Part shown: piece after piece, positions 1 through 31,450 of the stretch
Layout of the letters: each line of letters opens with the position of its first letter
How positions within the stretch are numbered: position 1 is the first letter of the stretch
Source: an uncultured Gammaproteobacteria bacterium
GTDB taxonomy: Bacteria > Patescibacteriota > Microgenomatia > UBA10105 > UBA927
Assembly (NCBI GenBank): GCA_964355865.1
Contig: CAYHFH010000001.1
Location: 6,184-37,633 of the forward strand
Length of the DNA stretch: 31,450 nucleotides
Direction: 5' to 3'
Translations under genes and position numbers: made by a program
The notes under the pieces: generated by a model
Seen by the model: the letters and a program-made list of their open reading frames with translations, nothing else
Database searches by the model: none
What the model was told of the DNA's origin: nothing

Positions 1-367
1 TCCGTGGTGGAAACGTATGCATTGCCCAAGCGTAGAAGAGTAAAAGAAACGGCTTAACCAGTTCGGACGGCTGAAGTTGAATGCCACCAATAGTCAACCA
101 TCGTGTCGCGCCCCGGATAGCCGGCCCAATATACGAAATAGCAAGGAGGGCAAGTGACGCTATATATCCGAGCGGCGCCGCCCATACCATAAGCGTGCTA
201 TCGATGACGGCCACAAACGATCCCACACAAAGGGCAACAACGAGGATGATGAGTTGCTGAAAAAATAATTCCTGATTTACAGAAAGGAGAATAGACAAGC
301 CAAATGATCCTACCGTCAGGAAGAGGACGAGATCGACCCAGTCAATAGCGTGAGCGAATTTCCCCAT
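1..367 (-). CDS. rodA: Rod shape-determining SEDS peptidoglycan glycosyltransferase RodA (5' part; runs off window start)
   Basis: Not in the ORF track; translated by hand from ATG at 367: MGKFAHAIDWVDLVLFLTVGSFGLSILLS...GATRWLTIGGIQLQPSELVKPFLLLF. It has the SEDS motif GAxRW...QPSExxK. A separate ftsW lies in the dcw block, so this copy is probably RodA. It overlaps the ileS 3' end by 52 nt. Confidence 0.85.
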   Translation of the reverse strand, partial: MGKFAHAIDWVDLVLFLTVGSFGLSILLSVNQELFFQQLIILVVALCVGSFVAVIDSTLMVWAAPLGYIASLALLAISYIGPAIRGATRWLTIGGIQLQPSELVKPFLLLFYAWAMHTFPPR

Positions 368-3210
368 ACAATTTCATCAGCAAGCGTTTCTTTTTTTACG
401 CGGTCTACGAATTCTTGAGATAACTCCTTATACTCTTCCGGCACTTGTACGCGGATATGTGCGTTTATTGTACATCCTTTTTCTTTACGGAGAATCTGGA
501 TAGCCCGGACGAGCTGGCGCATACGCCCTTCTGCCACAAGTTCCGGCGTGCTCGTGGTATCAAGCACAACCGTTTGCTCTCCGTCACCGGAAATAATCTT
601 CACTTCTTTTACATTCAATTCCTCTCTGATAAGCTCGACATATTCTTCTTCCAGTTTGTATCTGCTATTTGTTATTTGCACTTTCTGGACCGGTTGCCGG
701 ACCGGAACTGAAGCTGTTTTTCTCTGCGCGTGCCCCGAGGCGCACACATCGCGGACAAATTGCATCTTTTCTTCCAACTCATGTCCCTTGTCGCTCGTCT
801 CCTGTCCCGCGATCGGCCAATCTTTATGATGGATACTGTCGCCTGTATTCATGAGATTTTGATACATTCGTTCGCTTATAAAGGGCGTCATCGGCGCCAT
901 GACGGTCACGAGTGTCGTGAGTACCCATCCATATACCTCCATGGCCTTCATGTCTTCCCGCAGTCGAATCCGGCTACGACGAAGATACCAAGTGGAAATA
1001 TGATCCAAAAATGCCAATACATCACGGCACGCGGCCACCGTATCGTAGGTATCCATATGGTGTGTGACATCGCGGGTGAGGGACTGCGTCAAACCGACAA
1101 GCCAACGATCCAAGACGTGGACGGCCGCGGGCATCTGTGACGGAATCGATGTTTGCCCGCGGTATAGGAGGTAAAATGATGCCAGATTCCAGAGTCTCGA
1201 GATGACATTCTGATATACATCCTTAACTCCCAACTCAGAAAAATTGAGATTCTCTCCCCTCATGACGACGGACTCCATGAGATAAAACCGAAGCGCATCG
1301 ACCCCATATTTTTCAAATAAATGGGTCGGGTCGGGAAAGTTCTTTTTGGATTTACTCATCTTTGTGCCATCCTCGGCCAATATCACCCCATGCGTCAGCG
1401 CATTTTCAAATGTATGCGTGCCAAAAAGTCCAACGGACATAACGTGAAGCGTATAAAACCAGGCACGCGTTTGGGAAATATACTCTACGATAAACTGCGC
1501 AGGGTGAGTCTCTTCAAAGAGTTCTTTGTGATCAAACGGATAATGAAGCGATGCATACGGCATACTTCCCGACTCCACCCAGCAGTCAAATACTTCGGGA
1601 ATCCTCTTGCCCTTTACCGTTTTTCCCTCATCCACCCAAACTTCTATATCATCCAAAAATTCCCGGTGAATGTCCGTAAGTTTCGCAACTTTTTCTGGAT
1701 CCACCGCCCACTTCTTCAATTCTTCAATCGACCCAATGATCCGCTGTTTCGTTTCGACTGAAGACTGAGGACTGAGGACTGAGGACTCCGTTTGGCTTCG
1801 CCACACCGGCATCGGCGTCCCCCAGTACCGTGACCGGGATATATTCCAGTCCGGTGCAGTTTCCAGTCCCTTCCCAAACCGGCCAAGCTTAAGATAATCC
1901 GGATACCAGTTGATGTTTCCGTTTTGTTTGACCATGTCATCTTTCATTTTGGCAATATTGATAAACCACGCCGGCACCGCGCTATAGTAAAGCGGCGTCT
2001 CACAGCGGTAGCAAAATGGATACGAGTGGACAGATTTTTCCGCCCGAAACAAAATGTCCCGGTCAATGAGATCCTGGACGATCCATTCCTCGGCTTTCTT
2101 AAAAAATATCCCCTTGAGGGGCTCCACAAACTCGAGATACCTCCCCTGATCGTCAAGCATCGGGACGAGGGGAAGATCAAGCGTTTGGGCAAATTTATAA
2201 TCATCCTCGCCGTATATGGCCGCTGTATGCACCATTCCCGTCCCTTCCTCAAGGGAGACGAAATCACCCGCACCCACATAGAAGGCCTTTTTACCATCTA
2301 ATGGAAGAAACGGATAGAGCGGCTCATACTCCCGTCCCACAAGCTTTTCCCCGAGGACTTTTTCTAAAATTTTTACTTCCCAATTCTCTTCCTGTGTGAC
2401 ACTGGCAACCCGTTTTTCCGCTACCCAAATCAATTTATCGCCCACGGATACTTTCACATACGTGGCTTTGGGGTGCACAGCAAGAGCGACGTTACCGATG
2501 AGCGTCCAGGGGGTCGTCGTCCACGCGACAAAGTATTCATTCTCCGTGCCCTTCACGCGAAACATGACGAACACTGAATGATCTTCTACATCTTTGTAGC
2601 TATTGTCCATGGCGATCTCAAAGTTCGATAGGGGGGTTGCGCACCGGGGACAGTAGAGGATTATCTTGCGGCCTTCATAGAGGAGCCCTTTGTCACTCAA
2701 TTTTTTAAACGCCCACCAGATGGATTCCATGTAGGGCTTATCCATCGTTTTATAGGAATGAGCAAAGTCCACCCATCGCCCGATCCTTCTGATCACTTTT
2801 TCCCATTCTTTATCAAAACGAAGAATGGCGGATCTGCACGCCGCATTAAACTTTCCGATTCCCATTTCCTCGATTCCTTTTTTCCCGCCCTTGAGTTCGA
2901 GCTCCTTTTCGATCATGTTCTCAATCGGTATCCCATGGCAATCCCATCCCCACACGCGGTCTACGCGATACCCCTTCATCGTCCAGTAACGCGGGATTGC
3001 GTCTTTGATGACCGAGGTGAGGATATGGCCATAATGCGGCAGGCCTGTCGCAAACGGCGGCCCGTCGTAAAATACGTACCGTTTATTTTCAGGCCGCATC
3101 GAGACGGACTTTTCAAACGCTTTCGTCTCGTCCCAATACTCCAAAACCTCATGCTCAAGCTTGGCAAGGTCTACTTTTTCCTGCGGATTTTTTATCGTAA
3201 GGGATATCAT
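316..3210 (-). CDS. ileS: Isoleucine--tRNA ligase, type 2 (archaeal/eukaryote-like)
   Basis: YDGPPFATGLPHYGH (HIGH), GWDCHGIPIE, WTTTPWTL, GTGMVH, DWNISRSRYWGTP and KMSKS motifs. No C-terminal Zn finger of type 1. ATG at 3210 preferred over GTG at 3219 because TATAAT lies only 3 nt upstream of the GTG. Confidence 0.97.
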   Translation of the reverse strand: MISLTIKNPQEKVDLAKLEHEVLEYWDETKAFEKSVSMRPENKRYVFYDGPPFATGLPHYGHILTSVIKDAIPRYWTMKGYRVDRVWGWDCHGIPIENMIEKELELKGGKKGIEEMGIGKFNAACRSAILRFDKEWEKVIRRIGRWVDFAHSYKTMDKPYMESIWWAFKKLSDKGLLYEGRKIILYCPRCATPLSNFEIAMDNSYKDVEDHSVFVMFRVKGTENEYFVAWTTTPWTLIGNVALAVHPKATYVKVSVGDKLIWVAEKRVASVTQEENWEVKILEKVLGEKLVGREYEPLYPFLPLDGKKAFYVGAGDFVSLEEGTGMVHTAAIYGEDDYKFAQTLDLPLVPMLDDQGRYLEFVEPLKGIFFKKAEEWIVQDLIDRDILFRAEKSVHSYPFCYRCETPLYYSAVPAWFINIAKMKDDMVKQNGNINWYPDYLKLGRFGKGLETAPDWNISRSRYWGTPMPVWRSQTESSVLSPQSSVETKQRIIGSIEELKKWAVDPEKVAKLTDIHREFLDDIEVWVDEGKTVKGKRIPEVFDCWVESGSMPYASLHYPFDHKELFEETHPAQFIVEYISQTRAWFYTLHVMSVGLFGTHTFENALTHGVILAEDGTKMSKSKKNFPDPTHLFEKYGVDALRFYLMESVVMRGENLNFSELGVKDVYQNVISRLWNLASFYLLYRGQTSIPSQMPAAVHVLDRWLVGLTQSLTRDVTHHMDTYDTVAACRDVLAFLDHISTWYLRRSRIRLREDMKAMEVYGWVLTTLVTVMAPMTPFISERMYQNLMNTGDSIHHKDWPIAGQETSDKGHELEEKMQFVRDVCASGHAQRKTASVPVRQPVQKVQITNSRYKLEEEYVELIREELNVKEVKIISGDGEQTVVLDTTSTPELVAEGRMRQLVRAIQILRKEKGCTINAHIRVQVPEEYKELSQEFVDRVKKETLADEIVWGNSLTLLTGSISSSS
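658..678 (-). repeat. Degenerate heptamer tandem (CAAATAA CAAATAG CAGATAC) inside ileS
   Basis: Three 7-nt units seen directly; encodes QITNSRY. Confidence 0.4.
780..807 (+). repeat. Degenerate heptamer tandem (CATGTCC CTTGTCG CTCGTCT CCTGTCC) inside ileS
   Basis: Four 7-nt units sharing CnnGTCn; encodes GQETSDKGH on the minus strand. Confidence 0.4.
1756..1787 (+). repeat. Heptamer tandem repeat GACTGAG x~4.5 inside ileS
   Basis: GACTGAA GACTGAG GACTGAG GACTGAG GACT; encodes SVLSPQSSV in IleRS. Confidence 0.9.
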
Positions 3211-3215
3211 TACTG

Positions 3216-4730
3216 TCACTTAATTATATACTCAGGGTTCGTCTTATACAATCTCGCTCCCCCGACGGAATGTTCAAGCATAATTCTCCCGGACTTTTCC
3301 ATATTTCCAATCGCCTCGTTCCAATGATCATTGGATTCAAGAATTTGTGTGAGCCATTGATCGGGCCGAGTATCGACTACAAGAAATGTTGCACGATTAT
3401 CAAAATCCAGCCACCAGCAGCCTGCGTGTCCGCACGTAGTCCCGAGCGGAGTCGAGGGATCAAAATCGTGCACCCGGGGCCAAACGAGGTAAATCTGGTT
3501 GCGGTGTGAAAGATGAGGGATCAAATTCTGCTGTGTCGCAACTGCGGCACCTGGGGGAACCAATGCAAATAATCTACGATTATCCTCCATCCACGCCTCC
3601 TTCTTCCAGTACTCTGCCTTTACTAACTTATTCAGTGGCAAATGCCAAATGTATTGAAGGACAAGAGCAACTCCTAAAAGCACTACCGCCGCCCGCTGTG
3701 GCGCAATCCTCCATCGCTTGAGAAATACAAGCGCGTCGAGGGCTCCAAGAGTCAGAAACACGCCCAGCGTCGCGCGGTGGTGCATAAACGGACTCCACAT
3801 GCGGCTAAACTCCGGGCCAGTCACAAAATACTGTGCGAGGTCAAAAAAAATTGCGAGGATCGCCCCTGGGGCAAGAATGGGTAAAAATGCAAAACTTGCA
3901 AATGTATACCACCAAACCTGACGTTTCTCCTCTGAGTCGAAAAACTGCTGCAAGATAATCACGGGGTTAGGCGATATCTGCGGCCAATATTGGAAGCCGG
4001 TGGGAGAAAAACTCGCCACAACTTTTGACGCCAAAAGGCTAAAACCAACCCCGCCAATGATAAACGCTATCGCCATGAGGCGGAATTTCTTATGAAAAAA
4101 ATAGATAAATCCCAACGAGGCAAGCGCGATCCCCATATTCTCCTGCGTCAGGAGTAGCAGGATTATTGAGATGATCAACCATTTGATTTTCCCTGATTCC
4201 AAAAAATATGCTATCCACACCAGGAGCCCAACCCCAATCACCACGGGATGAAAATCAAAGTAAACAAGGTACTGGATGCCATAAAAGAGGCTATAAATAA
4301 CCGCGAGACACAGAGCGATTATGCTACTTTTCTTGTCATCCTCGGGCTTGACCAGAGGATCCAGCTTACTATCTCCAAATCTAATTCTTGCAATCTTATA
4401 AATAGCGAGCGCCGAAAAGCTTATCCAAAAGGCTTGGAAAATAAGAAGCATCCGGACATCATCCCAAAGCCAGAAAAGCGGTGCGAGGAGCGGAAGTGTG
4501 AGCGTCAGGTGATCACCCAAAATAAACCGGTCTTTGATGGTATTGTACGGCCACTGAAAATTCGCATACTGCCAGACCGCTTGGTCATATAACCCCAAAT
4601 CAAACCCCCCGGATTGAAAGTGATTATGCCGTACTATCGACAGCGTGCTATACGCTATAGATAAACCAATAACCCAGCAAAGAAGAATAGTTTTTGTATT
4701 TTGCTTAATGAAAAAAGAGATTGATTTCAC
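3216..4730 (-). CDS. DUF2079-like multi-pass membrane protein (putative GT-C fold glycosyltransferase)
   Basis: 504 aa with many TM segments. H.HFQSGGFDLGLYDQAVW, LGDHLT, FDFHP and QENMG motifs are typical of DUF2079 as recalled. Confidence 0.75.
   Translation of the reverse strand: MKSISFFIKQNTKTILLCWVIGLSIAYSTLSIVRHNHFQSGGFDLGLYDQAVWQYANFQWPYNTIKDRFILGDHLTLTLPLLAPLFWLWDDVRMLLIFQAFWISFSALAIYKIARIRFGDSKLDPLVKPEDDKKSSIIALCLAVIYSLFYGIQYLVYFDFHPVVIGVGLLVWIAYFLESGKIKWLIISIILLLLTQENMGIALASLGFIYFFHKKFRLMAIAFIIGGVGFSLLASKVVASFSPTGFQYWPQISPNPVIILQQFFDSEEKRQVWWYTFASFAFLPILAPGAILAIFFDLAQYFVTGPEFSRMWSPFMHHRATLGVFLTLGALDALVFLKRWRIAPQRAAVVLLGVALVLQYIWHLPLNKLVKAEYWKKEAWMEDNRRLFALVPPGAAVATQQNLIPHLSHRNQIYLVWPRVHDFDPSTPLGTTCGHAGCWWLDFDNRATFLVVDTRPDQWLTQILESNDHWNEAIGNMEKSGRIMLEHSVGGARLYKTNPEYIIK
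3223..3228 (-). promoter_or_regulatory. Candidate internal -10 box (TATAAT) for ileS
   Basis: Perfect TATAAT 12 nt upstream of the ATG at 3210, within the end of the upstream CDS. Confidence 0.4.
3436..3459 (+). repeat. GTAG-tagged REP-like imperfect palindrome inside the DUF2079 CDS
   Basis: GTAG TCCCGAGCGGAGTCGAGGGA; encodes PSTPLGT on the minus strand. Confidence 0.65.
4334..4362 (+). repeat. (C/T)GTC-tagged REP/RPE-like palindrome inside the DUF2079 CDS
   Basis: TGTC ATCCTC G GG CTTGA CC A GAGGAT CC: stem ATCCTC/GAGGAT plus GG/CC; encodes LDPLVKPEDD on the minus strand. Confidence 0.75.
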
Positions 4731-4736
4731 TCATCA

Positions 4737-4745
4737 ATTGTAACA
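4737..4745 (-). promoter_or_regulatory. Extended -10 promoter (TG-T-TACAAT), probably leaderless, for the DUF2079 gene
   Basis: TGTTACAAT followed by exactly 6 nt and then GTG at 4730. Confidence 0.5.
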
Positions 4746-4764
4746 CTCTTCACTCCTCTGTCTC

Positions 4765-4787
4765 AAAAACGCGGGCTTGCCTCGCGT
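4765..4787 (-). terminator. Candidate intrinsic terminator after the Fic gene
   Basis: Minus strand ACGCG-A-GG-CAAG-CC-CGCGT followed by TTTT, 14 nt downstream of the stop at 4802. Confidence 0.55.
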
Positions 4788-4801
4788 GCTTTCAACTCTT
4801 T

Positions 4802-5875
4802 TTACTTCTTTCGGTATCTGGCACCCCTCCCAATACCGAGCATTTCTATTTTCTCTATACGTTGCAATTTCACAAGAGCTTGTTTCACAGTGGCACGGGA
4901 TACACCGGAATATTTGACAATGTTTCCTATAGTGGTCTCCTCTGTATGTTGTATATATTGCCAAACCGCAAGCTGATTTTTCGATAAAATCTTCTCTACA
5001 TGTTCATCGGTTATGAGTCCAACCGCAAGCTTTGATTGCCGCAGCACAATCTCAAGAAAAAACGATAACCACGGTTCCAGATTCTCATGATCCGTCCCGA
5101 ACGTATTTTGGCTTTTCCGAAGCGCCATATAGTAATCAGGTTTATTATCTTCAATCAGTTTTTCATGAGAGATATACGGAATATACGCATAGCCCGCCTG
5201 GAGTAACAAAATATTCGTAAGTATTCGCGAAAGGCGCCCATTTCCATCCTCAAACGGATGGATTTTCAAAAACTCTACAAGAAATGAACCAATGATAAGG
5301 AGTGGGTGTTGTACTTTTTTTGTCAAGGCGCCTTGCGTCCATTCTACAAGATCCAGCATGGCTGTGGGCGTAAGATATGCCGGTATCGTATCAAATAATA
5401 TTCCTATGGATTGACCTGCCTCATCAATCATGACGACTTTATTTTCTTTCTTTTTATACTCTCCCATGTGAAAAACATCTTTATCCGCGTATTTCAGAAG
5501 TTCTTTATGAAATGACTTGATTAGGTTTTCGCTCATGTGAAGCGTTTTCCAGCCATCGAACACCTGGACAAGCAATTCGTAATACCCCTTCACTTCCTGT
5601 ACGTCACGATCTCTGAATTTCTGAATCGAAATGCCACGCATAAGGCCATCAATATCTTCATCGGAAAGTCGAGCACCTTCAATGCGAGTCGAAGCGCCTG
5701 TTGAGGTAATGAGAACGGATTGTTTGAGACTCCCCAAGACTTGTGGATGGAGTTTGGCTCCCGCGACCCATTGTCCCTTGAGTTCATCAATCTTGGCAAT
5801 AGCAGAGAGAATCCGGGAAATACTCTCGGGGGAAAGCTGGTTTATTCTGGTATCAAACTTGGAAATAGTGATCAT
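4802..5875 (-). CDS. Fic family protein (class II-like) with C-terminal winged HTH
   Basis: HPFEDGNGRLSR catalytic motif, N-terminal STRIEG matching the inhibitory (S/T)xxxE(G/N) motif, and a C-terminal HTH-like segment (TIGNIVKYSGVSRATVKQALVKL). Confidence 0.92.
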   Translation of the reverse strand: MITISKFDTRINQLSPESISRILSAIAKIDELKGQWVAGAKLHPQVLGSLKQSVLITSTGASTRIEGARLSDEDIDGLMRGISIQKFRDRDVQEVKGYYELLVQVFDGWKTLHMSENLIKSFHKELLKYADKDVFHMGEYKKKENKVVMIDEAGQSIGILFDTIPAYLTPTAMLDLVEWTQGALTKKVQHPLLIIGSFLVEFLKIHPFEDGNGRLSRILTNILLLQAGYAYIPYISHEKLIEDNKPDYYMALRKSQNTFGTDHENLEPWLSFFLEIVLRQSKLAVGLITDEHVEKILSKNQLAVWQYIQHTEETTIGNIVKYSGVSRATVKQALVKLQRIEKIEMLGIGRGARYRKK

Positions 5876-5900
5876 AGTAGATTGGAAAATTCAACTATAG

Positions 5901-5932
5901 CCAATCATAGCCATATATAACCATAAAGTCAA
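5901..5932 (-). promoter_or_regulatory. Sigma70-type promoter of the Fic gene, overlapped by three 10-bp-periodic TGG(C/T)TAT repeats
   Basis: TTGACT (5932-5927), 17 nt, TATGAT (5909-5904). CCA on + at 5901, 5911 and 5921. Confidence 0.65.
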
Positions 5933-5972
5933 CAGCTTAAGCTAAATTCTTCAAGGAAGCAAAGTAAGAATA

Positions 5973-7163
5973 CTAGCTTCTTTGACGCAGAAATGCAGGA
6001 ATATCAAATTCGTCTTCCTCCGGCGGGAGATCGTCGGCAGGATATACGCTCGCGGGCTTGGGTTGCGGCTGTACGGTTCGCGTTTGAGTAGAATCACTTA
6101 CGACCGAGGTCGCGGGTCTCGTAAATGTCGTGGGAAGCCCTCCATCAGCACGGACATAGGCGCCCATTGCCGGCGCGGGCCGGCCGGAAAGCTCACGCAG
6201 TCTCTTTTTTGTCTCATCAAATCCTGTCGCGATCACCGTAATTCTGATCTGATCGACAAGACTCTCATCGATCGTGGCTCCAAATATGATATTGGCGTCC
6301 GGATCGACTGCGGAAGCAATCTGCTTGGCCGCTTCATCAACCTCTGCCATCGTGAGGTCGCTTCCTCCGGTGATATTAAAGAGGACTCCCTTGGCGCCTT
6401 CGATGGAAATTTCCAGAAGCGGCGACGCAATGGCGGTCCGGGCCGCCGTCGCGGCACGGTTTTCTCCGACTCCGGTGCCGATGCCCATGAGCGAACTTCC
6501 GGCATTGGTCATGATCGACCGAACGTCAGCAAAATCGACGTTGATGAGCCCCGGCATCGTGATGAGATCGGATATCCCCTGCACACCTTGGGAAAGTACG
6601 GAGTCGGCGACACGGAACGCTTCCAGAAGCGTCATCTTTTTATCGATGACTTCCAGTAACCGCTGATTGGGGATGACGATGAGCGTATCCACTTTATCCT
6701 TGAGAGTCATGATGCCTTCTTCGGCAGACACCATGCGCCGCGCGCCTTCAAAATGGAATGGTTTGGTCACGACGGCCACCGTGAGCGCTCCCATTTCTTT
6801 GGCCAGTTCCGCGATGACCGGGGTGGCACCCGTCCCGGTGCCGCCGCCTTCGCCGCACGTCAAAAATACCATGTCCGTATCACGCAAAAACTCTTTAAGT
6901 TTTTCCTTGGATTCCTCCGCGGCCTGCCGGCCAATGTCCGGGTTGCCACCGGCCCCTAAGCCACGGGTAAGATTTTCACCGATCTGTATTTTCGTCTGGG
7001 CTTGACAGGTCAGAAGCGCCTGCGCGTCACAATTGACGCCCAAAAAGTCCACGCCATTAATCTGGTTGAGCGTGATCATCGAACTAATTGCGTTGCATCC
7101 TCCACCGCCGATACCGATGACTTTAATTTTTGCAAAGCGGGCGATATCCGGTTTAATGAGCAT
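5973..7163 (-). CDS. ftsZ: Cell division protein FtsZ
   Basis: [13 protein letters not shown], tubulin signature [18 protein letters not shown]7 loop, C-terminal DIPAFLR peptide. Confidence 0.99.
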
Positions 7164-7211
7164 AAAACATAAATCTACTAGGGGCAGCTAGAAGAATACA
7201 AAGAATAATAA

Positions 7212-8522
7212 TTACGGCAAAAATGACTTTACCAAATCAATGACCTTCCCTGCAATCCCTTTGACCTGAAACTTACTCCCGAGCCGCGCAAATCCTGCAA
7301 ATCCCCGTCCGGTTTCATTTTTTCCGGACTTGGCGCCGTACAAAAGAAGTCCGACACTTGTGGCATATGCGGGGCTCATGATTTCGTCTATGAGTCCGCT
7401 GATTTTTCCGGGGATAGCAGTATGGACCGGCATGGCAAGATTGCGGCGTGCGGCTTCCACAGCCCCGACCGTCAGCGCCCCGCCTCCGGTCAATACGATG
7501 CCGGACGGAGTCATGCCACCAAAGCCACTCCGTTTTATCTCGAGACCCACCATCGTAAAGATCTCATTGAGTCTGGGCCGGACGATGCCATCAATGAGGG
7601 TCTTTTTGGATACCGAGCGCATTTCTTCCGGGAGCCCCAAATGAGAGAGATCAATGTCATCGCCCACCGGTTCGCCGGGCTTTTTCTTCATGGTAATTTC
7701 CATCCCGTCATCGGGCAATACCGACGTTTTGGGAACGAGTGACAACGCAATTTTGATCTTCTCCGCGCTTTCAAGGGACACCCGAAGCCCAGCGGCAATA
7801 TCCTTGGTAATATTGATGGCTCCCACCGGAATGACGGAAGAATACGAAAGGGCGCCTTCGATAAATATCGCGACATCCGTCGTCCCACCGCCCACATCCA
7901 CAAGCACGACGCCTAATTCCTTCTCTGTATCGGTAAGCGACGCGTACGAGGAGGCCAAACCTCCAAATACGATGTCACCGATATCCACACCCAATTCCTC
8001 CACACATTTATGATGATTGCGTACCGCCGTAGCGCCCCCGGTGACGAGATGTGTATCTACCTCGAGGCGCACTCCTGTCATGCCGACAGGATCCACAATC
8101 CCCTCTTGGCCATCCACGATATACCCACGCGGCAATACATGCAGCACCTCACGCGATGACGGAAGTTGTACGGCTTTTGCCGCATCGATGACCCGTGCCA
8201 CATCCTGTGGAGTAATTTCCTTGTCCGGTTCGCTTACCGCGACTACCCCATGGGAATTAAGCGACGTGATGTGGTTGCCGCCGATAGAGACATATGCCAT
8301 CCCGACCGTCGTCCCCGCCATACGTTCTGCCGCTTCAAGGGACTTAGATATTGACGCGGTTGCGTCTTCAATATTGACCACCTGGCCTTTCCTCAGGCCG
8401 TGACTTGAGACCGTCGAGACTCCTAATACGTTGACGGTATCTTCTTCACCGATAGAAGCGATGAGAGTCGTGATTTTGGATGAGCCGATGTCGATGCTTG
8501 AAATTGTTCTATCACGAGCCAT
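7212..8522 (-). CDS. ftsA: Cell division protein FtsA
   Basis: IDIGSSKI, LVDVGGGTTD and VLTGGGAL actin-fold motifs; start placed at MARDRT. Confidence 0.97.
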   Translation of the reverse strand: MARDRTISSIDIGSSKITTLIASIGEEDTVNVLGVSTVSSHGLRKGQVVNIEDATASISKSLEAAERMAGTTVGMAYVSIGGNHITSLNSHGVVAVSEPDKEITPQDVARVIDAAKAVQLPSSREVLHVLPRGYIVDGQEGIVDPVGMTGVRLEVDTHLVTGGATAVRNHHKCVEELGVDIGDIVFGGLASSYASLTDTEKELGVVLVDVGGGTTDVAIFIEGALSYSSVIPVGAINITKDIAAGLRVSLESAEKIKIALSLVPKTSVLPDDGMEITMKKKPGEPVGDDIDLSHLGLPEEMRSVSKKTLIDGIVRPRLNEIFTMVGLEIKRSGFGGMTPSGIVLTGGGALTVGAVEAARRNLAMPVHTAIPGKISGLIDEIMSPAYATSVGLLLYGAKSGKNETGRGFAGFARLGSKFQVKGIAGKVIDLVKSFLP

Positions 8523-8532
8523 GATGGTGGAT

Positions 8533-9222
8533 TTAAAATGTAACAACTGGTTTGTCGAAACGCAAATCTACAGTTGTGGGCAGCGTACCTTTTATTCTAA
8601 ACCCCGCTATCACTGTTTGTAAAGTACGGATGAGAAAAGGGATATCGGCGTGTTGAGGAAACATGATACTCATCATGGCGCTTTGAGCCCGTAAGGACGA
8701 CGTATCGTTCATGGTAATATCCCGGATTGGCAAAAAATTCTGCGTCTCCCGCATAAAGTTTACAGACGCCAATACCGCCTGATCGGAAATTTTCACACCC
8801 GGCAGCACCCCTCCCACTGCGATACGAATCACAGGCAATCCGGTTTCCAATGGATATTGCTTGAGTACGATCCCCTGTTCATCGAGAAGATACGTCTCGC
8901 GGTCAATTCCTGCGATGACAAATGGCTTACGGGGGACGGCAGTGATCCGCAATGTATTAGGATATTTTTTTTGGATGGTGACCATACCAACAAGCGGATA
9001 GTCACGCAATACTTGTTGTGTCACCTGTCCCACGGGGAAAAAAAGGAGATTTTTGGGTAATGTAGCCGAATCAACTTCTATCTGAATTCCTTCCCCAGCC
9101 ACTTCCACATTCCTAATCGTGAATATCCGGTTTATCCCCCAGAAAAAAGATACACATATCGCTCCACCGACAAGCAATACGACGATACGTCCGAACTTAC
9201 GCCCCACAAATACGCGTCTCAT
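8533..9222 (-). CDS. ftsQ: Cell division protein FtsQ/DivIB
   Basis: Single N-terminal TM, POTRA-like segment (KKYPNTLRI), C-terminal VDLRFDKPVV, position between murG and ftsA. ATG 9222 overlaps the murG stop (ATGA); alternative start 9285. Confidence 0.85.
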   Translation of the reverse strand: MRRVFVGRKFGRIVVLLVGGAICVSFFWGINRIFTIRNVEVAGEGIQIEVDSATLPKNLLFFPVGQVTQQVLRDYPLVGMVTIQKKYPNTLRITAVPRKPFVIAGIDRETYLLDEQGIVLKQYPLETGLPVIRIAVGGVLPGVKISDQAVLASVNFMRETQNFLPIRDITMNDTSSLRAQSAMMSIMFPQHADIPFLIRTLQTVIAGFRIKGTLPTTVDLRFDKPVVTF

Positions 9223-10313
9223 GAATGGTTGAGTCTGGCAATACCTTCTTCGATTGCTTTGACGACTCTCAATGCTCCATCGCATGGATACTGGTTTGCA
9301 ACTTCTCCGGCTTTCTTTTTATAAAGGGGTAATGATTTCATCATGCTATTTATTTGAGCCGCGAGTGTCTCTCCGGTTAGTGTTTTTTGATCCAACAGGA
9401 CCGCCATCCCTTCGTCCACTAAGGTTTGCGCATTGATCCTCTGTTCGTCACCTGCCGCCCACGGAAGCGGAATAAATAATGCAGGGACACCCAGAGCAGC
9501 CACTTCCGCGGTCGTGTTTGCGCCGGATCTGCCAACGAGGAGAGCGGCATGATGATAGATCCACGACAACTGCCCCACATCGATATACCCAACCGGGTTG
9601 TAGTGGCTTCGATACTCCGGGGAAATCCCATTACGGACACGACGTGCGTTTTCCAGATCCTGCGCCCCTACCTGATGAATAATATGAAACGATTGACTCA
9701 AACCAGTGAGTAATGGATAGATGAGCGCATTAAGCGACTGTGCTCCCGTACTCCCGCCGGTAATATAAAGTATGGGGAATGGAGTATCGGATAAATATGA
9801 CTGCTCCGGTTCCGGCACCGGATCAAATAATGATTGACGTATTGGCACTCCAACGTCCCGGGCCAAAAGCACCCGCATAGCCATACGGGCAATGATCCTG
9901 TTGGAGAGTCCCAAATCCATCGTCTGTTCGTGAGTCACGATCTCAACATTGAGGAGCTTCCCCGCAAGAACTACCGGAAGAGCAATGTATCCGCCGAAAG
10001 ACAGGATGAGACTTGGACGGAGCCGCATAAGCCACAAAAACGCAGTTGCCATACCCAACGGTATTTTCAACAAAGACAATACGGTAAACGGCGACCACGA
10101 ACGCTGAAATCTGCCCGTTGTGAGCCCATGAAACGGTATTCCAAGGGCACGGACTAACCGCTCTTCCTCAGATTGAATCGCTGCGCCTTCAAACGAATTT
10201 CGTCTCCCGATAAAAACCATCTTCCAATCAGGATGAATTCTCTGTATTTGCTCAATGACGGCGAGGGCTGGCGTTAAGTGTCCGCCGGTTATAGCGATAA
10301 GAGGCTGTTTCAT
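9219..10313 (-). CDS. murG: UDP-GlcNAc:lipid I GlcNAc transferase MurG
   Basis: TGGHLTPA, FGGYIALP, HEQ, TGGSTGA, GRSGANT and EQRINA motifs. Start at ATG 10313 overlapping the ftsW stop; the upstream 77 codons of the ORF track are spurious. Confidence 0.95.
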   Translation of the reverse strand: MKQPLIAITGGHLTPALAVIEQIQRIHPDWKMVFIGRRNSFEGAAIQSEEERLVRALGIPFHGLTTGRFQRSWSPFTVLSLLKIPLGMATAFLWLMRLRPSLILSFGGYIALPVVLAGKLLNVEIVTHEQTMDLGLSNRIIARMAMRVLLARDVGVPIRQSLFDPVPEPEQSYLSDTPFPILYITGGSTGAQSLNALIYPLLTGLSQSFHIIHQVGAQDLENARRVRNGISPEYRSHYNPVGYIDVGQLSWIYHHAALLVGRSGANTTAEVAALGVPALFIPLPWAAGDEQRINAQTLVDEGMAVLLDQKTLTGETLAAQINSMMKSLPLYKKKAGEVANQYPCDGALRVVKAIEEGIARLNHS

Positions 10314-11386
10314 ATTTTTTGTTGACGGCTGATATTTAATACAATTCCGGATGCGGCAAGTAAAATCACGAGACTTGATCCGCCATACGAAATAAACGGC
10401 AACGGAATGCCGGTGAGTGGCACAAGCGCTGACATGGCACCTATATTGAGTATACTTTGTATACCTATCCACGAAGCTATACCCGATGCGAGTAATTTTC
10501 CAAACGGATCGACGGCACGCGCTGCGATCCAAAAGACACGCCATACAAAAAATGCAAAGGCACCGGCGATGAATGTCGTCCCGACAAAACCAGTTTCTTC
10601 TCCAATGATAGCGAAAATTGAATCAGTATTTGCCTCGGGAAGATACTCGTATTTTTGTCTGGATTTTCCGATCCCTATCCCCGTGAGTCCTCCTGATCCC
10701 AGGCTGATGAGTACCTGTCTGATTTGATACGAAGCACCGAGAGGATCACTTTCGGGATTAAAGTACGTCGTGAGCCTACGGAACCGGTAGGGGGAAGAAA
10801 TTGCAAGAACGACGACACCAACTATGACGAGAGGCAGGAGAAAGGCAAAATGTTTGATTGGCGCACCGGACAAAAAATACATGACGAGAGCAGTTCCGGC
10901 GATGATGACTGCCGTCCCCAAATCCGGCTCCAACATCACTAAGCCAAAAATAATACCGGTCAATAAAAGAAATGCACCGAATCTCTTTTTTTCTTTTACA
11001 CTTAACCACGCAGCAAGATAGATAATCAATACGAGCTTGGCTGCCTCTGCCGGCTGCAGGATAAATACTCCAAAATTCAACCACCGGTGTGCGCCGAGCG
11101 CTCGCACGCCAAATCCGGGAATAAATACGGCCATGAGGAGTACCATGACACCGATAATTGCTGGTAATGCAAATCGGTACCAGATATGGTAATCAATGCG
11201 AGAGAGGACAACCATGGCAACAATACCGATCCCTAACCATTTCAACTGCTCACGGGCATAATAGTATTGATTTCCAAAATCCCGTATGGCTATGGCGACG
11301 GACGAATCATAGACCATGAGTACGCCGAAAAACGACAGGAACAGAACGATCCCGACAAGCCAACGGTCGATAAGTTTTATTTTCAT
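10310..11386 (-). CDS. ftsW: SEDS peptidoglycan polymerase FtsW
   Basis: GAHRW..QPAEAAK, EPDLGT, YQIRQ..GSGG..G.G.G.S, LPEANTDSIFA and TGIPLPFISYGGSS motifs. Confidence 0.96.
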   Translation of the reverse strand: MKIKLIDRWLVGIVLFLSFFGVLMVYDSSVAIAIRDFGNQYYYAREQLKWLGIGIVAMVVLSRIDYHIWYRFALPAIIGVMVLLMAVFIPGFGVRALGAHRWLNFGVFILQPAEAAKLVLIIYLAAWLSVKEKKRFGAFLLLTGIIFGLVMLEPDLGTAVIIAGTALVMYFLSGAPIKHFAFLLPLVIVGVVVLAISSPYRFRRLTTYFNPESDPLGASYQIRQVLISLGSGGLTGIGIGKSRQKYEYLPEANTDSIFAIIGEETGFVGTTFIAGAFAFFVWRVFWIAARAVDPFGKLLASGIASWIGIQSILNIGAMSALVPLTGIPLPFISYGGSSLVILLAASGIVLNISRQQKI

Positions 11387-11388
11387 TG

Positions 11389-12777
11389 TTATCTCAATAA
11401 CGCTCCTACTTCATCCTTAAATTGTACTCCCCGCACTTTATAATTAGGAAACATATCAAAAGACGCGCACGCCGGCGATAAAAGTACGACATCACCCGGG
11501 AGTGCTTCTTTGGATGCGCGTTGAACAATCTCTTTCATCGTACGAAGCCCGGTAATGCATGTACCCGTATAGCCGCCACCCGCAACGGCTTTGACGATAC
11601 GTCCGGTCATTTCCCCGATGACAATGAGTGACCGCACGCGGGAATGAGCGATCACCACTCCCATTTCCGTAAAATCCGAACCCTTCTCTGATCCCCCCAC
11701 GATGAGGACCATAGACGATTCAAACGATTTGACCGCGGCTATCGCCGTTTCCGGCACAGTTGAAAAAGAATCATTAACATACGAGACTCCGCCGACCTTC
11801 CGCACAAACTCCAACCGATGCTCGAGCCCCGAAAACGTCATTGCTCCTGTCCGAATTGCCGCCACCCCCACGCCGATAGCTCTCGCCGCAAGCGCCGCCG
11901 CTCCGATATTTTCTAAATTATGCTGTCCAAGGAGCTTCACAGATTCCCGGTCAACAAGCTTTGTCGATTTACCGTCAATACGCAGATGGACCGCGTGACC
12001 GGCGATATACGCATCGGCTTCAGGATCAAGACTGCTAAAGCATACGCGCTGAGCCTTTGACACGCCCGAAAATGAATATGACGTCGGATCATCCTTGTTG
12101 ACGATGACCACATCCTCTTTTGTTTGGTACCGGACGATAGATTTTTTGGATTGCACATACGATTCTTTCGTCTCATGAAAATTAGTCGCAAGCGTATCAA
12201 AGTTTGCCAAATGCTCCTGTGTGGTCTTCAAAATAACAGCAATATGCGGACTTTGGGTAAGATCTTCAAGTTGAAATGATGAGAGCTCGAGGACTACCAA
12301 GTCATTAGGGGTGATCGTGTCCACCCGAGAAAGAAGCGGCGTGCCAACATTACCCCCAAGATGCACAGTTTTTCCTGCCGCCGTAAGCATGGACGCGATG
12401 AGTGTACTCGTTGTTCCTTTTCCCTTGGTTCCGGTCACGCCAATAATCGGTGCGGCACACTCGGTGAAAAATAATTTGGTGAGACTGGTAATCTCTCCTC
12501 CTCTACGGGCAAAGTCAATAAGCTCGGGCAACCGCGGAGACATACCGGGAGTACGCACCACCATCTCAAAATTGTTGAGATGTTGTAAATATGTTTCGCC
12601 CAACTGAAACGAAACACCAAGTGATGAAGCCCATGGATATACCGAACCTAATGCGTCTTTTTCCCTGCGATCGCAGCACGTGATGACGGCTCCCCGCGCG
12701 TGAAGAAACTTCACTGTATCACACCCTTCTGTGGATATCCCCAACACTGCGATATGTTTACCCTTAAAGTCGCGCAT
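11389..12777 (-). CDS. murD: UDP-MurNAc-L-Ala:D-glutamate ligase MurD
   Basis: GVTGTKGKGTT P-loop, GGNVGTP, LELSSFQL, EHRLE, NDSFST and LLSPACASFDMF. ATG 12777 chosen (ORF track begins at TTG 12783). Confidence 0.97.
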   Translation of the reverse strand: MRDFKGKHIAVLGISTEGCDTVKFLHARGAVITCCDRREKDALGSVYPWASSLGVSFQLGETYLQHLNNFEMVVRTPGMSPRLPELIDFARRGGEITSLTKLFFTECAAPIIGVTGTKGKGTTSTLIASMLTAAGKTVHLGGNVGTPLLSRVDTITPNDLVVLELSSFQLEDLTQSPHIAVILKTTQEHLANFDTLATNFHETKESYVQSKKSIVRYQTKEDVVIVNKDDPTSYSFSGVSKAQRVCFSSLDPEADAYIAGHAVHLRIDGKSTKLVDRESVKLLGQHNLENIGAAALAARAIGVGVAAIRTGAMTFSGLEHRLEFVRKVGGVSYVNDSFSTVPETAIAAVKSFESSMVLIVGGSEKGSDFTEMGVVIAHSRVRSLIVIGEMTGRIVKAVAGGGYTGTCITGLRTMKEIVQRASKEALPGDVVLLSPACASFDMFPNYKVRGVQFKDEVGALLR

Positions 12778-13573
12778 AATCAAATTTCAATGCCCGGGCA
12801 AGTAATCCACTTGCTATACGGGACACCTGTGCCGCATCACCTGTGGTATAAAATTCAGTGTACGGCGTGCGGGATAGAGAACGCAACTTTTCCTGATCCA
12901 AAACGCGCCCGACGTGCCGCCCGACTGCCGCTCCCGAATCAATGATGGCAATCTTTCCCCCCACGAGGCGCGCAATAACCGGCTTCATAAAGGGATAATG
13001 CGTGCACCCGAGCACGATCACGTCAACATTTCGGAATACTTTTGGATCAAGATACTTCCGTACAATTTTTTCTATCGCTTCGCTGGCGTTTCCCCTCTCA
13101 ATAGAAGTTGCCAAATCAGGGATTCCTATATTTTCGACTGTACAATCTCCCGCATACATGGTTATTAATCGTTTCTGATAGGCACTGCCGGCAGTATTTG
13201 GGGTGGAAAGCACGGCGACATGCTTGGTCTTCGTGAGCGTTACTGCCGTCTTTACGACCGGAACCACGCCGATGATGGGAATCCGGGGGTACCACCGCCG
13301 ATACAGGTCTATCCCGGTCACCGTTGCGGTATTACAGGCGATGACGACCATCTTCACTTTTTTTTGCAATAAAAAACCGATCAGAAGTCTGACCCGGCGT
13401 CGTATCTCGGGGGCACTTCGTTCGCCATAGGGTTGATATGCGTGATCACCTATATAAATAGTTGATTCGCGCGGCAGTTGCGCGCTCACCTCGTCCCATA
13501 TGGTAAGTCCACCGAGACCGGAATCCAAAAATCCGATTGGGGCATTTTGTCTGTCATGTTGTAGGTCACCCAT
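12764..13573 (-). CDS. murI: Glutamate racemase
   Basis: DSGLGGL, YIGDHA..PYGE, and both catalytic cysteine motifs IACNTAT and LGCTHYP. Confidence 0.97.
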   Translation of the reverse strand: MGDLQHDRQNAPIGFLDSGLGGLTIWDEVSAQLPRESTIYIGDHAYQPYGERSAPEIRRRVRLLIGFLLQKKVKMVVIACNTATVTGIDLYRRWYPRIPIIGVVPVVKTAVTLTKTKHVAVLSTPNTAGSAYQKRLITMYAGDCTVENIGIPDLATSIERGNASEAIEKIVRKYLDPKVFRNVDVIVLGCTHYPFMKPVIARLVGGKIAIIDSGAAVGRHVGRVLDQEKLRSLSRTPYTEFYTTGDAAQVSRIASGLLARALKFDYARL

Positions 13574-13577
13574 ACCG

Positions 13578-14630
13578 TTACAGGAGAGGCGATTTTGTCA
13601 GAAGTGCAATAAACAGACCAAAGAGTGCAAATACTATGGAAATGATCCAAAACCGCGTCACGATCTTGGGTTCCGGCCATCCATGATATTGAAGCCAAAG
13701 GTGAAAAGGGGCAACAGGAAATACTTTCCGGTGAAAAAACTTTTTGGATAAAAGCTGAACGAGCGACGAAAAAACTTCCAACACAAATACTCCGCCGATG
13801 ACGAGGAGTGCTGGCGCTTTCCCCAATATGAGACCGACGACCGCAAGGGTTGCGCCAAAGGAAAGTGCGCCAACATCACCTAAAAAGATACGCGCAGGGT
13901 AAACATTAAAGTAAAGAAACGCAATGACTCCCCCGAGCCAAAGAGCAATAAACACCGACAAGGGTGTATCCAAAATTGACGCAGAAATGATCCAGAAGGC
14001 GCTCAGTGCGATCATAAGTACTCCGGATGCCAACCCGTCCAGACCATCGGTGATGTTAAACGCGTTGGCAAAAGCAATAATGATGAAAGCGGCAAATGGC
14101 ACGAACCACCAGCCCAAATGAAATACGCCCAACAGTGGGATATAAAAAATATCTATTTTGAGATCCTGCACAAGCCAAAAACCAATGATGGTGGCTATGA
14201 CTATCTCAAGGATAAGTTTATGTCGGAGACGGAGTCCAAAAAAGTCACGTTCTTTCATCCATGAAAACGTTTTCTTCATATCATCGACAAGCCCCAACAG
14301 TCCGAATGAAACGAAGGTAAAAAGGAGTATTTTTATTTCACTGCCTATGGCATGCACCGCAGTGATAGGGACCCAAAAATAATGAAGGGTAAGCATGATC
14401 ATGGGGAACAGGATCGTAGTGAGAAGAATGATGAGCAATCCCCCTCCCACCGGAGTCCCGACTTTATTTTTATGAAGTTTATCAAATATAGGAGTACGTT
14501 TTTCAAACGCATCCCGTGTTTTTTGAGCAAGACGCTGAAACCGCCATGTATACAGGAGCCGGATGAACGGAATATACAATATGCTATGGACAAACCAAGA
14601 AAATAATACAACCCCGAGCAATAACACCAT
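13578..14630 (-). CDS. mraY: Phospho-N-acetylmuramoyl-pentapeptide transferase MraY
   Basis: K.GTP.GGG, GLVDD, NAFNITDGLDGLA, FLGDVGA and APFHL motifs. Confidence 0.96.
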   Translation of the reverse strand: MVLLLGVVLFSWFVHSILYIPFIRLLYTWRFQRLAQKTRDAFEKRTPIFDKLHKNKVGTPVGGGLLIILLTTILFPMIMLTLHYFWVPITAVHAIGSEIKILLFTFVSFGLLGLVDDMKKTFSWMKERDFFGLRLRHKLILEIVIATIIGFWLVQDLKIDIFYIPLLGVFHLGWWFVPFAAFIIIAFANAFNITDGLDGLASGVLMIALSAFWIISASILDTPLSVFIALWLGGVIAFLYFNVYPARIFLGDVGALSFGATLAVVGLILGKAPALLVIGGVFVLEVFSSLVQLLSKKFFHRKVFPVAPFHLWLQYHGWPEPKIVTRFWIISIVFALFGLFIALLTKSPLL

Positions 14631-14646
14631 ATGAAAATATTCTTAT

Positions 14647-15009
14647 TTAACCGAATAAGTACGGAAGAAATATGATCGCTGCCACGATGAGCGCTCCTAA
14701 GGCGGTGATAAGCATCATGCCGGCAGATACATCCTTAGCTATTTTTGCCTCTTGCCGCCACTCCCGGGTAATTAAATCCGTCATGGACTCGATGGCCGTA
14801 TTGATCATTTCCGCGGATAACCCCAAAACGATAGTAAAAACGAGGATAAGCAGTTCAATTCGGGTGACGGTAAACCACCACGCTCCGGCGAGCGTTAGCG
14901 CGGAAAGCACGAGATGTACCCGGAAATTTGGTTGCGTTTGGATTGCCCATTGGATCCCGCCAATCGCGGTTTTAAGCGATATATGATGTTTTCGGAGTAT
15001 CTCCCTCAT
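14647..15009 (-). CDS. dgkA: Prokaryotic diacylglycerol/undecaprenol kinase
   Basis: Three TM segments with EMINTAIE..TDL and AKIAKDVSAG. Start placed at MREILRKH (15009), 6 nt after the upstream stop. Confidence 0.9.
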   Translation of the reverse strand: MREILRKHHISLKTAIGGIQWAIQTQPNFRVHLVLSALTLAGAWWFTVTRIELLILVFTIVLGLSAEMINTAIESMTDLITREWRQEAKIAKDVSAGMMLITALGALIVAAIIFLPYLFG

Positions 15010-15014
15010 ACGGC

Positions 15015-16046
15015 CTAAATCAAGTATAGCACACTGGAATACCCCCGTCTTCGTTCCTGCCACCACTCGAAGGCTCTCGTAAGCCCGTAAAGCGGGGAGA
15101 TGGGGTAATCCTGAGCATGAATTTTCACGGTTTCCATACCTCCAAATCCACGCTTAAAAAGCGAATGTCCGGCCCATGGATGCGATATATTGACCTGGGG
15201 TGACACGCCCCAAAAGTTATACCATGCGAGTCCCCGCTCGCGGGCCATACGGATGGCTGCCCATTGCACGGCATAATTGACCGGGGCCTTGCTGGGAATC
15301 GATGCGCCATGATGATAGATCGCCTGATTTCCGGAAAAAAGTATTATTGCGGCACTCATGAGTGTCTGCTCATAATATCCCAACAGTAATACGGCATTTC
15401 CTGTTTTGGCATACACCGCAAACTCCTCAGCGACACCTTCATGCTCCACAAAATGCTGTCGTTTGGAGGTCGCTCGGTAGAGGTCAAAAAACTTTTCTAA
15501 ATCCTTGGGGTCGAGCGAGCGGACGACGTGAATATCCATTTTTTCCGAACGTCGGATCTCATAGCGTGTTGATTTGCGCATAGCGGAAAGTAACGCATCT
15601 TCCGTTTGCGCGAGCGGGAGGAGCATGCAGCGTTCTGCGTCTACTTCGTGAGTTATGCTTGGCCGGAGACCCAATACAGTGAAGAGCTTGACGTTGTCCG
15701 GGGTATCATCAATTTGCGGACTAAAACGCAAAAACCATGCACCCTCCTGACGGGCTATCGTTTGCAGATAGGCAAGGACCTGCTTCCAATTCGCCAATGT
15801 GTGGCGTTCGAGAATCGGTCCGTGGCGGATATGAAGGTACGTTGCGCGGCGCGCCCGTACAATCATTATTTGAAATATGCCAATGAGACGCGAGTCCTCA
15901 TACAACCCGTATCGGACCAGAGAAAGCGATTGGTTTTTTACTACCTCACCCCACTCCCAGGACTGAAATAGTGCACCGGGTGCATTTTTTTCCCAAAAGC
16001 AATCCCAGACTCCACGGTCATCCAATGGTTCGACATGAAGCTTCAT
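15015..16046 (-). CDS. FemABX-family lipid II aminoacyl (peptidoglycan bridge) transferase
   Basis: FQSWEWG, HGP, RKSTRYEIRR, YHHGAS, YNFWG and FKRGFGG motifs. 343 aa, so it lacks the FemA coiled-coil (FemX-like). Confidence 0.88.
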   Translation of the reverse strand: MKLHVEPLDDRGVWDCFWEKNAPGALFQSWEWGEVVKNQSLSLVRYGLYEDSRLIGIFQIMIVRARRATYLHIRHGPILERHTLANWKQVLAYLQTIARQEGAWFLRFSPQIDDTPDNVKLFTVLGLRPSITHEVDAERCMLLPLAQTEDALLSAMRKSTRYEIRRSEKMDIHVVRSLDPKDLEKFFDLYRATSKRQHFVEHEGVAEEFAVYAKTGNAVLLLGYYEQTLMSAAIILFSGNQAIYHHGASIPSKAPVNYAVQWAAIRMARERGLAWYNFWGVSPQVNISHPWAGHSLFKRGFGGMETVKIHAQDYPISPLYGLTRAFEWWQERRRGYSSVLYLI

Positions 16047-16711
16047 ATGCCTCTATGATACAACGTTTCCCCGCCCACAGTTGTGGGGTCTCCATGTCCG
16101 GGATAGATGATCGTAATTTCAGGTAAATCTACTATCTTCCGAATAGAATGGTTTAGTTGCGCGCGGTCGGAATAGGAAAAATCCGTTCTTCCGACGCTAC
16201 CGCCGAGAAATAACAGGTCGCCAACAAAAATGTTTTGTTCATCCTTGGTCATGATACTCACGCTTCCCGGCGTATGACCGGGAGTAGTTATGATGTGAAA
16301 CGTGATACTCCCGCATGCCAAAACCATACTACGTTCAAGTCCATGCGTTATGATTGGCGGCGGATCTGTACGGGGCACTCCCAAAAAATGTTTTGCGCTC
16401 GCCTCCATGCCATCAAGCAAAAATTGGTCGGAGGGACTCAGATAAAACGGTATGGAATAGGTATGTTGGAGCGCAAACCCCGCCATAACGTGATCAAAGT
16501 GTCCATGTGTGGCAAGTATTGCCATCGGCCTCAGATTGAGTCGAGTCACGGTATCTATGATATATTCCGCGTCATCACCAGGATCGATGATGACCGCAGT
16601 CCCCGCGTTCTCATCCATCACCAAATAACAGTTTGCCTGCATAGCCCCCACGATCAACCGTTTTACGCTATAGGAGGTGGAGGATTCTTTGGAAGATATA
16701 GGCAATCGCAT
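16043..16711 (-). CDS. Metallo-beta-lactamase fold hydrolase (glyoxalase II-like)
   Basis: IDPG, THGHFDH, TPGHTPG, GDLLF, GRTD and PGHG motifs. Confidence 0.92.
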   Translation of the reverse strand: MRLPISSKESSTSYSVKRLIVGAMQANCYLVMDENAGTAVIIDPGDDAEYIIDTVTRLNLRPMAILATHGHFDHVMAGFALQHTYSIPFYLSPSDQFLLDGMEASAKHFLGVPRTDPPPIITHGLERSMVLACGSITFHIITTPGHTPGSVSIMTKDEQNIFVGDLLFLGGSVGRTDFSYSDRAQLNHSIRKIVDLPEITIIYPGHGDPTTVGGETLYHRGI

Positions 16712-16717
16712 GTAGGA

Positions 16718-17689
16718 TTAATCGGCAAAAACCTGCGTGAACATCTTTCCGTAGACATCGCCATCTATGACACCAACTCCGATCCGGCTCCATTCGGCGT
16801 CCAAAATATTTTTCCGGTGTCCTTCGCTATTCATAAGACCCGTATGCGCAGTGGAGACGTCCGGCGCGTATGCTAAATTTTCACCGATGAGTCTATAGGT
16901 AATACCGCCTTGTTTGGCGCGATAACTCACATCATGTCCTTCCGGGCTAAAGTGTGAGAAATATCTCCGCTCAAACATGTCCCGGCTATGACGGCGGGCG
17001 ATATCAGTGAGTTGCACATCGATGCGAAGTTCTCCGAGTCCCAGCTTACTGCGTTCAACGTTGACCAGTGTTACCATTTGTGATTCGCTCTGGGGATCGT
17101 TCGTGAGCTGACTTTGTTCCGGGGCAACATCCAGATTAAGCCGTTCCTCGGACTTTGGCTTAATCGTCACAAATTTCTGCGCTTCCTGGGTGATCGAATC
17201 GAGCGATGATTTCACTTTTCCCCCATAACGCTCTGCCGCCTGTACGAGTTGGCTACCAATTCTCGAATTTTTGATGTCGCGTTTGACCGTGCCACGGCTA
17301 GGGATCGCAAGCACGATGAGCAAAAGATACGAAACAAACAACAGTGCATTGACGACCGCAAATAATGATCCTAACCATTTATTGACGAGCGATCCTACAA
17401 TTTTTTGCGGAATTTTTCGTACCGGCCATTCAAGTATCGAATTAATGATCATCTCCGCAGGAAACGCGAGCACCAGATATCCTAATACGTTCGTCCATAA
17501 TTGAGGAAGCCCAAATTTTTGAATAAGAAATCCACCAGCCTGAACATGAAAACGGATAGCAATCCAGAGTGATGCTAGAAAAGCAAACGTGTTGGATAAA
17601 AGCGATAGGATGCCCTTATCCCATCCTTCATAGACCTGGTAAAGAACAATAATAACGATAATCCAATCGATCCAATTAAACTGCATCAT
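16718..17689 (-). CDS. CvpA-family membrane domain fused to a C-terminal CAP/SCP domain
   Basis: N-terminus NWIDWIIVIIVLYQVYEGWDKG with TM helices (CvpA-like). C-terminus VNVER..LG...ARRHSRDM..YFSH..GENLA..LMNSEGHRKNIL..IGVG (CAP). Confidence 0.85.
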   Translation of the reverse strand: MMQFNWIDWIIVIIVLYQVYEGWDKGILSLLSNTFAFLASLWIAIRFHVQAGGFLIQKFGLPQLWTNVLGYLVLAFPAEMIINSILEWPVRKIPQKIVGSLVNKWLGSLFAVVNALLFVSYLLLIVLAIPSRGTVKRDIKNSRIGSQLVQAAERYGGKVKSSLDSITQEAQKFVTIKPKSEERLNLDVAPEQSQLTNDPQSESQMVTLVNVERSKLGLGELRIDVQLTDIARRHSRDMFERRYFSHFSPEGHDVSYRAKQGGITYRLIGENLAYAPDVSTAHTGLMNSEGHRKNILDAEWSRIGVGVIDGDVYGKMFTQVFAD

Positions 17690-17701
17690 ATAGAGAGTAT
17701 C

Positions 17702-18949
17702 TCATACCATTGCAACTACCCGCCGTGCTGAATCTAAAGAAATGAGCGTGGGCAAATTTACGATACGCAGGGCGAAAGTTTCCGCATTCGGACACGATCC
17801 ACGCTCATACCCAAGGGTCTCCATATCCACCATGGCCGGATCGATAACATGGTTATACCAGTTTCCCAAAAGGATACCGTGCTGTTTTGCGCGCCGAATA
17901 ACCGCCGCTTGATCACGAACAACAATTGGAAACCGTAGATACACACCTCCCGGGGAATTGTTGGGTAAGGTAATATCTTTCCGGGATTGTAATGCCTCCC
18001 GATAATAGGAAACTGTTCGTCGTCGTATTGCGTTATACCGCTTGAGTTTGGAGAGTTGCCTCACCAAAAGTCTGGCAAGCGCGTTGGGGTACCGCCTTGG
18101 CATGCATGATGGCTTCGCGCCTACCAACTCCTTGCGGTCTACAGGCTTAGAGAGCAATCCCAAACGTTTGAAGCATTCAAGCATTACCTTTCCGATGATC
18201 ACAGTATAGAGAGGGAGAATCACCGCAAACGCAATCGGGTGAAATAATTGTTGTGCTATCCACGCACGCGATGGATATGGCAGCTTGCCTTGTATCTGTC
18301 GTAACTTTTTACTTTCAACTTTTAACTTTGGACTCATTATCGCCATTCCTCCCCACACGCTCGAAAGCACTTTGTCCCGGCCAAAACTAAAAAACGCCGC
18401 GTCCCCCAGAGACCCGACCTTTTGATTCTCATAGAAAGCACCCAAACTATGCGCGCAATCTTCGATCACAATGATGTTATGCGCACGGGCAATCCGCAAG
18501 AGCGCTCCCATTGCCGCCGGAATCCCGAAGGTATGTTGGATGATCATGGCCTTCGTATGGTTGGTGATTTTCTTCTGAAGATCGTTTGGATCTATGTTAA
18601 AACTTTGATCCACGTCCACATATACCGGCCGGGCGCCGGTCCACCGGACACTATTAGGGACCGCCACACAGGTAAACGCCTGGACAACGACGTCATCTCC
18701 ATGCCCAATACCGAATGCCTCGAGTATGGCATAGAGAGCTGATCGTCCACTGTCAAAAGAAACAGCAGTACGAACGCCGAAGTACTCTTGAAACCATTCC
18801 TCCACGCGGTCAATCGCGTTTCCCTTTTGCCAGCCGGCGGGACTGGCAAACGTTTGAATGGCTTCCCACACATCCCGAGCTTCCGTATTGGGAGAGAGGG
18901 ATGGAGATAGTATTTTTTGAAAATGCATGGGTTTTCGAATGTAATTCAT
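17702..18949 (-). CDS. DegT/DnrJ/EryC1/StrS family PLP-dependent aminotransferase
   Basis: SGRSAL, QAFTCVAV, VIEDCAHSLG, and SFGRDK with the PLP lysine. ATG overlaps the murF stop (ATGA). Confidence 0.9.
   Translation of the reverse strand: MNYIRKPMHFQKILSPSLSPNTEARDVWEAIQTFASPAGWQKGNAIDRVEEWFQEYFGVRTAVSFDSGRSALYAILEAFGIGHGDDVVVQAFTCVAVPNSVRWTGARPVYVDVDQSFNIDPNDLQKKITNHTKAMIIQHTFGIPAAMGALLRIARAHNIIVIEDCAHSLGAFYENQKVGSLGDAAFFSFGRDKVLSSVWGGMAIMSPKLKVESKKLRQIQGKLPYPSRAWIAQQLFHPIAFAVILPLYTVIIGKVMLECFKRLGLLSKPVDRKELVGAKPSCMPRRYPNALARLLVRQLSKLKRYNAIRRRTVSYYREALQSRKDITLPNNSPGGVYLRFPIVVRDQAAVIRRAKQHGILLGNWYNHVIDPAMVDMETLGYERGSCPNAETFALRIVNLPTLISLDSARRVVAMV
18303..18330 (+). repeat. Heptamer tandem AACTTTT-like x4 inside the DegT gene
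   Basis: AACTTTT TACTTTC AACTTTT AACTTTG; encodes PKLKVESKKL. Confidence 0.6.
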
Positions 18950-20457
18950 CTCTTCACTTCCCGCAATACCCGTTCTGACTCCTTGCCCTTAAACAGCACC
19001 GTATCGCCATCACGAAGTGTCTCCTGCAGAAATGCTGCTGCTTTGTCCGATGACAATACTTGTACCTGTACCGATGATCGCCCCGCGCGGACACCCTTCA
19101 TAAAATCTTCATAAAAATTCCTGTTTGTCAGAATGATTTCATCGCACATACGAGCCGCATACGCGCCAACATCAGTATGTCGTGTCCCCGCATACGCGCC
19201 TAATTCAATCATTGGTTGAAATACTAACATTTTCTTTCGCTTGCCCCAGGCCAAAATATCAAGAGCAGCGATCGCTGAATCCGGACTGTTGTTGAATGTA
19301 TCATTGATAGAGATAGATCCATTGATTCCCGGTATCGTACCGAGACTTTTTACGTTAGGTCGTATGGAACTGGCAGCCATAGCCGCTTCTTCCAGAGTCA
19401 TCCCAGCGGCGACAGCCCCGGCAATCGCGCAAAGAATGTTACCCACCTGATGGGTGCCGATAACCGGCGCTTTGACCCGCACCGCTGTATCCCCGGAGAC
19501 GCACGTAAATTCGATCCCTTCAAATGATGCATTTATGTCTGTACCGACAAATAGTACGTCTGCAATATCTGACTTTTGACTTTTCTGGCCATAGGCTGGT
19601 CCGCCTTTGGCGGAGACTTTTGACTTTTGACTGATGTACCCCCACACTTCTTTGCCTTCCCGTTTAGCCCAAGACGCCATCTCTCGTACACGAGCATCAT
19701 CAAGATTCATAACCGCAATATTTTTTCCTGCTATTCCTTCAATCAGTTCGTATTTGGCCTTCATTGTTGTCTCAATTGAGCCGAATAGATCCTGATGCTG
19801 CTCGTTGATGGCAGTAATGATTCCGATTTGCGGTCGGACCATCGTGGTCATTTCGGCTATCTCACCTTTCTTGTACGCACCCATTTCCACCACAAACACT
19901 TCGTGCTCCGGCATGAGACTTTTGAGAATCACTTCAGCAATACCAACGGGTGAATTACGGCTTGCTTCGGTTTTTAATACCGTAAATTTCGATGAAAGAA
20001 TGGTCGATACATATTCTTTCGTGGTTGTTTTTCCGAAACTCCCCGTGACACCGATGACCACCATCGGACGATGCCGGCGAAGTTTATCTACTGCCTTGGC
20101 AATTAGGTGTCTGTGATAGAGACGCACTGGAGCGTTGACTATACCCACAAAAATCCATGACATGGGAAAACTCATCAAATCCGCAACAGTCAAACGGAGG
20201 AGTATTGGCCATGAATTTATGAACATAATTAAACCAAAAAATATCAAATGGAAGAGAACTATAAGCGTCGACTTTGGAGTTATCGGCGGGCGCCTGTGTT
20301 CCGGCCAAAATATACGTTTGCCTTGCCGCGTACGAAGGTGAATGATCATCCTGTCCCAGCGGTATTCTTTTACCCACCAAAGTTGTGTATACGTGAGGAT
20401 ATTAGAAACGATGCGTGATCCCCACAACAGCACGATAATGATGAGAAGTGCTTCCAT
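18946..20457 (-). CDS. murF: MurF-like Mur ligase with an N-terminal membrane domain
   Basis: GVTGSFGKTTTKE, VVEMGA, IIT.INEQH, NDTFNNSP.S, MIELG and LFKG motifs. The first ~105 aa are hydrophobic helices in place of the canonical domain 1. Confidence 0.85.
   Translation of the reverse strand: MEALLIIIVLLWGSRIVSNILTYTQLWWVKEYRWDRMIIHLRTRQGKRIFWPEHRRPPITPKSTLIVLFHLIFFGLIMFINSWPILLRLTVADLMSFPMSWIFVGIVNAPVRLYHRHLIAKAVDKLRRHRPMVVIGVTGSFGKTTTKEYVSTILSSKFTVLKTEASRNSPVGIAEVILKSLMPEHEVFVVEMGAYKKGEIAEMTTMVRPQIGIITAINEQHQDLFGSIETTMKAKYELIEGIAGKNIAVMNLDDARVREMASWAKREGKEVWGYISQKSKVSAKGGPAYGQKSQKSDIADVLFVGTDINASFEGIEFTCVSGDTAVRVKAPVIGTHQVGNILCAIAGAVAAGMTLEEAAMAASSIRPNVKSLGTIPGINGSISINDTFNNSPDSAIAALDILAWGKRKKMLVFQPMIELGAYAGTRHTDVGAYAARMCDEIILTNRNFYEDFMKGVRAGRSSVQVQVLSSDKAAAFLQETLRDGDTVLFKGKESERVLREVKR
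19570..19632 (+). repeat. 63-bp composite in-frame element: GACTTTT heptamers flanking the palindrome TCCGCC-TTT-GGCGGA
   Basis: GACTTTT x2, CTGGCCATAGGCTGG, TCCGCCTTTGGCGGA, GACTTTT x2, GACT; encodes SQKSKVSAKGGPAYGQKSQKS. Confidence 0.85.
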
Positions 20458-20464
20458 AGACTGT

Positions 20465-21190
20465 CTATAATTTACCCAAAAAACGGGTTACATACGAGGC
20501 AAATTCATCAGGCTGTTTATAAGGGACACCGTGATTGGCTTCAGGAATGACAAAAAACTCCGAACCTATGATCAACCGGTGCATCCGTTCGGCAATAGAA
20601 AGAGGAACGATAATATCGTACTCACCCCACAAGAGTAACGTCGGCAAATCGATGGCTTCCATAGAGGTTACGAGGTCCTCCCGGACAATGCGTTTGAATG
20701 TTTCGCGCATGGCGCCTTCCGCACGGAAAAATTCTTTTGCCCCGACCACATAGTAGTACCACCGCCTTACCGTGTCCTGAACCAGGGAAAGCGGCGGAAT
20801 TGAAAACAAAAATCCTCCAATTTTGGCAAGTGTTATGAAAAATAGTAGTTTTTTCTTAGGAATAGGGGTAAATCCCGGAGTTCCGGATAAAATAAGTGCT
20901 CGAGTATGTTTAGGATACAATTCGTTATATTTGAGCGATACTCTTCCTCCAAATGAATGTCCAATCAAAATCGGTTGAACAATTTGATTCATTTTCAGAT
21001 ACTCATCGAGAAATCGTGCGTAATCAGAAAGCGTCAGTGGATGCTCCGGCATTTTGGAGGCACCAAAACCCGGCAAGTCCGGAGCAAATACCCGGTAGCC
21101 TTGCTTTTTCAGGCATTGTTGGAGCGGTAAAAATGTTTTACCGGATAATCCCCATCCATGGAGTATGACGATTGGCAAACTTTGCTTCAT
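20465..21190 (-). CDS. Alpha/beta fold hydrolase
   Basis: HGWG oxyanion motif, DLPGFG, nucleophile elbow GHSFG, acid in WGEYD and His in EANHG. Confidence 0.93.
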   Translation of the reverse strand: MKQSLPIVILHGWGLSGKTFLPLQQCLKKQGYRVFAPDLPGFGASKMPEHPLTLSDYARFLDEYLKMNQIVQPILIGHSFGGRVSLKYNELYPKHTRALILSGTPGFTPIPKKKLLFFITLAKIGGFLFSIPPLSLVQDTVRRWYYYVVGAKEFFRAEGAMRETFKRIVREDLVTSMEAIDLPTLLLWGEYDIIVPLSIAERMHRLIIGSEFFVIPEANHGVPYKQPDEFASYVTRFLGKL

Positions 21191-22494
21191 GAAATTTTCT
21201 GTTTGAAGAGACTGCGGTCTCCTTTAATGTTCCGTGTATTTTTCGTAATAGTCATAGATACGCCTCCGGCGGCAAAACTCCCGTCAGGAATATCGCGGTC
21301 AATCCTGAGGCCTGCCCCAATCATTGAGTTTGTCCCTATTTTTATTCCGGGCATGATGCTCGTATTGACCCCTATACGGACGTGGCTCCCGATGATTGCT
21401 CCCAGCTTCGTACGTTTTGAATTCATACGCTCTCCTTTTACCCTCGAATAAATATCACCTTCGTCAAGCCGGAGATTAGCAAGAACATTTCCTGAACCCA
21501 AACTAATATCTCCTTCAAGGACACTATCTCCGATGTAATTACTATGAAACCAACAATTATCACCGATGTAGCTTCTTGTGATATCCGTATTAAATCCCGT
21601 GACACACCCTGACCCGATCTGACTCTGACGGATAATATTATTATTGCCGATCACCGTGTTGTCTCCGATGTAGCACGGCCCAACAATTTTGGAGTTCTCA
21701 AAAATCTTCACGTTATCACCCAGATACACCGGGCCTTCAATCACCACATTATGTTTTATCTCAACATTCTTACCGCGAAACTCTGAAACGCCCGGCAGTA
21801 ATCGATCCATAATATCGAGAACATGCCATGGGTATTTCGTCGGATGCCAATACCCGTCATACGGCAAGATTTTCGCCTTACCATCTTTAAGAAGTTCGTT
21901 GAGTGCCTTTTCATACACATCATCCTGCTCACTTTTCGTGGTACGAAGTAGCTCAACAAACCTGTTGGAATCCGGAAAGTAATCAAAAACGACTTTCGCT
22001 AAATCGCTTGGCTCATTTCCCTCCCCGGGCTTTTCAACTACACCTACAACATTCGTTCCCTTTAATACATAATATCCTGTTGGAAAATACTTAATTACTT
22101 TTCTTCCGACGAGAGCGATATGGTTACCCCCAATGTTCATCGATAATTGCTCGTATAACATTTCGTCAACCAGATCTTCCGCGTTCATAATAAAACACGA
22201 TGTGTTTTTCAGAAGGGGCGCTGCTGATAGAACTGCTCCCGCCATGCCGTTTGGTGTGGGCTGAATGACGGTACGAATCGTTAAGCCACCAACCCTCAAA
22301 TGGTCAAAAATATTTTTATCTTGTGGATGAATAACAATAATCACGTCGGTCAATCCGGTCTTTTTAAGTCGATTGAGATTATGCACGAGTAGCGGCAGTC
22401 CGCAAAACGGAAACATTGACTTACTTGTCTCGATCGGCCAAAACCGCTTTCCCTCGCCTCCCGCCAATACAATAGCCACGCAATCATTTTTCAT
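21187..22494 (-). CDS. glmU: Sugar-phosphate nucleotidyltransferase with left-handed beta-helix; archaeal-type bifunctional GlmU-like
   Basis: LAGGEGKRFWP, VEKP and hexapeptide repeats. ANLRLD...KGERMNSKRTKLGAIIG..VRIGVNTSIMPG resembles archaeal GlmU. It lies directly after murA. Confidence 0.7.
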   Translation of the reverse strand: MKNDCVAIVLAGGEGKRFWPIETSKSMFPFCGLPLLVHNLNRLKKTGLTDVIIVIHPQDKNIFDHLRVGGLTIRTVIQPTPNGMAGAVLSAAPLLKNTSCFIMNAEDLVDEMLYEQLSMNIGGNHIALVGRKVIKYFPTGYYVLKGTNVVGVVEKPGEGNEPSDLAKVVFDYFPDSNRFVELLRTTKSEQDDVYEKALNELLKDGKAKILPYDGYWHPTKYPWHVLDIMDRLLPGVSEFRGKNVEIKHNVVIEGPVYLGDNVKIFENSKIVGPCYIGDNTVIGNNNIIRQSQIGSGCVTGFNTDITRSYIGDNCWFHSNYIGDSVLEGDISLGSGNVLANLRLDEGDIYSRVKGERMNSKRTKLGAIIGSHVRIGVNTSIMPGIKIGTNSMIGAGLRIDRDIPDGSFAAGGVSMTITKNTRNIKGDRSLFKQKIS

Positions 22495-23831
22495 AGTCCC
22501 TCCTCCTTTTGTCGTTCTATATGGGCTCCAAGTGTTCTGAGCCGTGCTTCTATATTCTCATATCCCCGGTCGATATGCTCTACCCCATGGAGAACACTTT
22601 GTCCCTCAGCGGCAAGAGCCGCGAGAACAAGCGTCGCGCCGGCACGCAGATCATTCATGGTGAGAATTGCGTTGTGAAGCTTGGTGGGACCATGTATACG
22701 GATGGCGTGGTGATCCCCTTCTTGATGATCTTCCCAATTAAAGTTATAAAAATCTTGAGGACCGATTACATTAGGATTGTACCCTTCAATATTCGCGCCC
22801 ATTTTTTTAAGTTCTTCGGCGTACCCAAACCGGTTTTCGAACACCGTTTCATGGATGATCGCCGCGCCTTCGGCCTGGGTCATAAGCACCGCCCACGGCG
22901 CCTGCCAGTCAGTCATAAATCCGGGATGCGGTTTGGTTTCTATATCGACGGCAAGTAAGTTTTTACCACGGCTATACCGCGTTGATGTTTGGCTTATCGC
23001 TTCGTATGTTCCCCCCGCCGCAGTAAAGGCAGTGAGAAACGCGGACAAATGCTGCCGTTGGGATCCTAATACAGTAATACTCCCACGAGTGACCGCCGCC
23101 GCTATGGCAAAGGTCACTTCTTCGTTGCGGTCGGGCATAATCGTATAGTGTGCCCCATGAAGGGAAACCACTCCTTCGATCATTATTTCCCGAGGGCTAC
23201 TCCGTACAATCTTGGCTCCCATCGAGTTTAAAACGGCAATGAGTTCATCAACCTCGACTTCTTCTGCCGCGCCTTTTATGATTGTTTTCCCGCGGGCCAA
23301 AACCGAAGCGAGCAGAATAGTCTCCGTCCCGGTATGGGAATTTTTGGCAAATTCAAAAGATATGCCGGTAAGCGCCGTTGGTGCCGTTGCGTAAAAATAT
23401 CCATCATCAGACCGATAATCGATCACGGCACCCATCTGCCGGAGTGCCGTAATATGCCGATCAATCGGACGTGCGCCAATCCGGCATCCTCCCGGGTTCG
23501 GAATCATGGCAGAGCCATACCGAGCCAGAAGTGGTCCGATGACCATGGACGAGGTCCGAAGCCGGGCTCCTAATCCCAACGGTACCCGCTGTTGGTTTGT
23601 GTGCTTGTTTGTAGCAGTCACTGTACTTCCGTGGCGAGAAATGTGGACGCCTAGGCTCTGGAGCACTTCCACCATGAGCTGCACATCGCGTATGTCCGGA
23701 ACGTTTTCTATGACGAGCTCTTCATCAGTCAGTAAGCTTGCCACGAGTACTTTAAGCGCCACGTTTTTGGCGCCTCCCAGAGTCACTTCGCCCCGCAATG
23801 GTGTCCCACCGGTGATAATAAATGTTTCCAT
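22491..23831 (-). CDS. murA: UDP-N-acetylglucosamine 1-carboxyvinyltransferase
   Basis: GAKNVAL, PGGCRIGARPIDRH with the catalytic Cys, PDRNE, PGFMTDWQ, IHETVFENRF and DLRAGA motifs. Confidence 0.98.
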   Translation of the reverse strand: METFIITGGTPLRGEVTLGGAKNVALKVLVASLLTDEELVIENVPDIRDVQLMVEVLQSLGVHISRHGSTVTATNKHTNQQRVPLGLGARLRTSSMVIGPLLARYGSAMIPNPGGCRIGARPIDRHITALRQMGAVIDYRSDDGYFYATAPTALTGISFEFAKNSHTGTETILLASVLARGKTIIKGAAEEVEVDELIAVLNSMGAKIVRSSPREIMIEGVVSLHGAHYTIMPDRNEEVTFAIAAAVTRGSITVLGSQRQHLSAFLTAFTAAGGTYEAISQTSTRYSRGKNLLAVDIETKPHPGFMTDWQAPWAVLMTQAEGAAIIHETVFENRFGYAEELKKMGANIEGYNPNVIGPQDFYNFNWEDHQEGDHHAIRIHGPTKLHNAILTMNDLRAGATLVLAALAAEGQSVLHGVEHIDRGYENIEARLRTLGAHIERQKEEGL

Positions 23832-24772
23832 TAAAATTCTCCTAAACGGACTATTTCCTCTACGAGTTCGATACCAAATTGTTCTTTCACTTTCCGGCGT
23901 GCGAGTTCAATTAATGTTACCACGTCCTGGGCGGTAGCATGGCCCGTGTTCACGATGAAGTTGGCATGCACTGGAGATATTTGAGCATCACCGATGGCTA
24001 ATCCTTTGAGACCCGCGTGATCCACGAGAAATCCCGCGGAAGTCGTTTGATTGGGGCTCGCGACCGCAATAGCCTCAGCTTGGGACAAATTACGGAATGT
24101 ACACCCGGGGCTTTTGACTCCCTGTGGTTGGCTAGCCCTCCGGTATGCGATACTTTGATTGGCAATCGTCCAAAGATCCTCCTTTTGCCCGGGGGTGAGC
24201 GCAAACACGACCCGAAGGACGATATCCCCGGTCTTTTGTATGACGCTCGTATCATAGGCAAACCGGAAATATGACCGGTCGACGATCTTCGTTTCATTCT
24301 GGGGAGTCAGAATGGTTGCCTGATAGACTACGTCCCCCACGTAACTCACGGGTTTCGTCCATTTGGAATTCATATATATTGCCCCACCAACGGTTCCGGG
24401 TAATCCTAAATGTGCTTCGAGCCCCCCCAGTCCTTCGTCGACGGTAAACCGTACAAGTTTGTTAAATAAAACTCCTGAATCGGCCTCCACATAGACAGAG
24501 CCGACTTTTTTTCCTGCCCTGTAGCTCGCTTTCATTCCGCGGATGGCGATCGACCCCGCATTGTTTTTTATGACGAGACCGCCAATACCCTTATCGCCGA
24601 TTAATATATTCGTGCCTCCTCCTAAGATAGTTATCGGTATCCCTGCCTCCCGCCCTTTTATGACTGCCGCCACGATTTCTTCGATCGTTGCCGCTTCATA
24701 AAACAATTCCGCGGGTCCACCGATCTTAAAGGTGGTATACGGGGCAAGTGATACGTCTTTTTTAAAATTCAT
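23831..24772 (-). CDS. murB: UDP-N-acetylenolpyruvoylglucosamine reductase
   Basis: TTFKIGGPA, LGGGTNIL, GLPGTVGGA..MN, SPGCTFRN, HANFIVN and LVEEI. ATG 24772 overlaps the murC stop and has GGAGG upstream. Confidence 0.96.
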   Translation of the reverse strand: MNFKKDVSLAPYTTFKIGGPAELFYEAATIEEIVAAVIKGREAGIPITILGGGTNILIGDKGIGGLVIKNNAGSIAIRGMKASYRAGKKVGSVYVEADSGVLFNKLVRFTVDEGLGGLEAHLGLPGTVGGAIYMNSKWTKPVSYVGDVVYQATILTPQNETKIVDRSYFRFAYDTSVIQKTGDIVLRVVFALTPGQKEDLWTIANQSIAYRRASQPQGVKSPGCTFRNLSQAEAIAVASPNQTTSAGFLVDHAGLKGLAIGDAQISPVHANFIVNTGHATAQDVVTLIELARRKVKEQFGIELVEEIVRLGEF

Positions 24773-26055
24773 AAGATTCCCCTCCCCCATTGATATATAT
24801 CTCCGGCTCCCATAAACACGATCACATCATTTTCTGCCAGTTCCTTTGCGAGCCACCCAGAGACGTCCTGTCTTGTGGGCACATAGATTCCCCCCAGCTT
24901 GAGCGCAAGTCCGTCATCTTTTTGAGTCTCCCGAGCTGATGCATAGATATCCGTGACGAGGGCAATATCCGCCCGAGCAAGCGCATGGGCAAAATCAGAG
25001 AGTAATGCTTTCGTCCGTGAGTAGGTATGCGGCTGAAATACGACGATGAGCCGTCTCGTAGGATACAGGTCACGAAATGCCGCAATCGTTGATTCAATTT
25101 CTTTAGGATGATGGGCATAATCGTCGTAGATGAGTGCCCCGCGCACTTCTCCTAATTTTTCAAATCGTCGTTTTGTGCCTCCAAACCGAAGGAGTCCCCG
25201 TTTCATGGTTTCCCACGCAATACCGATCCTCCCGCACGCGGCAATCGCCGCTGCGGCATTAAGCATGTTGTGTCTACCGGGGATCTGCAACGCCAATCCA
25301 TCTACTCTATCTGACAATCCAAACGTCACGGTGGAATCGCCGCCTCGCAGTACGGAACTTGCATCGTCATCTGCGCTCACAATCGTAACGTTGCTTTGTT
25401 TTTGCAGTGCAACAAACGCGCGTTGTACTGATGAGAGATCCGGATACACATCCGGATGATCATAGTCGATGTTCGTCACGACTAATATATCCGGCTTCTG
25501 CCATAAGAATCGGGGTGTGGTATCGTGTCCCGGATCCGTCACGTATTCATCTGCTTCCGCGACAAACCAATCCCCAATTCCTGCGTGTCCCGCAGCCCCC
25601 AACCCGCGGATGGCACCACAACCGATAGCATAAGAAGGATCCATGCCGGCCTCAACGAGTATCGTTGCGATCATCGCGCTTGTGGTTGTCTTTCCATGAC
25701 TTCCCGCGACACTTATTTGTTTCTTGCCTTCCATAGCTAATCCCAACGCCTTCCCGTGAGGTATAACGGGAATACCCCGTTTTACGGCCGAGAGCACCTG
25801 CGCATTCTCACTGCCGCCATGTGCCCCGGTGTAGATGAGTAAATCCGGCGCAAATAGAGCGACGTTACCCACCGCAAACCCAACGCAAACTTGAATCTCC
25901 GCCTTTTTGAGCTCTTCATCCGTGGGAAATTCTTCTGCCACATCGCTCCCGGCGACAGTCTTACCGGTCTCTTTGGCCCATAAAGCCAGAGCCGCCATGG
26001 CGACGCCTTTGATTCCCACAAAATATATCCGCTTTGATTGTTGTACTGGATTCAT
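24769..26055 (-). CDS. murC: UDP-N-acetylmuramate--L-alanine ligase
   Basis: VGIKGVAM, GSD, AGSHGKTTT, EADEY, NIDYDHPD, DDYAHHP.E, FQPHTYSRT and MGAGDI motifs. Confidence 0.96.
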   Translation of the reverse strand: MNPVQQSKRIYFVGIKGVAMAALALWAKETGKTVAGSDVAEEFPTDEELKKAEIQVCVGFAVGNVALFAPDLLIYTGAHGGSENAQVLSAVKRGIPVIPHGKALGLAMEGKKQISVAGSHGKTTTSAMIATILVEAGMDPSYAIGCGAIRGLGAAGHAGIGDWFVAEADEYVTDPGHDTTPRFLWQKPDILVVTNIDYDHPDVYPDLSSVQRAFVALQKQSNVTIVSADDDASSVLRGGDSTVTFGLSDRVDGLALQIPGRHNMLNAAAAIAACGRIGIAWETMKRGLLRFGGTKRRFEKLGEVRGALIYDDYAHHPKEIESTIAAFRDLYPTRRLIVVFQPHTYSRTKALLSDFAHALARADIALVTDIYASARETQKDDGLALKLGGIYVPTRQDVSGWLAKELAENDVIVFMGAGDIYQWGRGIL

Positions 26056-26774
26056 AGAGTGCCAAATCCTATCACAGCCATCATTTTTCCGAATGTTTCT
26101 TTCGTATCCTTTCTAAAAGAAAAAAACGTATCATGCTGACAACACGTACACGTGGGCGGCGCGTCTATATGACCCGCCGATACTCCAGCATCAATGAGTT
26201 GCCGGTAATTAACCCATCCTATATCCAAATGCCATGTTTCCTGAAATTGATACATCATTTTTTCGTCCGCACCAAAACAGTCGCCAAACAGGGCAATCCG
26301 ATCTTCCGGCACATCGTAACAACACGCGCCGATATGCGGTCCGATGACGCCGTATATTTCCGCCGTCCGAGCTCCTGCTTTGACCATGCTACTCACCGCG
26401 CGGCCGACAATATTTTCCAGGCTCCCTTTCCATCCTGCGTGGACAGCTGAGCACACGCCATTGACCGGATCTACCAATAAGACAGGAACACAATCCGCCG
26501 TCACGACTGCCACTGGTCCTTCGCGACTCACAAGTCCGTCGACCCCCGAAATGGTATCTTTCGATTGTGTATCCGTCTGACCTATGAACGTTCCATGGAT
26601 TTGCTCCGCAAAAAACGCAGGCTTTTTAAATCCCAGGGCTTTTGTAAAACGATCTCTGTTTCCGAACCTCTGTGTCATATCGCCTTGATTACGGGATGAG
26701 AATCCATGGATAACTCCACTCATCCCGGACAACAGTGTCGAACGAAAACTAACTCCGTCAAATGTATTGAGCAT
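26052..26774 (-). CDS. pgeF: Peptidoglycan editing factor PgeF (YfiH/YlmD family)
   Basis: QIHG, DGL, TADCVPVLL, HAGWKG, IGPHIG.CCY.V, CT.C and FFSFR motifs. Confidence 0.93.
   Translation of the reverse strand: MLNTFDGVSFRSTLLSGMSGVIHGFSSRNQGDMTQRFGNRDRFTKALGFKKPAFFAEQIHGTFIGQTDTQSKDTISGVDGLVSREGPVAVVTADCVPVLLVDPVNGVCSAVHAGWKGSLENIVGRAVSSMVKAGARTAEIYGVIGPHIGACCYDVPEDRIALFGDCFGADEKMMYQFQETWHLDIGWVNYRQLIDAGVSAGHIDAPPTCTCCQHDTFFSFRKDTKETFGKMMAVIGFGTL

Positions 26775-31450: not shown

Follow-up and report, generated by a model that had tools for sequence, protein, structure and literature searches.

The closest described relatives of the repeat considered here are the CGTC-tagged REPs, for which Di Nocera, De Gregorio and Rocco (2013, BMC Genomics 14:522; PMC3733652) distinguished the families CGTC-1 to CGTC-4. 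A unit of this kind has the unpaired terminal tag CGTC, often TGTC, a stem of 8-9 bp with A-T and T-A as its first pairs, a loop of 4-5 nt and a short, likewise unpaired CCA tail. The units are frequently arranged as inverted dimers, occur inside genes as well, and have no dedicated tyrosine transposase (PMC3733652). For Rickettsia conorii the authors equate the CGTC-1 repeat with the element RPE-6 and CGTC-4 with RPE-4. Peptides encoded by such copies are given in the supplement of the same paper: VIPAKAGI, CYSRESRNP and DTVVKPRYD for R. conorii, and D(A/G)RVKP(A/G)HD for R. palustris. RPE-1 elements, palindromic selfish repeats found in frame within coding genes, have also been described (Ogata et al. 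2000, as cited in PMC3733652 and PMC10969869).

A second related group consists of NTS and NTSvar, Ssn-related motifs that flank the gene ssnA (Chenal et al. 2025, Nat Commun 16:2388; PMC11893778). SsnA is a single-domain GIY-YIG nuclease that cuts single-stranded DNA beside the hairpin, enzymes of this type being placed in CDD cd10448, and NTS modulates transformation in Neisseria. The published Ssn work deals with binding and cutting, not transposition; the IS-like layout is merely noted (PMC11893778).

The DNA analysed here, referred to as the window, is a stretch of 31,450 nt (contig CAYHFH010000001.1, positions 6,184 to 37,633 of the forward strand, assembly GCA_964355865.1). The genome that holds it, G000, is a draft of 1.06 Mb in 147 contigs with 47% G+C and is 88% complete. 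Its lineage is CPR, Candidatus Gottesmanbacteria. The features of the window with which this report is mainly concerned are the following.

3216-4730, minus strand: host gene, encoding a DUF2079 family membrane protein of 504 aa (open reading frame list and Pfam PF09852, E 4e-49).
4334-4364, plus strand: REP unit, with tag TGTC at 4334-4337, 5' arm at 4338-4346, loop CTTGA at 4347-4351, 3' arm at 4352-4360 and tail CCAG at 4361-4364.
4354, plus strand: stem-breaking substitution, A in the window and C in the five perfect copies of the genome and in the filled orthologues.
4335-4379, minus strand: in-frame insertion of 45 bases, codons F118-D132, FGDSKLDPLVKPEDD, relative to empty-site orthologues.

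We read positions 4334-4364 as a decaying copy of a dispersed CGTC-tagged REP/Ssn-related unit (NTS/NTSvar type), brought in on a 45-base piece that is now part of the DUF2079 coding sequence, and put the probability of this reading at about 0.85. The unit is a member of that family, and it is an insertion relative to the orthologues of its host gene. The 45 bases are made up of the REP unit without its leading T at 4334 (30 bases) and an A/T-rich tail of 15 bases. Because this length is a multiple of three and the frame is open, the insert is presumably translated, being read through as FGDSKLDPLVKPEDD.

The host gene lies in a conserved order Fic - DUF2079 - IleRS, which is the same at the orthologous locus L007. 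A search yielded 449 homologues of its product, and those that are named all belong to Candidatus Gottesmanbacteria; the original prediction had spoken of a DUF2079 protein in a probable CPR genome, and both descriptions hold. The plus strand at 4334-4362 reads precisely as it was quoted there, and on the minus strand it translates to LDPLVKPEDD, residues L123-D132 of the protein. A position between two membrane helices had also been proposed. The AlphaFold model (mean pLDDT 78, pTM 0.81) agrees, with helices at residues 92-119 and 129-154 on either side of the insert. Since pLDDT falls below 50 at residues 121-127, the 15 extra residues are modelled as a flexible loop together with the beginning of the following helix.

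The hairpin in the window, ATCCTC.GG / CC.GAGGAT around the loop CTTGA, consists of six pairs, a 1x1 mismatch, two more pairs and the 5-base loop, so that 8 of the 9 consensus stem pairs are retained. Its folding energy is -6.0 kcal/mol. The z-score is -2.5 for the 29-mer and only -1.7 for the 35-mer, and 3 to 24 of 200 shuffled sequences fold as well or better; the palindrome taken by itself is thus within chance. A perfect unit is considerably more stable, at -11.2/-12.1 kcal/mol versus -6.0/-5.2 for the window copy, with z near -5. The difference is due to the substitution at 4354, which halves the stability of the window hairpin. On the coding strand it turns codon 126 from CGG (Arg), the codon kept at loci L007 and L012, into CTG (Leu). 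The window copy is a singleton, with no dimer partner.

Recurrence of the core across the genome is what marks the palindrome as non-random. The 28-base core GTCATCC..GGATCC occurs in G000 in five perfect copies with a 9-bp stem and in three copies with one or two mismatches, among them the window copy, which is one base off the perfect unit (A for C at 4354); the reversed-sequence control contained none. The consensus of this subfamily is ATCCTCGGG / CTTGA / CCCGAGGAT, with a 9-bp stem and a 5-nt loop. The idea of a chance palindrome in a native, lineage-specific loop draws on the weak fold of the hairpin alone, and we give it almost no credence. Seven other copies within two mismatches are found in 1.06 Mb against none in the controls, the copies have tag, tail and tail extension in common, and the closest orthologues have a clean empty site of 45 bases. 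The copy census and the orthologue alignment together rule this reading out.

The subfamily is part of a larger population. Directly following GTCA[TC], 104 hairpins were detected in G000, and about 90, spread over 68 loci, truly belong to the family; the reversed-sequence controls gave 0. T precedes GTC in 86 of the 104 hairpins and C in 11; 81 have the tail CCAG and 7 have CCAT. The typical form is a TGTC tag, an 8-9-bp stem beginning with AT, a loop of 4-5 nt and a CCAG tail. Beyond the tail, 83% of single units continue as CCAGnnT and then into A/T-rich sequence. Inverted dimers make up 22 of the 68 loci; their tags point outward, the spacer measures 17-36 bases, and the two hairpins are usually unlike. 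The search pattern suggested in the original prediction, GTCATCC-N(10-14)-GGAT, misses its own site, where the gap is 15; when the gap is widened to 10-16 it returns 60 matches in the genome, mostly clear family members.

This family shows every structural feature of the CGTC-tagged REPs: the tag in its TGTC variant, the 8-9 bp stem starting with AT, the 4-5 nt loop, the CCA tail, dispersed copies, inverted dimers of unlike partners and copies within genes. As with them, no tyrosine transposase gene flanked by its units was found, the four complete Y1 genes of G000 having been examined. It also encodes short peptides in open reading frames, of the forms VIPAKAGI and D..VKP..D. Some G000 copies encode exactly the first, and DPLVKPEDD of the window resembles DTVVKPRYD, a comparison made through the supplement peptides and the equation of families in that paper. 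The earlier likening to CGTC REPs and Rickettsia palindromic elements is supported by both the published structural definition and the encoded peptides, which are the same translations as those of the supplement; the peptide LDPVVKPRDD, named at that time, does not appear there. The G000 family differs in three ways. Gottesmanbacteria belong to a phylum (CPR/Patescibacteria) outside the five listed in PMC3733652, the share of loci deep inside open reading frames is high (about half), and the unit in the window stands alone and has lost a stem pair.

Among the Rickettsia elements, only the short RPE-4 and RPE-6 appear to be of the same kind as the G000 unit. RPE-1 is much longer (about 100-150 bp) and is unrelated to it in sequence. 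The likeness is one of behavior, in that both are in-frame palindromic selfish repeats tolerated in loops.

The units also resemble the neisserial motifs. The major subfamily of G000 fits NTS except for T in place of C at the first base: the NTS consensus CGTCATTCCCGCGMAVGCGGGAATCYRG has 1 exact site in this genome, 24 if Y is allowed as the first base, and 39 if ATYCCC is allowed as well. The subfamily of the window has the NTSvar layout, GTCAT.CTCGGG-N5-CCCGAG.ATC. For NTSvar (CGTCATACTCGGG-N5-CCCGAGTATC) the genome holds no exact site and 5 NTSvar-like ones; the window copy departs from it in the first base of the tag and in two stem pairs, one of which is its own broken pair. Reversed G000 contained neither the NTS pattern with Y as first base nor NTSvar-like patterns. 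The setting differs from that in Chenal et al. 2025, which treats intergenic clusters and transformation, whereas copies here are predicted to be translated.

Members of the family are not confined to this genome. Among the matches listed for the tag-loop-tail pattern in a search of one genome per species, most are from Alphaproteobacteria (Bradyrhizobium, Rhodopseudomonas, Rhizobium); Paceibacteria, another Patescibacteria genome, Muiribacteriota, Terriglobia, Udaeobacter, Sulfurovum and a Rickettsiales MAG are also among them. In a set of 41 genomes, the window's own and 40 relatives, the common subfamily was detected in 17 and that of the window in 12, with the highest counts in this genus. 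The relatives show compensatory stem variants. The literature on REPs in Patescibacteria/CPR and on peptides such as VIPAKAGI yielded no published report of the family in CPR. Both the kind of element and its occurrence in genes are already published, and the window copy adds a well-documented CPR case, not a new kind. A hairpin family that crosses phyla (Rickettsia RPE-4/6, Neisseria dRS3/NTS, alphaproteobacterial CGTC REPs) is seen to extend to a CPR lineage whose genome measures about 1 Mb.

Comparison of orthologues places the window copy as an insertion. In a protein alignment of 34 of the 449 homologues, FGDSKLDPLVKPEDD is absent from the closest orthologues, and at the DNA level the nearest relative, locus L006 (encoding P0002), has a clean 45-base gap at the site. 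The orthologue alignment proposed in the original prediction therefore comes out in favor of an insertion. The site is also empty at L008, L009, L010 and L011; the empty-site genomes include G001 and G003, of the same GTDB genus, and two more of the same family. The heptamer CGAGGAT in the empty sites of L008 and L009 was considered as a footprint or target and rejected, because its register does not match that of the filled alleles and because L006 and L010 lack it.

A simple sequence of events would account for these features. A REP unit with its A/T-rich tail, 45 bases in all, would have entered the DUF2079 coding sequence in a short inter-helix loop. Three circumstances would have let the insert survive: a length divisible by three, a reading frame without stop codons, and a loop able to accommodate 15 more residues. 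A later C to A change in one arm, replacing Arg by Leu, would then have weakened the hairpin.

The unit occupies the same codon position in three orthologues: the window protein, P0019 (genome G002, same genus) and P0021 (locus L007). In P0019 and P0021 the stem is perfect. In a tree of the whole protein with the insert columns removed, the window protein is sister to the empty P0002, and P0019 and P0021 form a separate, fully supported clade; for the whole gene, the AU test rejects the grouping of the three filled proteins (p 0.0002).

A sliding comparison of 3216-4730 with L006, L007, L008, L009 and L012 reveals the DUF2079 gene as a mosaic produced by recombination. Over about 150 bases in mid-gene it is 98-99% identical to L006, and elsewhere 59-83%. 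All relatives are about equally near the window gene in its 5' third; in the middle, its identity is 75-99% to empty alleles and only 50-60% to filled ones. For the P0019/P0021 clade, identity is about 78% in the 5' third and falls to 50-60% in mid-gene. When the AU test is applied by part, the 5' part with the insert does not reject one origin (p 0.22) and the remainder rejects it (p 0.0002). Two independent insertions at one site, as taken from the whole-gene tree and its AU test, have accordingly been withdrawn as a conclusion. Since the gene is a mosaic and the 5' part gives p 0.22, readings with one and with two origins are both kept: the data are compatible either with one insertion that was moved or removed by homologous recombination, or with repeated insertion at a favored site.

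Between the window and L007 the REP core is identical at 30 of 31 positions, and the flanking coding sequence is about 78% identical. Such conservation fits recent insertions of a homogeneous family or a constraint on the hairpin. It bears on the view that the insert has been kept as useful, either as a co-opted hairpin in DNA or mRNA (for example, an NTS-like recombination or uptake site) or as an acidic/basic peptide forming a functional loop. If there was one shared origin, the binomial probability of the 30/31 identity is about 0.004; the mosaic nature of the gene and the effect of NTS on transformation in Neisseria point in the same direction. We nevertheless consider this explanation unlikely. 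The change that broke the stem halved the stability of the window hairpin, the closest orthologues do without the insert, an unrelated palindrome fills the loop in other orthologues, and the high identity could equally result from recent or separate insertions of a homogeneous family.

That unrelated palindrome is a perfect one of 36 bases, with arms TTGACAAACATA and a CGCGG core, located at the same DUF2079 loop and translated as LTNITRSRYVCQW. It is carried by 7 of the 34 aligned orthologues, including P0003 and P0020 (L143:619-654, L142), and is not present in G000. Several DUF2079 orthologues also have pairs of units in three other loops, and these loops are clearly permissive. Two unrelated palindrome families at the same codon position in different Gottesmanbacteria, together with the mosaic gene, suggest a more speculative picture, which we hold to be doubtful: the first inter-helix loop of DUF2079 would be a recurrent landing and exchange site, where translated hairpins within the gene act as NTS do in Neisseria, as single-strand nuclease sites that steer recombination of incoming DNA, making and erasing in-frame insert alleles in CPR.

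A second, unrelated REP had been proposed in the same gene.

3440-3459, plus strand: the proposed second REP, encoding the peptide PSTPLGT, a distinct weak palindrome (fold z -0.8).

The difference between the two palindromes is real; as a repeat, this one has few copies and the evidence for it is weaker. The 20-mer has one other exact copy in the genome (C23) and three with 3 mismatches each. The loop that contains it varies in length among orthologues, being expanded by low-complexity Pro/Ser/Thr sequence in P0013 and P0018 and by hairpin-unit peptides in P0061.

The decaying REP copy in DUF2079 is one instance of a genome-wide habit of in-frame placement within genes. With a copy counted as in-gene when its open reading frame has at least 150 codons, with at least 40 upstream and at least 20 downstream of the unit, 35 of the 68 loci lie deep within long open reading frames. 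Five more are near the 5' end and six at the 3' end. Pfam matches were obtained for 7 of 10 host frames scanned: LepA, DnaX, AlaRS, three YfhO-like membrane proteins and an NPCBM-domain protein. The units are at codon 332 of LepA and at codon 401 of DnaX, in a linker. Roughly half of the loci are thus read through within genes, the essential lepA and dnaX among them. Translation by hand indicated that the common unit is open in 5 of its 6 frames, and all five are in use. At C33:4767-4836 in lepA a decayed copy of the window's subfamily (3 mismatches) is located beside a perfect unit of the common subfamily; this pair would be translated within an essential translation factor. Inserts of this sort enlarge CPR proteins and make them more diverse, annotation and alignment can be misled by them, and the filled and empty sites are useful as recombination markers.

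How the units are moved can be approached from the genes that they accompany. REPIN-RAYT systems (Bertels and Rainey 2011, PMC3116915; Nunvar 2010) also consist of short hairpins, often in inverted pairs and in tens of copies, and G000 likewise has HUH genes.

C16:8750-9421: Y1 (HUH) IS200-like transposase gene.
C67:4138-4884: Y1 (HUH) IS200-like transposase gene, reverse-complement coordinates of the contig.
C104:2500-3225: Y1 (HUH) IS200-like transposase gene.
C30:3635-4336: Y1 (HUH) IS200-like transposase gene.
C145:1-582: Y1 (HUH) IS200-like transposase gene, reverse-complement coordinates of the contig.

These five genes (loci L001-L005, 190-250 aa) score above the Pfam cut-off for Y1_Tnp, have the HUH and Tyr motifs, and match the NCBIfam model of REP-associated tyrosine transposases below its cut-off. 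Each of the four complete ones is bracketed by its own distinct palindrome, for example of the CCTCAAGGCC..GGCCTTGAGG type at C16 and the TTAGCTTCGCAAGG.. type at C67. The layout is that of RAYT or 'TIRYT' elements, and at least one such palindrome recurs elsewhere (next to C33:8181). The window repeat might on these grounds be taken for a classical REP/REPIN copied by the RAYT (IS200-like HUH) enzymes of the genome, all the more as roughly one locus in three is an inverted dimer, the arrangement seen in REPINs. We regard this as improbable. The TGTCAT...ATCCAG unit was found beside none of the complete Y1 genes (4 of 4 checked), the GTAG tag is missing, the dimers pair unlike hairpins, Di Nocera et al. 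2013 likewise have no tyrosine transposase flanked by CGTC units (PMC3733652), and in relatives it is GIY-YIG genes, not Y1 genes, that are bracketed. With their own unrelated palindromes around the four complete copies, the Y1/RAYT genes were rejected as the likely mobilizer.

The bracketed genes of relatives resemble the ssnA arrangement, with motif-gene-motif cassettes around a single-domain GIY-YIG protein of about 94 aa. A 94-residue GIY-YIG gene between inverted units was identified in G001:C15, of the same genus, and at G010:C8:175123; a paralogue at G010:C8:84337, 62% identical, is bracketed by CTTGA-loop units, the type of the window. Pfam detects the GIY-YIG domain alone in the cassette genes. 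The gene-less dimers share the layout of the cassettes, with a short spacer replacing the gene. A mobilizing enzyme of the Ssn type appears more likely than one of the RAYT type. The small GIY-YIG (Ssn-like) enzyme of the cassette would recognize the hairpin in single-stranded DNA, and we infer that the units spread, now or formerly, as gene-less miniatures of the repeat-nuclease-repeat cassette. G000 itself differs from the NTS/SsnA case in that no repeat-flanked GIY-YIG gene was found in its assembly of 147 contigs (88% complete). The one small GIY-YIG gene that it has, on C58, is unflanked and 41% identical to the cassette genes, and its 20 best relatives are likewise unflanked; this abundant paralogue group is probably not the partner. 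Small single-domain GIY-YIG genes (about 85-100 aa) are abundant in these genomes of roughly 1 Mb: of the 41 searched, 37 have between 1 and 14 matches each, most of them unflanked by hairpin units. The repeat-bracketed GIY-YIG genes of the relatives are candidate site-specific single-strand nucleases with new specificities.

Other repeats were observed in G000 along with this family. Five copies of a longer repeat (C42:2882-2950 and 6980-7046, C79:4301, C95:1531 and C99:73) are identical over about 25 bases ahead of a unit pair (..GTAACCGTTCACGAGTTGGCAAT followed by the dimer), which points to a larger repetitive element or to duplication of the end of a gene. Such units lie at or close to the ends of several contigs, so that the repeats probably fragment the assembly. 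A third repeat family, ..TTCGGCTTCGCTCAGG-GTCATCCTGAGC..GAAGGAT.., is set in runs of the heptamer GACTTTT at C34:5656, C45:6149 and C80:2816. The heptamer-plus-hairpin patches that had been noted, on first inspection of the window, in murF and other genes may derive from this third family.

What the first reader, a model, noticed from the sequence alone, without database searches (positions are those of the whole stretch)
19570..19632. 63-bp composite hairpin-plus-heptamer cassette inserted in frame in murF
Seen: exactly 21 codons made of GACTTTT repeats on both sides of two mini-hairpins (GCC-ATA-GGC and TCCGCC-TTT-GGCGGA), giving SQKSKVSAKGGPAYGQKSQKS in the central ATP-binding domain. The palindrome sits inside the heptamer array, as if it targeted it or generated it. 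This is the clearest link between the two repeat classes.
Basis: partly seen in the sequence, partly recalled or inferred. Interest (0 to 1): 0.7.

Follow-up and report, generated by a model that had tools for sequence, protein, structure and literature searches.

The report
Tiny double-hairpin insert inside murF
The odd 63 bases inside this cell-wall gene are a short run of 7-base repeats interrupted by one copy of a 30-base double-hairpin DNA element that recurs in other essential genes of related bacteria and in many phyla, and is simply translated as a floppy protein loop.

Summary
Window 19570-19632 (minus-strand murF-like gene 18946-20457) is 33 nt of perfect AAAAGTC heptamer array split by a 30-nt core (19585-19614). 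The core is two tandem hairpins, TCCGCC-AAA-GGCGGA and a decayed CCAGCC-TAT-GGCTGG.

Deleting exactly the core restores an unbroken array. A sister species (G003) carries the same cassette. Two other same-genus genomes have a loop exactly 30 nt shorter.

The same core lies in frame in glmS, pheS, a DegT-like gene, glycosyltransferase genes and others of this Gottesmanbacteria genus (2-14 copies per genome). It also occurs in more than 100 MAG contigs of many phyla and in about 10 viral contigs. Stems covary (T-A 74, C-G 30, C-A 0).

The neighbouring DegT-like gene gives filled and empty sites. Stop-codon avoidance shows that genic copies are translated, and AlphaFold2 puts the murF insert in a disordered loop.

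About 12% of cross-phylum copies abut small GIY-YIG nuclease genes in broken tRNA copies. I infer spread by repair copying into dispersed short repeats; this is not shown.

The closest published analogues are the Nostoc SDRs nested in heptamer repeats and the Rickettsia RPEs. I found no paper with this core.

This scan has met the same element before on other DNA.

The parts
18946..20457 (-). Host gene: MurF-type Mur ligase (503 aa) with an N-terminal extension of about 130 aa predicted as helices
   Evidence: The ORF comes and its translation. Pfam finds Mur_ligase_M at 137-346 and Mur_ligase_C at 382-492. PDB MurF entries 4cvk and 1gg4 match at E about 5e-33 and 4e-32. Orthologues are found in 37 of 41 relatives.
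19570..19632 (-). The 63-nt (21-codon) cassette, made of a heptamer array plus the double-hairpin core, encoding SQKSKVSAKGGPAYGQKSQKS (residues 275-295)
   Evidence: It is shared with sister species G003 at 58 of 63 nt, while the whole CDS is 73.5% identical. Third codon positions are identical at 20 of 21 sites, against 253 of 480 elsewhere (p = 6e-5). The only AlphaFold2 segment with pLDDT below 50 is 279-295.
19615..19632 (-). Upstream half of the AAAAGTC heptamer array on the coding strand (AGTCAAA AGTCAAA AGTC)
   Evidence: AAAAGTC is the commonest tandem heptamer unit of this genome, with 20 exact arrays, and 14 of these loci are listed.
19585..19614 (-). The 30-nt double-hairpin (DH) core. 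Hairpin 1 is TCCGCC-AAA-GGCGGA (+ strand 19600-19614). Hairpin 2 is CCAGCC-TAT-GGCCAG (+ strand 19585-19599), with two stem pairs broken
   Evidence: Folds are. A second full copy lies in G000 on contig C34. The genus holds 2, 8, 7 and 14 copies per genome. More than 118 contigs of many phyla carry it. The outer pair of hairpin 2 covaries: T-A 74, C-G 30, T-G 2, C-A 0.
19570..19584 (-). Downstream half of the heptamer array on the coding strand (AAAAGTC AAAAGTC A)
   Evidence: It joins in phase with 19615-19632 once the 30-nt core is removed, which can be read directly from the sequence. The same in-phase nesting is seen in 27 of 107 cross-phylum copies, against 5.2 expected.
18302..18329 (-). 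Degenerate heptamer array without a core ('empty site') in the neighbouring DegT/DnrJ/EryC1-type aminotransferase gene (17702-18949)
   Evidence: Tandem Repeats Finder lists it, and Pfam PF01041 matches at 3.5e-64. At the orthologous site G002 has a perfect (AGTCAAA)x4.7 array. G001 and G003 have that array plus the 30-nt core, read in another frame as PPKADQPMA.

Best explanation
The cassette consists of two nested layers of selfish or neutral repeat DNA that the gene tolerates.

Layer 1 is a short tandem array of the genome's own heptamer (AAAAGTC on the coding strand). It occupies a variable surface loop of MurF.

Layer 2 is one copy of a 30-nt double-hairpin (DH) miniature element. It inserted at a unit boundary (GTC|AAAA) with no target duplication. 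Because it is 30 nt long, the reading frame is kept.

The insertion dates from the common ancestor of this genome and its sister species G003. It is translated as a disordered loop of about 20 residues.

Shown here:
- The DH core is a dispersed family in this Gottesmanbacteria genus and in many phyla.
- Its stems are kept by compensatory change.
- Genic copies are filtered by translation: stops are avoided and orientation is fixed.
- Filled and empty orthologous sites exist.

Inferred, at roughly 35-40% odds: the core spreads by break repair or gene conversion, using dispersed short repeats as homology arms. Those repeats would be heptamer arrays within a genome and the conserved D- and T-loop sequences of tRNA genes. 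Small free-standing GIY-YIG nuclease cassettes would be the likely driver and the vehicle between lineages.
For: Anatomy:
- Removing 19585-19614 leaves a perfect 33-nt array.

Orthologues:
- The cassette is present in G000 and G003 and missing from 17 other orthologues.
- The loop between VWGY and DI is 96 nt in G000 and G003 and 66 nt in G001, which has a decayed 7-periodic array there.

Other copies in the genus:
- Copies lie in glmS, pheS, DegT-like, GT4 and other ORFs, always in coding-strand orientation and in all three phases.

Filled and empty sites in the neighbouring gene:
- G002 and G000 have the array only. G001 and G003 have the array plus the core.

Cross-phylum family:
- More than 118 loci carry the core. 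A reversed-pattern control gave 1 match in the 41 relatives.
- The outer pair of hairpin 2 is Watson-Crick in 104 of 106 copies, against 62 expected.
- Stem variants are compensated: CGGCC/GGCCG and CAGCC/GGCTG.

Translation filter:
- Phase-0 genic copies never end in GGCTGA. The count is 0 of 11 against 74 of 95 (p = 5e-7), and 0 of 10 against 5 of 14 within the genus.

DNA-level conservation or homogenisation:
- Third codon positions are identical at 20 of 21 sites, against 253 of 480 elsewhere.

Structure:
- The insert is the only segment with pLDDT below 50, between strands 270-276 and 301-311.

Mechanism leads:
- 27 of 107 copies lie in phase inside arrays, against 5.2 expected.
- Copies sit in D-, T- or anticodon loops of broken tRNA duplicates next to intact tRNAs.
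- A small GIY-YIG ORF lies within 100 nt of the core in 12 of 103 loci, against 1.55 expected, and 0 of 1000 simulations reach 12.
- The core usually lies 10-26 nt upstream of the nuclease ATG in one orientation. In L065 one gene is bracketed by inverted cores. In relative G033 a core lies 8 nt from a GIY-YIG match.
- About 10 viral contigs carry the core.
Against: - No enzyme activity or movement was observed, so mobility is inferred from presence and absence at orthologous sites.
- Most relatives have many small GIY-YIG genes but no DH core. Examples are G004, G009, G023 and G029. G000 has one small GIY-YIG gene and two cores, neither beside it. The nuclease link therefore holds for a subset only and could be mere co-residence in tRNA hotspots.
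- The DegT pattern (core in G001 and G003, none in G000 and G002) needs either two gains or one precise loss.
- High nucleotide conservation of the cassette could also reflect a DNA- or RNA-level function rather than gene conversion.
- Labels of MAG contigs can be wrong, although several hits lie on contigs of 200-650 kb.
Confidence: 0.8

Rival explanations
1. The DH core is a minimal single-strand DNA transposon substrate. On this reading it is REP-, REPIN- or PATE-like, moved in trans by HUH Y1 (IS200/IS605 or RAYT-type) transposases that recognise the two hairpins and insert without target duplication.
For: - Insertion leaves no target-site duplication, and a T-Y-T precedes the core in at least 92 of 106 copies.
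- The two near-identical hairpins resemble paired left-end and right-end hairpins.
- PF01797 Y1_Tnp-like genes of about 220-250 aa are frequent here. G000 has 5, and 35 of 41 relatives have at least one.
Against: - tblastn with the five G000 Y1 proteins found no Y1-like gene in the core-bearing cross-phylum and viral loci. Sensitivity was limited.
- The G000 Y1 genes are followed by hairpin-forming sequences unlike the core, and one (on C30) has them on both sides.
- G018 (98% complete) has cores but no Y1 match, and many genomes with Y1 genes have no core.
- There is no GTAG or CGTC tag.
Confidence: 0.12
2. The cassette is a selected functional module. It could be a structured DNA or mRNA signal (a pause, stability or protein-binding site) or a useful MurF surface loop, kept by selection rather than being a passenger.
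For: - Synonymous sites are nearly invariant between G000 and G003 (20 of 21).
- Stems covary across phyla.
- The cassette has been retained since the split of the two species.
Against: - The same core is read in three frames in unrelated proteins and also lies in spacers and dead tRNA copies.
- In murF itself, hairpin 2 has lost two of six pairs.
- Same-genus MurF proteins do without it.
- The peptide is predicted to be disordered.
Confidence: 0.06
3. The hairpins arose locally, by slippage or template switching within the heptamer array, or they are an assembly artefact. On this reading no dispersed element is involved.
For: Heptamer arrays are prone to slippage. The 30-mer is itself a near-palindrome, and loop 1 position 5 covaries with loop 2 position 22 (mutual information 0.32). 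Fold-back synthesis could give that pattern.
Against: - Near-identical 30-mers occur in dozens of unrelated genes and genomes.
- An independently assembled sister genome has the cassette with 5 substitutions.
Confidence: 0.02

Closest known systems
Small dispersed repeats (SDR4-6) nested in tandem heptameric STRR arrays of Nostocaceae (Elhai et al. 2008, Genome Res 18:1484). Details are recalled from memory because the paper is not held. Its existence and the SDR5/HIP1 point are confirmed in PMC4390886 and PMC5861425.
   Same: Both are very small (tens of nt) hairpin-forming dispersed modules. Both sit inside tandem heptamer arrays and appear at some orthologous sites but not others. Neither has terminal inverted repeats, a target duplication or a known transposase.
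   Different: This core is 30 nt with two tandem 6-bp, 3-nt-loop hairpins. It is found in Patescibacteria and many other phyla, whereas PMC5861425 states that SDR-like repeats were not found outside Nostocaceae. I could not compare it with the SDR consensus sequences. The link to GIY-YIG cassettes and tRNA loops is not, to my knowledge, part of the SDR description.
Rickettsia palindromic elements (RPE; Ogata et al. 2000, own knowledge; mentioned in PMC1779305 and the MITE review PMC10969869, listed)
   Same: Both are palindromic selfish repeats inserted in frame into essential protein-coding genes and translated as tolerated surface segments.
   Different: RPEs are about 100-150 bp, restricted to Rickettsia, and not nested in heptamer arrays. 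The DH core is 30 nt and occurs across phyla.
Mitochondrial double-hairpin elements of Allomyces and chytrids, and yeast mitochondrial GC clusters
   Same: Both are G+C-rich elements made of two adjacent hairpins. Both are scattered in spacers, structural RNA genes and, in frame, in protein genes, and both are often near mobile endonuclease genes.
   Different: Those are organellar and differ in sequence and length range.
REP/REPIN elements with RAYT transposases (PMC3116915; GTAG/CGTC-tagged REPs, PMC3733652, both listed)
   Same: Both are short extragenic-type palindromes in many copies, with structure kept by compensatory change.
   Different: The DH core has no GTAG or CGTC tag and no inverted REP doublet, and no flanked RAYT gene was found.
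Free-standing GIY-YIG homing endonucleases in tRNA gene clusters
   Same: Both involve small GIY-YIG genes lodged in or beside tRNA genes that leave broken tRNA copies. Here 12 of 103 DH loci have such a gene within 100 nt.
   Different: The DH core has no ORF. Most copies, including the murF one, have no nuclease nearby, and a causal link is not shown.

Membership tests
MurF / Mur ligase (host gene) | Mur ligase central (ATP-binding) and C-terminal domains, and similarity to solved MurF structures | tested here: met
   PF08245 matches at 1.1e-35 and PF02875 at 5.7e-11. PDB MurF 4cvk matches at 5.2e-33 and 1gg4 at 4.2e-32. The usual N-terminal domain is replaced by an extension of about 130 aa predicted as helices.
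Cross-phylum 30-nt double-hairpin (DH) element (unpublished family, defined here and in earlier scan notes) | T-CCGCC-NNA-GGCGG-A-YCAGCC-TNN-GGCTG-R, with both 6-bp stems pairable | tested here: met
   The murF copy matches the 26-nt search pattern exactly (G000:C1:25771-25796). Hairpin 1 is intact. Hairpin 2 ends in GGCCAG instead of GGCTGG, so two pairs are lost.
Cross-phylum 30-nt double-hairpin (DH) element | A clean 30-nt insertion without target duplication, often in phase inside a heptamer array | tested here: met
   Removing the core restores the array. The length difference from G001 is 30 nt. The DegT-like gene gives filled and empty sites. 27 of 107 copies are in phase, against 5.2 expected.
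Nostocaceae SDR (Elhai 2008) | A small hairpin-forming dispersed repeat nested in tandem heptamers | tested here: met
   The architecture is met. At 30 nt the core lies just outside the 21-27 nt range I recall for SDRs.
Nostocaceae SDR (Elhai 2008) | Sequence identity to one of the SDR1-8 consensus sequences, and presence in Nostocaceae | not testable with these tools
   The paper is not held. No plasmid record, Nostoc plasmids included, matched the core.
Rickettsia palindromic elements | A palindromic element of about 100-150 bp from the RPE families, in Rickettsia | tested here: not met
   The length is 30 nt and the host is Patescibacteria. Only the way it works (in frame and translated) is shared.
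REP/RAYT | A 5' GTAG or CGTC tag next to the hairpin, and REPs flanking a RAYT gene | tested here: not met
   The conserved 5' flank is T-Y-T. tblastn found no Y1 gene in the core-bearing loci, and the G000 Y1 genes have other hairpins beside them.
MITE | Terminal inverted repeats plus a target-site duplication | tested here: not met
   There is no duplication beyond the pre-existing array. The tRNA-loop insertions are clean 30-nt additions.
Any Rfam RNA family | A covariance-model match | tested here: not met
   Only tRNAs reached gathering score in 8 core-bearing loci. Nothing relevant appeared at E up to 10 in window 19300-19900.

The most novel reading that the evidence does not exclude
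The 30-nt double hairpin is the non-autonomous partner, or the boundary module, of a family of tiny GIY-YIG homing-nuclease cassettes. It spreads within genomes by break-induced copying into any dispersed short repeat that can serve as homology arms: genome-specific heptamer arrays and the conserved D- and T-loops of tRNA genes. It spreads between phyla on phages. If so, it would be the smallest known homing-type mobile element, and it would explain why heptamer arrays in ultra-small bacteria stay homogeneous.
Probability: 0.3. Interest if true: 0.8.

Novelty: new variant of a known kind. Interest (0 to 1): 0.6.

Why it matters
The locus shows that an essential cell-wall enzyme in an ultra-small bacterium carries, and translates, two nested layers of repeat DNA.

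It also offers unusually clean natural filled and empty sites for a 30-nt element, here and in the neighbouring gene. That element is conserved almost base for base across bacterial phyla.

Elements this small, with no ORF, no terminal repeats and no target duplication, fall outside the standard transposon models. Only Nostoc SDRs, Rickettsia RPEs and mitochondrial double-hairpin elements come close.

The statistical link to small GIY-YIG nuclease genes and to tRNA loops gives a testable route to the mechanism.

In practice, such inserts account for protein length differences and for contig breaks in CPR assemblies. They should not be read as functional domains.

Tried and rejected
- Rfam: gathering thresholds on 8 loci and E up to 10 on the window gave only tRNAs.
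- Literature: a search for four 12-mers of the core found only unrelated primer sequences. Elhai 2008 could not be opened.
- Plasmid collection: blastn gave only chance partial hits at E = 6.
- Closing stem: I tested whether the flanking T-run and A-run close a three-way junction. Positions -2/+29 and -3/+30 show no covariation.
- Y1 (RAYT/IS200) association: not supported by position.
- RNA-level excision (intron-like): rejected, because phase-0 genic copies avoid the TGA that most other copies carry.
- Loose census: a regex for any GC-rich segment between heptamer-like words in G000 was mostly noise. Only a few nested modules in it looked real (C2, C11, C34, C123).
- Copy-number comparison: by eye, GIY-YIG counts and core counts across the 41 relatives show no tight correlation.
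- One Pfam call failed on a wrong frame and was repeated without that entry.
Full report
**1. What is there**

The finding lies in a minus-strand ORF, 18946-20457 (503 aa). Pfam finds a Mur ligase central domain (137-346) and C-terminal domain. The best solved relatives are MurF proteins 4cvk and 1gg4, at E about 5e-33 and 4e-32.

The coding strand reads, in order:
- AGTCAAA AGTCAAA AGTC
- TCCGCC-AAA-GGCGGA
- CCAGCC-TAT-GGCCAG
- AAAAGTC AAAAGTC A

This gives SQKSKVSAKGGPAYGQKSQKS.

The heptamer doublets and the CCGCC-N3-GGCGG palindrome both exceed shuffled expectation. Genome-wide, period-7 tandem arrays stand out: 25 arrays have three or more exact copies, against none for periods 5 and 6. 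AAAAGTC is the commonest unit, with 20 exact arrays.

**2. Anatomy**

The 63 nt are 33 nt of array plus a 30-nt core (window 19585-19614). Deleting exactly the core joins ...AAAAGTC to AAAAGTC... in phase and leaves a perfect array of 4.7 units. This can be read directly from the sequence.

Hairpin 1 of the core is intact. Hairpin 2 is the decayed form of CCAGCC-NNN-GGCTGG and has lost two of its six pairs.

**3. Orthologues**

Among 19 MurF orthologues from relatives, only the sister species G003 has the cassette. G003 is in the same genus, at 74% amino-acid and 73.5% nucleotide identity, and its cassette reads SQKSKVSAEGGSASGRKSQKS.

The five nucleotide differences all fall in hairpin loops, in the linker, or in the already broken 3' arm of hairpin 2. 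The heptamers and hairpin 1 are identical.

The cassette is 58/63 identical, tying for the best of 481 windows. Its third codon positions are identical at 20 of 21 sites, against 253 of 480 in the rest of the gene (p = 6e-5). So it evolves, or is homogenised, as DNA rather than as protein.

Between the conserved VWGY and DI motifs, G000 and G003 have 96 nt and G001 has 66 nt. That is a 30-nt difference. G001 shows a decayed 7-periodic array at the site. The array therefore predates the core.

**4. It is a dispersed element**

A protein search of relatives gave short hits to residues 270-305 in other proteins. At the DNA level these are the same core inside AAAGTC-type arrays. They lie in frame in glmS, pheS, a DegT-like gene and unnamed ORFs of G002 and G003.

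A pattern search with up to 2 mismatches counts 2, 8, 7 and 14 copies in the four genomes of the genus. It finds at least one copy in 19 of 41 relatives. The reversed-pattern control gave one match in all 41.

G000's second copy sits in the interdomain linker of a GT4 glycosyltransferase.

In the genus nearly all copies lie in long ORFs. They are always oriented with the core's top strand as the coding strand, and they are read in all three phases: SAKGGPAYG, PPKADQPMA and LRQRRTSLWL. The orientation bias follows from the array itself, because the reverse unit GACTTTT puts TGA in frame within any three units.

**5. Filled and empty sites next door**

The neighbouring gene (17702-18949) is DegT/DnrJ/EryC1-type. 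At one position its four same-genus alleles differ as follows:
- G002 has a perfect (AGTCAAA)x4.7 array.
- G000 has a degenerate array of the same length (window 18302-18329).
- G001 and G003 have the array plus the 30-nt core at GTC|AAAA.
- G003 has in addition a 21-nt GC hairpin that also occurs in an array on G000 contig C2.

Another genus (G020) has a different heptamer, AATGNCA, repeated four times at the same site.

**6. Cross-phylum family**

The hosts are labelled Patescibacteria (many), Omnitrophota, Ignavibacteria, Gamma- and Deltaproteobacteria, Planctomycetota, Verrucomicrobiota, Elusimicrobia, Leptospira and others. Some hits lie on contigs of 200-650 kb. A few GC-rich hits (Streptomyces, Leifsonia) look like chance.

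G003 is a Candidatus Gottesmanbacteria MAG. The hit L083 shares its flanking sequence with G003 contig C17, and the two contigs have the same length, 65,712 bases.

In 106 non-redundant copies:
- The unconstrained outer pair of hairpin 2 is T-A 74, C-G 30, T-G 2, C-A 0.
- The base before the core is T in 105.
- The loops read NNA and TNN and tend to be reverse complements of each other, so the 30-mer is itself a near-palindrome.

Variants in relatives are compensated: CGGCC/GGCCG and CAGCC/GGCTG.

Flanking heptamers differ from genome to genome. Even so, 27 of 107 copies lie in phase inside an array, against 5.2 expected. About ten viral contigs carry the core.

No Rfam family matches. No paper in the library holds the core 12-mers.

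**7. Translated, not excised**

About 70% of copies end in GGCTGA. In the SAKGG phase that ending would be a stop codon. Phase-0 genic copies never have it: 0 of 11 against 74 of 95 across phyla (p = 5e-7), and 0 of 10 against 5 of 14 within the genus.

AlphaFold2 with 19 orthologues gave mean pLDDT 86.8. The only segment below 50 is 279-295, between strands 270-276 and 301-311. The insert is a disordered loop in the central domain, far in sequence from the P-loop (residues 136-144).

**8. Mechanism**

*Shown.* Insertion is clean, 30 nt and without target duplication. This holds in arrays and in the D-, T- or anticodon loops of broken tRNA duplicates that lie next to intact tRNAs.

*Y1 transposases, tested.* Y1 (IS200/RAYT-like) genes are common: G000 has 5, and 35 of 41 relatives have at least one. 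tblastn found none in the core-bearing loci. The G000 Y1 genes are followed by hairpin-forming sequences of their own.

*GIY-YIG nucleases, tested.* An earlier scan note suggested a link to small GIY-YIG nucleases. I tested it with an HMM built from 29 genus sequences.
- A GIY-YIG ORF of 85-130 aa lies within 100 nt of the core in 12 of 103 loci, against 1.55 expected. None of 1000 simulations reached 12.
- The core typically lies 10-26 nt upstream of the ATG, in reverse orientation, at the junction with a broken tRNA copy.
- In L065 one gene is bracketed by inverted cores.
- In relative G033 a core lies 8 nt from a GIY-YIG match.

*Inferred.* Heptamer arrays and conserved tRNA loops share one property. 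Both are short sequences repeated at many places, so both can act as homology arms. Break repair that copies from a core-bearing repeat would explain four things: nesting in arrays, the lack of duplications, the in-phase junctions, and the homogenised flanks.

*Against a strict link.* Most GIY-YIG-rich relatives have no core, and the murF copy has no nuclease nearby.

**9. Comparison and novelty**

The way it works matches two published systems. Nostoc SDRs are nested in heptamer repeats, and were reported as not found outside Nostocaceae (PMC5861425). Rickettsia RPEs are palindromic elements translated in frame.

The architecture also recalls mitochondrial double-hairpin elements.

Membership in REP/RAYT, MITE and RPE fails on defining features. 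Identity with an SDR family could not be tested.

This scan has met the same 30-nt element before, in other genomes: in secA, nusA, uvrD, a Mur ligase gene and tRNA loops. Those are unchecked AI notes. I reached the cross-phylum and tRNA observations independently before reading them. The GIY-YIG idea came from them, and I tested it here.

**10. Verdict**

The feature is real and well explained as an inherited copy of a tiny dispersed double-hairpin element inside a heptamer array. I rate it a new variant of a known kind. The mechanism of spread is open but now testable.

Noticed in passing
window 1756-1787: A GACTGAG x4.6 heptamer array lies inside the 967-aa ORF 316-3219. This is a different heptamer unit from AAAAGTC in the same genome.
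   Followed up: no
G000 contigs C11 (about 2986, minus strand) and C123 (about 1539, plus strand): A second 30-nt double-hairpin family, CCCGC-GAA-GCGGG-A-TCCCGC-TCC-GCGGGA, has the same architecture but different stems. It is also nested in AAAAGTC/AAAAGTT words.
   Followed up: partly
G000 contig C2, about 5690; L168:1500-1600 (G003 DegT-like gene): A 21-nt GC hairpin, CCCGCCCGCCGGCGAGGCAGG, is nested in AAAAGTC arrays in two genomes. In G003 it sits 12 nt after the DH core in the same gene.
   Followed up: partly
L006 (G020), DegT-like orthologue: Another genus carries (AATGNCA)x4 at the same protein position where this genus has AAAAGTC arrays. Either arrays recur at one permissive site, or the units are replaced genome-wide.
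   Followed up: no
window 20070-20457 (MurF residues 1-130): The usual MurF N-terminal domain is replaced by a helical, probably membrane-embedded extension. It has invariant residues across 19 orthologues (W27, K30, E31, Y32, R33, D35, R36, M37, H40). An alpha/beta hydrolase gene lies 7 nt upstream (20465-21190).
   Followed up: partly
G000 contig C30, 3635-4333: One Y1_Tnp-like gene of about 230 aa is flanked on both sides by the hairpin TTAACCCGACGGGTT in inverted orientation, a REP/RAYT-like arrangement. G000 has five such Y1-like genes in 1.06 Mb.
   Followed up: partly
L122:990-1720: Two tandem copies of a small GIY-YIG gene each have a DH core 26 nt upstream. They lie in front of an intact tRNA-Ser and among broken tRNA-Ser pieces.
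   Followed up: partly
L174, L176-L185 (IMG/VR viral contigs): About ten viral contigs carry the DH core, some flanked by GAAAGTN heptamers. I did not check whether these are true phages or host fragments.
   Followed up: no
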